Source: Podarcis liolepis
Taxonomy: Eukaryota
Direction: 5' to 3' (one strand)
NCBI GenBank assembly: GCA_965112155.1
Contig: OZ218108.1
DNA: 64,000 bases
Under the pieces are notes generated by a model that made no database searches, was not told the origin of the DNA, and saw only the letters and a program-made list of their open reading frames with translations. The position numbers were made by a program, and so were the translations under genes. Numbering within the stretch: the stretch's first letter is position 1; the number at the start of each line of letters is the position of its first letter. Positions 1 through 64,000 of this stretch are shown here, one piece after another.

Positions 1-727
1 TTCAGGCACCCCTGCCAGCCTCTACCCACAGAGTAACTGCTGGCATGGAGCTCTTCATTCCATTTGCTGGATGGGCAGAAGTACTGTGGGATCCCCTGGG
101 GCAGTAGCTCACAGCTCGAAAACAAGGGTGTTCCAAGGTGGGGCTAGCCCATACTGGGATCTGCTTGATCCTTAGCCTCACTGATGTCACTTGATGGCAT
201 CTGGCCAATATAGGCTTAGTTGCTGCTCCTTTGCCTTCTCTGCCAGTCAGCACAAGTGATGGAGCTCTGGTGATGGCTCTCTTACTCCACCATGCCCCGC
301 TGCTGCTCAACCAGGATTTGGATTGTCCTGTAAGCTATATCTAATAGCACTTCCAACTTTAAAAAAGGAATAATATATTTGTCCTGTTAATCTTTTCTAA
401 AACCTTATAGGATATGGTAACAGTTTGTACATGCTGTTAAAAGAACTAGCCTTCAGTGGAGAAATGTGTATAAAATATGTGACAAAGCTCTTCTCCTGTG
501 TGCTGGTGGTGCTCAAAGAAGACTTATTTAGCTTGGCCCTAAAAGGAAAAACATTAGAGAGTTGTGATCTCCCAGGTTTTTAGTTTTGGAGCGGGGCATT
601 CAGAATCAGGACTGAAGCCTGAGGAACTACAGGTTAATCCCCCATGCTATTTTCAGCTGTTATTTCCCCATTAGGGCAATCATACAAGTACACTAGTTCC
701 AAAATGGGGTGAGTAGGAGGTAGGGAA

Positions 728-1077
728 GGACACGGGTGGCACTGTGGTCTAAACCACAGAGCCTAGGGCTTGCCGATCAGAAGGTTGGCAGTTTGAATCC
801 CCGCAATGCGGTGAGCTCCCATTGCTCGGTCCCTACTCCTGCTAACCTAGCAGTTCGAAAGCACGTCAAAGTGCAAGTAGATAAATAGGTACCGCTCTGG
901 TGGGAAGGTAAATGGCGTTTCTGTGCGCTGCTCTGGTTCACCAGAAGTGGCTTAGTCATGCTGGCCACATGACCCAGAAGCTGTACGCTGGCTCCCTCAG
1001 CCAATAAAGCAAGATGAGCACCACAACCCCAGAGTCGTCCGTGACTGGACCTTAATGGTCAGGGGTCCCTTTACCTT
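728..1077 (+). mobile_element. Sauria SINE, near full length
   Basis: tRNA-like head (gggtggcactgtggtctaaacc...gtttgaatccc), typical body (ctagcagttcgaaagcacgtcaaagtgcaagtagataaatagg) and (acctt) tail. Near-perfect TSD taggaggtagggaa / taggagctagggaa. Confidence 0.9.
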
Positions 1078-1976
1078 TAGGAGCTAGGGAATCTTTGCAG
1101 TTGGCAGGTTGCCACATGACAGAGTGATCTACATGTACCCATATAGAAGTGACTTCCATATAGGAATTTGTCAGGTATTAGTTACTTGAATACTAAAAGT
1201 TACTTTGTCAGCACTGTGTACATATGTGCTTAATTGTAAAAACATGTCTCTTTCTAGATTTGCTTAAGGTTTTAAATACCTATTAAATACTTACTGATTT
1301 AATACAAGTTATTAACCTTTAACTGCAAAGACAGGCTTGTACCCCAAATTTCCTTTTGAGCATGTTCACAAATCAGGGTTTTCCCACAGGCCTGTTACCA
1401 ATGCACCTCTGAAAATCTGTTTTTGAGAGCTGGAAGTCTCTTGAGAATGGTGCAGGGGGCTATAGATGGAGAAAAGTTGCAAAAATCAACCGTCTTCTTA
1501 CATTAGAAGAACAAATTAGAATCCAAGCCATAGTTTGAGAAGAATATTGTAATGCCTGTGTCTTACAGTAAAACCATTTTGAGATCAGCATCTTGCAAAA
1601 CTCGCTTCCTATTTATTTTTCTATTCATATCCTGTTTTTTTAAATTGGAGTCTTCAAAGAGGCTCTCAACATTTATAAAATGCATTGGAAACATTAAAAA
1701 CTATACATCTTTAACACCAACAAACTGATTCCGTTTAAGCAGGCACTTGATGTCCTTCCACACCCATGTCCTTCCTGGATTCCTTCTCACACAGCAATTT
1801 TTCTTATAAACACTTTTGGCAAAAGCAAAAGTTTCATACTGTGCTGCATTTCCACTTCATGTCAGTGTTTGAGTTGTTTTGTATTGCATCTTTGCCATTT
1901 AAAACATTACTTTTATAAAGCTGGCTGATTTTGTTAATTAAATGTCATGGCTTTCAATTATCATAATATCTTTTAG

Positions 1977-2019
1977 GTGAAGAATTAACAAAATCAAAGC
2001 TTTCTGCTTCATCTAATGA
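1977..2019 (+). CDS. FCHO2: FCHO2 internal coding exon (xEELTKSKLSASSNE), phase 1-2
   Basis: ttttag|GTGAAGAA...AATGA|gtaagt; 43 bp; matches the recalled FCHO2 linker EELTKSK; phase joins the next exon. Confidence 0.85.
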
Positions 2020-3630
2020 GTAAGTTTCACATTAGACATTTATTTTTATTTGAAGAGTCACTGATTATTAGGTTTGAAGGGCTTTCTCCCTGCCCCCCGC
2101 CCCCCCAGATTCCTGTGTCCAGTGTTCAGTTCTGATGTGACAGTTTAGGTGTGGGCTGCTTGGGACTCCAAAAGATGAATTTCTGCATTTATTTCTTTAT
2201 TTATTCATCCTTCACTTTGGCTGCTTACCTGACTCTCCTTTTAATTTGTGCTCATATCATATGATACATAGTATTTCCAGAATAAAACAATTAAGATGAA
2301 AGTTTGATAATTACCTGTAGCATAAATACGATGTACATAACTTTGCATCTGAAAATTTATGTATGATCTGCCAGAAGAATATAAATCACTTTCTTGCTGT
2401 CATAAGCCAAAATATTTTTGTTATCCATAAGTAAAAAAAAAATTGCCTTATTGTCAACCTAAATTCTACAAGGCCATATTGGAAAAAATAATAGCATGGT
2501 TGCAGACCAAGGCCAAAAAGAATCAATTAACTTGCTAGCCATACATGATTCCATCCCCACCCTGAAGTGCTGCTCTTATGCAGTCTTAAAGCTCAATCAG
2601 GAACCTTTAGAAGCTGCCATTATATAGGAAGTTCTTCAGTGGAGTGCTAAACAGATTGCTTTGTCAGTGCAAGCTTTTCTGCTTGTCTGAGGGAATTAAC
2701 TGCCCTCTCCTCTCCCCCATGCATTGTTTCGGGAGTTCTCCTGCCCCTCCTGAGTAAATTTGGGGGTACAGGGGACACGTAGTGGAAGCAGGGGAAAGCC
2801 CAATTGTACTAATGGAACTTGGGGGGTGCAGTTAGTTGAATCTGGCCCATACTTATTGTGTGTAAAATGTATTTTGTTCTATTTGAATCAGAAGGTTTTT
2901 TTAAGTCAAATAAAACAGATTTGTGACAGAATTTGATTCAGATGCTTACAGAAGGGGTTTCATTCCATCCGCCTTTTCCAAATAAAAAAATATAGTATAG
3001 CAAATTTCAATATGTCCTCATTATGCACCATGTTTTTCTTTACTTTTAAAAAAGAATTTAATAATTGTTTGGTCAACAGTTGTTTAATCTTATTTTACAA
3101 ACACACAAGTTCCCAAAGTGGTTTATGGCACATAAAATAGAAACATCAGTAGCAAAAGTAACATTGGCATGTCAAACAATTGACAGTTTCAGGGACAATG
3201 TCTATGATAATTCAATAGACCATTAAACAGTAACCCAGCAGCTCAAAGCAGCTGTAGGAGTTCTGTAGGAGTGCACAGATGTAAAAATAGATTAAAGCTA
3301 CAGTATTCACCTGACTAAGCTGGTAGTAAACCCCATTGAATTCAGTAGGGCTTATTTATGAGTGGAAATAGTTAGGATTGCATTATTAATTAGCCAAGGT
3401 CTCAAAAATGGCAACAATGGATTAAAAGCTATAAGAATGGTAATACTTTATATTGATTTAAAAAAACCACTAGTATTCTCCCTTTCAACATTTGTAAGGG
3501 AATAGTTTCTGGTGTGAAATATTTAAGTATGCATTATTATTATTTTAATATGCATATGCAGCTTCAACTGTTAGTTCAGTTCTAAAAACATACCTGGTAT
3601 GATTTATATTCATTTTATGATGACATATAG

Positions 3631-3725
3631 GAAGGGGAACAATGACCTCCTGGCATGGGATCCACTCTTTAGGAATTCTGGTGATTCAGCCTCCCTGACT
3701 TCAACAATGTCTTCATCTTCATCAG
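3631..3725 (+). CDS. FCHO2: FCHO2 coding exon (KGNNDLLAWDPLFRNSG...SSSS)
   Basis: atatag|GAAGGG...TCAG|gtaggt; 95 bp; DLLAWDPLF motif of the FCHO linker. Confidence 0.93.
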
Positions 3726-4261
3726 GTAGGTTTATTATTAACAGAGAAAAGCCCATGGAAGTGCCTCTTTTTCCATTGGAAAGCTTTAATGACAAGTGTG
3801 CAATGTAAATAGGATTTTCAAACGTAGTCACAGTAATGTCAACTTACATATGATTTCTAAAAAAGAAAATGCTGATGAAGAACACGCAGATCCCACTTAC
3901 TGAACACAATGTGTTCCCTGGAAAGTATTTGCATAACGAGTCCATGATTTCCATTGATTCCTAGGGGAACATTTCTAATCTGGGATTTTTCTGATCTCAC
4001 CACTTTTTCAATGATTTTTTTTTAAAATGACTGTAGCCAAACAGAGACAAAGAGAAAAAATGATTTGTCCAATCTTTCCTCCCCTGATTTGTCCAATCTC
4101 CTTCTCTCCCTCCCTGCATGGTTTCTGCCTGAAAATGGTTCCAGCTCCCCATCCCTCAAGTACCAGTGATACACACCAGGTCACCCCATTCATTCATGAT
4201 CAGATCACGGATCAGCCTGGTTTTATTACAGACAGTAATGAAGATGCTGCTTCTTGATTGA

Positions 4262-4558
4262 GTCTTGCTCTCCCCGCTTCAGCAAAAGGAACTCGAAGCC
4301 TCCGGAGCGCAGCAGGAACTCCCTGAAGCCCAGAGAGTGAGAGGGGTCGGTGCGCACCGGCCCCTCTCGCTCTCCAGGCTTCAGTGAAAGCAACGCGAAG
4401 CCAAGGAGTGCGGAGGGAGCGCTCCCTCTGCGCTTTGGAGGCTTCGTGTTGCTATCGCTGAAGCCAAGGAGCCTGCATTCGCTCCATAGGATGCACACAC
4501 ATTTCCCCTTAATTATTTTTTTTTGGGGGGGGTGCGTCTTATAGAGTGAAAAATACGG
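4262..4558 (+). mobile_element. One-ended fragment of a Tc1/mariner (Tigger-like) MITE, same family as 12141-12943
   Basis: Right TIR gtgcgtcttatagagtgaaaaatacgg followed by TA. Shares the internal hairpin ctgaagcc...gtgcgcac...ggcttcag with 12791-12852. Left TIR not found; left boundary approximate. Confidence 0.75.
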
Positions 4559-4770
4559 TACTTTCTAGTGCTGCTTTTTAGAGTAGTATTCATACTATTG
4601 TTACTACTTGACCACCAATGTTGTGGTCAGTACTGTTGAACTGTTTAGTCCAGTAGTTTCTATGTTTAAATTAGTTTTCTATTCTAATAATTAGTGTACT
4701 AGAATATTTTATTGCTTTTCGTAAATGTAAATTTTATAGAAATACATTAATCTTTACTATTGCCTTCCAG

Positions 4771-4877
4771 CAAGACCAACTACCCCTCTTTCTGTGGGTA
4801 CCTTAGTGCCTCCTCCAAGACCAGCTTCTAGACCAAAGTTGACTGCTGCAGGGAAACTCAGTGGAATTAACGAAATT
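4771..4877 (+). CDS. FCHO2: FCHO2 coding exon ([36 protein letters not shown])
   Basis: ttccag|CAAGAC...GAAATT|gtaaga; 107 bp; phase 1-0. Confidence 0.95.
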
Positions 4878-4978
4878 GTAAGAGCAATGCAACTTGCCTT
4901 AAGTTATATTTATCTCTCAGTGTAGCTTTTCCCACTTAACTTTTGTATGTATTCATGCTTTTGCATTTTGTTTTCAAG

Positions 4979-5108
4979 CCAAGGCCATTCAGCCCTCCTT
5001 TGACCTCCAATTCCAGCCCACCTCCTTCAGCTCCTTTGGCACGTGCAGAGAGTTCCTCCTCAATATCATCTTCTGCTTCATTAAGTGCAGCAAATACACC
5101 TACAGTTG
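4979..5108 (+). CDS. FCHO2: FCHO2 coding exon ([43 protein letters not shown])
   Basis: ttcaag|CCAAGG...GTTG|gtaagg; 130 bp; preceded by a 101-bp intron. Confidence 0.95.
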
Positions 5109-5274
5109 GTAAGGAAGTCTATCAGTGATTCCCTGTGTAGTATCTAATTCTAAAACTTTATTAGCCTTTGAAAAATGGATATAAAAACTATTTATAAATC
5201 CTTTATATGAGATGTGAAAGAATTTGTTTAGGAATAAAGGAGCTACTCCAAAAAGGGTCTCTTCACCAGGCGCG

Positions 5275-5300
5275 CACACACACACACACACACACACACC
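5275..5300. repeat. (CA)n microsatellite
   Basis: Direct reading. Confidence 0.9.
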
Positions 5301-5841
5301 ACACATTGCAAACATGCAATGACAGGATTCATTTAAACAGGATTTTAGACTTTAAACATAGGTGATCTATATGTTTCTACAAGTGGGATATCTGCATGAC
5401 AAAGCCTATGAGGTACTGATAAGTTTATTTTTTGAGAGAATACTTATTTTCATAGGTGAAGTTTTTCTCCCTCTGTGAAAAAGCCTTTTTAAAATAGCTA
5501 ATTATTAAATTGGTTGTCTGGTGTTGTTCATGATAACAAGCAATTATCCAAACAGATTTTTCTGGATTGATTTTCAAAGCCATTTAAGATGCAGCATTTG
5601 ACAAATTTGGCTTTGCTCTCTTAAAAATCATTGTATCAGCTGAATGGAAAGCATTTTTAATGTGTTCACTAGCAGTATGTAGAATGTTCAGCTGTTGTCT
5701 GGGGGTCATGTTAGCTGTCTTATAACTTCTGCCTCTTGCTTCAGGCCAAGAGAAAGGAACTTATGCAGCTTCCTTCCTTCCTTCTTTCCCTCCTGTTGGT
5801 TGGTTATAAGCCGCTTTGGGTTGCCTTTGGCAAGATTTAAT

Positions 5842-5842
<1 letters not shown>

Positions 5843-5873
<31 letters not shown>
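5843..5873. repeat. (AAT)n microsatellite
   Basis: Direct reading; explains the poly-Ile pseudo-ORF. Confidence 0.9.
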
Positions 5874-5874
<1 letters not shown>

Positions 5875-6672
5875 GTTACCCAAATTATTTCTGTAATGTG
5901 TTATTTTAAATAAATTCCTTCTTATTTTTCATCACCATCTTCCTAGGTAATCCTTTTTAAAGTTACAAAACATACAGAATTACTTGGCATTTATTCTGTT
6001 TTATACGTTATTGTAAGAAACGTTCAAAAATAAAGCTGTATTCACAGTGTGGGGATTCCAATGCCCAGCTGGCTTTGCCCCCTGCTGTGCTTGTGCCAGG
6101 CCTGTCAGCATATGGGCCCTGGGTACATGGTCTCTAGCCCTCAAAGCCATCTGTGTGAGGGAAGAGTGTTCTGCAGATTGGGCCTACAGAGCCTTATTTC
6201 CAAGGAGCAAAGAGGGCCAGTAGGTGTTGTTTCAGTCTTCCACTACACATAGATATTATGTCACCTGCATTACTCTGAAACATTTTGTTGCTGTAGAACT
6301 ACATGGTTTCTTGTTCTTTCCAAAGTGGAAAAAAATGATGTGATTATCTTACTTTAAAGTGGGCAAGGAAAAGTTACTTTTCTGCAGTCATTATAGAGGA
6401 AATGGAAATAATTGACATTAACTGGTGGAGTCCTTTGTTAAATATAGACTTGTTATCTATATTAAATTGTTGATGTGATGCATGTATGCACAGGTATTTT
6501 CTTCCAAAAATCCTAGTGCAATATCTTAAAATCTGCATCATCTAATATTTGTACTTTAGTATTAAGTCTTACATTAATAATTAATGTCTTTTGAAATTCA
6601 TAGCTGAAGTAATCCATCTTTGAAGTTGCTAACATGATAGGAAATGACATCAATAAACTCTATGCATTCTAG

Positions 6673-6784
6673 GTATTTCACGTGGCCCTAGCCCTGTCAG
6701 CCTTGGAAACCAGGACACTTTGCCTGTTGCAGTGGCCCTTACTGAGTCTGTTAATGCCTACTTCAAAGGAGCAGATCCCACAAA
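6673..6784 (+). CDS. FCHO2: FCHO2 coding exon, start of mu-homology domain ([38 protein letters not shown])
   Basis: ttctag|GTATTT...ACAAA|gttagt; 112 bp; phase 1-2. Confidence 0.96.
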
Positions 6785-7752
6785 GTTAGTGAAACATTTG
6801 TTTTGAATTTTATATCTTGCATTAAAAAAACAGATTAAGGTTTTTGTTTTGTTTTTTGCTTTGGAAAAAATAATGGAACTTCAGAAATGAAATTCTAATG
6901 TATATTGTCCAGTGTCTATTTGGATAAATACACTGCTGATGAAAGTATGGATTATGTTGTTAGATAACTATTGAATGTCATTCAATACCTGCATCAGACT
7001 TGGTTTTCATTTTTATTTATGAATGATTCTTAGGGTAATATTAAGCTGTGACTTCCAACTTGTACATCAGACTTCTGCTTATGCAAACAGGTCTCCCTTT
7101 TGTCTCCTTCCCTCTGTAGCCCCAAAAAATTGCTCCATAAGGTTGGGGGACCTTCTGGAGTAGCTGGGGAATAGATGAGGAGACAGGTAGCTCCCAAGAG
7201 GAGATGAAAAGTATCACATCTACTGGTGTGGCATTGGATCTCGCTGTTCGTGGGAACAAAGTCTACCCAGTACCATATTTATATACCACTTTTCTACATA
7301 AAAAGGCATAAAAGCTAACAATGTATAAGAGCACACAAGAAGCCATTTCAGAGCCTAGATATAGCATTTATTACCTGTTTCTGAAAGGCAACAAGTTAGG
7401 CAAGTTGTCCTCTTGAGGGAGGGAATTTTACAGTTCTGGAGCTATCACAGAGAAAGCCCAGCTCCCAACTGGAGATGGTCTAGCATCCAAAAAAGACCTC
7501 AAGCAATATTTCACTGGTTGACCATAATGGGAGTCATGAGGCATTCCAAAGGTACTCAGAAAACTTTCTGCTGAAATCTCTCCTAGTTCTAAAATTGCAT
7601 TATAAATGAGCAATCTTAGTAAATTTGTATGTTAACTAATACTTTTTTCCAGTTAGATTGTTATAACAACAGACATGTTTTTACTAAATGTAGCATGCAT
7701 TCTATAGTTTCTTGTGAAAGTAATGCTTGTAATTTTACATCTTTTTTTTTAG

Positions 7753-7908
7753 ATGTATTGTGAAAATCACTGGTGATATGACAGTCTCATTCCCAAGTGG
7801 AATTATTAAAGTCTTCACCAGCAATCCATCTCCAGCTGTGCTCTGCTTCAGGGTAAAAAACACAAGCAAACTAGAGCAGGTTCTTCCAAATGCACAACTT
7901 GTATACAG
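7753..7908 (+). CDS. FCHO2: FCHO2 coding exon ([25 protein letters not shown]...PNAQLVYS)
   Basis: tttag|ATGTATT...TACAG|gttttg; 156 bp; phase 2-2. Confidence 0.96.
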
Positions 7909-9977
7909 GTTTTGTATTTTTTTATCTAATAGTAAACTATCTAATCTATAAATGTGCTTTGTTGCATTATTACCTTTTTATACATTCTCTCATGCTGAAA
8001 CCCTGTTCACCCTGCAAATATGCTTTGGTAAATTGCATTGTATATTTTATGCTTGTCGTCTTTTTCAACATCTGCATTCCAATTCTAGTGTTACTTTTAG
8101 AGATTTAATAAACTTGCAAGTTTCCATTAGAGCTCACTTAGAACAAATTACTGAAATAACCTAATTTCAAACCATAAACATTTTTCGTAGTACCATGATT
8201 CACAGCTCCTTAAAAAGCTCCCCCACCCCCTGCCAGGTTCACCACACAGAGTCCACATTGCATGCACACACAAGACATAGAAACAATTCCCAGAGGGGTA
8301 ATTCATAGAGCAGTAGTGGGTCCATGGTGTATGAGAACTGGATGAATGCTAAATAAATGGTGGTGTTAAAGAAATGCATAGCGGCAGTGTTAATTAACCA
8401 TAACGTCCACAGCTGTAGTGCACTATTTCATGGGTAACAGGGATGTCTTCCCACCTCCTAACTATGCTGGTATTCATTACCCCATGAAGCTAGTTGCATT
8501 TCCTCATATGGTTTGATATTACAAACAGATTACATAGTATGCTTCATTTCCTCAAGGCAAGCATCTAATGCTTTTTGTGATTTATTTTATTTTATTTACA
8601 TTATTTTTCAAAACATACTAAGCTCCTTCATTTGAGGAAGGATTTAATCCAGTTTTGAAACATGTGTTAGAGAATAGTTCAGACATCACTCATCACATCA
8701 AACTGGAAAACTAAAATTGTATCACCTGTAAATGTTTAGGTACAATTTTAACTTGTTGATTTGTGCCTGTGTGCCATCATAAGGATATGTGTCATGAGTC
8801 CCCATAGGTGTTTGGCTTGCAGGTTGAAAGTATGGCAATACATTCTCTTATCAGAATTCTTTGATTCCCAGGCATTATGGAAATATGAGGGTCACTCTGC
8901 AATTTACTAGCTTTCTGCAGGCTCAGGATATGCCATATATCTTCAGGATTGCTTTTTAAACAATTGGCCGTACACAACACACTAGAGTACCTCATTCATT
9001 CCTAAGAAACTACAGCCTTCATTTTGGGTTTACATATGGATTACACTGGTCTCTTAATCGCAGTCACCTAATTATGTTCTGAGCCAATGAAACAAAAGTT
9101 GATTTCTTTACTCAGTACAGAACGTGTTCACTGTGGGCAGCTGCTCAAGCTGGACAGAAACTGCTATGTAATAGACACATATGAGAGTGATTAAGGCTAC
9201 GGTCTTAGACCAGCTGTCTCTCTTACTGGACAACATGAATTTTCCCCAGGATATGCTGTTTGTGTGTTTAAAATGACCATGCTAAATTCATCCTGGGCTG
9301 CTCCTGTCTGTGTGTTACAGTGGAAGTAGACTTCCAGCTACTTCATATAGCACCCACTGTGTAAAAATGCAAAACTGAGTATAAAATTGTACACGTGGTA
9401 TATTGCAGTGTATTGCAACATTTTTACCATCATACTTTATTCATTTACTTACATACTGCTTTTTATTTATACATCATAAAGCAGTTCACAATATGCATAA
9501 AACCATTAAAATAAAGAAATAACAGTTGAACTTTCCAGATAGTCATATAATTTCAGCAACTGCAGAAGCCAAAGAATTTACATATAGGGTGCTGAGGCAG
9601 AGAATGTGTGAAATGCCAAGTCCTTCTAGTTATATATGGGCAGAGGGGAAGTGAAACCAGAAACTTTCGAGTTGTAATTTAGCCTCTCTGCTACAGCTAA
9701 ACATCCAGAGCAGAGACAAAGTCACTGTTCTGCAAATATGCAAGAGTTCATTTAGTTTTAATTGGTGGGTTCCATAGCAGCTCCCATTGGTCTGTGTGAT
9801 CTTCTGCAAAGGTATAAAACAGTTCTTCTGTGTGTGCTGCGGGCCCTTTGGATCCAACCCCCATCCATAGAAGTAGTTTTAAAAGATGGTTAAAAACTTT
9901 GTATTCCTTCTTTTGCAAAACATTTCCAATATGTAAGAAATCTAAAACCTGTGTTTTCACCAACTTTTTGTGCACAG

Positions 9978-10110
9978 TGATCCATCACAAAGCGATTCCA
10001 ATGTAAGAGATTTTTGGATGGACATGCAAGCTGTTACAGTCTACCTCAAGAAGCTATCGGAACAGAATCCTTCAGCTTCTTACTATAATGTAGATGTTCT
10101 AAAATATCAG
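9978..10110 (+). CDS. FCHO2: FCHO2 coding exon ([44 protein letters not shown])
   Basis: gcacag|TGATCC...TATCAG|gtaact; 133 bp; phase 2-0. Confidence 0.96.
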
Positions 10111-10610
10111 GTAACTTTTTATTTTTTACTTTACTTACACCACACTAGCTTGGCCTTGCATCTGACTGCAAAAAAGCAATTGACTCTTCCCTTGATTAAT
10201 TTGTTCAGACTGGTTTTTTCCACAATATTTATAGAAACATTCTGGTATTTTCTTTTTAAGGCTCATATATGATAACCTAATACTTCTGATCTTGGCTGTT
10301 GTCCTAGCTGCAACATGCTGTTTGTTGCCTTTTTTGCCCAGATGGGTTCAAAGATCAGGACGAATATTTTGCAGTACTGAAAGACACATCTTGGACCCAA
10401 GAGTTCATAACTTCAGTCTGTGCCTTTATCATCTAAAAGTATTTCCTGGCAATGTAGCCATTTTCAGGACTTTTTATAGTAATGTGGTTAATTTATACAT
10501 ATTAAGTGTAAAGTTTCTGATTAAGTATATTTTGCAGAACGCAGCACAAAATTGAAACTTTATAGTTTTCATTATTGGACCTAAAAGTCATTATTTGATT
10601 ATTTTCAAAG

Positions 10611-10810
10611 GTATCTTCAAATGGCATCCAATCTACACCTCTGAATCTTGCTACATACTGGAAGTGCAATAGTAACACTACTGATGTAAGAGTCGATTAC
10701 AAATACAACCCGGCCTCTATGGCAGTGCCAGCTATGCTTTCTAATATACAGGTCATGGTACCAGTTGATGGAGGTGTAATGAATATGCAGTCACTTCCTC
10801 CAGCAAAATG
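10611..10810 (+). CDS. FCHO2: FCHO2 coding exon ([19 protein letters not shown]...[18 protein letters not shown])
   Basis: tcaaag|GTATCT...AAAATG|gtaatt; 200 bp; phase 0-2. Confidence 0.96.
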
Positions 10811-11406
10811 GTAATTTTTTTAAAAAATATTATTATTATTTTACTGCTGATACTACATGGAATTCATTCCACTATGCTGCTGCTGTTTTACATCTGAAAC
10901 ATTGTGAAAAGCAATCCTTTTATTTTTAAATTTTTCACACCATGGTACTGATATTAGGGGTGCTGTACGTCTCCTGAAAGATAATATACAGAAAACTAGG
11001 TTTTCTGCTTTAGTACAAACCTTCAACAAAACAATGACTTTTCCAAGATATTTTAGACTACAACGTTAATTTCCTTGTTCTGCCCAGCATCTAGCATATT
11101 CTTGTTAAGTAAAAAGAAAAAATTAAAGTTAATGAAAATATTAAAATATTTATTTAAGCAATATATATCCTGCTACGATTGTCTCCTATCAGTCTACAGG
11201 CATACAATACAAAAAAAAAGTACAAATCAATTTAAACTATAAAATCAAACTTCAATTAAAGTGCCTGCTGGAATTAAAAGAGAAGTCTTCAATAGGCACT
11301 GAACTTTCAAAAGTAAGCCAGCCTGTATGATCTTTACCTGGAAGGGAGTTCTATAAAAATTTGCCATTAGGCTGCAGTCCAATAACCAGACGTTACTTCT
11401 TAACAG

Positions 11407-11471
11407 GAATTCAGAGCAGATGAAAGCTTTATGGAAATTATCTAGTATTTCAGAAAAATCAGAAAATGGAG
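11407..11471 (+). CDS. FCHO2: FCHO2 coding exon (NSEQMKALWKLSSISEKSENG)
   Basis: taacag|GAATTC...TGGAG|gtaaga; 65 bp; phase 2-1. Confidence 0.95.
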
Positions 11472-11709
11472 GTAAGAAAGTATTTTTAAAAAATTAAAGT
11501 TAACCAGTATATATTTCTTGTTTATCTTCTATTTCAAATTTAACAAGTAAGCAGTGGGAAACTGATGCACACTTAATGGTGTGTCTGGTATATAGATAAT
11601 ATTATACATTTTCCACATTTTTATATGTATTATATATTTATATCAGTGTATTTACATGTCTTCGGGGGGACCCTTTCAGGTGGAAAAAGATGCCTACTAA
11701 TGTATTTCT

Positions 11710-12066
11710 GGGTGGCGTTGTGGTCCAAACCACTGAGCCTCTTGGGCTTTCCGATCAGAAGGTTGGCGGTTTGAATCCCCGTGACGGGGTGAGCTCCTGT
11801 TGCTCGGTCCCAGCTCCTGCCAACCTAACAGTTCGAAAGCACGTCAAAGTGCAAGTGGATAAATAGGTGCCGCTTCGGCGGGAAGGGAAACAGCGTTTCC
11901 GTGCGCTGCTCTGGTTCCCCAAAAGCGGCTTAGTCATGCTGGCCACATGACTCGGAAAGCTGTCTGTGGACAAATGCCAGCTCCCTCAGCCTATAGAGTG
12001 AGATGAGCGCCGCAACCCCAGAGCAGTCCGCGACTGGACTTAACGGTCAGGGGTCCCTTTACCTTT
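11710..12066 (+). mobile_element. Sauria SINE
   Basis: Same family as 728-1077; perfect TSD taatgtatttct at 11698-11709 and 12067-12078. Confidence 0.92.
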
Positions 12067-12140
12067 TAATGTATTTCTAGGTCTCTTTTGTTCGAAGGCA
12101 CTTTTATGATTTACCTTACCTTCAAAAATAAATTCAACTA

Positions 12141-12943
12141 CCGTATTTTTCGCCCCATAGGACGCACCGGCCCATAGGATGCACCAAGTTTTTTTGGGGG
12201 GAAATAAAGAAAAAAAATTTATTCCCCCCCCCCAGGCGCTTGTGGGGTCGGCAGCGGGGAGAAGCGCTCATCTCCCCGCCACCCGCCTGCAGACCAGGTC
12301 TGGGGACAGTGGGAAGACGCGCTGCGCCTCCCAGCTGTCCCCGGAGCTTGCAGGGCAGGCGGCAGGGAGAAGCGCTCTTCTCCCCGCCGCCCGCCTGCAG
12401 ACCAGGTCCGGGGACAGCGGGAAGACGCGCTGCGCCTCCCAGCTGTCCCCGGAGCTTGCAGGGCTGGCAGCGGGGAGAAGCGCTCTTCTCCCCGCCGCCC
12501 GCCTGCAGACCAGGTCCGGGGACAGCGGGAAGACGCGCTGCGCCTCCCAGCTGTCCCCGGAGCTTGTGGGGCCGGCAGCGGGGAGAAGCGCTCTTCTCCC
12601 CGCCGCCCGCCTGCAGAGCAGGTCTGGGGACAGCGGGAAGACGCTGTCCCCGGAGCTTGTGGGGCTGGCGGCGGGGAGAAGCACGCGTCTCCCCGCTGTC
12701 AGCCTCCAAACCACATCGGGAGACAGTGGGATGGCGGCGTTCCGCCTCCCCGCTGTCCCCCGACCTTGTGGGGCTGGCGCTGCGGCTCTCCTGAAGCCTG
12801 GAGAGCGAGAGGGGTCGGTGCGCACCGAGCTCTCTCGCTTTCCAGGCTTCAGCGAAAGCCTGCATTTGCCCCATAGGACGCACACACATTTCCCCTTCAT
12901 TTTTGGAGGGGGAAAACTGCGTCCTATAGGGCGAAAAATACGG
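12141..12943. mobile_element. Non-autonomous Tc1/mariner (Tigger-like) DNA transposon with GC-rich internal tandem repeat
   Basis: 26-bp TIRs ccgtatttttcgccccataggacgca / tgcgtcctatagggcgaaaaatacgg (1 mismatch); TA on both sides. Confidence 0.9.
12240..12700. repeat. 108-bp GC-rich tandem repeat, about 4 copies, inside the MITE
   Basis: gggagaagcg recurs at 12257, 12365, 12473 and 12581; the ORF track shows a 36-aa period in several frames. Confidence 0.92.
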
Positions 12944-13523
12944 TATATATTTGCAGTTTTAAAGTTTGCCTTGGATATTATACGCTGTCGCTTTGGTCAT
13001 CAAAATAGCAATGAGAAATAGTGGTTTTGCCTATTTATCCTAAACTCAATGAAAGGAAACCATGGATAAGTTTAAATGAATGAGTGTGCAACCGCAGGCT
13101 GTGAAAATGTGGTCACTTCCTCCTCTAGTCCTTCTACCACACTACCTGGACCTAGGTCAGCTGATCAGTGCAGTCAGTGAGCCCCAAGTGCCAACTGGAA
13201 GCTTAAATTCCCAGTTGCTCCTTTGCAGCTGTGTCTTAACCTACCCACATTTGACATCACATTACATCAGGTGTAGAGCAAGTAGATGTGGTTTGAGGGA
13301 AATGCCATTGCAAGCCACATTAGAAGTCCTACTGGGCCTAAATAGGTCCATGGACTGGAGGTTCCCCACTGCAGATGTTGACTTTTTATGTGCTGAAATG
13401 TACATGCCTGTATTATTGACTTATCAAAGCATCCTCCAAATTATTTCCCATCAAGCTAGATGTTGCATTACAAACCAAGTCCTTAATTATTATTCACTTT
13501 GTGTGTGTTTTTCCCCTGAATAG

Positions 13524-13688
13524 GCTCTGGCTCCCTCAGAGCCAAATTTGAACTTTCAGAAGGACCCAGTAAGCCAGCAACACTTGCAGTGCAATTTATC
13601 AGTGAAGGAAGCACACTTTCAGGAGTAGACGTTGAACTAGTAGGCACTGGCTACCGGCTTTCCCTACTCAAGAAGAGATTTGCCACTG
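13524..13688 (+). CDS. FCHO2: FCHO2 coding exon ([55 protein letters not shown])
   Basis: gaatag|GCTCTG...CCACTG|gtaaga; 165 bp; phase 1-1. Confidence 0.96.
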
Positions 13689-14319
13689 GTAAGAAGCATA
13701 ATCATAATAGGGCATACATTTCTTACTTTTTTAAATCATCAGTGGGATGTGGTTAATGCAGTACCAGTTTGCCCTTGCATGGAAGTCAAACATACCTCCT
13801 GAAAGTACACTGTGACTCACTGTGGTTCTGCTACACTCAGAACCATGAGTGCAAAGGGAGAACGTTTTTCTGTAATGTAGTAGACTCAGGAGAGTTTCCC
13901 CTGTCAGTCACAGTGCTTTGACACAAATCTCCCCTTCACATTTTACAACATTTACAATGGCAAATACCAGTGTATGTTCTACAAACATATTTGTTGAGGA
14001 AAGTGTGTGGAAAAAACCTAAGTTCTGTACTGACTTGACATCTTGGAATATAAGCAACTGAGTGCTCTAACATATACAATTCAAACATTGAAAACAGTGC
14101 CACCATTTTTGGCTGGCTGTGTTAGCCAACCAAAAATTATGATTGCCTGTCCCTGTCTCTCCCCTTGTTGACTTGCTCTCTCTCTGCCTTTCCTGTAAGT
14201 AAGGCTGGCAAAAGACTTGCTGCTTTGGTTGAAGTTCCAGGTTTAGGGAGAAGAGTGGAACTTGTGTCACCAGAGCACAGGAACCTATTTGCTATGGCCA
14301 GTGGAAATGTGGAAGCATA

Positions 14320-14928
14320 CTGTATTTCACTGCATACTAGTCGCCACCATGTAATAGTCACACACCCCTTTTTCGGACCCCAAAATTGGTCCCAGACCAT
14401 TCCTTGCGAAATAGTTGCAGAGGTAATTCTGAGGCAAGCTGGGAGTAGGCACAGGGGGCTCCTGAGGCAGTGAGGGCCGCAGTCCAGGCCCTCACTGGCT
14501 TGCCAGCTAGAGGAGACAAGGCAAGGCAAAGCCAGGCCCGGGCTGCTACTGCCACTAGTGCCGCCACCTTGGACTTGCCAAGAAGGGGAAGCAGCAGGTG
14601 GGCAAACGTCTCCACTGCCCATCCACCACCTTCCTCCGCCTCTGCATGAGCAAATAGCCTTGAGAAACCCAGGAAGAAAGAACTCTTAACAATGACTGAA
14701 GCCGCCACTTCTCCCAACAGAGCTTCGCGCTGGGAGAAGGCAAAATCCAGCGGAAAGGGTGAAGTCTGTGCCTTTTGCTTTGTATTGCAACAGTGCCCTG
14801 TTAAGAGAACCGGAGTCCATATCATATTGTTGCTTCTTAGCGTAATTCACCTCATAATAGACGCACCCCCCTTTTTTTGAAGGGAAAAATTGGCACAAAA
14901 AATGTGACCATTACGCGGCAAAATACGG
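14320..14928. mobile_element. Older Tigger-like non-autonomous DNA transposon
   Basis: Degenerate TIRs TA|ctgtatttcactgcatactagtcgc ... gtgaccattacgcggcaaaatacgg|TA; many mismatches fall at CpG positions. Confidence 0.7.
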
Positions 14929-15282
14929 TAATTTAAAACTATAGCCTTAGCTCAGTAATCAGTAAATCATTTATTGTGTTTGACTAAAGCCATTACAAAT
15001 TCAATTATAGATTCACAAGTCAATTAAAAGCTGTTAAAAGAAATATAGATATACATCAATTTACAATAAGTCAAATTAATGAATCGCCTGCACAGTCTAC
15101 AGCATTGTCTTTTATATAGCTAGCATATTTTAGCAGCTTTAGCAAATAGGGCTGTTTGTATGTGACAAGTGGATCTTAGTTGTTATCTTTAAATAGAAGA
15201 AAATTGTTTGTAAGTAATTAGTATAACTGTTTTTCACTTTATTGAAAAGGTATTAACTACAGAAGCTTTTTCTGTCTTTCAG

Positions 15283-15305
15283 GTCGATATATGGCAGATT
15301 GCTGA
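15283..15305 (+). CDS. FCHO2: FCHO2 final coding exon (GRYMADC*)
   Basis: tttcag|GTCGATATATGGCAGATTGCTGA; matches the recalled FCHO2 C-terminus GRYLADC. Confidence 0.95.
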
Positions 15306-18255
15306 TGAGCCAGTGTGGGGGGAAATGAGTTCTCTCAATGAATAGAAATTCACTATTTTACTACCTTTCCAACACTATTTTAACATGCATTTATTTTTTA
15401 AAAAATGTGTTGCTTAGTTTTTGAGTCTTATATCCAACAAAAATGCACTTTCCAAAATAAGTCATTTAAAACAAACTCTATTTTATTAGCACTGAAGTGA
15501 ACTCCAACACTATCTGTAGGTGGTCAGCTGATATACTGGGAAACAAGATTACGCAAATGCTTAATACTTATGTAGCCTCAAAGCCAAAATAGCAGTCATT
15601 TCTGGTATTTAAAAGGTGTGGTGCTTTGTGATACCAAAAGCAACCACATTATTTTAGCTTTCTATAAATATTACTGAAGTATACTTTTTCCAGTTTCAAT
15701 ATTGCCATTTCATTTAAAAAAGTGGCAAAGTAATTTTTTTTTCATTCTTGTATATTCATGTGCCATATCTGGTTAGAGATACGTATACAAAATAACTTGA
15801 TTTTCATATACCATATATAATTAAGTGTATATTATTTTATAAAAGATGGTTTTAAAAATGTAAAGTGCAATGTTTTTTTAAAAAAATTGCAACAGACAAC
15901 AGATATTTACTTCTGCCATTAGTTAACTTTATGGGAGTTGTAATTTTTAATTAATGCTGTAGATTAATTTATTTTTATATGGAATGTGTAACATTTGTGC
16001 CTTTTAAAAACTGTGCCTATCAAAATGTCTATATGCCTCTTATTTCTTTTTTTCAATGTGTAGATCTTCCATACAGAAAAGCTGATGTTTTTCTGTGTAA
16101 TATGTACAACTACATAATTCCCTAAAGCAGGGATTTGGAAGGGAAACTTCAAATAACTCTAAAACAGCCGCTAAAATATTACATTGCTTCCTTGTGGGTT
16201 GAATGCAATAAATGCAGCCACTGTAAAGGGAACTGCTTGACTTTTATATATTCACAGAAAAACAACTTGATATCAAAATTCAACTTCAGTATCACCAAAG
16301 ATGTGTAAAATCCTGAAGGTGTGTTAAATAAGTTTAAAACAATTTATACAAGAATAATTATAGCATTCCCTTTTGCTAACTATAAAGTTTTGAAGTTTCA
16401 AGTGCTTTCAAAGGTGACATGAATGTAAATGTAGTAGCTTTAGAGACGTAATATTTTTCAATGTTTATTTTGAGCAGAACAAAAATTGTCATTCATGCTA
16501 ATTTCAACAAAATTGATAAACTTGGCATTTGAATGTTTGGATTCATCACTTTTTAAACACAGTGGCTCTAAACATCAACAGAAGTGATCTAGTGGGATCA
16601 TTTTTAGCACAAATTCATACTTTTAAAGCTTGCTATGTATTGTGTTGTTAAGAACTTGTTAAATCCTGAAATAAAAAGTTAAGGGGGTGTGGAATTCTGT
16701 GCACTTCTGAATTGCAGTGTCTAGGGGGGAAATAATTAAATATAAAAATGCTTATAAAATCAGTATTGGATTGACCAGTCAGCTTTATATATAAAATGTA
16801 GATATATAATGCTCTTAGCCACAAGTTTTGGAGAATGGGAACACACTATAAAGGCTGCAACTAGTGGCAAGTGCACGTGTTACATAGATTTCAAAGGATT
16901 TTATATTCAAGCTGAGCCAAGTATCCTGTCTTCCCCTCTCCCCCACTTTAATCTCCTGCAAAAGGAGACAGAATATCAGAGATTTTGGGGAGACAGGAAC
17001 AAAATTTAGGAACTTCTGGCTGGAGGATGGGCTTGTGTTACAAAGTGGCTGAAGGTTTTTTTTTTCATTTTTAACAAACAGAAAAATAAACCATTTACTG
17101 CCATTTCAAGTGGTGTTGCCCTGAGCAGTGTTCCTTTTGAAATTAGAAACAGAATGTCCTGTAAGAATGACACACTGTCATGACATAGTGTTGTTCCCAG
17201 CAGCACTCTTGGAAGGAAAAGAGGTGTCTGTCACCACTGGTCAATGATATAGTAGAGTTTCCATGGGGTGTTCTGTCCCTAATTTCAAAGGGAAGGCTGC
17301 CAAGCTGCTGAAGGCAACCCAATTGGCTCTTGAACGACAGCAAAGCTTCCCCCCTTAAAAATAAAAATGCCACCTTCTCTTTAACGGTAATCCCACACCA
17401 CATACCCAATATTCTTTGATTTCACCCATTCTCTGAAGACCAGATTAATCTTGGGTGGGAGTCGTCCCCCACTGCCCTGCCTCCAAAATGCTGAAAAAAC
17501 TCTGGGCTGAATATTTTAGCCTAGTCATATTTTATACATTCATAACTAAGTGTAGGGTTGCAGTCAAAAGATTTATAGTGAATTAGTTTGCTTTTTAAAT
17601 GTTTTGATTGTTTTATCAAATCTTAACTGGGATTTCATTGCAGCAATATATATTGGATTTTCATATTTAAAAATGTTAGTCTTTACTGAATTATTACTAG
17701 AATTTTTAAACTAAAATTGGCATAAATTGGCATTTCAAAAGGTACAGTCTTTTACCAGAATCTTAATTGTAATCTGCTAATGCAATCAAAACTGCTTGAA
17801 CAGTTTAATCCTTACTATTGAAATTCAGTTTATTTTGTTTTTCATTATTAATCGTGTATTATTTCTAAATTCGTGCAAAAGCTAAGTTTCAGCACTTTTG
17901 ATCTAGCCTTAATACCAAGTGTTCTCAAACATACATTCGCAAAGAGTGCAGGTTACAATTCTGAAGCCATACAAGTTTATTAGCATATTTGTAAAGAACT
18001 CTAGAAATTGTATAAAACCACAAATATCTGAAAAACTGCATGTAGCAAGCTGGATCTTGCTTCTTTATAAAAGTGATCCGTTTTATAGCTGCCTCTTGAG
18101 AGAATTTGTAAACACAACTCTAAAGGGTTTTAGGTTTGTATGAACTGTAAATTAGAGCAATATAAATCTCCTAGAAAAATTGTAAATACATCTGATCTTT
18201 CACAAAATGTAAAAAATATTGCACCCCATAATAAACATATAATATATAACTTATA
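15306..18255 (+). other. FCHO2: Probable FCHO2 3' UTR with candidate poly(A) signals
   Basis: AT-rich, TE-poor sequence after the stop; AATAAA at 16207, 16670 and 18230. The actual 3' end cannot be fixed from sequence alone. Confidence 0.55.
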
Positions 18256-18609
18256 AATTGACTCTGCTGTTTATATGCTATCTCAGGTCAAGGACAGTCT
18301 TCTCACATAAAATGTGTTGGTTTTTCAAACAAAGGAAATACTTTTAACATGTTTGTATTTTATTAAAGCATGTGATACAATAGGTTTTTTTCCTTTTCTT
18401 TTAAATGATACCTAAATGCTACCTAGCAGCCTCCTATGGGCAGATGGTTTTATTTTTCTGTAGGGGCTCATTGGACAGAAAAACTTCATGGGATCTTTGT
18501 ACCATTTTTGTTTTTAAAAACTCAAGGGATTTGGCAAAAGGAAGCAACGGGTTTAGAGTAGGTCCTATGCCAAAAGCAGTCTGTCTTTCCACTTAACAGA
18601 AAATGGTTT

Positions 18610-18799
18610 AAATAAAAAAATTCCTTCCAGTAGCACCTTAAAGACCAACTAAGTTAGTTCTTGGTATGAGCTTTCGTGTGCATGCACACTTCTTCAGATA
18701 CACATGTGTATCTGAAGAAGTGTGCATGCACACGAAAGCTCATACCAAGAACTAACTTAGTTGGTCTTTAAGGTGCTACTGGAAGGAATTTTTTTATTT
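18610..18799. repeat. Perfect 190-bp palindrome (95-bp arms, no spacer); Penelope-like element inverted terminal remnant
   Basis: Arms checked base by base; centre between 18704 and 18705 (gatacaca|tgtgtatc). Confidence 0.93.
18708..18745 (+). ncRNA. Minimal hammerhead ribozyme core of Penelope type (mirror copy on - strand at 18664-18701)
   Basis: GUAU-CUGAAGA-A-GUGUG(CAUG)CACAC-GAAA-GC-UC-AUAC: CUGANGA box, stem II, GAAA box, palindromic AGCU mini stem III, UC cleavage site, stem I GUAU/AUAC. Confidence 0.65.
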
Positions 18800-20083
18800 T
18801 GACTATGGCAGACCAACACGGCTACCTATCTACTACCAGAAAATGGTTTGGTTTTCTACTTCCTTTCCTCCCATACAAGAAAGTTGTGGGAATGGAGGGT
18901 AAGGTATATGACATAACATTGCACAGTGTATCCTGTATCTGAAAATTCAGGCACAATAGGATGATATGGGTGTGCATTCTTAGATACACACACACACACA
19001 CATGCACCACACACACACTCTTGCATTTATGCCGCCATTTTCAGGAGGCCAGGTGCTTTGCTAGAACCAAAAAAAGAGGGTGTGTTTGGAAACATAACAA
19101 GCAGAGCTACAGTAACTAATCAAAGATCCCATCATTGGTTTTAAATGTGCCCTGATTTTAAAGAAGGCATTCCTCTTCCTTCTCCTAAATGGGTGCCTGC
19201 TATTTCCTTCCCCTTCCTGTTAGTAAGGGGAGGAATTAGATGGAAACTTTGTGTGCTTTCACAGGCTAACACCATTACTGGTGCTCACCACTTGGAGAAG
19301 TCAGGCAGGAAGAAGGATGATTTATCTGCACCACTGCTATGACATGCCATCATACTGAGTAATTCCCAAAGAGGCAGTAAGACTGCCATTCTGCAGATTT
19401 CTTTTGGAGGAAGTTCCATTGAACCAGCAAGACTTATGATTGACTGGATCTAGGAAGCAAGTTCTTTTTCTTCAGAATCCTTGGGCTATGTAGTTTATAT
19501 ACCACTTCACATTTCAAAGAAAATATCTAAACATTTTACAACCTAAGAATATCACCAATAAAAATCTAATGCAAAAATACAGTAAAAAAATATATCCACA
19601 TTTTAGGGCCACACAGATAACTATTAGATAATATATCCTCTTAAACATCAATATCAGCTGCAACAACTACCATAAGGGCACCGTAACAACCACTGTCACA
19701 AATGGACTTTGTTTTGCTTTTCTGCATTACTAGCTTTATTATAAATTATTTTGATTCAAAGTTTGTGACGCCAGAGTTGAAGTACTCTATTAAGTGTCCC
19801 AACCTTGTCTTTTAGCTGTGATAGTGTATACAGTATACATTATTTGAGAGCAAGAGCCAACAGGCTTCACTCAAGAATTTCAAAGTCTGTATTTTCTTAT
19901 CTACATCTATTCCAGTGCCAAATACACTGTTTCTGCAGTTTGTATTCCTGCCATGTTAAAGTGTCAAGTCCTTTCTTTTGTGTCTCTGGTGATAAACCAG
20001 AAGTAACCTCACAGAGGCAACATACTTTCACCATCCAGGTTTATTTTAGTTATTCGGTGTTTGCTCAAACAATGGGAACAGTA

Positions 20084-20260
20084 AAGTGGTACCTCTGGTC
20101 ACCGACAGAATCCATTCCGGAGGTCCAGTTGGATCCATAGTTTTCCGCAACCTAAAGACCGGTTTTGTGCATGCAAAGCCGATAAAATACTTCCGGGTTT
20201 GCTGTGCTTGCATCCTGAAGTTTATGTAACCAGAGGGTTATGTAAACGGAGTTTCGACTG
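20084..20260. mobile_element. Degenerate Tigger-type MITE
   Basis: TA|aagtggtacctctgg ... cggagtttcgactg|TA; ends resemble 49352-49572. Confidence 0.55.
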
Positions 20261-21149
20261 TATTTGCATAGGGTAGGCATATCTCCTTTCATGGCCAGGT
20301 CACCTGGCCAGTTAGCTAAACTGTCATCAAAAGAATATGTGGCAGGGCCTGTTTATACAATGTATAAAACTGTGTTTCCAAAGCGGCTTAGAAGTGGAAG
20401 ACCTGAGCTGGTTAAACTGGGAGCTTATAAACTTTGTGTCTACATAACCTGTATATTTGTTTTTTATACAACAAGGAGCCAATTTTACATGGCAGTAGTT
20501 GCTAACCTGAGGTCCTCCAAATCCTCTTGGACTCTAGCTCCCATCAACTCCAGGCAGCATGGCAAAAGGCCAGAAATTATGGGAGCTGTAGTCTAGCAGC
20601 ATTTGGCGTTCCACAGGTTAGCTATGCCAACTATTCTGGCGTGGCTACCTCCATGAACGTGAGAGTGCAAGTTTCTAATCTAAAATACTTTTTGCGTGAA
20701 ACATTTTATTTATTTGCTAGAATGAGTTCAACCATACCAGCAAAGTGTTCTGAATTCAGACCTTCCTAGCTTGGTAAAAATCACTTGAAAAACAGGATAA
20801 CCATTTCATTGAACCCATCATAAATTACTGTAGTAAAAATCCTACACTTGGCTGGATCCTACCACAGTAGCCTGGGTCGATGTACCGCTTCTGAAAATAG
20901 CTGCCCATTTGGTTAGGAGTCCTTTGTGATCTCAGTGGCAGCTATACTATCACTACAATGTAAGAATGATCCCTTAGTTGCAAGCTGGCAAATGTAGACC
21001 ATCTAAATGTACAATTACTGGAGAGTGGACTGCCGTCTTAAGAGAACATCCTTGGACCATGAACTGTTACCACCCAATGACAAATATACCCATCAAGTGA
21101 AAGGTGTTGGAAAGGGTGATGGCAGTCCAGCTTCAGGGATACATGGAGG

Positions 21150-21655
21150 AGTTGTAATGTCTGGATCCATCTCTGTCTGGCTTCAGGACAGGTCATAGCT
21201 ACCTCTGTCACCCTGGTTAATTACATTTGTCAGGATAGAGATGGAAGGAGGGCATGTAGCCTTGCTCATTCTGCTTGATATTGCAGAGGCTTTTGATACC
21301 ATTAAATACTATGATATCCTTCTGGAGGGGCTCAACATGAGAACTAGGGGTACTGTACTTAAATTGTTCTACTCCTACCTCCACAGTTATTTCCAGAAAG
21401 TAGGGGGGCACTGTTCAAGGCAATGGCAGTTTTCCTGTGGTCTCCTGCAGGGTTCCATCTTGTTCCCCATGCTATTTAACATCTATACGAAGCCCATGGG
21501 AGCTGTCATTTGACGTGAAGTGTCATCAGTATGTGAAGGACAAGTAACTCTGTTCCATCTGAATCAGGAAAGGCAGCTGAGGTGCTAGGCCGGTGTTTAG
21601 AAGCTGGATGTGAGTCAACAAACCGAAACTCAATCCTGAAAAGATTCAGAAGTGG
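21150..21655 (+). mobile_element. Degraded L2-clade LINE reverse transcriptase fragment
   Basis: LILLDIAEAFDTI and QGSILFPMLFNIY motifs, then a decayed YADD and KLNPEK region; stops and frameshifts. Confidence 0.8.
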
Positions 21656-21665
21656 TATTAGACTA

Positions 21666-21715
<50 letters not shown>
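21666..21715. repeat. (ATT)n microsatellite
   Basis: Direct reading. Confidence 0.9.
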
Positions 21716-21716
<1 letters not shown>

Positions 21717-22639
21717 TGTACTTAGGATGCTTCCACAGAAGAACTTCATATTGCAAATGTGTCATTCTGATTTTTCTCTGTATACATCTGATACATTAGC
21801 TTCCATGCATTTATTTTTCATTCAACATTCATTGCTGTTCTGCCATCCATACCAGCAAGCAGAGCTTGATAGAATATACCTGCCCTGTTTTTCTGTCCTT
21901 CCTCTCTCACACTCCTCCCTTGACTCTTGCTACCTTCTCCCATGCTGGGCATGCATGTAGTTCTGAACCAGAGTGTGCATACTTTTAAAAATTAATTACT
22001 AAGAAGTGTGCAAAAGGAAATATGATCTGCCTTACACATCCAGCTAACGTTTCATGGTGATTATACTGGAGGTTTCCTTTGGTGTTGGGGTCTGTAGAAC
22101 TAAATGGCTGAGTTGTACTCTGGTGCAGAGCAAATGGAAAGGGGCGCAAAGATACCTATCACCCACCAAAACGTAATCACACATGATAAAAGACAGAAGG
22201 CACTAAGGAGTGGTTGTAGATCACAAGCTTCCTGCTGTTAAAAAAGTAGGAGCTGGAATTTTGACCAGGATGTGCTTGACTTGAGGTGGGAGCAATACCG
22301 ATTCCACAATAAACTCGTATACGGTAATTAATTTTCTAGAGCTCCAGTGCCACTGTCTTTTCCACTACTGTATACATTTTCTGGTGAACCCGCAGCCGTT
22401 TAAAATGTGACAGTATGAAATGTGCCTGTTTGCCACAGAGAACCCAAGACGGAAAATGGGAAGTTGAAGCCTGGCTTCTTCCTGCATGGCCCTTTCTTAT
22501 TGCATTGAATATATACAAAGTTATCTAAAAGACTTGGGGTGTATTTTTTATTTATTTAGGTGGCAGCTTTATTCTCCCTGGCTATGAAATAGTTGGCTTG
22601 CACCTGCGGACTAGAGGGGTTTCTGTTCCTTGAACGTCC

Positions 22640-23690
22640 TGCTAATTTAAACCCCCACTTTCTTTCCGTGCCCTCCAACGAAGGGGGCGCCTAGCATGAG
22701 GGACCCCTCCGGGCAGCCACAGAGTCCCCCCATTCCTGCTCTCCCAGCCCTCAGGCACTTTCCCTGCCCAGTCGCCGCCCTCCGCTTGGCGGACGCAGGC
22801 GCGCCTCCCCGCCCGGTGCTGAGGGGGCTTCTTCTCCACCCCAGAGGGCGCGCTTGCCTCGCACAGGACGGCGCGCTGGCCGGGTAAAGAATCCTCTCTT
22901 TCCCTTCAGAAGCGGAGACCGAAGGGAAAGAGGGGGGAAAATCACCGCGCGGCTCCCGCTCAAGGTCACTCCGGGCGGCCCCAACCCAGCGACGTCAACC
23001 CCCGACGCCGAAGGGAGGCGGCCCGGCTGTCGGCCAGCGGCGCAGCGCCTCACTCCGCGCCCCCCAGCGAAGAGAAGGCGGCGCTCCTCGAGCCGCTCTG
23101 CTTGGAGGTATTCGCCGCGCTTCTTGCGCCGCCAGCAACCTCTCTCGGGTCAAGAGGCGGAGGGGGGGAAGAGAGGCGAAGGTGGGGGAGCCTATCATGG
23201 GTGCCGTGGCGGGAATGGCGGCGGGGGCCGAGGTGCAGGAGGCGAAAGAGAGGCTCCCTTTCCCCCAGAGCGACAATGAGAGGCTGGAGCTTTCCCGCCT
23301 CTGGGGAGGAAAACAACAGCCCACCCGCCTTCCTCCGGGTGCATTAGGCGAGGGCCGACGCTTTCCCCATCCTCAGGGTATTGCAGCTTTTCTCTCTCCC
23401 CCCCTCACAGCTTCCTGTCATGCTGCCGCACTCCTCTGGGTGGCGTTTAAGGTGGTGGTGGGAGGGTTGATACGTGCCGACCATCACGGGGGTGGACATG
23501 GCGTGCGTAAAAGCGCCTACTTGTGTCTCGGGCTGGGCGCTTGCCCGCCAGGTGTGTCCTTGGAAAAAGGCCGCGCTTTTGACTCGTTTCATTTCTCAGG
23601 CCGGGGTTGCAGGGTGTCCTCGTTGGGTGCAAGGGGTCGCCGCTCTTCACGCGGAGGAATGGGCGCTCTTGCCCCATGCAGTGTGGCCGC
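22640..23690. promoter_or_regulatory. CpG island, probable TMEM171 promoter and non-coding first exon
   Basis: About 1 kb of CpG-dense, non-repetitive sequence 7 kb upstream of a TMEM171 exon that starts at a splice acceptor and so needs an upstream exon. Assignment to TMEM171 is inference. Confidence 0.65.
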
Positions 23691-23822
23691 AGCTTAGTGG
23701 TAGAACATCTGCTGGGCTGGGAAAGTCATGCCCTGTCTCAAACCGTAGAGAGCAGCTGCCGGTCAGTCAGTAGCGATGGACCATTGCTGTGCCTCTGTAT
23801 CAGGCAACTTCCTATGTTCCTA
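23685..23822 (+). mobile_element. Degenerate tRNA-derived SINE (Squam3-like)
   Basis: A-box-like gcagcttagtggtagaacat head and aggcaacttcctatgttccta tail; related to 25001-25190. Confidence 0.6.
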
Positions 23823-25000
23823 TGCTGTCTCCTTTTCACAGGTCATGCTCTCTGCCCTTACCTTTACTGCTGAACCAATAACACCCAGGAGCAACTATGT
23901 CTGCCGTGTACAGGTTGCTGGTGCCAGATCGGATTAGTATATTCCCTTCCTTACCTGCTAACTGTAGTTGGATGACACAACATTTATTGTCTTACTAGCA
24001 AACTGATTTCCCTCCTTTCACAAACACTGCACACAATGAGTTTGGGCATTCTTAATGTTTTGTTATGGGGAAAGGGGATGCATGCAAGCTGTGTAAAAAA
24101 AGTTAGCAATCTAAATGGGGAAATATGCATACTTGCAGAAAAGAATGTTTCAAAGTCATTGCTGAACTCATTCTTCAGTAGGGGCATGTCAACAGATCCT
24201 TTAGGGGTGTTTTGCTCCTGTTGACTCAGCATTAAAAAAACGAATAATATTTCATTTATTTCCTGCCTTTCCTCCAAGGAGCACCCACTTCTGCATTTTA
24301 TTTGCACAACAACCTTGCAAGTTGGTTAGGCTGAGACTCAGTGACTGGCCGAAGGTCACAGCTGAGTGGATATTTGAACCAGGTCTCCCAAATGCAATTC
24401 AATACTTTAACAAATGTGCCTATTTGATTACAAAAAAAGCTTCAGATTTAATTGCAGAAGTGCTTCCAGCCATATGTACCCTAATCTTTTCTTATAAGTT
24501 TCAAAGGTGCACTTGTGCATGGCTGCTTGCTAAGGCATACTTTTATATGCATCTCTGGCAGGCAACCAGTGACTCTCCTGATGTTATTGGACAGCAACTC
24601 CCATCATCCTTTGCCCTTGGCTGTGCTCACTGGGGCTGAAGGGAGTCAAAGTCCAACAACAACTGGAAGGCTGAAGACTCTTCACCCCTTGTCTATGAGC
24701 TACGTGTTCCTCATGTGTTTATCTTTTCTTCAGTCATTATCAATAAACATCTATATTGAATGAAAAAAGTCACTTGTGCATCTGTCTGGCAGCAATCTAT
24801 TAACATCCAGAGCTACTCTTGATTTTGAATAATGTCTAGCTTTTAATGCTATCAGTCTTTAGCATAGATAACTGCATATATTGGAAGCCACAAAGTACAT
24901 GTCATATGCAATCTCCTGCTTGCGTTGTAGGTAGAAGCCCATTCATTTCTTTGTCCTTAATTTTTGATGGAATGAGGACCTCACATCTCACTGTATTGTT

Positions 25001-25190
25001 AGGAACATAGGAAGTTGCTGTGTGCTGAGTCAGACTACCTGTCCCTCTAGCTCAGTATTGTTTACTCTGACTAGTAGTCGCTCTCAAGGGTTTTAGGCAG
25101 GAGTCTTTCCTCCACCGTATCTGGAGATGCCAGGGGGTGAACCTGAGACCACCTGCATGCACAGCATGTGCTCTTCCACTGAACTATGAT
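25001..25190 (-). mobile_element. tRNA-derived SINE (Squam3-like)
   Basis: Minus-strand head catagttcagtggaagagcacatg...ggttcaccccctggcatctcca and tail ...cttcctatgttcct. Confidence 0.7.
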
Positions 25191-28081
25191 TCTTTCTCAA
25201 AAGGGTGTTGTGTTTTGGTTTTGGTTTACAAAGGGGCAGCAACCCTAAAGCTTCAGCAAGTTTTAACAAACTAAAAACTCCACTTTATAAACACACACAA
25301 GATTATTATTAGTTATCCAGTTAAAGCTCCTAATTCAATAAAGTTTTGGTTTCCTTAGTTTTCAGGGGGAGTCTGCGGGTGGCAGGTATCTCGTATTCTA
25401 ACCCAGATCCAGCTACACTTGGGTTGCTGTCCTGTACCCAGTTACTTGAGAGTAAGCCCCTTACTTCTGAAATGTATGGGAGCAAAGCTCACTGTTAACT
25501 GATGGTGAAATCCCTTGGAGTTCTGGTCAGTCATTACAGCTGTTGAGTTGGCTTTAAACAGGATTTAATCACTACACATTTTAGCTAATTCTGTGTTAGT
25601 GTCTGTTAAGTGTCAGGAAATTAATTCAGAGAGATTAATTCAGAGGTTTCTATTGAATCCTGTTCATGTTTACGCCAAAGTCTCATGGAGTTACTCTTGA
25701 GTAAATACACATTGGGTTGGAGCCACAGTGTACATCATGGATCTTTTCTACTGTTTTGACTTCATAATTCCCATGGCATATGACCTTAGGTTCACTAATA
25801 CTTCGAATCCTAGTTTCCTCTCTCCTTTGCTGCAGTTCACTATGGGTAAATTTGGGTAGCACATAAATGCCAGATCTTCAAATTGTACAGTTGGCACATT
25901 CTACGTTGAGACAATGTGGGGGTTGTGGGGTTGGCAAGTTTTGATGACTTCATCAAAAACCAAATAAGCACTCTTAATGTGTTATGGTAGAACTTCCTTA
26001 GTTTTACAGATTAAAGTTCATTGAAAATGAAACTATATAAATTTTCTAGCATAGGCACTAGATTTCCCAATGTGAAACCCACAACAGAGAGTTCTTTGTG
26101 TTCATTCTTTTGTGGTATTGAAAGAATTAAAAAAATATGTCCAACTTCCCTTTTATATATATTTGTGTCTGCTAAATTACATTGCTACAAGATTGATGAG
26201 GAAAGGACACTTCCTCTAAAACAGCAATAAAGACGTCCATATTTTGCTTTTATGTAGACTTTATATCATTTCAAATTAATTCCATTTGTCCTGGTCTTAG
26301 GACTTTCTATCATGTTTTAGAAGGGAAGTATGAAGCTTTGTTTATGGAAGGCTTTACTCTGCTTCCAGTTTGATGCTATAAATTTACCAAACATATAAAG
26401 AAATCACTTCTGGAAAAACCTCCATGCACAAGCATCCTATCTGCGAGTGGGGCGCTTTTCGTTGCAGTGTCTTTAGGGACTTAAAGGGCATGCTGCCCTT
26501 TGGCACACCTGAGGATCTGCAATGCCAAACTAAACTGCACAGAATGTGTATGTTGCTTTTCTCTCTCTGCCCACCCCGTTCTGCACACGGATAATCAGAG
26601 AGTTCAGGCACATTCCTGTATCCCATCCTGAGCACAATTATTCCACACGTGTAAAACCTCTGCAAACCGTTTAGAGGTTCTATTTACAATTAAGTGGTAT
26701 ACGAATTCTCTTAAATACATAAAAGCTCATACTCCTGTAAGTGTTCCATTCTTTTCAATATCCCCACAATAGGGACCAGGGATGCTGTTCCCTTGTGATG
26801 GAGTAAAAGAGCTGTCGTTGCGTTATGAAAATCTTACAGAGCCCCTTGCAAGGGGCAAGATGTAAATTCTTCACAGTGTATAGCTTTTAGGTGTTTTATG
26901 CATTATGGGCTTAAAACACAGCTAAGTTGTTCTTTTTCCCATTTGGATCGAAGCTGGTTTGGAGAAAATACACATGATCAAAGCACAGCATTTCCTAAGA
27001 AATTACAGGATACATAGAGGAAAGATGTGAGTTAACATTGGGTGTACACTGCTTCCAGTGGGGATGCATTGGATACAGAGTAAACAGGAATGTGTACACA
27101 GCATTAATTACCTTACCCTACAGCAATGTTCATTGCCTAATTTATCACTTCAAGAAGCTTATATTAGCCTACAAGGGGCTTATCGGACAGTTTCTCATAT
27201 GAACACTGGACAGATCCAGATCTGTTGAGCTGTAGCAAAGGCTTCATACACACCATACATGTAAAAAGCATTAGTTCCCGCAGGGAATCCTGGGAACTGT
27301 AGGTTACCCCTTACAGAGCTACTATTCCCAAAAATCCTTAAACAAAGCACCATGTGACTTCTTAAGCTCCGCCCCCTGTGTTGGTGTTCCTGGAAGGAAT
27401 CTTTTACTTGTATCCACACAGGGACTGGGATATTTTGGCTAGTCTGTGCTGTTCCCCAATATGTCTCTGATAGGTGGAACCATTTGGTTTATAATTTTAA
27501 CATGTCTTGCATGATGCCAGAGTGTTGTCATTTTTCTCCTTTATTGAGGGCAGGTGCCTAGAGGTAAGAGCAGGGTTGAAGTTGTTGCCTTATGAGCTGA
27601 AGCTGATCACATGGAATAAACCCTCTTATGCAATCCAGCTAGGATAAAGTGCTGGGGAAGATGGGGACCTGCTATTTCATCCCCTCTGGATCATGTATAT
27701 CACATTGAGGAGTAAAATCCTGGCCTGTTTTGTGCTCGTGGGTTTGGGGCTAGGAAGCAAACTGCATTTTTCTTCATGGTCTCTCTGCAGTCCTTTATTT
27801 CCTTACAAGGAATCCTTGCAATCATAATTACATTTTTACAGGTGTGAAGGTTTGCAATTTAACTCGTGTTGTGACCAGCCACACAAATGAGTGATTGCTT
27901 TCTGTTTTAATAGTTGCAAATGGACTTTGGACTTCTAAGTGCATGCAAATCCTTTCCTCTTCCTGACTGCCTGCCATGGTCTTTATTTGTCTGTCACATT
28001 TATATCCCAAGATGCTCAATGCATCTTACATGGAGTTGGCCCATTTTACCCCCCACAGCACCCCTGTGAGGTACACTAGTC

Positions 28082-29501
28082 CAGTGTTTCCCAACCACTG
28101 TTCCGCGGCACACTAGTGTGCCGCGAGATGTTGCCTGGTGTGCCGCGGGAAAAATTAAAAAATTCAAAAGATTTTTTTTTTAAAGTCAAATTTTCGATTG
28201 GGGCGCCGTCACTAGATGACCCCTGGGGTTCCCTCCCTCCCTCCCACTCTGCGCCTCCCTCCTCCTCCTCTTCCTCCGGGGAGGCCCTTCCTGGCTCTCG
28301 GCCAAGGCTTGGCGGCTGCCACTCACTCACTCGCTCGCCCACCCGTCCCTCCATCCCTGCACCCGGCCTCTCCCCCTCCGGCCCCGGCGCGGAGGCTGCC
28401 GGGATCCGTAGTCCCCTCGCCCTTGGGCTCCGCGTCCGCACGGGGTGCGCAAACTACGTTTCCCAGCGTGGCCTGACGGGCTGGGCGTTTTGTTTGAAGC
28501 GCTCTTCTCCCGGCCATGGAATGAGCGCAGCGGCGGCGGCCGGGCGGGCAGGGGCTCTTCCACGCAGACCCCGCGCAGCCTGCCTGCGGCCCCACGGAGA
28601 TCGGGCGGCAGGATGGAGCCCGGGGATCCCCGCGGAGGCGGAGCGGCGGAGGCAGGTAGGGCTGCGTCGGGGGGGTGGTGGTTTATTTTTGCAATGCTGC
28701 ATCCGCGCCGGAGGGGATGCATCGGACCGCGGGGAGACCCCTTGGCGTGCGTGCAAGGCAATGCCTGCGTGCAGGCGTTGCATGGAGTGCAGTGCAATGC
28801 AATGGCAACGTGGCGCCCTGCATGCATGCATGCAACTTCCACCGGCGCTCCGGACTTGGCAAGTGAGGGGGGTCCCCAGTGGGCGGCAGAGAGAGCCGGG
28901 AGGGCGAAGGGGAGCCGGGGGGGAGCAGCGCTGCTCCCCGAGCCGAGCCTGGGGGGAAACTTCGGCGTCGTTGCGCCGGGTGTTGGAAGCGGAGGCTGGC
29001 GGGGGCCCCTCACCTGCAAAACCTGGTCGCCTCTCATATATTTCGTGCATTGCATTCATCGCCCGCTTTCTCCTCCAAGGAGCTCCCGGGGGCGCACGTG
29101 GTTCTCCCCGTGTTATCCTCGCAACAACAGCCCTGCGAGGTGGGTCAGGCGAGTGGCCCAAGGGAGCACCCAGGGATTGTCCTGGCCAGGTGGGGTGATT
29201 TGAACCCTGCTCTCTGCCCGGTCTTCGTCCTCATTTAGCCCCCACATGTGCATGACTGTGCATGACTGAGGTTTTCCCCCGTCTTGGCTATGGTGTGAGT
29301 CTGTGCTGTTAATTAATGGGGTTCTGCCTTCGGAGAAGATGAGCCAGCCCTCAAGGAGGTGATTATGTAATTTGCTAGCAATTCATGTCCCTCCCGGCAT
29401 GACGCTGCGCGCTGACGTCACGGGGCTGTAATGGTGGTGTGCCTCGAGATTTTTTTCATGAAACAAGTGTGCCTTTGCCCAAAAAAGGTTGGGAAACACT
29501 G
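28082..29501 (+). mobile_element. Non-autonomous hAT (Charlie/Buster-type) element with captured CpG-rich cargo, copy 1
   Basis: 15-bp TIRs cagtgtttcccaacc / ggttgggaaacactg; perfect 8-bp TSD cactagtc (28074-28081, 29502-29509) with central TA; subterminal gtgccgcg repeats; inserted into an old SINE. Confidence 0.96.
28393..28473. promoter_or_regulatory. Two divergent ACTAC-nnn-TCCC (ZNF143/THAP11-type) motifs within hAT cargo
   Basis: Minus: GGACTACggaTCCCGGCAGCCT (28393-28414). Plus: ACTACgttTCCCAGCGTGGCC (28453-28473). Both are present in copy 2. Confidence 0.55.
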
Positions 29502-30985
29502 CACTAGTCTAAGAAGGATTGCATAAAGGCCCCCAGAGCTTGTTAGCTATTGATATCTGAACTCAGGTTTCCCTCAGTCAGAGCTCAGCACTCTAGCCCA
29601 ACCTTCCCCTAAGCTGCTGCCTTCCAGATGTTTAGGACTCCAGCTCCAGCATGGCCAATGATCAGTTGATGGGAGTTGTAGTCTAAAACATCTGGAGGGC
29701 ACCAGATTTGAGGTAGGCTGCTGCTCTAGCCATGCACCACAGCATGTCGATCTCTCTACATTTCTGCTACCCTGAGAGTTTATTCAATTCTACTGAATTA
29801 AGTTTACAACATTTACTAGCTTCATTAAAACAAACCTCAAGTCCCTGATGTAGCAAGAGAGAGCCATGTGGATATCTGAGCAGGGGTACTTGCAAAAGTG
29901 AGCAGCCCTACCTCAGTACTAGCGATAAACACTGATACATGTCCACCATTGCTTGCAGCCAACACTTTTTCCCAATCTGATCCCCTGAGAACCTACCTTT
30001 GGGGCTGGGAAAGGTTGTGAAGGCATGGTAGGAGCTTACTTGTACTATTGTAAACAACAGAGAGCCCTTCACTGCAAATTGCATACTGATCCAGGGACCT
30101 CCAAGTGAGAGATGCTGAGGAAGGACACCTAGAGGGTTGAGAGACCCTGGGTTGCTCAAGACACACACATTATTTTTTTACTTCCTTCGGGGCCTTAGAA
30201 ATAGACGAGGTTCAAACTCTGGACATGAGCTCTCTTTCTCTAGTGAGTCACTGCCCCCTTGCTTATCTGTGTGAGGTGCCTTGTCTTTGCAGCCTATGCT
30301 TGAGGTTCCTGGTAGTTATTTGCATCTGTAAAAGATCTGAAAAGACTAGCCTTATTCATCATTTGTCGTTTGTGCAAAGTGTGCTCCTTCACCACAGTTC
30401 CTAATAGGGAACAATCCCCACTTGTTGTGTTCCAAACTCTCCAGCCATGGAGGCAGAAGGCTATGGCCCTATGCCACAAATGCTGATGTATGTGAACTAT
30501 ATTCTAGTTTATGTACTCCTGGGGTTAATGCCACAACTGGTTGCAGAGTTGGTCAGACTCTCCTGCCATCCGTTGTATGTGGTGGGAAGGTGGTAACAGA
30601 GAGGGGAAAGGTGGGGCTCACATCTTGAGCTTTACTCTGACTTCAGTGAAAGTATTTTCAAATTGAGCTGCCTCTTATTCTGATGTAACATGGCATTCTC
30701 ATAGGCAAGACCACCCCTTGAGCAAGCAGAGGATTCAGCTAACTTCCTCTTCTCCCATGTCATATCCCCAACTCTGCCCGGGAGCAATCCTTTTCCCACC
30801 CAGCAGGTGTAAATAAGGGACAGACTCAATATGTGAATTATCTGTTGTTGCCCTTGGCTTAATAATCATAGTCCTCTTTTCGTTTTCGTTCTCAGGCCTA
30901 CTGAAGTGGTAATGTCATTCTGATCTCCATAGAAGAAAACTTGTTATTCCTTGGTTTGAAGAGGGATTTAAAAAAAATAATAATA

Positions 30986-31610
30986 ATGTATCCAGTTCCT
31001 GGTTCCATGCATGAAGGAGATAATGGACATCCTAGGAAACTTATCTCTTTCCTTTTCGTTTTTGGCATTACGTTGTTATGTGCTGGATTTCTGCTTTCGA
31101 TGTTTGTGTTGCAGACGTGCCCAAGTGGTGCCTTTGGTGACTGTAAAGGAGCCCTCAAAATCATTGGGCCTCTGCTTGCTGTTACTGGACTAGTTTGTAT
31201 AATTCTGGCGCAATCGAGAGCTAAAGGCTACCTCAGAGAGGTGCAATTGCAAGATGACCAGGTGTACGGGTTTGTTTTTTGTCGAGGAAACTGCCAGTTT
31301 GCTCAGTTCCTTGTCTTTGGTTTTTTATTTTTAACTAGTGGGATGCTAATCAGCGTCCTTGGCATTTGGATTCCGGGATGTAGCCCAGGTTGGCGCTACC
31401 AGCAGTTTAACCATAGCAATACTTCTAATGTTGAACTCCAGGATTGTGGATTTCATTCTGTTCAGACCATGGGACCTTTGATTGTGCTCATTGGATTGTG
31501 TTTCTTTGTGATAGCTCACATTAAAAAGAAACAAAACATAAATTTCGTCCAGGAGTCTTCTGTCAATGAAGAAGAGCAGCTGGATCCTGAATCATTTCAA
31601 GTTACAGTGG
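30986..31610 (+). CDS. TMEM171: TMEM171 first coding exon (acceptor at 30896, ATG at 30986), four TM helices
   Basis: MYPVPG...KLISFLFVFGITLLCAGFLLS...QFAQFLVFGFLFLTSGMLISVLGIWIPGC...MGPLIVLIGLCFFVIAHIKKK...FQVTV; ttctcag acceptor and GTGG|gtaagt donor; syntenic with FCHO2. Confidence 0.93.
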
Positions 31611-31930
31611 GTAAGTGAATGACACAGCCAAGAAGTCTTCCAAGTGGGCAGTCCCTAGATGCCAGCAACAGGAGACACTTGCAAGGACACCCCATTCCTC
31701 CCCAGCACTTGAGGGGTGGATTAGGAGGGGAGGGAAGAATTTTGGAATCGGAATGTGGGAATGGTGGAAGAAGAAGTCAGGGTGGGTAAGAAGATAAACT
31801 CCAGAAGCTGGCACTGAAAGTATAGTTGCAAGGACTGCTTTTGAAGTACAGTACACTCCTCAGAACAGTGGTGAAATTAATGAGAGAAATGGATTCTATT
31901 TTACAAAGTATAATAGCAATACTACTTCAC

Positions 31931-32279
31931 GGGTGGCGCTGTGGGTAAAACCTCAGCGCCTAGGACTTGCCAATCTCATGGTCGGCGGTTCGAATCCCCG
32001 CGGCGGGGTGCGCTCCCGTTGCTCGGTCCCAGCGCCTGCCAACCTAGCAGTTCGAAAGCACCCTCGGGTGCAAGTAGATAAATAGGGACCGCTTACTAGC
32101 GGGAAGGTAAACGGCGTTTCCGTGTGCGGCTCTGGCTCGCCAGAGTAGCTTCGTCACGCTGGCCACGTGACCTGGAAGTGTCTGCGGACAGCACTGGCTC
32201 CCGGCCTCTAGAGTGAGATGAGCGCACAACCCTAGAGTCTGTCAAGACTGGCCTGTACAGGCAGGGGTACCTTTACCTT
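31931..32279 (+). mobile_element. Sauria SINE (distinct, CpG-rich subfamily)
   Basis: Same architecture as the other copies; TSD tacttcac. Confidence 0.9.
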
Positions 32280-32694
32280 TACTTCACATTGTGTTGAGAG
32301 CACTTGTCTCAGTAGCCCCTACAACAGCATTTTAGACCTTCCAGTTTATGGTGTTACACCATTTGTGTGTCTAGACGAATGCAGATCTTAAAGCTTTAAT
32401 CTCCAAGCATTTTCAAAATATTTTAAAGTTGCCCTGTGATCCTTTGATGAAGGGCAGTGTGGAAATTTAATAAATAATAACAATATTCTGCATGCTAATA
32501 AAAGTGCAAGTGTTTTCCAACAAAAGCAGGGAAAGACTGATAAGAGTTTAATCAAATGATTTGAAGATGCCCTAATGCCTGGGAGTGATGATTCTTAATG
32601 AAATGCACATCACAAGTAGGGCTATCTTGCATGTTGCTCCAAAGAGAACTGCAGATAAATTCGACCTTAAAAGTTTTGGATTTTTCTTTTGTAG

Positions 32695-32836
32695 GTGATA
32701 CTGTAATGGTATTCCCACCACCGCCACCGCCTTATTTCGCTGACTGTCCACTGCAAACAATAACTCCTAGTGTGGTAACAAGTGATTTGCCTTTAAGTGA
32801 AAATCCTCCACCGTACCACAGCACTTTTATTAATTG
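32695..32836 (+). CDS. TMEM171: TMEM171 second coding exon (GDTVMVFPPPPPPYF...SENPPPYHSTFIN)
   Basis: ttgtag|GTGATA...TAATTG|gtaaga; 142 bp; phase 1-2; two PPxY motifs. Confidence 0.92.
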
Positions 32837-33602
32837 GTAAGATCATTTGTACTTTTAAATTTTTTGAGCATTTTGCACATGGGCTAATGCAGAGTTTGCT
32901 GTATACCACCTGATATTTTATATGAGGGGGTGGCCTATAAATATTTTAATTAATAAATAAGCAGATTCTTGGTTTTCTCAGCACCTGGGTGCCAGACCCT
33001 AGTGCTATGCTGCTGTGAGCTCCCTGGAAGAATATAAATGTTATTAACAAGTTAAACAAGTCACAGGCATTCCATCTGAATGTACACTTCACATTACATC
33101 ATTTCCATCATTATATTTCAGAGCCTTTGCCCTATCTTTTCTGAATCAACTAGATATTAATTCAAGAAGCCTTTGCATCCCTTTGCATGATTGGATGCCT
33201 CTTCTTACTTGACAAATAAGATCTTTCACAGGTGCTGCTGTTGTGTACTGATTTGCATGCACCATGGCATGGGAAGGGTGTACCTATGTCCTTTTTCATT
33301 GTAGTATAACACTGCATGATTGGCTTCCTGTCAGAAGTTCGCACTTCTATATTGTCCATGGGCGATGATATATATGAAGCAATTCGCCATGTGCAAAGTA
33401 CTCTTTGGCCTCTACCAGTTAGAATTAAACTGGCTGTATCCATACCAGATGTAATTTTACCACTTTGGTGAATAGAACATTATCATCATTGCTTTTAGGC
33501 ACCTTGGGTACTATATGTAGAAAGGCGGGGTATAAATCGAAATAGCAAATATAGAGAGATTAAACATGCCAACATGTGTACCCTTTCGTTATTTCTTTGC
33601 AG

Positions 33603-33823
33603 AGCAGAGAATGCTGATGCGTCAAACCTGGTCGCTTGAAGAGAGAATGAGCTACTGTATACAATGTCAGGATGTGATTCACCTTCTGAGAACTTAATCC
33701 ACACTCTCTCATCCCTCTGAGCCATCTCAAAATTATAAGGGCAAACGAGCAGCTGTAAATAATGAATGTGTCTTTTCTTCCTCTCCTTACATCACCCAGA
33801 TGATCCATTGGCATCCGCTTTGA
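33603..33823 (+). pseudogene. TMEM171: Decayed last coding exon of TMEM171 (now effectively 3' UTR)
   Basis: Strong acceptor atttctttgcag; the junction makes TG|A; second TGA at 33637-33639; residual homology RENELLYTMSG and, after a frameshift, PSEPSQNYKGK..VNNE, aligning to recalled IYTISG and SELPPRYEEK. End approximate. Confidence 0.75.
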
Positions 33824-34719
33824 ACCAGCTGTAAGAAATACTCAAGAGGGAAGGTGTATAAAAGGGGAGAGAAAGAGGACTGTTAAATTACAGGGTGAAA
33901 ATAGCCTGCAAGAGAGATGGAGGAGCTTTGAGCCAGCAAGGAGAGCAGCAAGCTCCACGGGCAAGCAAGTAGAAGGCCTGCCAAGCCAAGACTTCTGTTA
34001 CTGGAAAACGAAGCCAAGGCAATCTACAGAGAAATACTTGGGACTTGAAGGACCCAGCACCTTAACACCTCTTCATTTGGCACCTTGTATGTAACTGGAA
34101 TACCCAAAGCAATGTACGTCTCAAGTCAAGTCAGCTACCATCTGAACATAGTGCTGTGGCACACATCTAGCAGAAGGAGGGGGAAATCTGGTGGCTTTGT
34201 CTTTCTGTTTCCTTTTTCCTTTTCCTTTTTTGGCTGTTGACAAACTCAAAAGTAAAGACACTGGAGACCTCAGAGCACCGAGTATGTGGCGTGTGTGTTT
34301 GGGCTGACCCTCATGTTAATGAATTGTACATGTGAGATTTTCAGTTGATTAAACATTATGGCATAATATACGTGGTGACTGTAGCACTTGAGTGGTGTGA
34401 CCAACAGCAAGTTTTAGCCTATAGAAATAAGAGCCAAAACTGCAAGTTACGCAGGATCCATGGCTGCTACTCTAGTACAATGTGTCATTATAAAGCCTCC
34501 AGTGTTTCCCTACTTGTAGCTCATTGGCTGCTGCATACAGCAGGCAGGGAATCTCTGGACATGATGGTATCGCATGGTTCTTATTTAATGTTACTGGGGG
34601 AGTGTGTCCTGGGAGGGGCTCAGTTCAGCTTCAGCTGCGCTTCCCCTGTAATGCTTGTGGTACCTACCCAACTGAGGATGGACATGATACAGAGTTATTA
34701 AATTTTAAATGATGGCAAG

Positions 34720-34920
34720 AGAATGAGAGAGAAATTCTTCGCCAACTCAGAATATTGGAACTCTGGGGGGACATAGAGTGGACATAGCTGAAGGCAGAAA
34801 GTGCTTTTTCACACTTTTTGTAATTAAGTTGTGGGCTTTGCTGTCACAAGATGTGGTCATGGCCCCCTGTTTAGATGGATTTTTTTAAAGGGTTAGGCAA
34901 ATGACGGAGGATAGGTCCTC
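34720..34920 (+). mobile_element. Degraded CR1-like LINE 3' end
   Basis: gaaagtgctttttcacac...gtaattaagttgtgg...atggatttttttaaagggttaggcaaatgacggaggataggtcc resembles CR1 3' ends; similar remnant near 61350-61430. Confidence 0.5.
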
Positions 34921-37900
34921 TGCCTCCATGATCAGATACTCAATGTCAACAGCAGAAGGGGGTGGTGGGGGGTCACTATTGTATCCATACCCTGCCTGTG
35001 GGCATCCCAGAAATATTTGGCACACCAGTTTTGGAAACAGTATGCCTTGGTCTGCTCAAAGAGCTGCCCATTGGAGCAGCAGGACTGATATTATTTTACT
35101 GAATTTCTTCCCCACCCTTCACCATAAGGTCCCAAGGCAGGTTATGACGACGACAAAATACTAAAATCAGCTAAAACAACTGAAGAATAGGTGGGCCACG
35201 CACAAATACATAACACTTGTTATAGCCTAGCTCTGGGACCTATCTGCCACTTAGTCCAGCAGCAGAAATGGGAACTGACTCGTGCTGTTCTTCCTCTTAT
35301 GTACTTTAATCTGCATTGTCTAAGTGTCGAAGCTGCAATCGAAGAGTCAATTAAAAAGTAGTTCTACAAATATTTTTCCTCTTAAAATGTTGAAACTGAG
35401 CAGCTACCACTTGCTGAATTATTTGGGCCCAGAGTCTGAAATGCATTGAGACTGAAAGTAAAAGTCTTTTGCATTCCTACTAACAAATGCTTTGGTGTCT
35501 AATTCAGAGCATTCACAGTCATTACATAAGTCATAATCCCCATGAACATCAGTTTTAGCTGGTGGTTAAGAGCACTACATCGGAGATGAAAAGAGTTAAT
35601 GCTCTAACCCTTCAGCTGTGGTAATGACTGATTTCATGCGAATTGCTCTTAGTGTAAATCACAGTGCAGGGCTTATACCAACTGGACCCATTTATTTTTC
35701 ACTAGGCCTCTTCTGTGAGTTTGACCTCTCTCACTGAAACATGCTATTTGCTCATCTATAAACCAGGAATTACTAGAGAAGATTTAGCGTAAAGGACACT
35801 GCAGGTACCTTGAACTGGCAGGTTTGCAACAGGAAGGCTGAGCTCTAATGAATCCCAGGCAAACTTACTAGAGAGTAAAACACATTGAACATAATGGGGC
35901 TTACTTATGAGTAAACACATGCTGCATTTATTGTGATATACTGAGTGTCTTGGGTTTGTTGGTTTGTTTTTGCATGATGTCACTGCAGGCTTTTAAAAAG
36001 ATTTTTATCTTCTTTAATGCTGGAGCACATTTTTGACATGTTTGTGATCATCGACTCCCAAGAACTTCCACAGTACACAGATTTTTCATTTAATACACAT
36101 ATTTCTTATAAAACATAAAAAACCTTATTACAGTGAAAATGTAATCTACAAAGCAATTAATCAAAGCAGTCCAGAATCTAGCCTCTGCAGAAAATGCTAA
36201 ACACTTTCTCAAAGTAGGAAGGCTTAACTGAAGTAGTAGTGCCCCGACTGTGAAATATTCATCATGCTACTTGCCAGGTTCCTAGTTTGCTATGAATTGT
36301 ATGTTTTTACAAGCCTCCAATACGAAACAAACTTACTCATGACCGAGTGAGCACCAATAAAATCAATTTCAGTTAGAAGCATGGTAGAGTGCTTTTGCAG
36401 AGCTTTCATTAGATGACAATTCATGTAGTTATGCAGAAAGACATTCTCCCAATTCTGTCATGAGTTAGGAGTTTAAATAAAGTTAAATAATTACAGTAAC
36501 TACTCCAAAACGGAGAGGGAAATAAAATGAGCAGGCAAAAACCGTCTTCCTTTGTCTCTAGCCAGTGACTGTGAGAATGTTCCCCACAGGGCATTTGAGA
36601 GGCAGGCAAGGGAGTATTTTGAAAGATACTACAAGGGTTAGGAAGCTGGTGTTACTCTCTGAAGCCTGTACTAATGTAGTTAGGCATGTTGAACATAGAA
36701 ACGCTGATGGCAGCATTCTGCCTAGAGATTTTACAAGGAGAGACGCTATAAAGAGCAGCTTCTTAGAAGGTGTGCTAATCTTAACTTTGCAGTGCTAGCC
36801 AGGGAACAGCAACTATAAAATGAAATCATAGAACTGAACTTCCTATTACAGTTCTGACCCAAAAGAGGAAATAATCCTTATGAGAAACAAATGTACCTCA
36901 GCAGTAATTGTAAAATGCAGCAATGAATAAATACCTTTTGGCACGCTTCATAAAGGGCTCGGCCACACAGTCTGAGAAGACTCTTCCAAGGTCACCTTTG
37001 CAAGCTGCAAGAGAAGAAATAGCCATTCAGAAAGATGTGCAAATCTGATAGGAATCCGGTTAGGTCAGATAAAGCTTTTCACCTGCTACTGCCAGGGAAG
37101 TCTGCAGACGGCCCCTTCAAGCCTGAAGCCAACCCTGAATAAAAGGCAGTGTCTCTTGCGGGGCAGTAGATGCTCTGAGTGGGTGCTGTAGTGTTGCCAA
37201 TTGTGTTGTCTTCGTCTCGCCACCCTAGTTTGCTTAGACCAGTGTCTAGCCCTTGGATTCCATGCTAGACCTAGGTCTTGCAAAGATTCAGTGGCCTTGG
37301 CTGATGCAAGGAAAAGGCCAGGGAAATTACCTAGGCTGCACTTTGCAGCCTCTAAGTGTTTTCAGCATTGGGGCAGCAGAAGCAAGCTCCACTTAAATCC
37401 TGTAGTCAGGGTGGTACTATGAGTTGAGTAGGTTTAAAATGTGAAACTTGGCATAGGTTCAGATAATCTATTTCTTTATTTTTATTTTTTAAAAGCCCAA
37501 ATCTGGATTGCCTTGTCAAGCTTTTTGTTTTAAAATGTAAAGTGAAGGTGTTGGCAGAGCAGGATGTGAGGCCGGTGTCCGCATTCCTGGCTTTGTTTTC
37601 CTTGTGGTTTGTGATCTTCCATATCTTTTTCTCTGTGAAGCTTCAGATTTCTTAGTTGTAATCTATGCTTACCTTGGGGTAAGGTCTGTTGAGCACAGCT
37701 TGACTTTCTTCTGAACAGGTTACACTTGTGCTTATCTAGAAAGCTGGTGGGTATCTGGGGAGCAATACATACCGGTTATCACAGTGGTGGTTCTTGCCCA
37801 TTGTCACTGATAGGGCAGAAGGCAAAGAGCCCAACAGTAGGTGGCGCCAGAGCCAATGGCAGGCAGAGCCAACTAATTCTACTTCTGTCCTCCTCTTCCC

Positions 37901-38124
37901 TGCTGAGTTATACAAGGGTAGCTGAAGAGAAGGGGGAAGCTAATAGGCAGGACCATCTCCTAGACTGATTGTAAGTATAAAGGCAGGCAGGTGCAGGCTG
38001 ACTCAGGGTAGACTGCGGTTGGTGGGGCAGTGCCTCTTTTTCCCCAATGGAAACGTCAGCTGGTGCAGAATGTGGTAACCGGATTGCTGATAGGGGGACA
38101 TCAGGCTGACAATATGTGAAACCA

Positions 38125-38420
38125 TCTCCACCGGCTGCCCATCTACTGCCCAGCCAGGTTCAGGGTCCTTGTCGTTATTTACAAAGCCCTGAACAACTTA
38201 AGGCTCAGGATACTCCAGGGACTGCCTGAACCCTTATATCCCAGCTTGATCACTGAGATCATCTGCAGGAACATCGTTGTTCATTCCCCAAATTGGCAAT
38301 GCTCCTTTGACAAGAAACAGCCTTTAGTGTCATTGGCCCAGTATTGTGGAGTACTCTCCCAACACAGATTCAGCATGTGCTGTCTGTTTCGGAAAACCTT
38401 TCAACTCAGGCTTATGCAGG
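38125..38420 (+). mobile_element. Old L2-clade LINE 3' fragment
   Basis: LHRLPI...RFRVLVVIYKALNN parallels LHWLPVRFRAQFKVLVLTFKALN at ~41900. Confidence 0.65.
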
Positions 38421-38544
38421 GCAAATAAGAGCACATCTTTCCACAAGAGCTAGCGGTTTCTGATTTTCACTTTTTAAATGTGTTTTTTTGTTGTAAGGTT
38501 TTGTTGTGCAATTGTGAACTGCTCTGCTATAATTTATAAATGCA

Positions 38545-38885
38545 GTCTAAACCAGAGCCTAGGGCTTGCAGATCGGAAGGTCGGCGGTTTGAATCCCCGC
38601 GACGGGGTGAGCTCCCGTTGCTCAGTCCCTGCTCCTGCGCACCTAGCAGTTCGAAAGCACGTCATAGTGCAAGTAGATAAATAGGTACCACTCCAGCGGG
38701 AAGGTAAACGGCGTTTCCGTGCGCTGCTCTGGTTTGCCAGAAGCGGCTTAATCACGCTGGACACATGACCTGGAAGCTGTCTGTGGACAAACACCGGCTC
38801 CCTCAGCCAGTAAAGCGAGATGAGCTCTGCAACCCCAGAGTCATCCGTGACTGGACTTACATGGTCAGGGGTACCTTTACCTTTT
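38545..38885 (+). mobile_element. Sauria SINE, slightly 5'-truncated, about 200 bp upstream of the TMEM174 start
   Basis: High similarity to 728-1077 from gtctaaacc to the (accttt) tail. Confidence 0.9.
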
Positions 38886-39084
38886 TATGTATGTATACAT
38901 ATATTTATAAATAAGTAAACAGCTTCCATTACTATTCCCCATGAGATGATTAAGTCCAGAGTCTAATGTTACCCAACTGCGCTATTGTGAACAGAGTTCT
39001 TGTATAACTAGTGCAAACTTGGTCCATCCTACCAAGGACACCCTCCTTCCTAGGCATTCCAGGACAGGTTTGCACAGTAACGGA

Positions 39085-39693
39085 ATGGAGCGCTGTTAAA
39101 GATGCCTTCCCCTGCGTGTTTTCCTCCACTCCTTGTTAGCCGAGCAGTTCTGAACTCATGGTGTCTGATGACCACAAAGCTGGTGCCACACTACTTTTAT
39201 CTGGTGCGTTCTTGGGGCTAGTAGGAATTATATTCACCATGATGGGATGTGCAAAATATGAAAGGGTCATTCGCTTCGAATGGACTCAGTTGCTCGGGCC
39301 TATTGTGCTTTCAGTAGACGTGACTTTTTTGCTGATTGCTGTGTGCATGTTTAAAATGATTGCTTGCAAATCATGCAGCCCAAATGAAGGAACAGCATCT
39401 GACACAGGCCAGACTCCTATTGGACAATCTGTTGTTTTCACTAGGATTAGCCAGGCTATAAACTTCCACGGTGCTACAGTGGTGCAGTACATCCCTCCTT
39501 ATTCAGCCCAGGAAGGTGTTGGCATGAATTTTCATCAAGTATTGAGTCATCCTGGAATTCCTCCATTCTCCAGGCCATTAATTCCCGCTTTGAGCCCTCC
39601 TTGTTACTATAATGTCAACCCCCTGGATAACTCTGCTTTTTCTGCAGATGAAAATTACTCTGCTTATCTTCCTGCAGACACCAGAATTGGAAG
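39085..39693 (+). pseudogene. TMEM174: TMEM174 exon 1, disrupted at the 5' end; residual ORF from ATG 39158
   Basis: VSDDHKAGATLLLSG..LGLVGIIFT..FEWTQLLGP..FHGATVVQYIPP identifies TMEM174. ATG 39085 reads MERC*; the homologous frame VFSSTPC*PSSSELMVSD has TAG at 39137; donor GGAAG|gtaagt. Confidence 0.8.
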
Positions 39694-40408
39694 GTAAGTT
39701 ACTATGTGTAGTACACTGCATTTCAATTGCAAGATCTTTTACATGCACTGGTTAGTGGCGTTAATGAAGCATTGGCGTAGTCTTTGCTCAGACAGAATTT
39801 CAATTACTGACTTGAAATAAGAGCATTGCCCGAAGCAGCAGCCATAACTGGTTCACAGATATTGCCGTTCCAATTAATTAATGATGCGGCATTCATGGAG
39901 CATTTTAATCTTCTATGTGTTGTTTAAAAAAAAAATGTATCTGTTACCTCCGACACAGAATTATTTTAATTTTGTCAAAGTAGCATTAGGAGTGGATTAA
40001 TAGAGATAGATCTCCAGATTTCTACCCCAGAATCTATTTTTCATGCCAGAAACCTGTAATAGTATGGGGAAAAGGTGTTTTTGAGCATATTCAGAATCTG
40101 CTTTCCTCAACACTAAGCAAGCATATCCCCTCCCCTTCCTATGGTCTTGAAAATTAGTTTAGAAGAGCAGATCTGCATTACATGCCCTTATAAGCTCCAC
40201 AGCTGTTCTCACACTGGGACTTTAGCTGTCCCCCAAGAATGCATTGGTTTTTTTGTGACTATCATTCTCTGTAGAGGCAGGCTGTGCAACCTGCATTAAA
40301 GGGGGGTGGAGTTTGGGTTTAAAAATACAACAACCTGCTTTTGTTAGGCACCTGAATTTTTGCTTTTCAGTTTATAAAATTCTTCCTATCCCTTCATCAC
40401 ATTTCCAG

Positions 40409-40512
40409 ATCAGCTGACACTCTCCAAGAACCTGGAGAGATGCTGAATGAAGATATTAACAGTGACGTCTCACCTCCCACCATATGAGAAACTATTTCCA
40501 CAGTGGTTATAA
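40409..40512 (+). pseudogene. TMEM174: TMEM174 exon 2 with +1 frameshift in the terminal PPPY motif
   Basis: ttccag|ATCAGC; reads SADTLQEPGEMLNEDINSDVSPPTI* (TGA 40485-40487). Removing one C at 40476-40478 restores SPPPYEKLFPQWL* (TAA 40510-40512). Confidence 0.8.
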
Positions 40513-41487
40513 ATATCATTTTTAAAAGCATCCCTCACACTTCTGTTTAAGGAACAGAGATTACTTCTTGAAAACATCCACATCCACTTGAACAAGTAGG
40601 AACCAAAGAGACTGAGGATTGTCTACTGAGGTTTTGGCTTGGTGATAAGGTCTTGCTGAGAACAGGTGTTGCTCATTTACTGGGCACCTGAGACAAATGC
40701 AAGTGAGCGTCCTTCCAAATGTGAAACATTTTGCATTTGGCTCCAAATTTTAAAACCACCAGGCTGGTTGGCCTGTTCACCTAGTTTTTCCTGGGCTGTT
40801 GATTTTCTCTATTCTCAGGAGTCAAAGAGTATGTGACTGGTTACTCTTGGGTACTGAATTTTATTCTAGGTCACATGTAAAGCTAACTTACATTAAGCAC
40901 AGGTACTCTTTTTTTCCTTAGTTGCCTAGAATTCCTAAAAACTGTGGTTCAAAAGTATTGCTGTTACCTTGCAGCTGAGAGTACGCAAGGACACTGGTGG
41001 GCTTGTGCAGAGGAACAAATAATATGAATTAGTGCTTCCGTCTGCCCGCAGTGACATACAAATGCCAGGATTTGGCCAGCTGTCATAACCAGACAAATAG
41101 TTCCTATAATTGGCTCTTCCCTGTCTTCCTGTCCAGGTCAGAAGTCCACCAGCAGTTTTGCATGGTGCTGACAGCTGCCACCACTTGGTGAAGAAGGCTC
41201 TGCACCAGGTCAGTTTTATCAAAGTGTGCCTTGTTGCACTCTTGTTTTGCTGCTCCTGTGATTTTATTTAGTGCTATGGGTTTCGTTTAATCATTGTAAT
41301 GATCTATCTACTGTTTTAAATTGTAATATTTTATGAAACCTGCCCTGAGACCTTTTGGAAAAGGACAGGCTATAAGTATTAATTTGTATAGGAGAAATGG
41401 GGGGAGTGGAGGAGGTGCCTACTGAACATAAATATAGCATGAGAGAGGCACGAGGACAGAAAAGCATGAGGACAATGTCTATGTCTA

Positions 41488-42275
41488 TGATTGAGGTTGA
41501 ATCCTGACAAGACAGAAGTACTGTTTTTGGGGGACAGGGGGTGGGCGGGTGTGGGGGATTCCCTGGTCCTGAAGGCGGTAGCTGTGCCCCTGAAGGACCA
41601 GGTGCGCAGCCTGGGAGTCATTTTGGACTCACAGCTGTCCATGGAGGCACAGGTTAATTCTGTGTCCAGGGCAGCTGTCTACCAGCTCCACCTGGTACGC
41701 AGGCTAAGACCCTACCTGCCCGCAGACTGTCTCACCAGAGTGGTGCATGCTCTAGTTATCTCCCGCTTGGACTACTGCAACGCGCTCTACGTGGGGCTAC
41801 CTTTGAAGGTGACCCGGAAACTGCAATTAATCCAGAATGCAGCAGCTAGACTGGTGACTGGGAGTGGCCGCCGGGACCACATGACACCGGTTCTGAAAGA
41901 TCTGCATTGGCTCCCAGTACGTTTCCGAGCACAATTCAAAGTGTTGGTGCTGACCTTTAAAGCCCTAAACAGCCTCGGTCCTGTAGACCTGAAGGAGCGT
42001 CTCCACCCCCATCGTTCTGCCCGGACACTGAAATCCAGCGCCGAGGGCCTTCTGGCGGTTCCCTCATTGCGAGAAGTAAGGTTACAGGGAACCAGGCAGA
42101 GGGCCTTCTCGGTAGTGGCGCCTGCCCTGTGGAACGCCCTCCCAGCAGATGTCAAAGCAATAAACAACTATTTTACTTTTAAAAGACAACTGAAGGCAGC
42201 CCTCTTTAGGGAAGTTTTTAATGTCTGATGCTGTACTGTTTTTAATATTCAGTTGGAAGCCGCCCAGAGTGGCTG
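41488..42275 (+). mobile_element. Young 5'-truncated L2-clade LINE with an open ORF2 C-terminal region (41491-42228)
   Basis: 245 open codons with LNPDKTEVL, LGVILDSQL, SRLDYCNALY, QNAAARLV, LHWLPV and AFSVVAPALWNALP, all L2 ORF2 motifs. Confidence 0.92.
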
Positions 42276-42305
42276 CTGCTGCTGCTGCTGCTTCTTCTTC
42301 TTCTT

Positions 42306-42336
<31 letters not shown>

Positions 42337-42361
42337 TTATTATTATTATTATTATTATTAT
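42272..42361. repeat. Compound microsatellite (GCT)n(TCT)n(TAT)n
   Basis: Direct reading; abuts the L2 3' end. Confidence 0.92.
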
Positions 42362-44109
42362 GTGCTAATCCACAGAGCATGTGAAGTAAGCAAGGCGAAT
42401 TCGAATTCCTAGGGTTGTGTCTGATGGAAGTAATTACGTGAGCAGGATGACTTCTACTTGCACAATAGAACTTTTCCTCTCCTCCATCACCTCCCCTCCA
42501 GCCTCCCCCCAAATCTGCTCTTAGGACTCCCTTAACCCTCCAAAGCAAATTTGGGGGAATGAAGGGGAAACACATGGAGGAGAGGGAGGGTAACTGCCCT
42601 TCTGCAGTGAATTGAGGTGCATTCAGACATGGGAAATGTTGTGTTAGTTTTCCTGGTTATAATATTCTCCTATTCCTGTCATACTGCAGTACCTGTTGTG
42701 TTATGAAACTGCGGCTTTTTGACTGACACACCTGCCTGTTATGCTAAATTTCTTTCACACCAATCAATATATTTGGACTATGTCACTATGCCACCATGCT
42801 TTCCTTACATGTGCTTCTGTTCCCCCATGATCTCTACATGAAACCAGCAGAATAGAGCAGTATGCAGCCCCACAGGAACCTTAGCCTTATTCCCAAAGCA
42901 CTAAACTATGGCTTAGAGTCACATCCAAGCCCTGAGATGTTGGGACAATTGCAGGATCTTTCAGAGGTTAGAACAGGACACACATGATTCTGTTAAGGAA
43001 AGCCACAGTAAGTGGCTCTCTACTTGCGGTCTTCCCTGCTAAGAGACTGCAGTTTGATTTCACATACACAAGTCTGTTAGATAAAAAATAATAACATTGG
43101 GAACCTAGGAGAGTTGATCTATTAAAAATGCTTAGCTGCCCATCTCTTTCCCTTTCTTCTCTGCCCTGAGAAATCTTAAGAAGTATCAGAGTTGGGCCAT
43201 ATTTCCCAAGGATTGTAAGAGAGTTATCTAAGAATGACTGAGCTGCTTGCAATATGCATTTAGGTGTGTTTTGGAATATGAGCTCAAGCAGTCTATTCAT
43301 ACTGTTCCTTATCTCAGAAGAAGAACTGCAGGCCCCTCCTTTGTCTGGTGAAACTATTGAGGAACCGCTCTGGGTCTCAGACTTCCTTGGCATTACTGCC
43401 AATGAACACCAGGGAGCAGGAGAGAGATGCAACTGCAGGAACCAAACCCTGGCTGCTGCTGGGAGTTTGTAGGTGATAACTGAGATAAGTTGCTTATCTT
43501 CTTCACTTAACAACTGCTGAGCCAATAGGGAGGTGACCTCTGTTTCCGCTTGCCCTAAACAGCTTTCTCTTCAAATTTTATAATGGGACAGTCCATAAAG
43601 TTGACTCTCTTGTCACAATTTGCCACTGCCGTCTCCATACACACAATTCAGCTGCTCTCCAAGCCCAAATCCTGCATAGCATGACCCTCCACCACATATC
43701 TGTAGTTGCTGTAAAATACAAATCCACATGGGAGTCAGGACTCAATCTGTACCAGGGTCCCTGCATCTCGTTTCACTACTAGGACTCGGTTTTGGAACAT
43801 ATCAAACCAGAACAAAGTGCCCTTGAACAGCTGAAGAGTGCGTGCATTTACCTCATCACTCCATAATACAAGTGTCAGGACTTTCTTTTCTTTTAATGTG
43901 CAACCAGGTTCAGGACCTGGGAGTTTGGAATGGTATCCCTCGTTCTCTTGGACAAGATGTTATTTTCTGGAACTACACTATTCTGAGTCTGGTTGAACAT
44001 TTAAAAAAACCCTTAGCACACATCAGGAATTGCAGTGGTGGAGAGGCTTGAAAATCAGAAGGTGGCATTCGTATCCAGGCCAACTTGCAAAACAAAGCAC
44101 TGTTTGGAG

Positions 44110-44513
44110 TAGTGGTTTTTAACCAGTGTGCCGTGGCACCCTATGGTGCCTCGAATGATGGTCAGGGGTGCCGCAGGCAACACAGGCCTCTGTCCCTCTT
44201 TCTTTCCCTCCCTCCTCTGATGCCCTCTTGTGTCTCTGCCTCCCAAGGGCTTGTGTGGCTGTTTGTTGCAGCAGCTCTGGCGACGAGGGTGTCCGGAGAA
44301 CCCCCAAGGAGAGGGCAGGGGAGAGGAGAGGAGTCTGAGGGAACACTCCACAAGGGAGGGTGTTCAAAAAGGATTGAGAAGCTGCCTGCTCTGCAGGCAA
44401 GGGGTGGCACAACTGGGCTTCTGAGGCTCAGAGCGCTTTTCCCCACAGGGGAACCGCAGAAAGAATGTTGTTGGTCAAGGGAGCCATGGACTCAAAAAGG
44501 TTGAAAACCTCTG
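44110..44513. mobile_element. Older hAT (Charlie-type) MITE
   Basis: Ends tagtggtttttaacc / ggttgaaaacctctg; degenerate 8-bp TSD gtttggag / ctatggag. Confidence 0.7.
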
Positions 44514-46984
44514 CTATGGAGGAACTGTGAGGTGGAGCCTCTCTTGCTGCCTCCTCACACCAATTTTGCCACAGCTCCTTAAGGACAAAATAAACCCACA
44601 GCCTCCCATTGCCACCAGAGGGTTTTTTTTGTCCTAATGACTTTTGTTTCCATTTTCCCTGAAGCATGGTGTACAATTGACTCAATCAAATTTACTTTTA
44701 GTCAAATTAAAAAATAAAAACAGCTTGGTATTATTTTTAACAGTAGTTTCCCATGTTTGCAAGGAAACACACTGGAGTCCGATTAGGGAAATCCCCTCTC
44801 CAGGGGCTTCTGTATTCAGTGGTATTTCAAGCTCATGCTATATTCTCAACAATTGCTGCCACTCAGAATTTTTCTGGGCAGAGCATATAAAGAATAGTCA
44901 AAGACACTCTTTGCAAAGCAGCCTCATGAAAACACACATGATTCCTGGCAGTCCTTAAAATAGTTAATTTCATCTTCCTCTACTTTAAGCCCAATAATCT
45001 GCAAACTGCGACTGATGCATTAGAGATTTACAGCTACCATAATTTATGTCATAGTAGATCACAAATCCTTTTTTTCCTTTTCTCCTTCCCTCCCCCTGGC
45101 CCCCGCTCATCGCGTTCCATCCTTTTAAACAATATTTGGCAAGAGCCCACTGCTATGGAAACTGGACTGTTTTACATTAGTCAGTAGTACATTTAATCAT
45201 TCCTCCGAAATGATTTACTATGGATTACAAATTCTTATATGGCATTTTAAGTTAATGATTAGACAAGTAATAGATCATCAGCATGATTGGTCACATATGG
45301 GTTGTACTTGTGTAGCGGGGAGATTACAACACAACTTTTTTGGTTCTGCAGAATTTTGCTGTTTGTAGTCATGCTGGATCAACAGAATGAGAAACACAGC
45401 CCTCCCCCTGTTCCCACCACCCATTTCTGTGCAGGAACTGTTTCTCCAGTGAAGGATTCCCCAAAAGGTGTAATGCACATGTGAATACTTCAGACACATA
45501 GGGACCCTGGAGTAGGAGAATTCAGAGGGTAGCTGTGATTCTTCTAGATTAAATTATCCTTTGGATCCCTTCCAACTCTACTGCTCCATTATTCTATTGC
45601 TCCATTATATGCAAGGTGTGTACAGTTCTCCACCAGGAAGCACCACCTCAGCTTCTATAACTTTTGTAACTTTAAATAAAGATCTATGAAATCATGCCAG
45701 TGCAAACATTACCCCAGTACAGACAGCACAGATACTTGCACAGCTGCATTTGTGTGAACAGAAGCAAACTGCATTAAATCAGAGGTGGGGAACTTCTCAT
45801 TCCCCCACCCACCACTGGACAACTTTGACAGTTGTGAGGAACCACTCAACTGTCAATCACCTGACATCATAATGACATCAAGTGATTGACACCTGCCCAA
45901 GTCCAAAGGAGATAGCTGTAACAGTGTATGTGTTCAAAGCAGAAAGGAAACTGTAATGCACCGCCTTACAATACTAATGAAAATTGTTTTATCATAACTG
46001 CTTTGTGATATACATTTATAATAAAACACCTGTGATAGGTTGATATGCATGGACAGAGTTGTCTCTAGTGTGCAGAGCAAAGTCCATGTCAGACATTTCC
46101 TCTTTTTTTCCGGCTCTTCCTTCTCCATCCTTTTAAAGGCATGTGCAGCACAATCATACAAACATGTTTACTCAGAAATAAGCCCCACTAAATTCAATGG
46201 GACTTATTTCCAAGTAAGTACTATGCAAAGGACTGTGACCTTAGGAAACAAGCCAGAGAACCTATCTTTGCTGTGGATGACATTAAGGTTTCATATTCCT
46301 ATCTGCTGTGTAATTTCATCTCAGCTTTTAGTCTTCCAAAAGACCACATCCTGGGCCAAACAACTCCTTTCTCCTAACTGCATCCTAAACTGTACCAACA
46401 AGGGAATCGGTTTTGCATTAACGATCACGGTATTAAAGACCGTGTTTGCAAAAGAGATCATGGGCATGTCATCCTTTGGGAAACAATCACTTTCCTTGTA
46501 CTTTGTTCTCCATCTCCAGCATGTTTTAAAAGAAAGGCATTGATTTACGTAGCTGTTATGGAACAACAATCAGCCGTGAGCAAACCCACAGCCACCACCT
46601 TCAGTCTGGAGAGATCTTATGTCCAGCTCCTTACATATCACCTCTATTAAATTATCCACGGACAAATGCAATTTGCGGATGGAATGCTCTGGTAAACACA
46701 TTTAGATTATCCTATTTGCCGGGCCGTAATAATATAGGATGGGGGGGGGGCTGTGATACTGTGCATGTATTAATCTGGGTCCCAGCTGCCTTCATCTGTC
46801 TCCCCACCCCCGGATGTGGCTTCTCTAATGAAGCTCGCATGCCATTGTATACATTACAGCTCCAGAGTGTAATTTTAGTCAGTTGTTTTGATGAATTTCA
46901 CGGTCCCCATCTGATCTGCATTTGTCTACACGGAAATCGTAGCCCTGGATTAATTTTGGTCGAAAAGCTCTTTCTAGTCGATCT

Positions 46985-47610
46985 TCTCAGCCGCGAGGAT
47001 GGGCGGCCGCCGGAGGAAAAGGGGCAGCTTTTCGCACGGACCTCCCCGCCTCGCCCTGTCCCCGCGGGATCAAGGATGAGGAGCAGGCAGGGCTCCCGCC
47101 TCCCTCCCGAGGCCGGCCGGACACGTCCCTCCCCCCCTCTCCCAGTAAGGTCCTCCCTCGCGTCCGCAAGCCCTTCCCCGCTTGCGTGCCTCCGGCTGCT
47201 CGCTTTCCCACGGGCTGCCCCTGATCCTGGCGTCAGAGGCCGCCGCGCTGATGGGAGCTGACGCGTCCCCTTTGCGCGCGCGCGCGCGCTCACGCATCTT
47301 GGCAGCGGCTGGCTGGAGCGCGCTGCTGGGTGGGAGTGGGGCTGGAGGAGAAGGGCCTGGTCCCCCTCCTTGGCCTGGGCGGCGAGGTATCCCCCACGGC
47401 CCCACCTGGCTTGGCTTGCAGACGTCCGGCCTAGGGTGGAAAGAAGGGCGAGGCCTTTGCGGGCTGGAGTCGCCCGCCTTCCCGTCTCCGCTTCGCCCCC
47501 AAGGTCGTTTCTTGGGCCCAGGGCGCCGCCCTCGCCACCTGCTGCAGCTCGCCTTCGTGGCCGCTGTGCAAAAGCCGCCTAGAGTGGACGAGAGAGGCGG
47601 CCCTTGGGGG
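46985..47610. promoter_or_regulatory. Orphan CpG island containing a (GC)8 tract at 47274-47289
   Basis: CpG-dense, non-repetitive, no TIR or TSD seen; not attributable to FCHO2, TMEM171 or TMEM174. Confidence 0.7.
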
Positions 47611-47736
47611 TATTATTATTATTATTACTATTACTATTATTAACTTGCCCTAAGGTCACAGGGAGGGATACAACAATTAAAACACAATCAGAAAAAGAAG
47701 GTGGGTGATGCACAACTCGAGTGTCAACAGCCCCGA

Positions 47737-48013
47737 TTCTCCTATAGAATCATAAACTAAAGGAAGCTGAAAGTGAACAGTATTCTCCTCAAGGATCTAC
47801 AATTCCCACAGTGGTTTAACCTTCAGTTGTTCATAGAGAGACCGGTTTTGAGCTGTGATATTCAAAATATTGACACTGTGACCTGTTCTGCTGACTAGGA
47901 ATGATTTTCTCAACCAAAGGCTTCATACTGCCTGCATTTTTAGAAACTCGATGTTTAACAATCCATCTTGAGTCTTTCTTTGGCCTTTCTTCCTCTCTGC
48001 TGACTTCAATAAA
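47737..48013 (+). repeat. Local direct duplication, copy A (copy B at 51220-51258 plus 52705-52948)
   Basis: Long shared blocks such as gactaggaatgattttctcaaccaaaggcttcatactgcctgcattt and ggcctttcttcctctctgctgacttcaataaa. Confidence 0.85.
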
Positions 48014-48599
48014 TCCGCACTTCCATTTGTCCCTTGATTTCTAGTCACGGGTCCATGAGGCTCTCTATTTTTGACTCACTTTCCTTTGGAAGACATGCTG
48101 TTTGCTGCTGATTGGAACAAAGCATCACTCCGCAGAAAACCCAAATGCAAGTAAAAGAAATTGCAGGCCAAGCAGAAATGTGGGTGAGCCGTCACTGAAA
48201 GCTGTCTGATGAAGATGCCAGGTGCCCATCTGTGGGAGAACGGTGGACCCAATCCTCCCTTGAAGGCGCCTGCCCTCCCAGGAGGAGGCGCCTGGAGTTG
48301 GTGGTTGTGGGGTGGGGTGGGGCTCCTAATGGCAGGGGCAGGTCTCCCTGCTCTTTTCAGCCTCTGCTGTAGGGCAGGGGGATGGAGGAAAGTTTGCTAT
48401 TTACTGCTTACTGTCTGATCCACTGAGTGGCTGTTTTTCCTTCAAAGTAAAATTCACTTTGCTAAGCACACTTTAAGCACTTTAAGGACAACTGAACAGT
48501 GTGCTTTCGAGATTGTAGTTTGCCCTTCAGTAAGTCAGCTCCATAGCTTAACTTGTCAGTTGGCTGTGAAGCTGTATAGGCCTTTGTATGCTACTAGTA

Positions 48600-48960
48600 C
48601 CAGCACCAGCCAGGTAGTTAATTGGCAGCGAATGCAATTTTTTCAGCAGAGAATATTCTACCCCAATGAGAAGTCAAGCCACCACATTTTGCATTAGCTG
48701 CAGTTTCTAGGTCAGCTTCAAGGACAATCTCACATAGAGTGCATTGCAGTAATACAATCTGGAGGTTACCAGCACATGGAAGACAGTGATCATGCGATCC
48801 CGATCTAGAAATGATTGAAGCTGTCTTACCAACTGAAGCAGTCAGAAGCACTTCTAGTCACTGATGTGCTAGACAACAGAGATGGATCCTGGAGCACCTC
48901 CCGACCATGAACCTGCTCCTCCAGGGGGAGTACAACTCCATTTAAAGCAAGCAATTGGCC
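48600..48960 (-). mobile_element. Old L2-clade LINE fragment
   Basis: Minus strand gives HVLVTSRLYYCNALY, a degenerate SRLDYCNALY motif. Boundaries approximate. Confidence 0.6.
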
Positions 48961-49351
48961 AGTTATCTGGTACAGTCACCAGACCAGGGCTTACAAGGAC
49001 TCTCTTTTTTAGATGTTTCAGAGAAATAGAGCTGAGAGCTTATCCAAACTACCTCCTAACCTGCTGCTTTCCACTGCCTCACCAGGGGAGGCCACTCTTT
49101 AGTGCTTAATCGGAACAAGCAGTAATTCATCTTTCCCCCCCAATTGCCATTTGTTCTGATCTGTCACTAAAGAGCAGGTTTTCCCTTGGAAAGGAATGTT
49201 AGAATCATAGAATTGTAGTGTTGGAAGGGACCACGTGGGTCATCTAGGGGGAAACCGCTTGGAGTCATTCACGGCACAGGCGGAAGTGTGAACCAGCCCT
49301 AAGTGTCATTAGTGTACTGATGCTGCCTCTGCCCAAATATATGAATGTTTA

Positions 49352-49572
49352 CAGTGGTACCTCAGGTTGCATACACTTCAGGTTACATATGCTTCAGGTT
49401 ACAGACTCCACTAAGAAATAGTGCTTCAGGTTAAGAACTTTGCTTCAGGATGAGAACAGAAATCGTGCTCCGGCGGCAGCAGGAGGCCCCATTAGCTAAA
49501 GTGGTTAAGAACAGTTTCAGGTTAAGTACAGATCTCCGGAACGAATTAAGTACTTAACCTGAGGTACCACTG
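49352..49572. mobile_element. Tigger-type MITE
   Basis: TIRs cagtggtacctcaggtt / aacctgaggtaccactg; TA TSD; internal ttcaggtta repeats. Confidence 0.9.
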
Positions 49573-51258
49573 TACTCCCAATGGCTTAATGTGGATATTA
49601 ACCAGCATTCAGGACCAAGATGGTACCCTGAGGAATTCCCCAGCCTTTTCTGTGCTGCCCCCCAGGTTGTGGCATGCCTTCCCCTGCATCATACCCACTA
49701 TTGAACTCAATGGGTTTATGACTATATGCGATTTTGGGCTTTAGGCACCATCCCCACAATGTAACCCCATGTAAGTTGCAGGCTTAACTGTACATCTTTT
49801 TTATGTTAGTCGTTTAATTGTACTTTTGTACGTGTGCCATAAAGACTACTGTCAACAGCTTTGAGATTTCCGGATAGTAAGTGATCTATAAATGGAAATA
49901 ATAAAATCAATTGGCAAAAACTCCACACAAGAAATGGGCAAAATCCTAGCACTCTTCTTTTTAAAAACTAAATAGTTCCCCCCCGTGTGTCCTGCCGAGC
50001 CATCAGGGGGTGGGCTTGCCTCAGTGAAATGGCTGCTTTTACAAAACAAAGCTTCCTTCTGGGTGGCTGGGAATGTCCGGGGCAGGATGCTGTTGGGTGG
50101 GGCGGTGTGTGTGGGAGGGTGAGACCCTCCTTCAGTATCAAGCCTGAAGAGGGCGGGCCCTGTTGCTGCCTGGCTACCTCCCTTGTTTCTCTCCTCCTCC
50201 TAATGTCTGAAGACGTCTCACTTCATCTGTCACCCATTCTGTTCGCCTGCCCAGCTGTCAAAACAGGGGGTGTCTCTTTCATTCCAGCTCACAAAGTCCC
50301 AAAGGGGAAAGGGACTTTAATGCCTGTGTTTGGACACAAGCAATTATCCCTAATTATTGTTTTTCTTTTGAGCTTGCCCGTCCTGCTGGAGAGCCAGCAG
50401 ATGAACATGCCCTAATCCTCCCCAGTCGGTTGATCTCAGTGGGTTTTGCAGGACAAGTCGGCCGGAGGGCGGGGGGAGCAGGGGACTTGGGGGCTTTCAT
50501 CTCAATGTGAGTTTAGGGCTGATTCAAACGCTTTGCGATGGGGGAATTAACCTCAGAGCCAGGACTTTCAATGGCCTCTGATAAGAGATTATATGGGTTG
50601 ATGGCAAACCTTTCTTGGCAAAATGTTTTCAAAGGCCTCAGAGCTGTTAAATCAAAGCGCTATTGAATTGGGGCAGGTCCCTTTGCTCTGACCTTCTCTT
50701 TTTCTCTAGTTCAGTGGTGGGTATAATTACTGGTGGGGTGGCAGAGAGGCAGCTCCTCCTTCACAACCCCTTTCCGTTCCCAGATACCATCCCTACTTAG
50801 TGCTATGAACAAACTTGGGAAATAATAGCCAGAAATGGCAATGCCCATTGTGTCAATCAAACATGTACTTGCATCTACAAGCAAGCCTTAAAACCAGCTT
50901 GGTGTCCTCATGACACCATCCATCGTCAGCCTTCCATCTTCTTATTTAATATCCTTATTTGTACGCTGAAATGTTAAAAAGTGGGGCAAGGTAATTTTGT
51001 CTCTGTCAGTATCTTGCTGTTTCAGAAAAGGTTGCATACTATATATACAAAGATTTGTACATAGATTCACATTTGAACATTTAGGACGCACTTGTACTGG
51101 TTGGCATATAAGAAGATAGGAACTTGCCTTAGTTCAGTATTACCTATGCTGATTGGCAACAAATCTTCAGGCCTCACCTGCAATAAACATAGCATCATCC
51201 CACTTTAAACAGGCATGGTTTCTCCTAAAGAATCCTAGGAACTTAAGGAAGCTTAAAG

Positions 51259-52696
51259 CAGTGTTTCCCAACCTTTTTTGGGCAAAGGCACACTTGTTTC
51301 ATGAAAAAAATCTCGAGGCACACCACCATTACAGCCCCGTGACGTCAGCGCGCAGCGTCACGCCGGGAGGGACATGAATTGCTAGCAAATTACATAATCA
51401 CCTCCTTGAGGGCTGGCTCATCTTCTCCGAAGGCAGAACCCCATTAATTAACAGCACAGATTCACACCATAGCCAAGACGAGGGGGGAAAACCTCAGTCA
51501 TGCACAGTCATGCACATGTGGGGGCTAAATGAGGACGAAGACCGGGCAGAGAGCAGGGTTCAAATCACCCCACCTGGCCAGGACAATCCCTGGGTGCTCC
51601 CTTGGGCCACTCGCCTGACCCACCTCGCAGGGCTGTTGTTGCGAGGATAACACGGGGAGAACCACACGCACCCCCGGGAGCTCCTTGGAGGAGAAAGCGG
51701 GCGATGAATGCAATGCACGAAATATATGAGAGGCGACCAGGTTTTGCAGGTGAGGGGCCCCCGCCAGCCTCCGCTTCCAACACCCGGCGCAACGACGCCG
51801 AAGTTTCCCCCCGGGCTCGGCTCGGGGAGCAGCGCTGCTCCCCCCCGGCTCCCCTTCGCCCTCCCGGCTCTCTCTGCCGCCCACTGGGGACCCCCCTCAC
51901 CTGCCAAGTCCGGAGCGCCGGTGGAAGTTGCATGCATGCATGCAGGGCGCCACGTTGCCATTGCATTGCACTGCACTCCATGCAACGCCTGCACGCATGC
52001 ATTGCCTTGCACGCCCGCCAAGGGGTCTCCCCGCGGTCCGATGCGTCCCCTCCGGCGCGGATGCAGCATTGCAAAAATAAAAAACCCCCGACGCAGCCCT
52101 ACCTGGGGGGCAGCCTCCGCCTCCGCCGCTCCGCCTCCGCGGGGATCCCCGGGCTCCATCCTGCCGCCCGATCTCTGCGGGGGCGCAGGCAGGCTGCGCG
52201 GGGTCTGCGCGGAAGAGCCCCTGCCCGCCCGGCCGCCGCCGCTGCGCTCATTCCATGGCCGGGAGAAGAGCGCTTCAAACAAAACGCCCGGCCCGCCAGG
52301 CCACACTGGGAAACGTAGTTCGCGCACCCCGCGCGGGCACGGAGCCCAAGGGCGAGGGGACTACGGATCCCGGCAGCCCCCATGCCGGGGACGGAGGGGG
52401 AGAGGCCGGGTGCAGGGATGGAGGGACAGGTGGGCGAGCGAGTGAGTGAGTGGCAGCCGCCAAGCCTTGGCCGAGAGCCAGGAAGGGCCTCCCCGGAGGA
52501 GGAGGAGGAGGAGGGAGGCGCAGAGCGGGAGGGAGGGAGGGAACCCCAGGGGTCATCTAGTGACAGCGCCCCAATCGAAAATTTGACTTTTTTTAAAAAA
52601 AAAAAATCTTTCGAATTTTTTAATTTTTCCCGCGGCACACCAGGCAACATCTCGCGGCACACTAGTGTGCCGCGGAACAGTGGTTGGGAAACACTG
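51259..52696 (-). mobile_element. Non-autonomous hAT element with captured CpG-rich cargo, copy 2 (inverted relative to copy 1)
   Basis: Reverse complement of 28082-29501 with few differences; same TIRs; perfect 8-bp TSD gcttaaag (51251-51258, 52697-52704). Confidence 0.96.
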
Positions 52697-52976
52697 GCTT
52701 AAAGTGAGCAGATCCTTATTCCCCACAAGGAGCTACAATTCCCACAGTGGTTTAACTGTCAATTCTTAGAGAGGCAGGCTTTGAGCTGTGAGATTCAGAA
52801 TATTGACTGTGTGATCTCTCTTCTGTTGACTAGGAATGATTTTCTCAACCAAAGGCTTCATACTGCCTGCATTTATAGAAAGCCCATGCTTAACAATCCC
52901 TCTTGAGTCATTCTTCGGCCTTTCTTCCTCTCTGCTGACTTCAATAAAGGAGATATCATTCATTAATTCGTTTAAA

Positions 52977-53203
52977 GAGCCAGCGTGATAACGTGGTGAG
53001 AGTGCTGGGCAAGGATCTGAGAGACCAACATTCAAATCCCCATTCTTCTAGGAAGCTCACTGAGTGATTGTGGGCTCTCACCAGAACTCAGCCTAACCTA
53101 TCTCACAGGGATCTAGTGAGGAGAATACAGGTGGGAGACAACCATGTATTCCACCTTGAGCTCCCTGGAGGAAACGTGGGGTATAAATGCAGTAATAAAT
53201 AAA
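52977..53203 (+). mobile_element. tRNA-derived MIR/CORE-like SINE with L2-type tail
   Basis: agccagcgtg...ttcaaatcccc head, ctcagcctaacctatctcacaggg body and ggggtataaatgcagtaataaataaa tail. Related copies near 24250-24390 (-), flanking hAT copy 1, and inside the hAT cargo. Confidence 0.65.
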
Positions 53204-55343
53204 TCGTAATCAAGTGAATTTTAAAAAGCTCACTCTTTGTAACTTGGGTGGTAGAAACTGAAGGACTGGCTAGAGCAGAGCGAGGAACCTGCAGCCCTCT
53301 AGATGATATTGGACACCCAATTCCCATCAGCCCCAACCAGAGCAGAGCCAGGGAGTTCAGCAATATTTGGAAGGCCACAGATTCCCTAGAGAAATGCCTT
53401 CCTCCACGCTGACCTGCATGTGTCCTATGATCCACATCAGAGTTCCTCCTCTACTTCTAGCATCTCATGTGAGTGGTGACTGAGGAAAGGACTTTCATAG
53501 TAGTGCTTTCCCCAGTGGTGGAATTCTATCTCCAGAGAAGCTCACCTGACACCCCTTCTGTTGTCATTTAGGCAGAAGGCAAATACATATTTATTTTTTC
53601 CAGGCTTTACATTTCTGTAACAGCCATAGTCAAAAGCACCTGGAGAGCACCAGGTTGGACAAAGCTGATTTTCTACCTATGAATTTAAAGCTAATCCAAA
53701 GGTAAGAGCTAAGCTGAGTCCCTGGAACCTATAATTTTGTGCATATACTCAGAACTTCTCTGGTTTCTCTCACTGGTGCTATGTCTGCTGGTATGTGGTC
53801 TGCAGTTGATGAGTTACTGATGTTCCAATTATCTCTCTTAAATTACTTCCTCTGCTTCTCAGTTGTCTTTGCCAATGAGTTCATGATCCACACTGAAGAA
53901 AAAGAATTCCAGTTCAAATATGCTTCTCTGCGAACAGAATATTAGCTCTGGGTATAGAAATTATTTCCCAGTTTTTTTGTTTTTTTCAAAAAATGGATCA
54001 GACTACACATCAGTAATCTCATAGTTTTTAATCTTTATACTAAATTACACAAAATGTTGTATTTTCTTCCTTCTGTAGGCTTCATTCTATATTGTTCCAG
54101 AACTGCTACTTAACTTAGTCTTTATGTCAGTTTCTTAGATCATATATATTCCATATACCCCACCATTCTTCTCTTAAAGAGAGTTTAAAGTTTTGTTTTC
54201 TTTAAATACAAAACTTAGGCAAAACACACTGAAGCAGTATTTGACTCCTAAAATAATAGATTAAATATTTAGTTAAAATAATGTGTGTTTGTGTGTGTAA
54301 ATTGTTCATAGGATTTGGTTTGGTTTGGGTTTTTTAATGAGGATGTCTGCATATGCTATGGGTTGGAGTGTAGATGTGCTAAGTCAGGAACGGAAGACAG
54401 GAATGGGGACACTTTTGAATTACACTTTGCATCATTCTTGAACATTGATCATGCTGTCTAGGACTGGTAGCAGTTGGAGTTCAACAATCTTTGGAAGGTC
54501 ACAGGTTCCCCATCCCCATGTGAAGAGTTTCTGTACCCCCAAACAATATTGTGTGGATGCACTTGGAAACGAACGCCATGTTTGTACTTTCACAGCATTG
54601 CCAGTTGTCATAAGAACATCAGAACAGCTCTGCTAGATCAGACTACAGCCACATTTAAAGCACTATGATACCCTTAACACAACAAAATGTTTTTCCTTTG
54701 TGTTTATGTTCTATAAGAGAAAATCAATAATTTTTTTGGGGGGGGGTAATAAAGCACTATGATACCACTTTCAACAGTCATGGCTTCCTGCAAAGAATTA
54801 TGGGGACTGTAGTTTGTTAAGGGTGCTGAGAGCTGTTAGGAGAACCCGATTTTCCTTACAGAGCTACAGAGTTCCTAGAGTTCCCTGAGAAGAGGGACTG
54901 AATGGTAAACCACTCTGGTTACTGTAACTCAGGGAAGAGAATAGATCTCTCCTAACAATGAGAAGGTTATGATGGCATTACAGAACTGAACCAGAGAACC
55001 GAAAGATGGCAAAGAGAGCAGATGCCACATGCAAGAGCTGCAGCTCAGTTGTTTTCTTCCAAGTCCAGAGACTTTGGAGTAAGCCACTTTGGAGAACTCA
55101 GCTGCCTGGGACTGTACTGCTTTGGCACCACGCAACCGACTCAGCCAGATGAGATTGCCTGAAGATGTCAGAGGCATGACATGAATCTCGATATTTGGTG
55201 ACAGCATTTGTGCAAATGTGTTTCACATTTGAGGTTGCCATCAAGTCAGAGGGGTAGGTGGGCTTCCTGCTTCAGTGACTGCCAGATTGCATTTGGGTGG
55301 CCTCAAGGAAAGAATGTGTTTATGCATTTGTAGAGGTTGTGGT

Positions 55344-55634
55344 CAGGCCCATGAAGCAGGGTGAGGCAGTTGCCTCAGGCGGCAGATCCAGAAGAGGGGC
55401 AGCAGATCCGGCTGCTGCTGCTGCTTCTACTTTTGCCTCCTCCTCCTCCTCCTCCTCCACTACTGCTTCCTCCTCCCATGCAGAGGCTGATCTTCACCCC
55501 CACTTTAATTCTGAGGCTGATCTTCACTCATTCCGGTGCAGATTTACACTCCCCACTCACAACTCAACCGGCAGAGTGAGGGGAGGACCATTTGTGGTTC
55601 ACCTCAGGTGCCAAAATGTCTTGGGCCGGCCCTG
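55344..55634. mobile_element. hAT (Tip100-type) MITE
   Basis: Right end gggccggccctg, left end caggccc (partly deleted); perfect 8-bp TSD gttgtggt (55336-55343, 55635-55642). Confidence 0.8.
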
Positions 55635-56411
55635 GTTGTGGTGGTGTGCAGAAGAGATCTCTGTTACACAATCTCTCTTTGTTTGCTGCTGGTTCTCTCT
55701 TCTTCAGCAGGAACACCATGAAGAATATCTGCAAAGGGGCAGTACTTGCAGCTGGAAAGAGATGCATTTCCTGCGACGGTGTGTAGGTCAGGTGGAAAGC
55801 AGAATTAATGGTTGACTTGCTGCAACCATCTGGGTTGGTTTTCTCTGGGGAAATGAATGCATATACCTGCTTCGTGCTATGTGCTTTCACATGTTTGGTG
55901 GTTGTGCCTTAGGGAATGCCAATCTTACCCACTGAATCAGACACTCAGTAAGCAAAATCTCGATTTGGATTTCCCATGTCTCTGATGAGATCCAGTTCAG
56001 CGGGTGAGATCTGATTTTCACAAGGCACAGCCATAGAACCCAGGGGAATTAATCAGTACACAATACAATCAAAATAGGGGTCAAGCAAAAGTGTGGAGGA
56101 GCCCATAATTGGCTATATCTGTGCCCTATGCAGATGTAACAAATCCATGTCATCATCATTTTCTGCACCGTTGAAGGCAATTCTACATAACATTTTATTT
56201 ATTACACTCTCACCTCACATAGTCCCAAATGGCTCTGCATCATGTGTTGACTTTAAACCATTTTTTAAAAAATCCTTATTATTTCAAACAACATGGAAGG
56301 GGGAAGGCAAGTCTTTCCTGGTCCCTGCTGAGCTGAGCATGGCCAATTCCCCCTAAAAGGTCATTCAAAAGCAGAAACAATCTTTCTTCCTTAGCCCCTC
56401 CTATGCCTTCA

Positions 56412-56413
<2 letters not shown>

Positions 56414-56448
<35 letters not shown>
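56414..56448. repeat. (CA)n microsatellite
   Basis: Direct reading. Confidence 0.9.
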
Positions 56449-56451
<3 letters not shown>

Positions 56452-56786
56452 CAAGCCAGCCAGTCACTCCATCCTAGCAAAGGCTCTGCACCTCATAAAG
56501 ATTCAGGACTCATCCATACTGTTGTTTAATATAGATAGCACCTCCATTAATTCTCTGTTGCCCATAAGATGCTCTCCTTCAAATCACTGCCTTCCTACCC
56601 TTTCCCCTTCCCTCCCTCTGGATTTTCTCATACCACAGATACTCTGAGGAGGAGATAGTATGAGAAAATCTGGATCGAGGGAGGGGAAAGTGTGGGACCG
56701 TAGCTGTCATTTTGTAATTGTGGATTCAATTAGAAAGTAGCTTCAAAAGAAACCCTCATGGACCATCTATTCCATCTGGAGGATAT

Positions 56787-58400
56787 TGTTATGAGTTTGT
56801 GGGTTCCAGATCCCTTTAATCCTTGGATCCAGCAAGTGTTAAAATATAAACCAGGCTAGCTTCCTCATGAGATGATAGCCTGGGTGATGGGTCATTAAGA
56901 GAACAAAAGACAGCGGGCTCTCTGTTAGATGGAAAATGAGTGGGGCGCCTCCAACAACTCTTAGATCGTTAGAAAGACAAAACCTGAGCTTTAGATCTGG
57001 GATGTGACCTGGAAGCAAAACAGCAAGCAGAGGGTCAGAGAGCAATGTTTGATTTCTGTTTGAATCCAAGGCTGCAACTATCAGCAAAGCAAAACACTTT
57101 CGGGGTGTTGATTGTATATATGTGTAAATAAACCATATCTCATAAATATACCACAGTCTCCACTATGCCTTATTTCTGAAAGGAAACAAAAATCCACACC
57201 ACTTGGAGATTGGGGTGGTGTGTGACACTGGTGTCAGAAATTGGGATCCATGTTTCCTGGAGGAGGGCCTGTGAGAGAGGTATGTTGTTGTTGTTGTTTA
57301 GTCGTTTAGTTGTGTCCGACTCTTCGTGACCCCATGGACCAGAGCTCGCCAGGCACGCCTGTCTTCCACTGCCTCCCGTAGTTTGGTCAAACTCATGCTG
57401 GTAGCTTCGAGAACACTGTCCAACCGTCTCTTCCTCTGTCGTCCCCTTCTCCTTGTGCCCTCCATCTTTCCCAACATCAGGGTCTTTTCCAGGAAGTCTT
57501 CTCTTCTCATGAGGTGGCCAAAGTATTGGAGCCTCAGCTTCAGGGTCTATCCTTGTGAATGGATTTCCTTGCGAATGGATAGGTTTGATCTTCTTGCAGT
57601 CTATGGGACTCTCAAGAGTCTCCTCCAGCACCATGAGAGAGGTATACCTGAGTCAAAATAGAGAATAGCAACACTCCTTGAGAGAGAGAATCAACCACAA
57701 AGCTGGCAGTTGGATAAAATGGAGCAGCTGCTGGCGGAGTGGCTGAGAAGTCTCCATGGGGAGGAAAGTGTGATTCCATGCCAAGTGGACCCTGCTTGAG
57801 AAGCTGCTGCAGGGGGTTGAGAGTGGCCCAGGAGCCCAGCTGCAAGACACCCAAGAGGAAGGGGTGGCTAGTCTGTGAATGGGCAGCTGAGGGGCTTGGA
57901 CTGCAAAGAGATCCAGTCAACAGTTGAAGGCCAAGGGGAAGACAACACCTTAGAGAAAGGCAAGCTGGCTGGAGCTGAGCAGCTGACTATCACTGATTTC
58001 TCTACTCCCTGGGAGCCTGATTTGGAAAAGCGGGGTGCAGGAGGAAAGTGCCTCAGCGGAGGGCAAACTGCAGGATGGAGGCGAAGAGCTGCTGCTTATA
58101 GATCTCTTCACTCCATGTGCGCCAGCAGCGCAGGGGGAGATTGTGAGATGTGTGTTCGTGAGCAAGAGGAAATGGTGCCTGCAGAGGTGTCAAGAGGAGA
58201 AGTGTGTGAGCTCACCAGAAGAGTAGCCAGCGACTGAGGAAATGGCCATGTTTTCCTCAGTGCAAGAGGATGTGCAGGAAACGTTTGAGGCCTGTATGTA
58301 TGCCCCCGAGAAGCAGCGGGCTACTGCTGAACTGGGTGAGATAAACTACCACCACCACCATGATTTTGCCCCTTGGGTGCCAAAACTCACAATTTTGGGG
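56787..58400 (+). mobile_element. Gypsy-type LTR retrotransposon remnant: LTR ~56787-57227, PBS 57229-57247, decayed internal sequence
   Basis: TGTTA...TGACA termini, AATAAA at 57127, and TGGTGTCAGAA-attgggat right after the LTR, complementary to the tRNA-Leu(CAA) 3' end. The LTR 5' end and the right boundary are uncertain. Confidence 0.6.
57284..57633 (-). mobile_element. Bov-B (RTE) LINE 3' fragment
   Basis: LEKTLMLGKMEGTRRRGRQR..WRALVHGVTKSRTQLND, (CAA)n tail, 12-bp TSD tgagagaggtat (57272-57283, 57634-57645). Confidence 0.93.
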
Positions 58401-58712
58401 CTGTCAAATGTGTGGGACTGGGTAAGCTGCTTTGGGATACATAACTGTCTCTAGAGAGTGGGCACCGAGGAGAAAATAAGAAGACCTGAAAAGATACGGA
58501 TGGGGTGGAACTTGCTTGCTAGGAATAAGCTGTTAACTGTACTGGGTTGGGTTAAAAGTGTAAATGTGTTCTATTATCAGCTTTTGATTATGTTTCTGAT
58601 GGCAGTTGCTTTTCACAATTATGGCTGCCCTGTGTTAGGCAACTATCAAACTGAATAAACAGCACAGTACAATAAAGCCAGCGGATGCTATTCAGCTAAG
58701 ATTTATTCAGAG

Positions 58713-59048
58713 AAAAGGTAAAGGGACCCCTGACCAGTAGGTCCAGTCGCGGATGACTCTGGGGTTGCTTTACTGGCCGAGGGAGTTGGCGTACAGCTTC
58801 CAGGTCATGTGGCCAGCATGACTAAGCCTCTTCTGGCGAACCAGAGCAGCGCACGGAAACGCCGTTTACCTTCCTGCCGGAGCGGTACCTATTTATCTAC
58901 TTGCACTTGATGTGCTTTCGAACTGCTAGGTTGGCAGGAGCAGGGACCGAGCAACGGGAGCTCACCCCGTTACGGGGATTCGAACCGCCGACCTTCTGAT
59001 TGGCAAGCCCTAAGCTCTGTGGTTTAACCCACAGCGCCACCCGCATCC
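58713..59048 (-). mobile_element. Sauria SINE
   Basis: Reverse complement of the family; TSD tttattcagag (58702-58712, 59051-59061). Confidence 0.92.
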
Positions 59049-59123
59049 TTTTTATTCAGAGTAGACTTGTTTAAATTAATGCATGTAGCTTAGCCATGTT
59101 AATTATTTTAAATGGGTCTACTC

Positions 59124-59310
59124 CAGTGGTGTCCAAACTTTTTCCAAAGAAGGCCCAATTTGATGAAGTGAAGGGCCATGAGGGCCAAAGGGCCAACCAA
59201 AGTTGTTAACCTTTTTTTAGGATTGAATGAAGTTGTTAAGGGTTTTTTTTAGGATTTTACCAGACCAGCAGGCCAGATTAGGACCCCGAAACGGACTTTG
59301 GACATGCCTG
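59124..59310 (+). mobile_element. hAT (Charlie-type) MITE
   Basis: Ends cagtggtgtccaaa / tttggacatgcctg; perfect 8-bp TSD gtctactc. Confidence 0.88.
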
Positions 59311-60662
59311 GTCTACTCTGAGTAGTGGCATACGGCCCAGTGGAAGCCCCAACCTGCATCCTTTCCAAATGAGTGGGACTTGTGCAAGATCTGGATTCGG
59401 CCTCGTGGCTCATGCCTGCCCATATTTCATCCTGCCACATAGTTACTGATATCCAGATCTTTGTGGTGTTACCCGAGGTTACCAGCTCACCAAGTCCAGG
59501 GTAGTACCAGCTCAACACAGCCAATTGCTTCATTTAAAACAAGAAGACACGACCACGAAAGCATCTTATTTTTAGTTGACGAAGCAGTAGCTCACATCTG
59601 TGCTAGTTCAGTTTTGCTTGTGAGTTTCTGTGTTCTGTTTTGCTTTTCGTTTGCAGGCTTTAGCTGTAATTTGCAAAAATCCTTCCTAATCTTCCATGTA
59701 CCAGATGTTGATACTGTCTAAAAACATTTTGCTGCTTTGTTTCATTGCTGGAAAAAATCCTTGCTCTACATTCATTTTTCTGTTGTTATTGGTGTTGTTT
59801 TGACGTGCAAAGAGGGTCTGTTTCATTCTGCCTCATTGGAGGAGCTCATCTTTTTTCTCCCACTCAAAATAGCTGGTTTGCCCTTAAGCCTTTTTTGTGG
59901 TGTGATGAGGGCATCTTGCATGTCAGCCTATTTACTGTCACATGATGAGATGTTTGATGTCCTCAGATAGCCTGAAAACACCAGGAGGCACATAATTTTA
60001 TCATCTCAAATGCATTATAATTCCCTAACTGGGGAAAAACATACATGCATACAAAAATGAAACAGATTTTTTACAGTTCCTGTGCAAATTTTAAATAGGC
60101 AGATGTGGCTATTAGCTTTTCGCCTAGTTGTTTTTTTGTTTTGTTTTTTGCCCTTGTTCTTGGGACTCCATTTACAATGATTTTTTATTCTTAAATATGA
60201 CAACAGTCTAGGCTGCAAAATATATGCAGACATTTCAAGTACTTCTCCTTTACCAGTACATGCAATGATAAACAATGAAGTTATAAAGTCATCTTTTAAT
60301 TAATTTTAGAGAACTAGACATGTTATAAAATTAATTGTTTTGCAGTATTGTGATTTCATAATATGTAAACTGATTCAAAAGATTAGAAGAATTCATATCA
60401 CAAGTTGTATCTAATGTAAGCCCTACTCAGAGTAGACCTACTGTAATTAATGGACATGATTAATGGAGGTACATTAATCCCCATGTGTCTATTCTGAATA
60501 GAACTTAGTTCAATGCAATCCCATTATATTAATACCATCAAATAGATAGTTGGACGCTGTCATGTTTCCAATGTCTTTCTCTATGTATGATATGATAAAA
60601 CATTATTTTTAACAAATGAAATCCAGCTCATCACTTACGCTGAGAACTCTACAATACAAACA

Positions 60663-60664
<2 letters not shown>

Positions 60665-60705
<41 letters not shown>
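60665..60705. repeat. (GT)n microsatellite
   Basis: Direct reading. Confidence 0.9.
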
Positions 60706-60707
<2 letters not shown>

Positions 60708-61731
60708 ATTTGACCGTGACCCTTTCCTTTCACTAGTTAACAAGCTATAGCTGCATATATTCTGTACACTGAGGAACGGCTTTGTGTTTCCAGAGCTGCC
60801 CTGAAAATAAAGACTGAAATGCTCAGTGTTCCATGAGCCTCTTTCCATGCTCTCCAAATGACCCCTGATGTCGCCTGGGTCATTACACGCAATATACTAA
60901 TGCATCCAACAAATAATTCCATAGACCCACTGCTCCAGAGCTGCCTCTGAGTTCTGGTACACTCGATTACTTCAGCTGCTGGTTGCTGGGGTATAAACCA
61001 TATTGCTCCAGATCCTGAAAATCTTAAAGAATATTGAGAAATCACACTTGTTCTGTTAGGGGGGGAAAGTAGGGCAAAATAGCATCCTTTACATCAGAGC
61101 CTTTCCTCAGAGGAATGTAGAAGCTACATTTGATTTGCCCTGCTCCTCCTGCCTGTGGATTGCAGAGCACAGCCAGTCTGAATGACAAGCAATAATATCT
61201 CAGCTGACCAAAGGGAAAGAGATATGTATATGCTGGAATTCAATAGAATGCATATATTTATTTAGTTTGCATTTTCCTGCTTTACTGTTGTCTTTTTTTC
61301 TATTCAAAAGAAATGATTAAAAATATATTCATTGACTGGACATCACTTCCAGAAGAGGTGGATGGCTATCAACTTGAATGGCTTTAAAGGAGGATTTGAG
61401 AAATTCATGTAGGATAAAAGCTGTCGATGGGTCTCTGGCTATGCCCTGCCTCCCCTGTTAGTGGAAGTCTGTCTTTCTGCATTTCACAGTTGCTGGGAAT
61501 CACAAGTGGGGAGAGTGTTGTGAGGATTAGGTTCTGCTTGCAGGATTCCCAGGGACATCTGAGATTGACCATTACGAGAACGTCCAACAGAGCCCTTCTG
61601 ACATATCTTCCAATGAAAATGGGGACATCCTAAGGACATTCCGGGATCAAATTCTGGGATGGATCCTGTAAATCCAGGGCTGTCACTAGAAAATAGGGAC
61701 ACTTGAGGGGCCTGTCCTTATGTCCATACAT

Positions 61732-61985
61732 CAGTCATGTCCAAGGTCCATTTTGGGGGCCTAATCCGGCCTGCCAGTTGGTTAATTCTAGCCCCTGTGG
61801 TATTTTCTGTGGTAAATCCTAAAAACTCCAACCCTCAAAAAAGCTTAACAACTTTGTCATAATAAAAGCTCAACCACTTCAATCCTTAAAAAGGCTCAAC
61901 AACTTTGGTTGGCCCTTTGGGCGGCCCTCATGGCCCTTCACTTCATCAAATCTGGCCCTCTTTGAAAAAAGTTTGGACACCACTG
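61732..61985 (-). mobile_element. hAT MITE, same family as 59124-59310, opposite orientation
   Basis: ggccctcatggcccttcacttcatcaaat...aaaaagtttggacaccactg is the reverse complement of the 59124 left end; TSD degenerate. Confidence 0.8.
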
Positions 61986-63376
61986 CATTACACAGTCTCA
62001 TCTTGCACACCTCATATGTGGGAAGCAGCAGCTCTTTGTAGTGAAGTCATCATTTCCAAGGCCCTCTGACAGACTTCATTATGGCACTCTGGCGGAAACC
62101 CTTTCTGCACCTTCCATTCTGAAGAGCGGCCGTATGGAAAGGGCCAGCTCCTCATCCGTTGTCTGCTCAGTAGGCCCAAAGGGGGAAATCCCACTAGCTA
62201 TAACAACAGCAAGGAGGGGGGAAGCTGCTTCTCTCCAGAGGAGCAACTCCCAGGCAGTTTGTCATGGAGTATATTGTACACTTAATCAAAGACACATTTT
62301 GTATAACCTCAAGTTCTAACCAACACATGGCAAAAGATCATTATTTTAAGACTTTCAAGCTGAACCAGTTCTGACAGTGGGAGGTGGATCTCTCCAAATC
62401 TGGCAGCATTTTTCATTCCCGTGTCAACTTTTAACAAGTGTAGAAAAGAAATCAACTCAAGCTGGCACAAACCAGAGTCATGTCGATGCTGGAAGGGCTT
62501 CCAGGTGCCCTTTATCAAAATCTCTGCCCCCTTTCTGCTGCAAGGAAAGTTGATTTATGGGCTGAGGTTGGTGTTTATCTTGCACCTCCCTAAACCCCAC
62601 TTAATTATCACTGTCCCAGATGAGCCCTGGAGCTCATATAAATACTTTGGGAGATCAGAGGAACATACCTCCCCCTGACTTCTCCCTTATGTCATGCCAC
62701 ACTAAGGACAACTTTTCTTTTCATTAAACATTTAATAAACACGCAGTCTCTTAAACCTGGGATGGGAAAGCCGCGGCCCTCCAGGTGTTGCTGAACTATT
62801 ACACAGCTCCCATCAGACCAGCATAACCAAAGGTTGGTGGGAACTGGAGTCCAGCAATATTGGGGTGGGGTGGGGTGGGGGGGACAGTTTCTGCATCCTA
62901 CTAAATGAAATGTTTCTCTTTTTTGCAAGTTTGCAGACAGAGCATGAGATATTGCCACAACATTCTTCTCAAAGTGTCACACTGACATACATCTGTATTT
63001 TGTTCTCTGTGTGTTTAGAAAGTTTTAGATAGGTTTGTAGTGGACACTTTCTCAATTCATTTGTCTTTATATGCTGAATAAAAGCTTGCCATCATGTTAA
63101 AAAAAAAAGCATTTGTTTTGATTTCTTAAATGTTGCAACTGTGAAGTGCAGTATTCAGCCACAACTATCTACCACAATTCTTTGTGTCACAGTTCAAGTG
63201 TTATTTCTTTACTTGTTCTTCAGTGTCTGCTAAGCACACAGCTGCTAATATATGAACGACAAAAGTCCTTTTGCAATACTGCAGTATTTTCCCCATCAGA
63301 TCTATTTTATGGTGTTAATTCTAGGAATTATACTACTTTTTGGCCCACAATTATACATATTTCTCAAAGTTTGTGC

Positions 63377-63840
63377 CAGGGCTGGATTAACCATTAAGCA
63401 AAATAAGCACATGCTTAGGGCATCGAGGGAAGGGAAGCGCCACAGAAATTTTCCATTGCCGGATTTTTACCATTAATGGTCACGAATTGCTCAGCAGAGC
63501 CTTCATTTTCTCAGCTGAAGTATATTAAAAATCCCAACAGAACAACTATGCAACAAGGCATGCTGGATGCTTTATCTCTACTAAGTGCAGAAGCAGACGT
63601 GTTACATTGGTTTGAGGATCTGATAAAAGAAAAAGGAGGAGAAAAAAATCAAATATAAATAAAATGGAAGTATACAAAAATAAAGATTGTTTTCCATCTT
63701 ACTTTAGGTTTTGTTTCATTTTGAAAATTTTATTTTACAGTTATTTTACGGTTTATTGTTGTTTATATTTTGAATTGACTATATATGGGGGCACCAAAAT
63801 GTTTTCAGTGAGGGCCTCTAAAGGTCTTAATTCAGCCGTG
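63377..63840 (+). mobile_element. Internally deleted hAT (Tip100/Zaphod-like) element retaining the transposase C-terminal dimerisation domain
   Basis: TIRs cagggctggattaa / ttaattcagccgtg; perfect 8-bp TSD gtttgtgc; ORF 63476-63658 TNCSAEPSFSQLKYIKNPNRTTMQQGMLDALSLL matches the hATC ERxFS..R..M...L motif. Confidence 0.9.
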
Positions 63841-64000
63841 GTTTGTGCTATTGGACAACATTAATTTAATTTGATTTTGGTCTTTATTTTCAGGTGCTCA
63901 AAAACTTGGCTGAAAGAAAAGGTGTGCCCTTGTTAGCTTACTCAGGATTGAAGCCTAGATCCAAAGAGCTGCTTAATTCATTCAGGGAGCTCATGCTAGC

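Follow-up and report, generated by a model that had tools for sequence, protein, structure and literature searches.

The TMEM171–TMEM174 locus and its surroundings

The window, i.e. the whole 64-kb stretch of DNA that was analysed, carries TMEM171 and, downstream on the same strand, TMEM174. The open reading frame at 39158–39694 is identified as TMEM174 by a Pfam search (PF15029, 235 bits against a curated cut-off of 27, E = 1e-69), and alignment of homologous proteins resolves the gene into two exons with intact splice sites. The open exon-1 frame (39158–39693, plus strand) runs from a methionine common to Rhineura floridana, encodes two predicted hydrophobic helices, keeps one internal PPxY motif (PPCY at 147) and contains an in-frame deletion of three residues. 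It is followed by an intron at the homologous position (39694–40408, plus strand), with a donor that matches the consensus at 9/9 sites and a CAG acceptor with an 81% pyrimidine tract, and by the exon-2 coding part (40409–40487, plus strand). The spliced product comprises 204 amino acids and ends in SPPTI*, with 201 codons still open; the frame that the initial annotation described is indeed open, but its 179 codons correspond to the unspliced read into the donor. A low-confidence model of the protein (mean pLDDT 47.7, pTM 0.19) predicts helices at residues 5–32 and 42–71.

TMEM171 (PF15471; coding exons 30986–31612 and 32691–32840, plus strand) is intact and provided both a synteny marker and a rate control. 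It is ∼94–95.7% identical to TMEM171 of Hemicordylus and 93% to that of Pogona, and a lineage-wide rate acceleration is rejected, as none is seen in this gene. Its second coding exon reads on to a stop at the donor, giving a form of roughly 258 amino acids that resembles the Pogona, Tiliqua, Naja and Salvator records, and the distal exon seen in Paroedura is present at 33586–33802 with stops and a frame change. In several other species, too, TMEM171 and TMEM174 records sit on contigs of equal size (e.g. Apaloderma, 24,541 bp, and Python, 271,243 bp). As the intron is kept, the parental synteny with TMEM171 is retained and a second TMEM174 copy was not found within the 64-kb window, the locus is the orthologue, and a retrocopy or processed pseudogene is rejected.

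In a free tree of 20 sequences, the window TMEM174 is sister to that of Rhineura floridana (P0002; UFboot 100; branches 0.195 and 0.089), with which it has 14 derived residues in common. This placement makes the source a lacertibaenian squamate, and the SINE type would suggest a lacertid. Rhineura is also the nearest named relative by identity (77%), with no named protein above this value among 17 hits or among the 120 matches listed of 261. The absence of a closer named protein would fit TMEM174 going unannotated in this clade, and the database may hold no lacertid proteomes. A search of 50% representatives gave 65 matches, among which the record P0009 alone is close, the next stretch being 70% identical over 40 residues. 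Characterized TMEM174 has the same family assignment, two-exon structure, TMEM171 linkage, putative two-helix hairpin and conserved block after TM2 as the window gene, in which residues 1–28 and the terminal motif of 10 residues are missing. The accessible text of three reports describes TMEM174 as a proximal-tubule negative regulator of NPT2A/SLC34A1 (PMC9012787, PMC13465602, PMC13252570), two of them with phosphate retention, vascular calcification and early death in knock-out mice (PMC13252570, PMC13465602); that of PMC13320880 does not mention the gene.

A Pfam scan of 25 other long open reading frames in the window revealed no further gene, the matches being one RT fragment and one spurious repeat match. 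LINE-like fragments lie at 21199–21510, 38120–38425 and 41491–42225, with a Pfam RT match in the first only, and the one AATAAA to be seen in the 2.6 kb around exon 2 (42159) falls inside the third. At 12230–12778 there is a GC-rich array of tandem copies that repeat about every 108 bp and are 84–88% identical, and CpG-island-like segments at 22700–23400 and 46900–47650 have observed/expected values of 0.78 and 0.84, the open reading frames overlapping both showing no Pfam match. A GC-rich 1.42-kb element, presumably a young non-autonomous DNA transposon of the hAT-like class, is present in two inverted copies (28081–29502, plus strand, and 51258–52697, minus strand) that are 96% identical and have terminal inverted repeats and separate 8-bp target duplications; the copies flank TMEM171 and TMEM174 and could mediate an inversion. 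The SINE-type repeat at 38545–38885 (plus strand), which we take to be a ‘Sauria SINE’, does end 200 bp upstream of the start region as the initial annotation had it, but is an old, common and uninformative bystander, 81–86% identical to four other copies in the window. With five copies in 64 kb, diverged by 14–19%, a causal role for the SINE is unsupported.

Start codons and the 5′ leader of TMEM174

The ancestral start region (39074–39094, plus strand) is damaged and may be read in three registers, in every one of which the ancestral start is unusable and a usable in-frame ATG is absent. In register 1, the ATG at 39085 is Met1 and is followed by an 11-nt loss, such that one event is needed; in register 2, 39081–39089 encodes what is R3-N4-G5 in the N-terminus of squamates, while TAA at 39078–39080 marks the destruction of Met1/Glu2 and 1 nt is lost; in register 3, ACG at 39080 is a mutated Met1 that is in frame. 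The registers were scored by pair-HMM, with residues 1–7 of the Sceloporus protein for comparison. At assumed divergences of 0.08, 0.15 and 0.22, the posterior is 0.76, 0.23 and 0.07 for register 1 and about 0.17, 0.63 and 0.79 for register 2, whereas register 3 stays at 0.04–0.09 across this range. The higher divergences are plausible because the N-terminal segment differs between the window and Rhineura at 7/21 residues. Register 2 would also account for the Rhineura record being partial: it is flagged as 5′-partial, begins at residue 3 and is without an N-terminal Met. The ATG at 39085, previously put forward as the ancestral-looking start, does read as MERC*, but represents the ancestral start in one register out of three.

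Two upstream open reading frames precede the remaining frame. The first, MERC* (39085–39099, plus strand), has four codons and a strong context (g at −3, g at +4), and its stop lies 2 nt before the ATG at 39102 and 58 nt before the ATG at 39158. The second (39102–39221, plus strand) has 39 codons, is out of frame and overlaps the main start at 39158, the context of which is weaker than that of the ATG at 39085. Re-initiation with such spacing of upstream reading frames would favour skipping of the second ATG (39102) and use of the third (39158). The overlap had been recognized in the initial annotation, which took 39158 for the only usable ATG; no in-frame ATG lies upstream of it, so that the N-terminus with Met1 found in intact TMEM174 is missing, but further in-frame ATGs exist at 39239 and 39242, with 39158 alone keeping TM1 whole. 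Stops before the exon junction could also trigger nonsense-mediated decay of the TMEM174 mRNA.

The TAG in the homologous frame is confirmed at 39137–39139 (plus strand; about codon 22 of 243), at a codon that is Gln in most squamates. It lies upstream of Met 39158, hence now in the 5′ leader, and would be without effect once the start is gone. The methionine at codon 29 (39158) is common to the window and Rhineura only, the latter being the one sequence among 28 homologues to carry it; Rhineura TMEM174, unlike that of the window, has a constrained core, no in-frame stop and an intact tail. In opossum kidney cells, human TMEM174 with an N-terminal deletion still binds and down-regulates NPT2A, as given in the accessible text of a preprint (PMC13252570). 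Since the methionine is shared with Rhineura and an N-terminal deletion works, the best reading of the broken start and the TAG is that a leader already bypassed has decayed, rather than that the gene took two knock-outs, although both could still lower TMEM174 output. The proposal of three independent disabling lesions is for this reason not borne out: neither independence nor a disabling effect is supported for the two 5′ lesions, both of which are bypassed by Met 39158.

The C-terminal tail, the core and a close relative

In exon 2, the extra C of the initial annotation holds up as a +1 frame change in a short C-rich run of three bases (40476–40478, plus strand; about codon 233 of 243), which turns SPPPYEKLF into SPPTI* and leaves the stranded tail PPYEKLFPQWL* (40477–40512, plus strand) in the next frame. 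This tail is undecayed, with PPYEKLF 7/7 identical to Rhineura and the stop at the same distance. The frameshift takes away the terminal PPxY-E-x-hydrophobic motif of intact TMEM174. The pattern [PL]PxY[ED]x[ILVM] is found in the last 32 residues of 89/99 named homologues, from sharks to mammals, in a count confined to named records, with 22 unnamed ones and the 141 unlisted of 261 matches outside it. Of the ten misses, four are turtles and two are short isoforms; the others are a hypothetical protein of a salamander, a gecko (an extended model in which the motif is internal) and two birds (a substitution in the motif). In all, 81 of the 89 tail-bearing homologues have two or three PPxY motifs. 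Splicing does not rescue the tail with the native donor, as 0/52 acceptors restore the motif; among all 22 × 52 GT-AG pairs, 11 restore it, with weak donors (2–6/9) and acceptors of 31–38% pyrimidine.

We take the terminal motif to resemble a WW-domain (NEDD4-family) ligand, PPxY, together with a YxxPhi endocytosis signal, and TMEM174 presumably recalls the PY-motif NEDD4-family adaptors of the NDFIP, PMEPA1 or Commissureless type. Like these adaptors, TMEM174 is a small membrane protein with a disordered tail that bears one to three PPxY motifs and promotes the removal of a membrane client, the likeness being one of resemblance only; no relevant literature on TMEM174 with NEDD4 or WW-domain binding was found, as judged by title. 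In human TMEM174, removal of the last 43 amino acids lowers FRET with NPT2A according to the accessible text of the preprint (PMC13252570), which deals with a 43-residue and not a 10-residue loss and is ambiguous in wording as to which of these residues matter. In its discussion, the proximal C-terminus is favoured for docking, the tail is termed extracellular and the partners that link the tail to endocytosis are stated to be unidentified (PMC13252570), whereas the accessible text of PMC3820833 places both ends of TMEM174 inside.

Altered or missing tails are also seen elsewhere. All four turtle TMEM174 records (P0011, P0014, P0204 and P0239) are without the exon-2 tail, three ending in apparent intron read-through and one being flagged as low quality, and the Gly>Arg that the window shows at position 96 is also found in Terrapene and Chelonoidis; parallel erosion of turtle TMEM174 is possible. 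Tail motifs are altered in P0016, P0223 and P0224, which are a penguin (low quality, with Arg in TM2), an ibis and a booby (both partial, with the N-terminus missing).

Within the core, the radical changes at conserved sites that had been noted earlier stand in two of three cases. Trp is replaced by Cys at the end of TM1 (39248–39250, plus strand; W in 97/99 named homologues), and Gly by Asp in the middle of TM2 (39317–39319, plus strand), a site with 93 G, 2 R, 1 S and 3 unmatched of 99, and with Asp in 0/96 of the named homologues matched there. The Asp shifts the best-scoring TM2 segment, and the TM2 score (0.63) is matched by that of the intact Salvator protein (0.58). The window protein thus combines an Asp in TM2 with a Cys for a near-invariant Trp, and the functional data come from mouse, opossum cells and human constructs. 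The third change, YIPPPY to YIPPY, is rejected as a lesion because the same one-residue gap is common to 18/18 other squamate rows.

Rates were taken from the branch lengths of each column class, with the squamate topology fixed, and conserved columns were defined from 10 non-squamates only. The window branch has a length of 0.173 for the 96 conserved columns and of 0.180 for the 104 variable ones, a ratio of 0.96 (95% bootstrap 0.46–2.31) versus 0.37 (0.28–0.46) in the rest of the tree, and in 98.8% of 500 resamples the window ratio is the higher of the two; eight other squamate branches have ratios of 0.50–0.65, inside the window interval with its lower bound of 0.46. The Rhineura branch measures 0.058 at conserved and 0.110 at variable columns. 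At the most conserved sites, 8/12 changes in the window are radical (BLOSUM62), whereas the 14 named squamates compared have 23/81 (P = 0.018, Fisher test); under neutrality a share of 0.50 is expected. Judged from these alignments, the branch ratio and the radical share would fit neutral evolution of the remaining frame. Changed conserved columns number 15/91 in the window, 6 in Rhineura, 16 in Sceloporus, 20 in Python and 21 in Anolis, relative-rate tests against Rhineura give P < 0.05 in only 3/18 comparisons, and the probability of 201 open codons under full neutrality is 0.6–21% over six parameter sets. Among the 120 TMEM174 matches listed of 261, the one snake with a name is Python; other snakes may sit in the remaining 141 or may have lost the gene.

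The three lesions lie at about 2%, 9% and 96% of the CDS, i.e. in its first or last 10%, where conserved genes often carry lesions according to the accessible text of 10.1101/2022.09.08.507143. When the TOGA rule is applied by hand, these lesions leave TMEM174 ‘intact’, and only the break in P0009, at 78%, has the position of a unitary-pseudogene lesion. The locus is otherwise like the TOGA-type unitary pseudogenes described in the same text (10.1101/2022.09.08.507143) in being orthologous, in its frameshift and stop lesions and in its probably relaxed constraint.

P0009, an assembled record 97% identical to the window TMEM174, carries the same derived residues after TM2 and the same three-residue deletion; the core erosion is therefore not an assembly artefact. 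It has a frame change of its own at 39626–39632 (plus strand; 78% of the CDS), a site that is intact in the window. This break would support decay, coming from a single record that spans none of the three lesions of the window. P0009 starts at a TTG (window 39329) inside TM2 though the window has upstream in-frame ATGs, which may hide an upstream break or reflect a contig edge or the choice of the gene caller. Of the four substitutions visible between the two sequences, one changes an amino acid, two are silent at third positions and one lies in the intron. This silent excess, a post hoc count of four events, has P = 0.02 under neutrality, or 0.04–0.05 when the junction residue is counted, and would be weak evidence that constraint acted recently. 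The pooled divergence amounts to about 1.3%, and the conserved-column excess needs about 4–8% nucleotide change, so that the erosion is several times older than the split from P0009.

Probable erosion of TMEM174 and alternative readings

Taken together, we consider it reasonably probable that TMEM174 eroded long ago, in two steps, until a null or weak allele was left, and that it is not a young pseudogene. We infer the order of events, the translation and the loss of function as follows. In a first and probably harmless step, an ancestor common with Rhineura would have gained the Met at codon 29, after which the first 28 codons would have decayed into 5′ leader, with the broken start and the TAG as by-products. 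In a second step, constraint on the core would have lapsed on the window's own branch, radical changes would have built up in and after the membrane hairpin, and the +1 base would have taken away the terminal PPxY-E-x-hydrophobic motif. The mRNA, if transcribed, would be spliced normally, and a 204-residue product may be made in low yield by leaky scanning or re-initiation past the two upstream open reading frames; as this product has Asp in TM2 and is deprived of the tail signal, it would be unable to bring about the internalization of NPT2A in response to hormone. As to the end state, a null pseudogene is a fair way short of an even chance and an expressed hypomorph is somewhat less probable again. 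Loss or strong weakening of the gene, which the initial annotation had also concluded, is thus likeliest, but for other reasons: not by three independent knock-outs, and not recently. The altered renal phosphate regulation that the initial annotation drew from it would be conjecture, SLC34A1 and SLC34A3 both lying outside the window.

The strongest alternative, which we hold to be unlikely, is a functional gene trimmed at both ends, in which a 204-residue product is made and kept by selection and TMEM174 is simply fast-evolving in episquamates. Such a product would use the membrane-proximal region and the remaining internal PPxY, and the PPCY is kept; the placing of docking in the proximal C-terminus in the discussion of PMC13252570, in its accessible text, would suit this. 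The confinement of the lesions to the termini, the 201 open codons, the intact splice sites and the silent excess against P0009 are also as this reading would have them, turtles are without the tail too, and the neighbouring TMEM171 is highly conserved despite a degenerate distal exon. However, conserved and variable columns evolve equally on the window branch and the radical share fits neutrality, the TM2 Asp is seen in 0/96 named homologues matched at the site, P0009 has its own frameshift and two upstream open reading frames precede the start.

It is improbable that the extra base in exon 2 is an assembly error or a private allele, in which case the gene would be N-terminally shortened and divergent with its tail present. 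The base does lie in a C-rich run, the tail is 7/7 identical to Rhineura with its stop in place and exon 2 is known from this one sequence; but the run is only three bases long, about 258 codons of the nearby TMEM171 have no frame break, and P0009 independently confirms the core erosion and has a break of its own. More improbable still is a young unitary pseudogene with three independent lesions on an otherwise normal gene, for although all three lesions exist, the splice sites and tail are undecayed and at low divergence the register with one 11-nt loss comes out best (0.76), Rhineura echoes both Met 39158 and the loss of the N-terminal start, the TAG would do nothing in the absence of that start, and the 0.17 substitutions per conserved site far exceed the 1.3% separation from P0009 and are shared with it. 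The description as ‘young’ is at odds with these same core changes, which are common to P0009 and represent several times that divergence.

Gene erosion confined to one lineage is common as a class, and the loss of TMEM174 in this lineage is probable, not proven. Within the open-access literature, with subscription papers and supplementary gene-loss tables lying outside the search, no report of TMEM174 gene loss and nothing on SLC34A1 in squamates was found, and by title nothing relevant on TMEM174 in lizards or as a pseudogene, on TMEM174 in lacertid gene loss or on lizard renal phosphate. The locus carries a warning both ways, as terminal lesions overstate loss and a rule limited to the CDS's central 80% may miss it. 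A wider reading, in which a whole lizard clade lost TMEM174 after an older shift of the start that amphisbaenians have as well, with parallel loss of or damage to the tail in turtles and some seabirds, is speculative and rather doubtful. If true, nature would have knocked out, in these lineages, a gene without which mice develop hyperphosphataemia and vascular calcification and live only briefly, and the terminal PPxY, as the part hit repeatedly, would be singled out as the link to the endocytic machinery. A vertebrate lineage without TMEM174 would show that animals of a different physiology can do without this brake on NPT2A, or that they have lost NPT2A as well.
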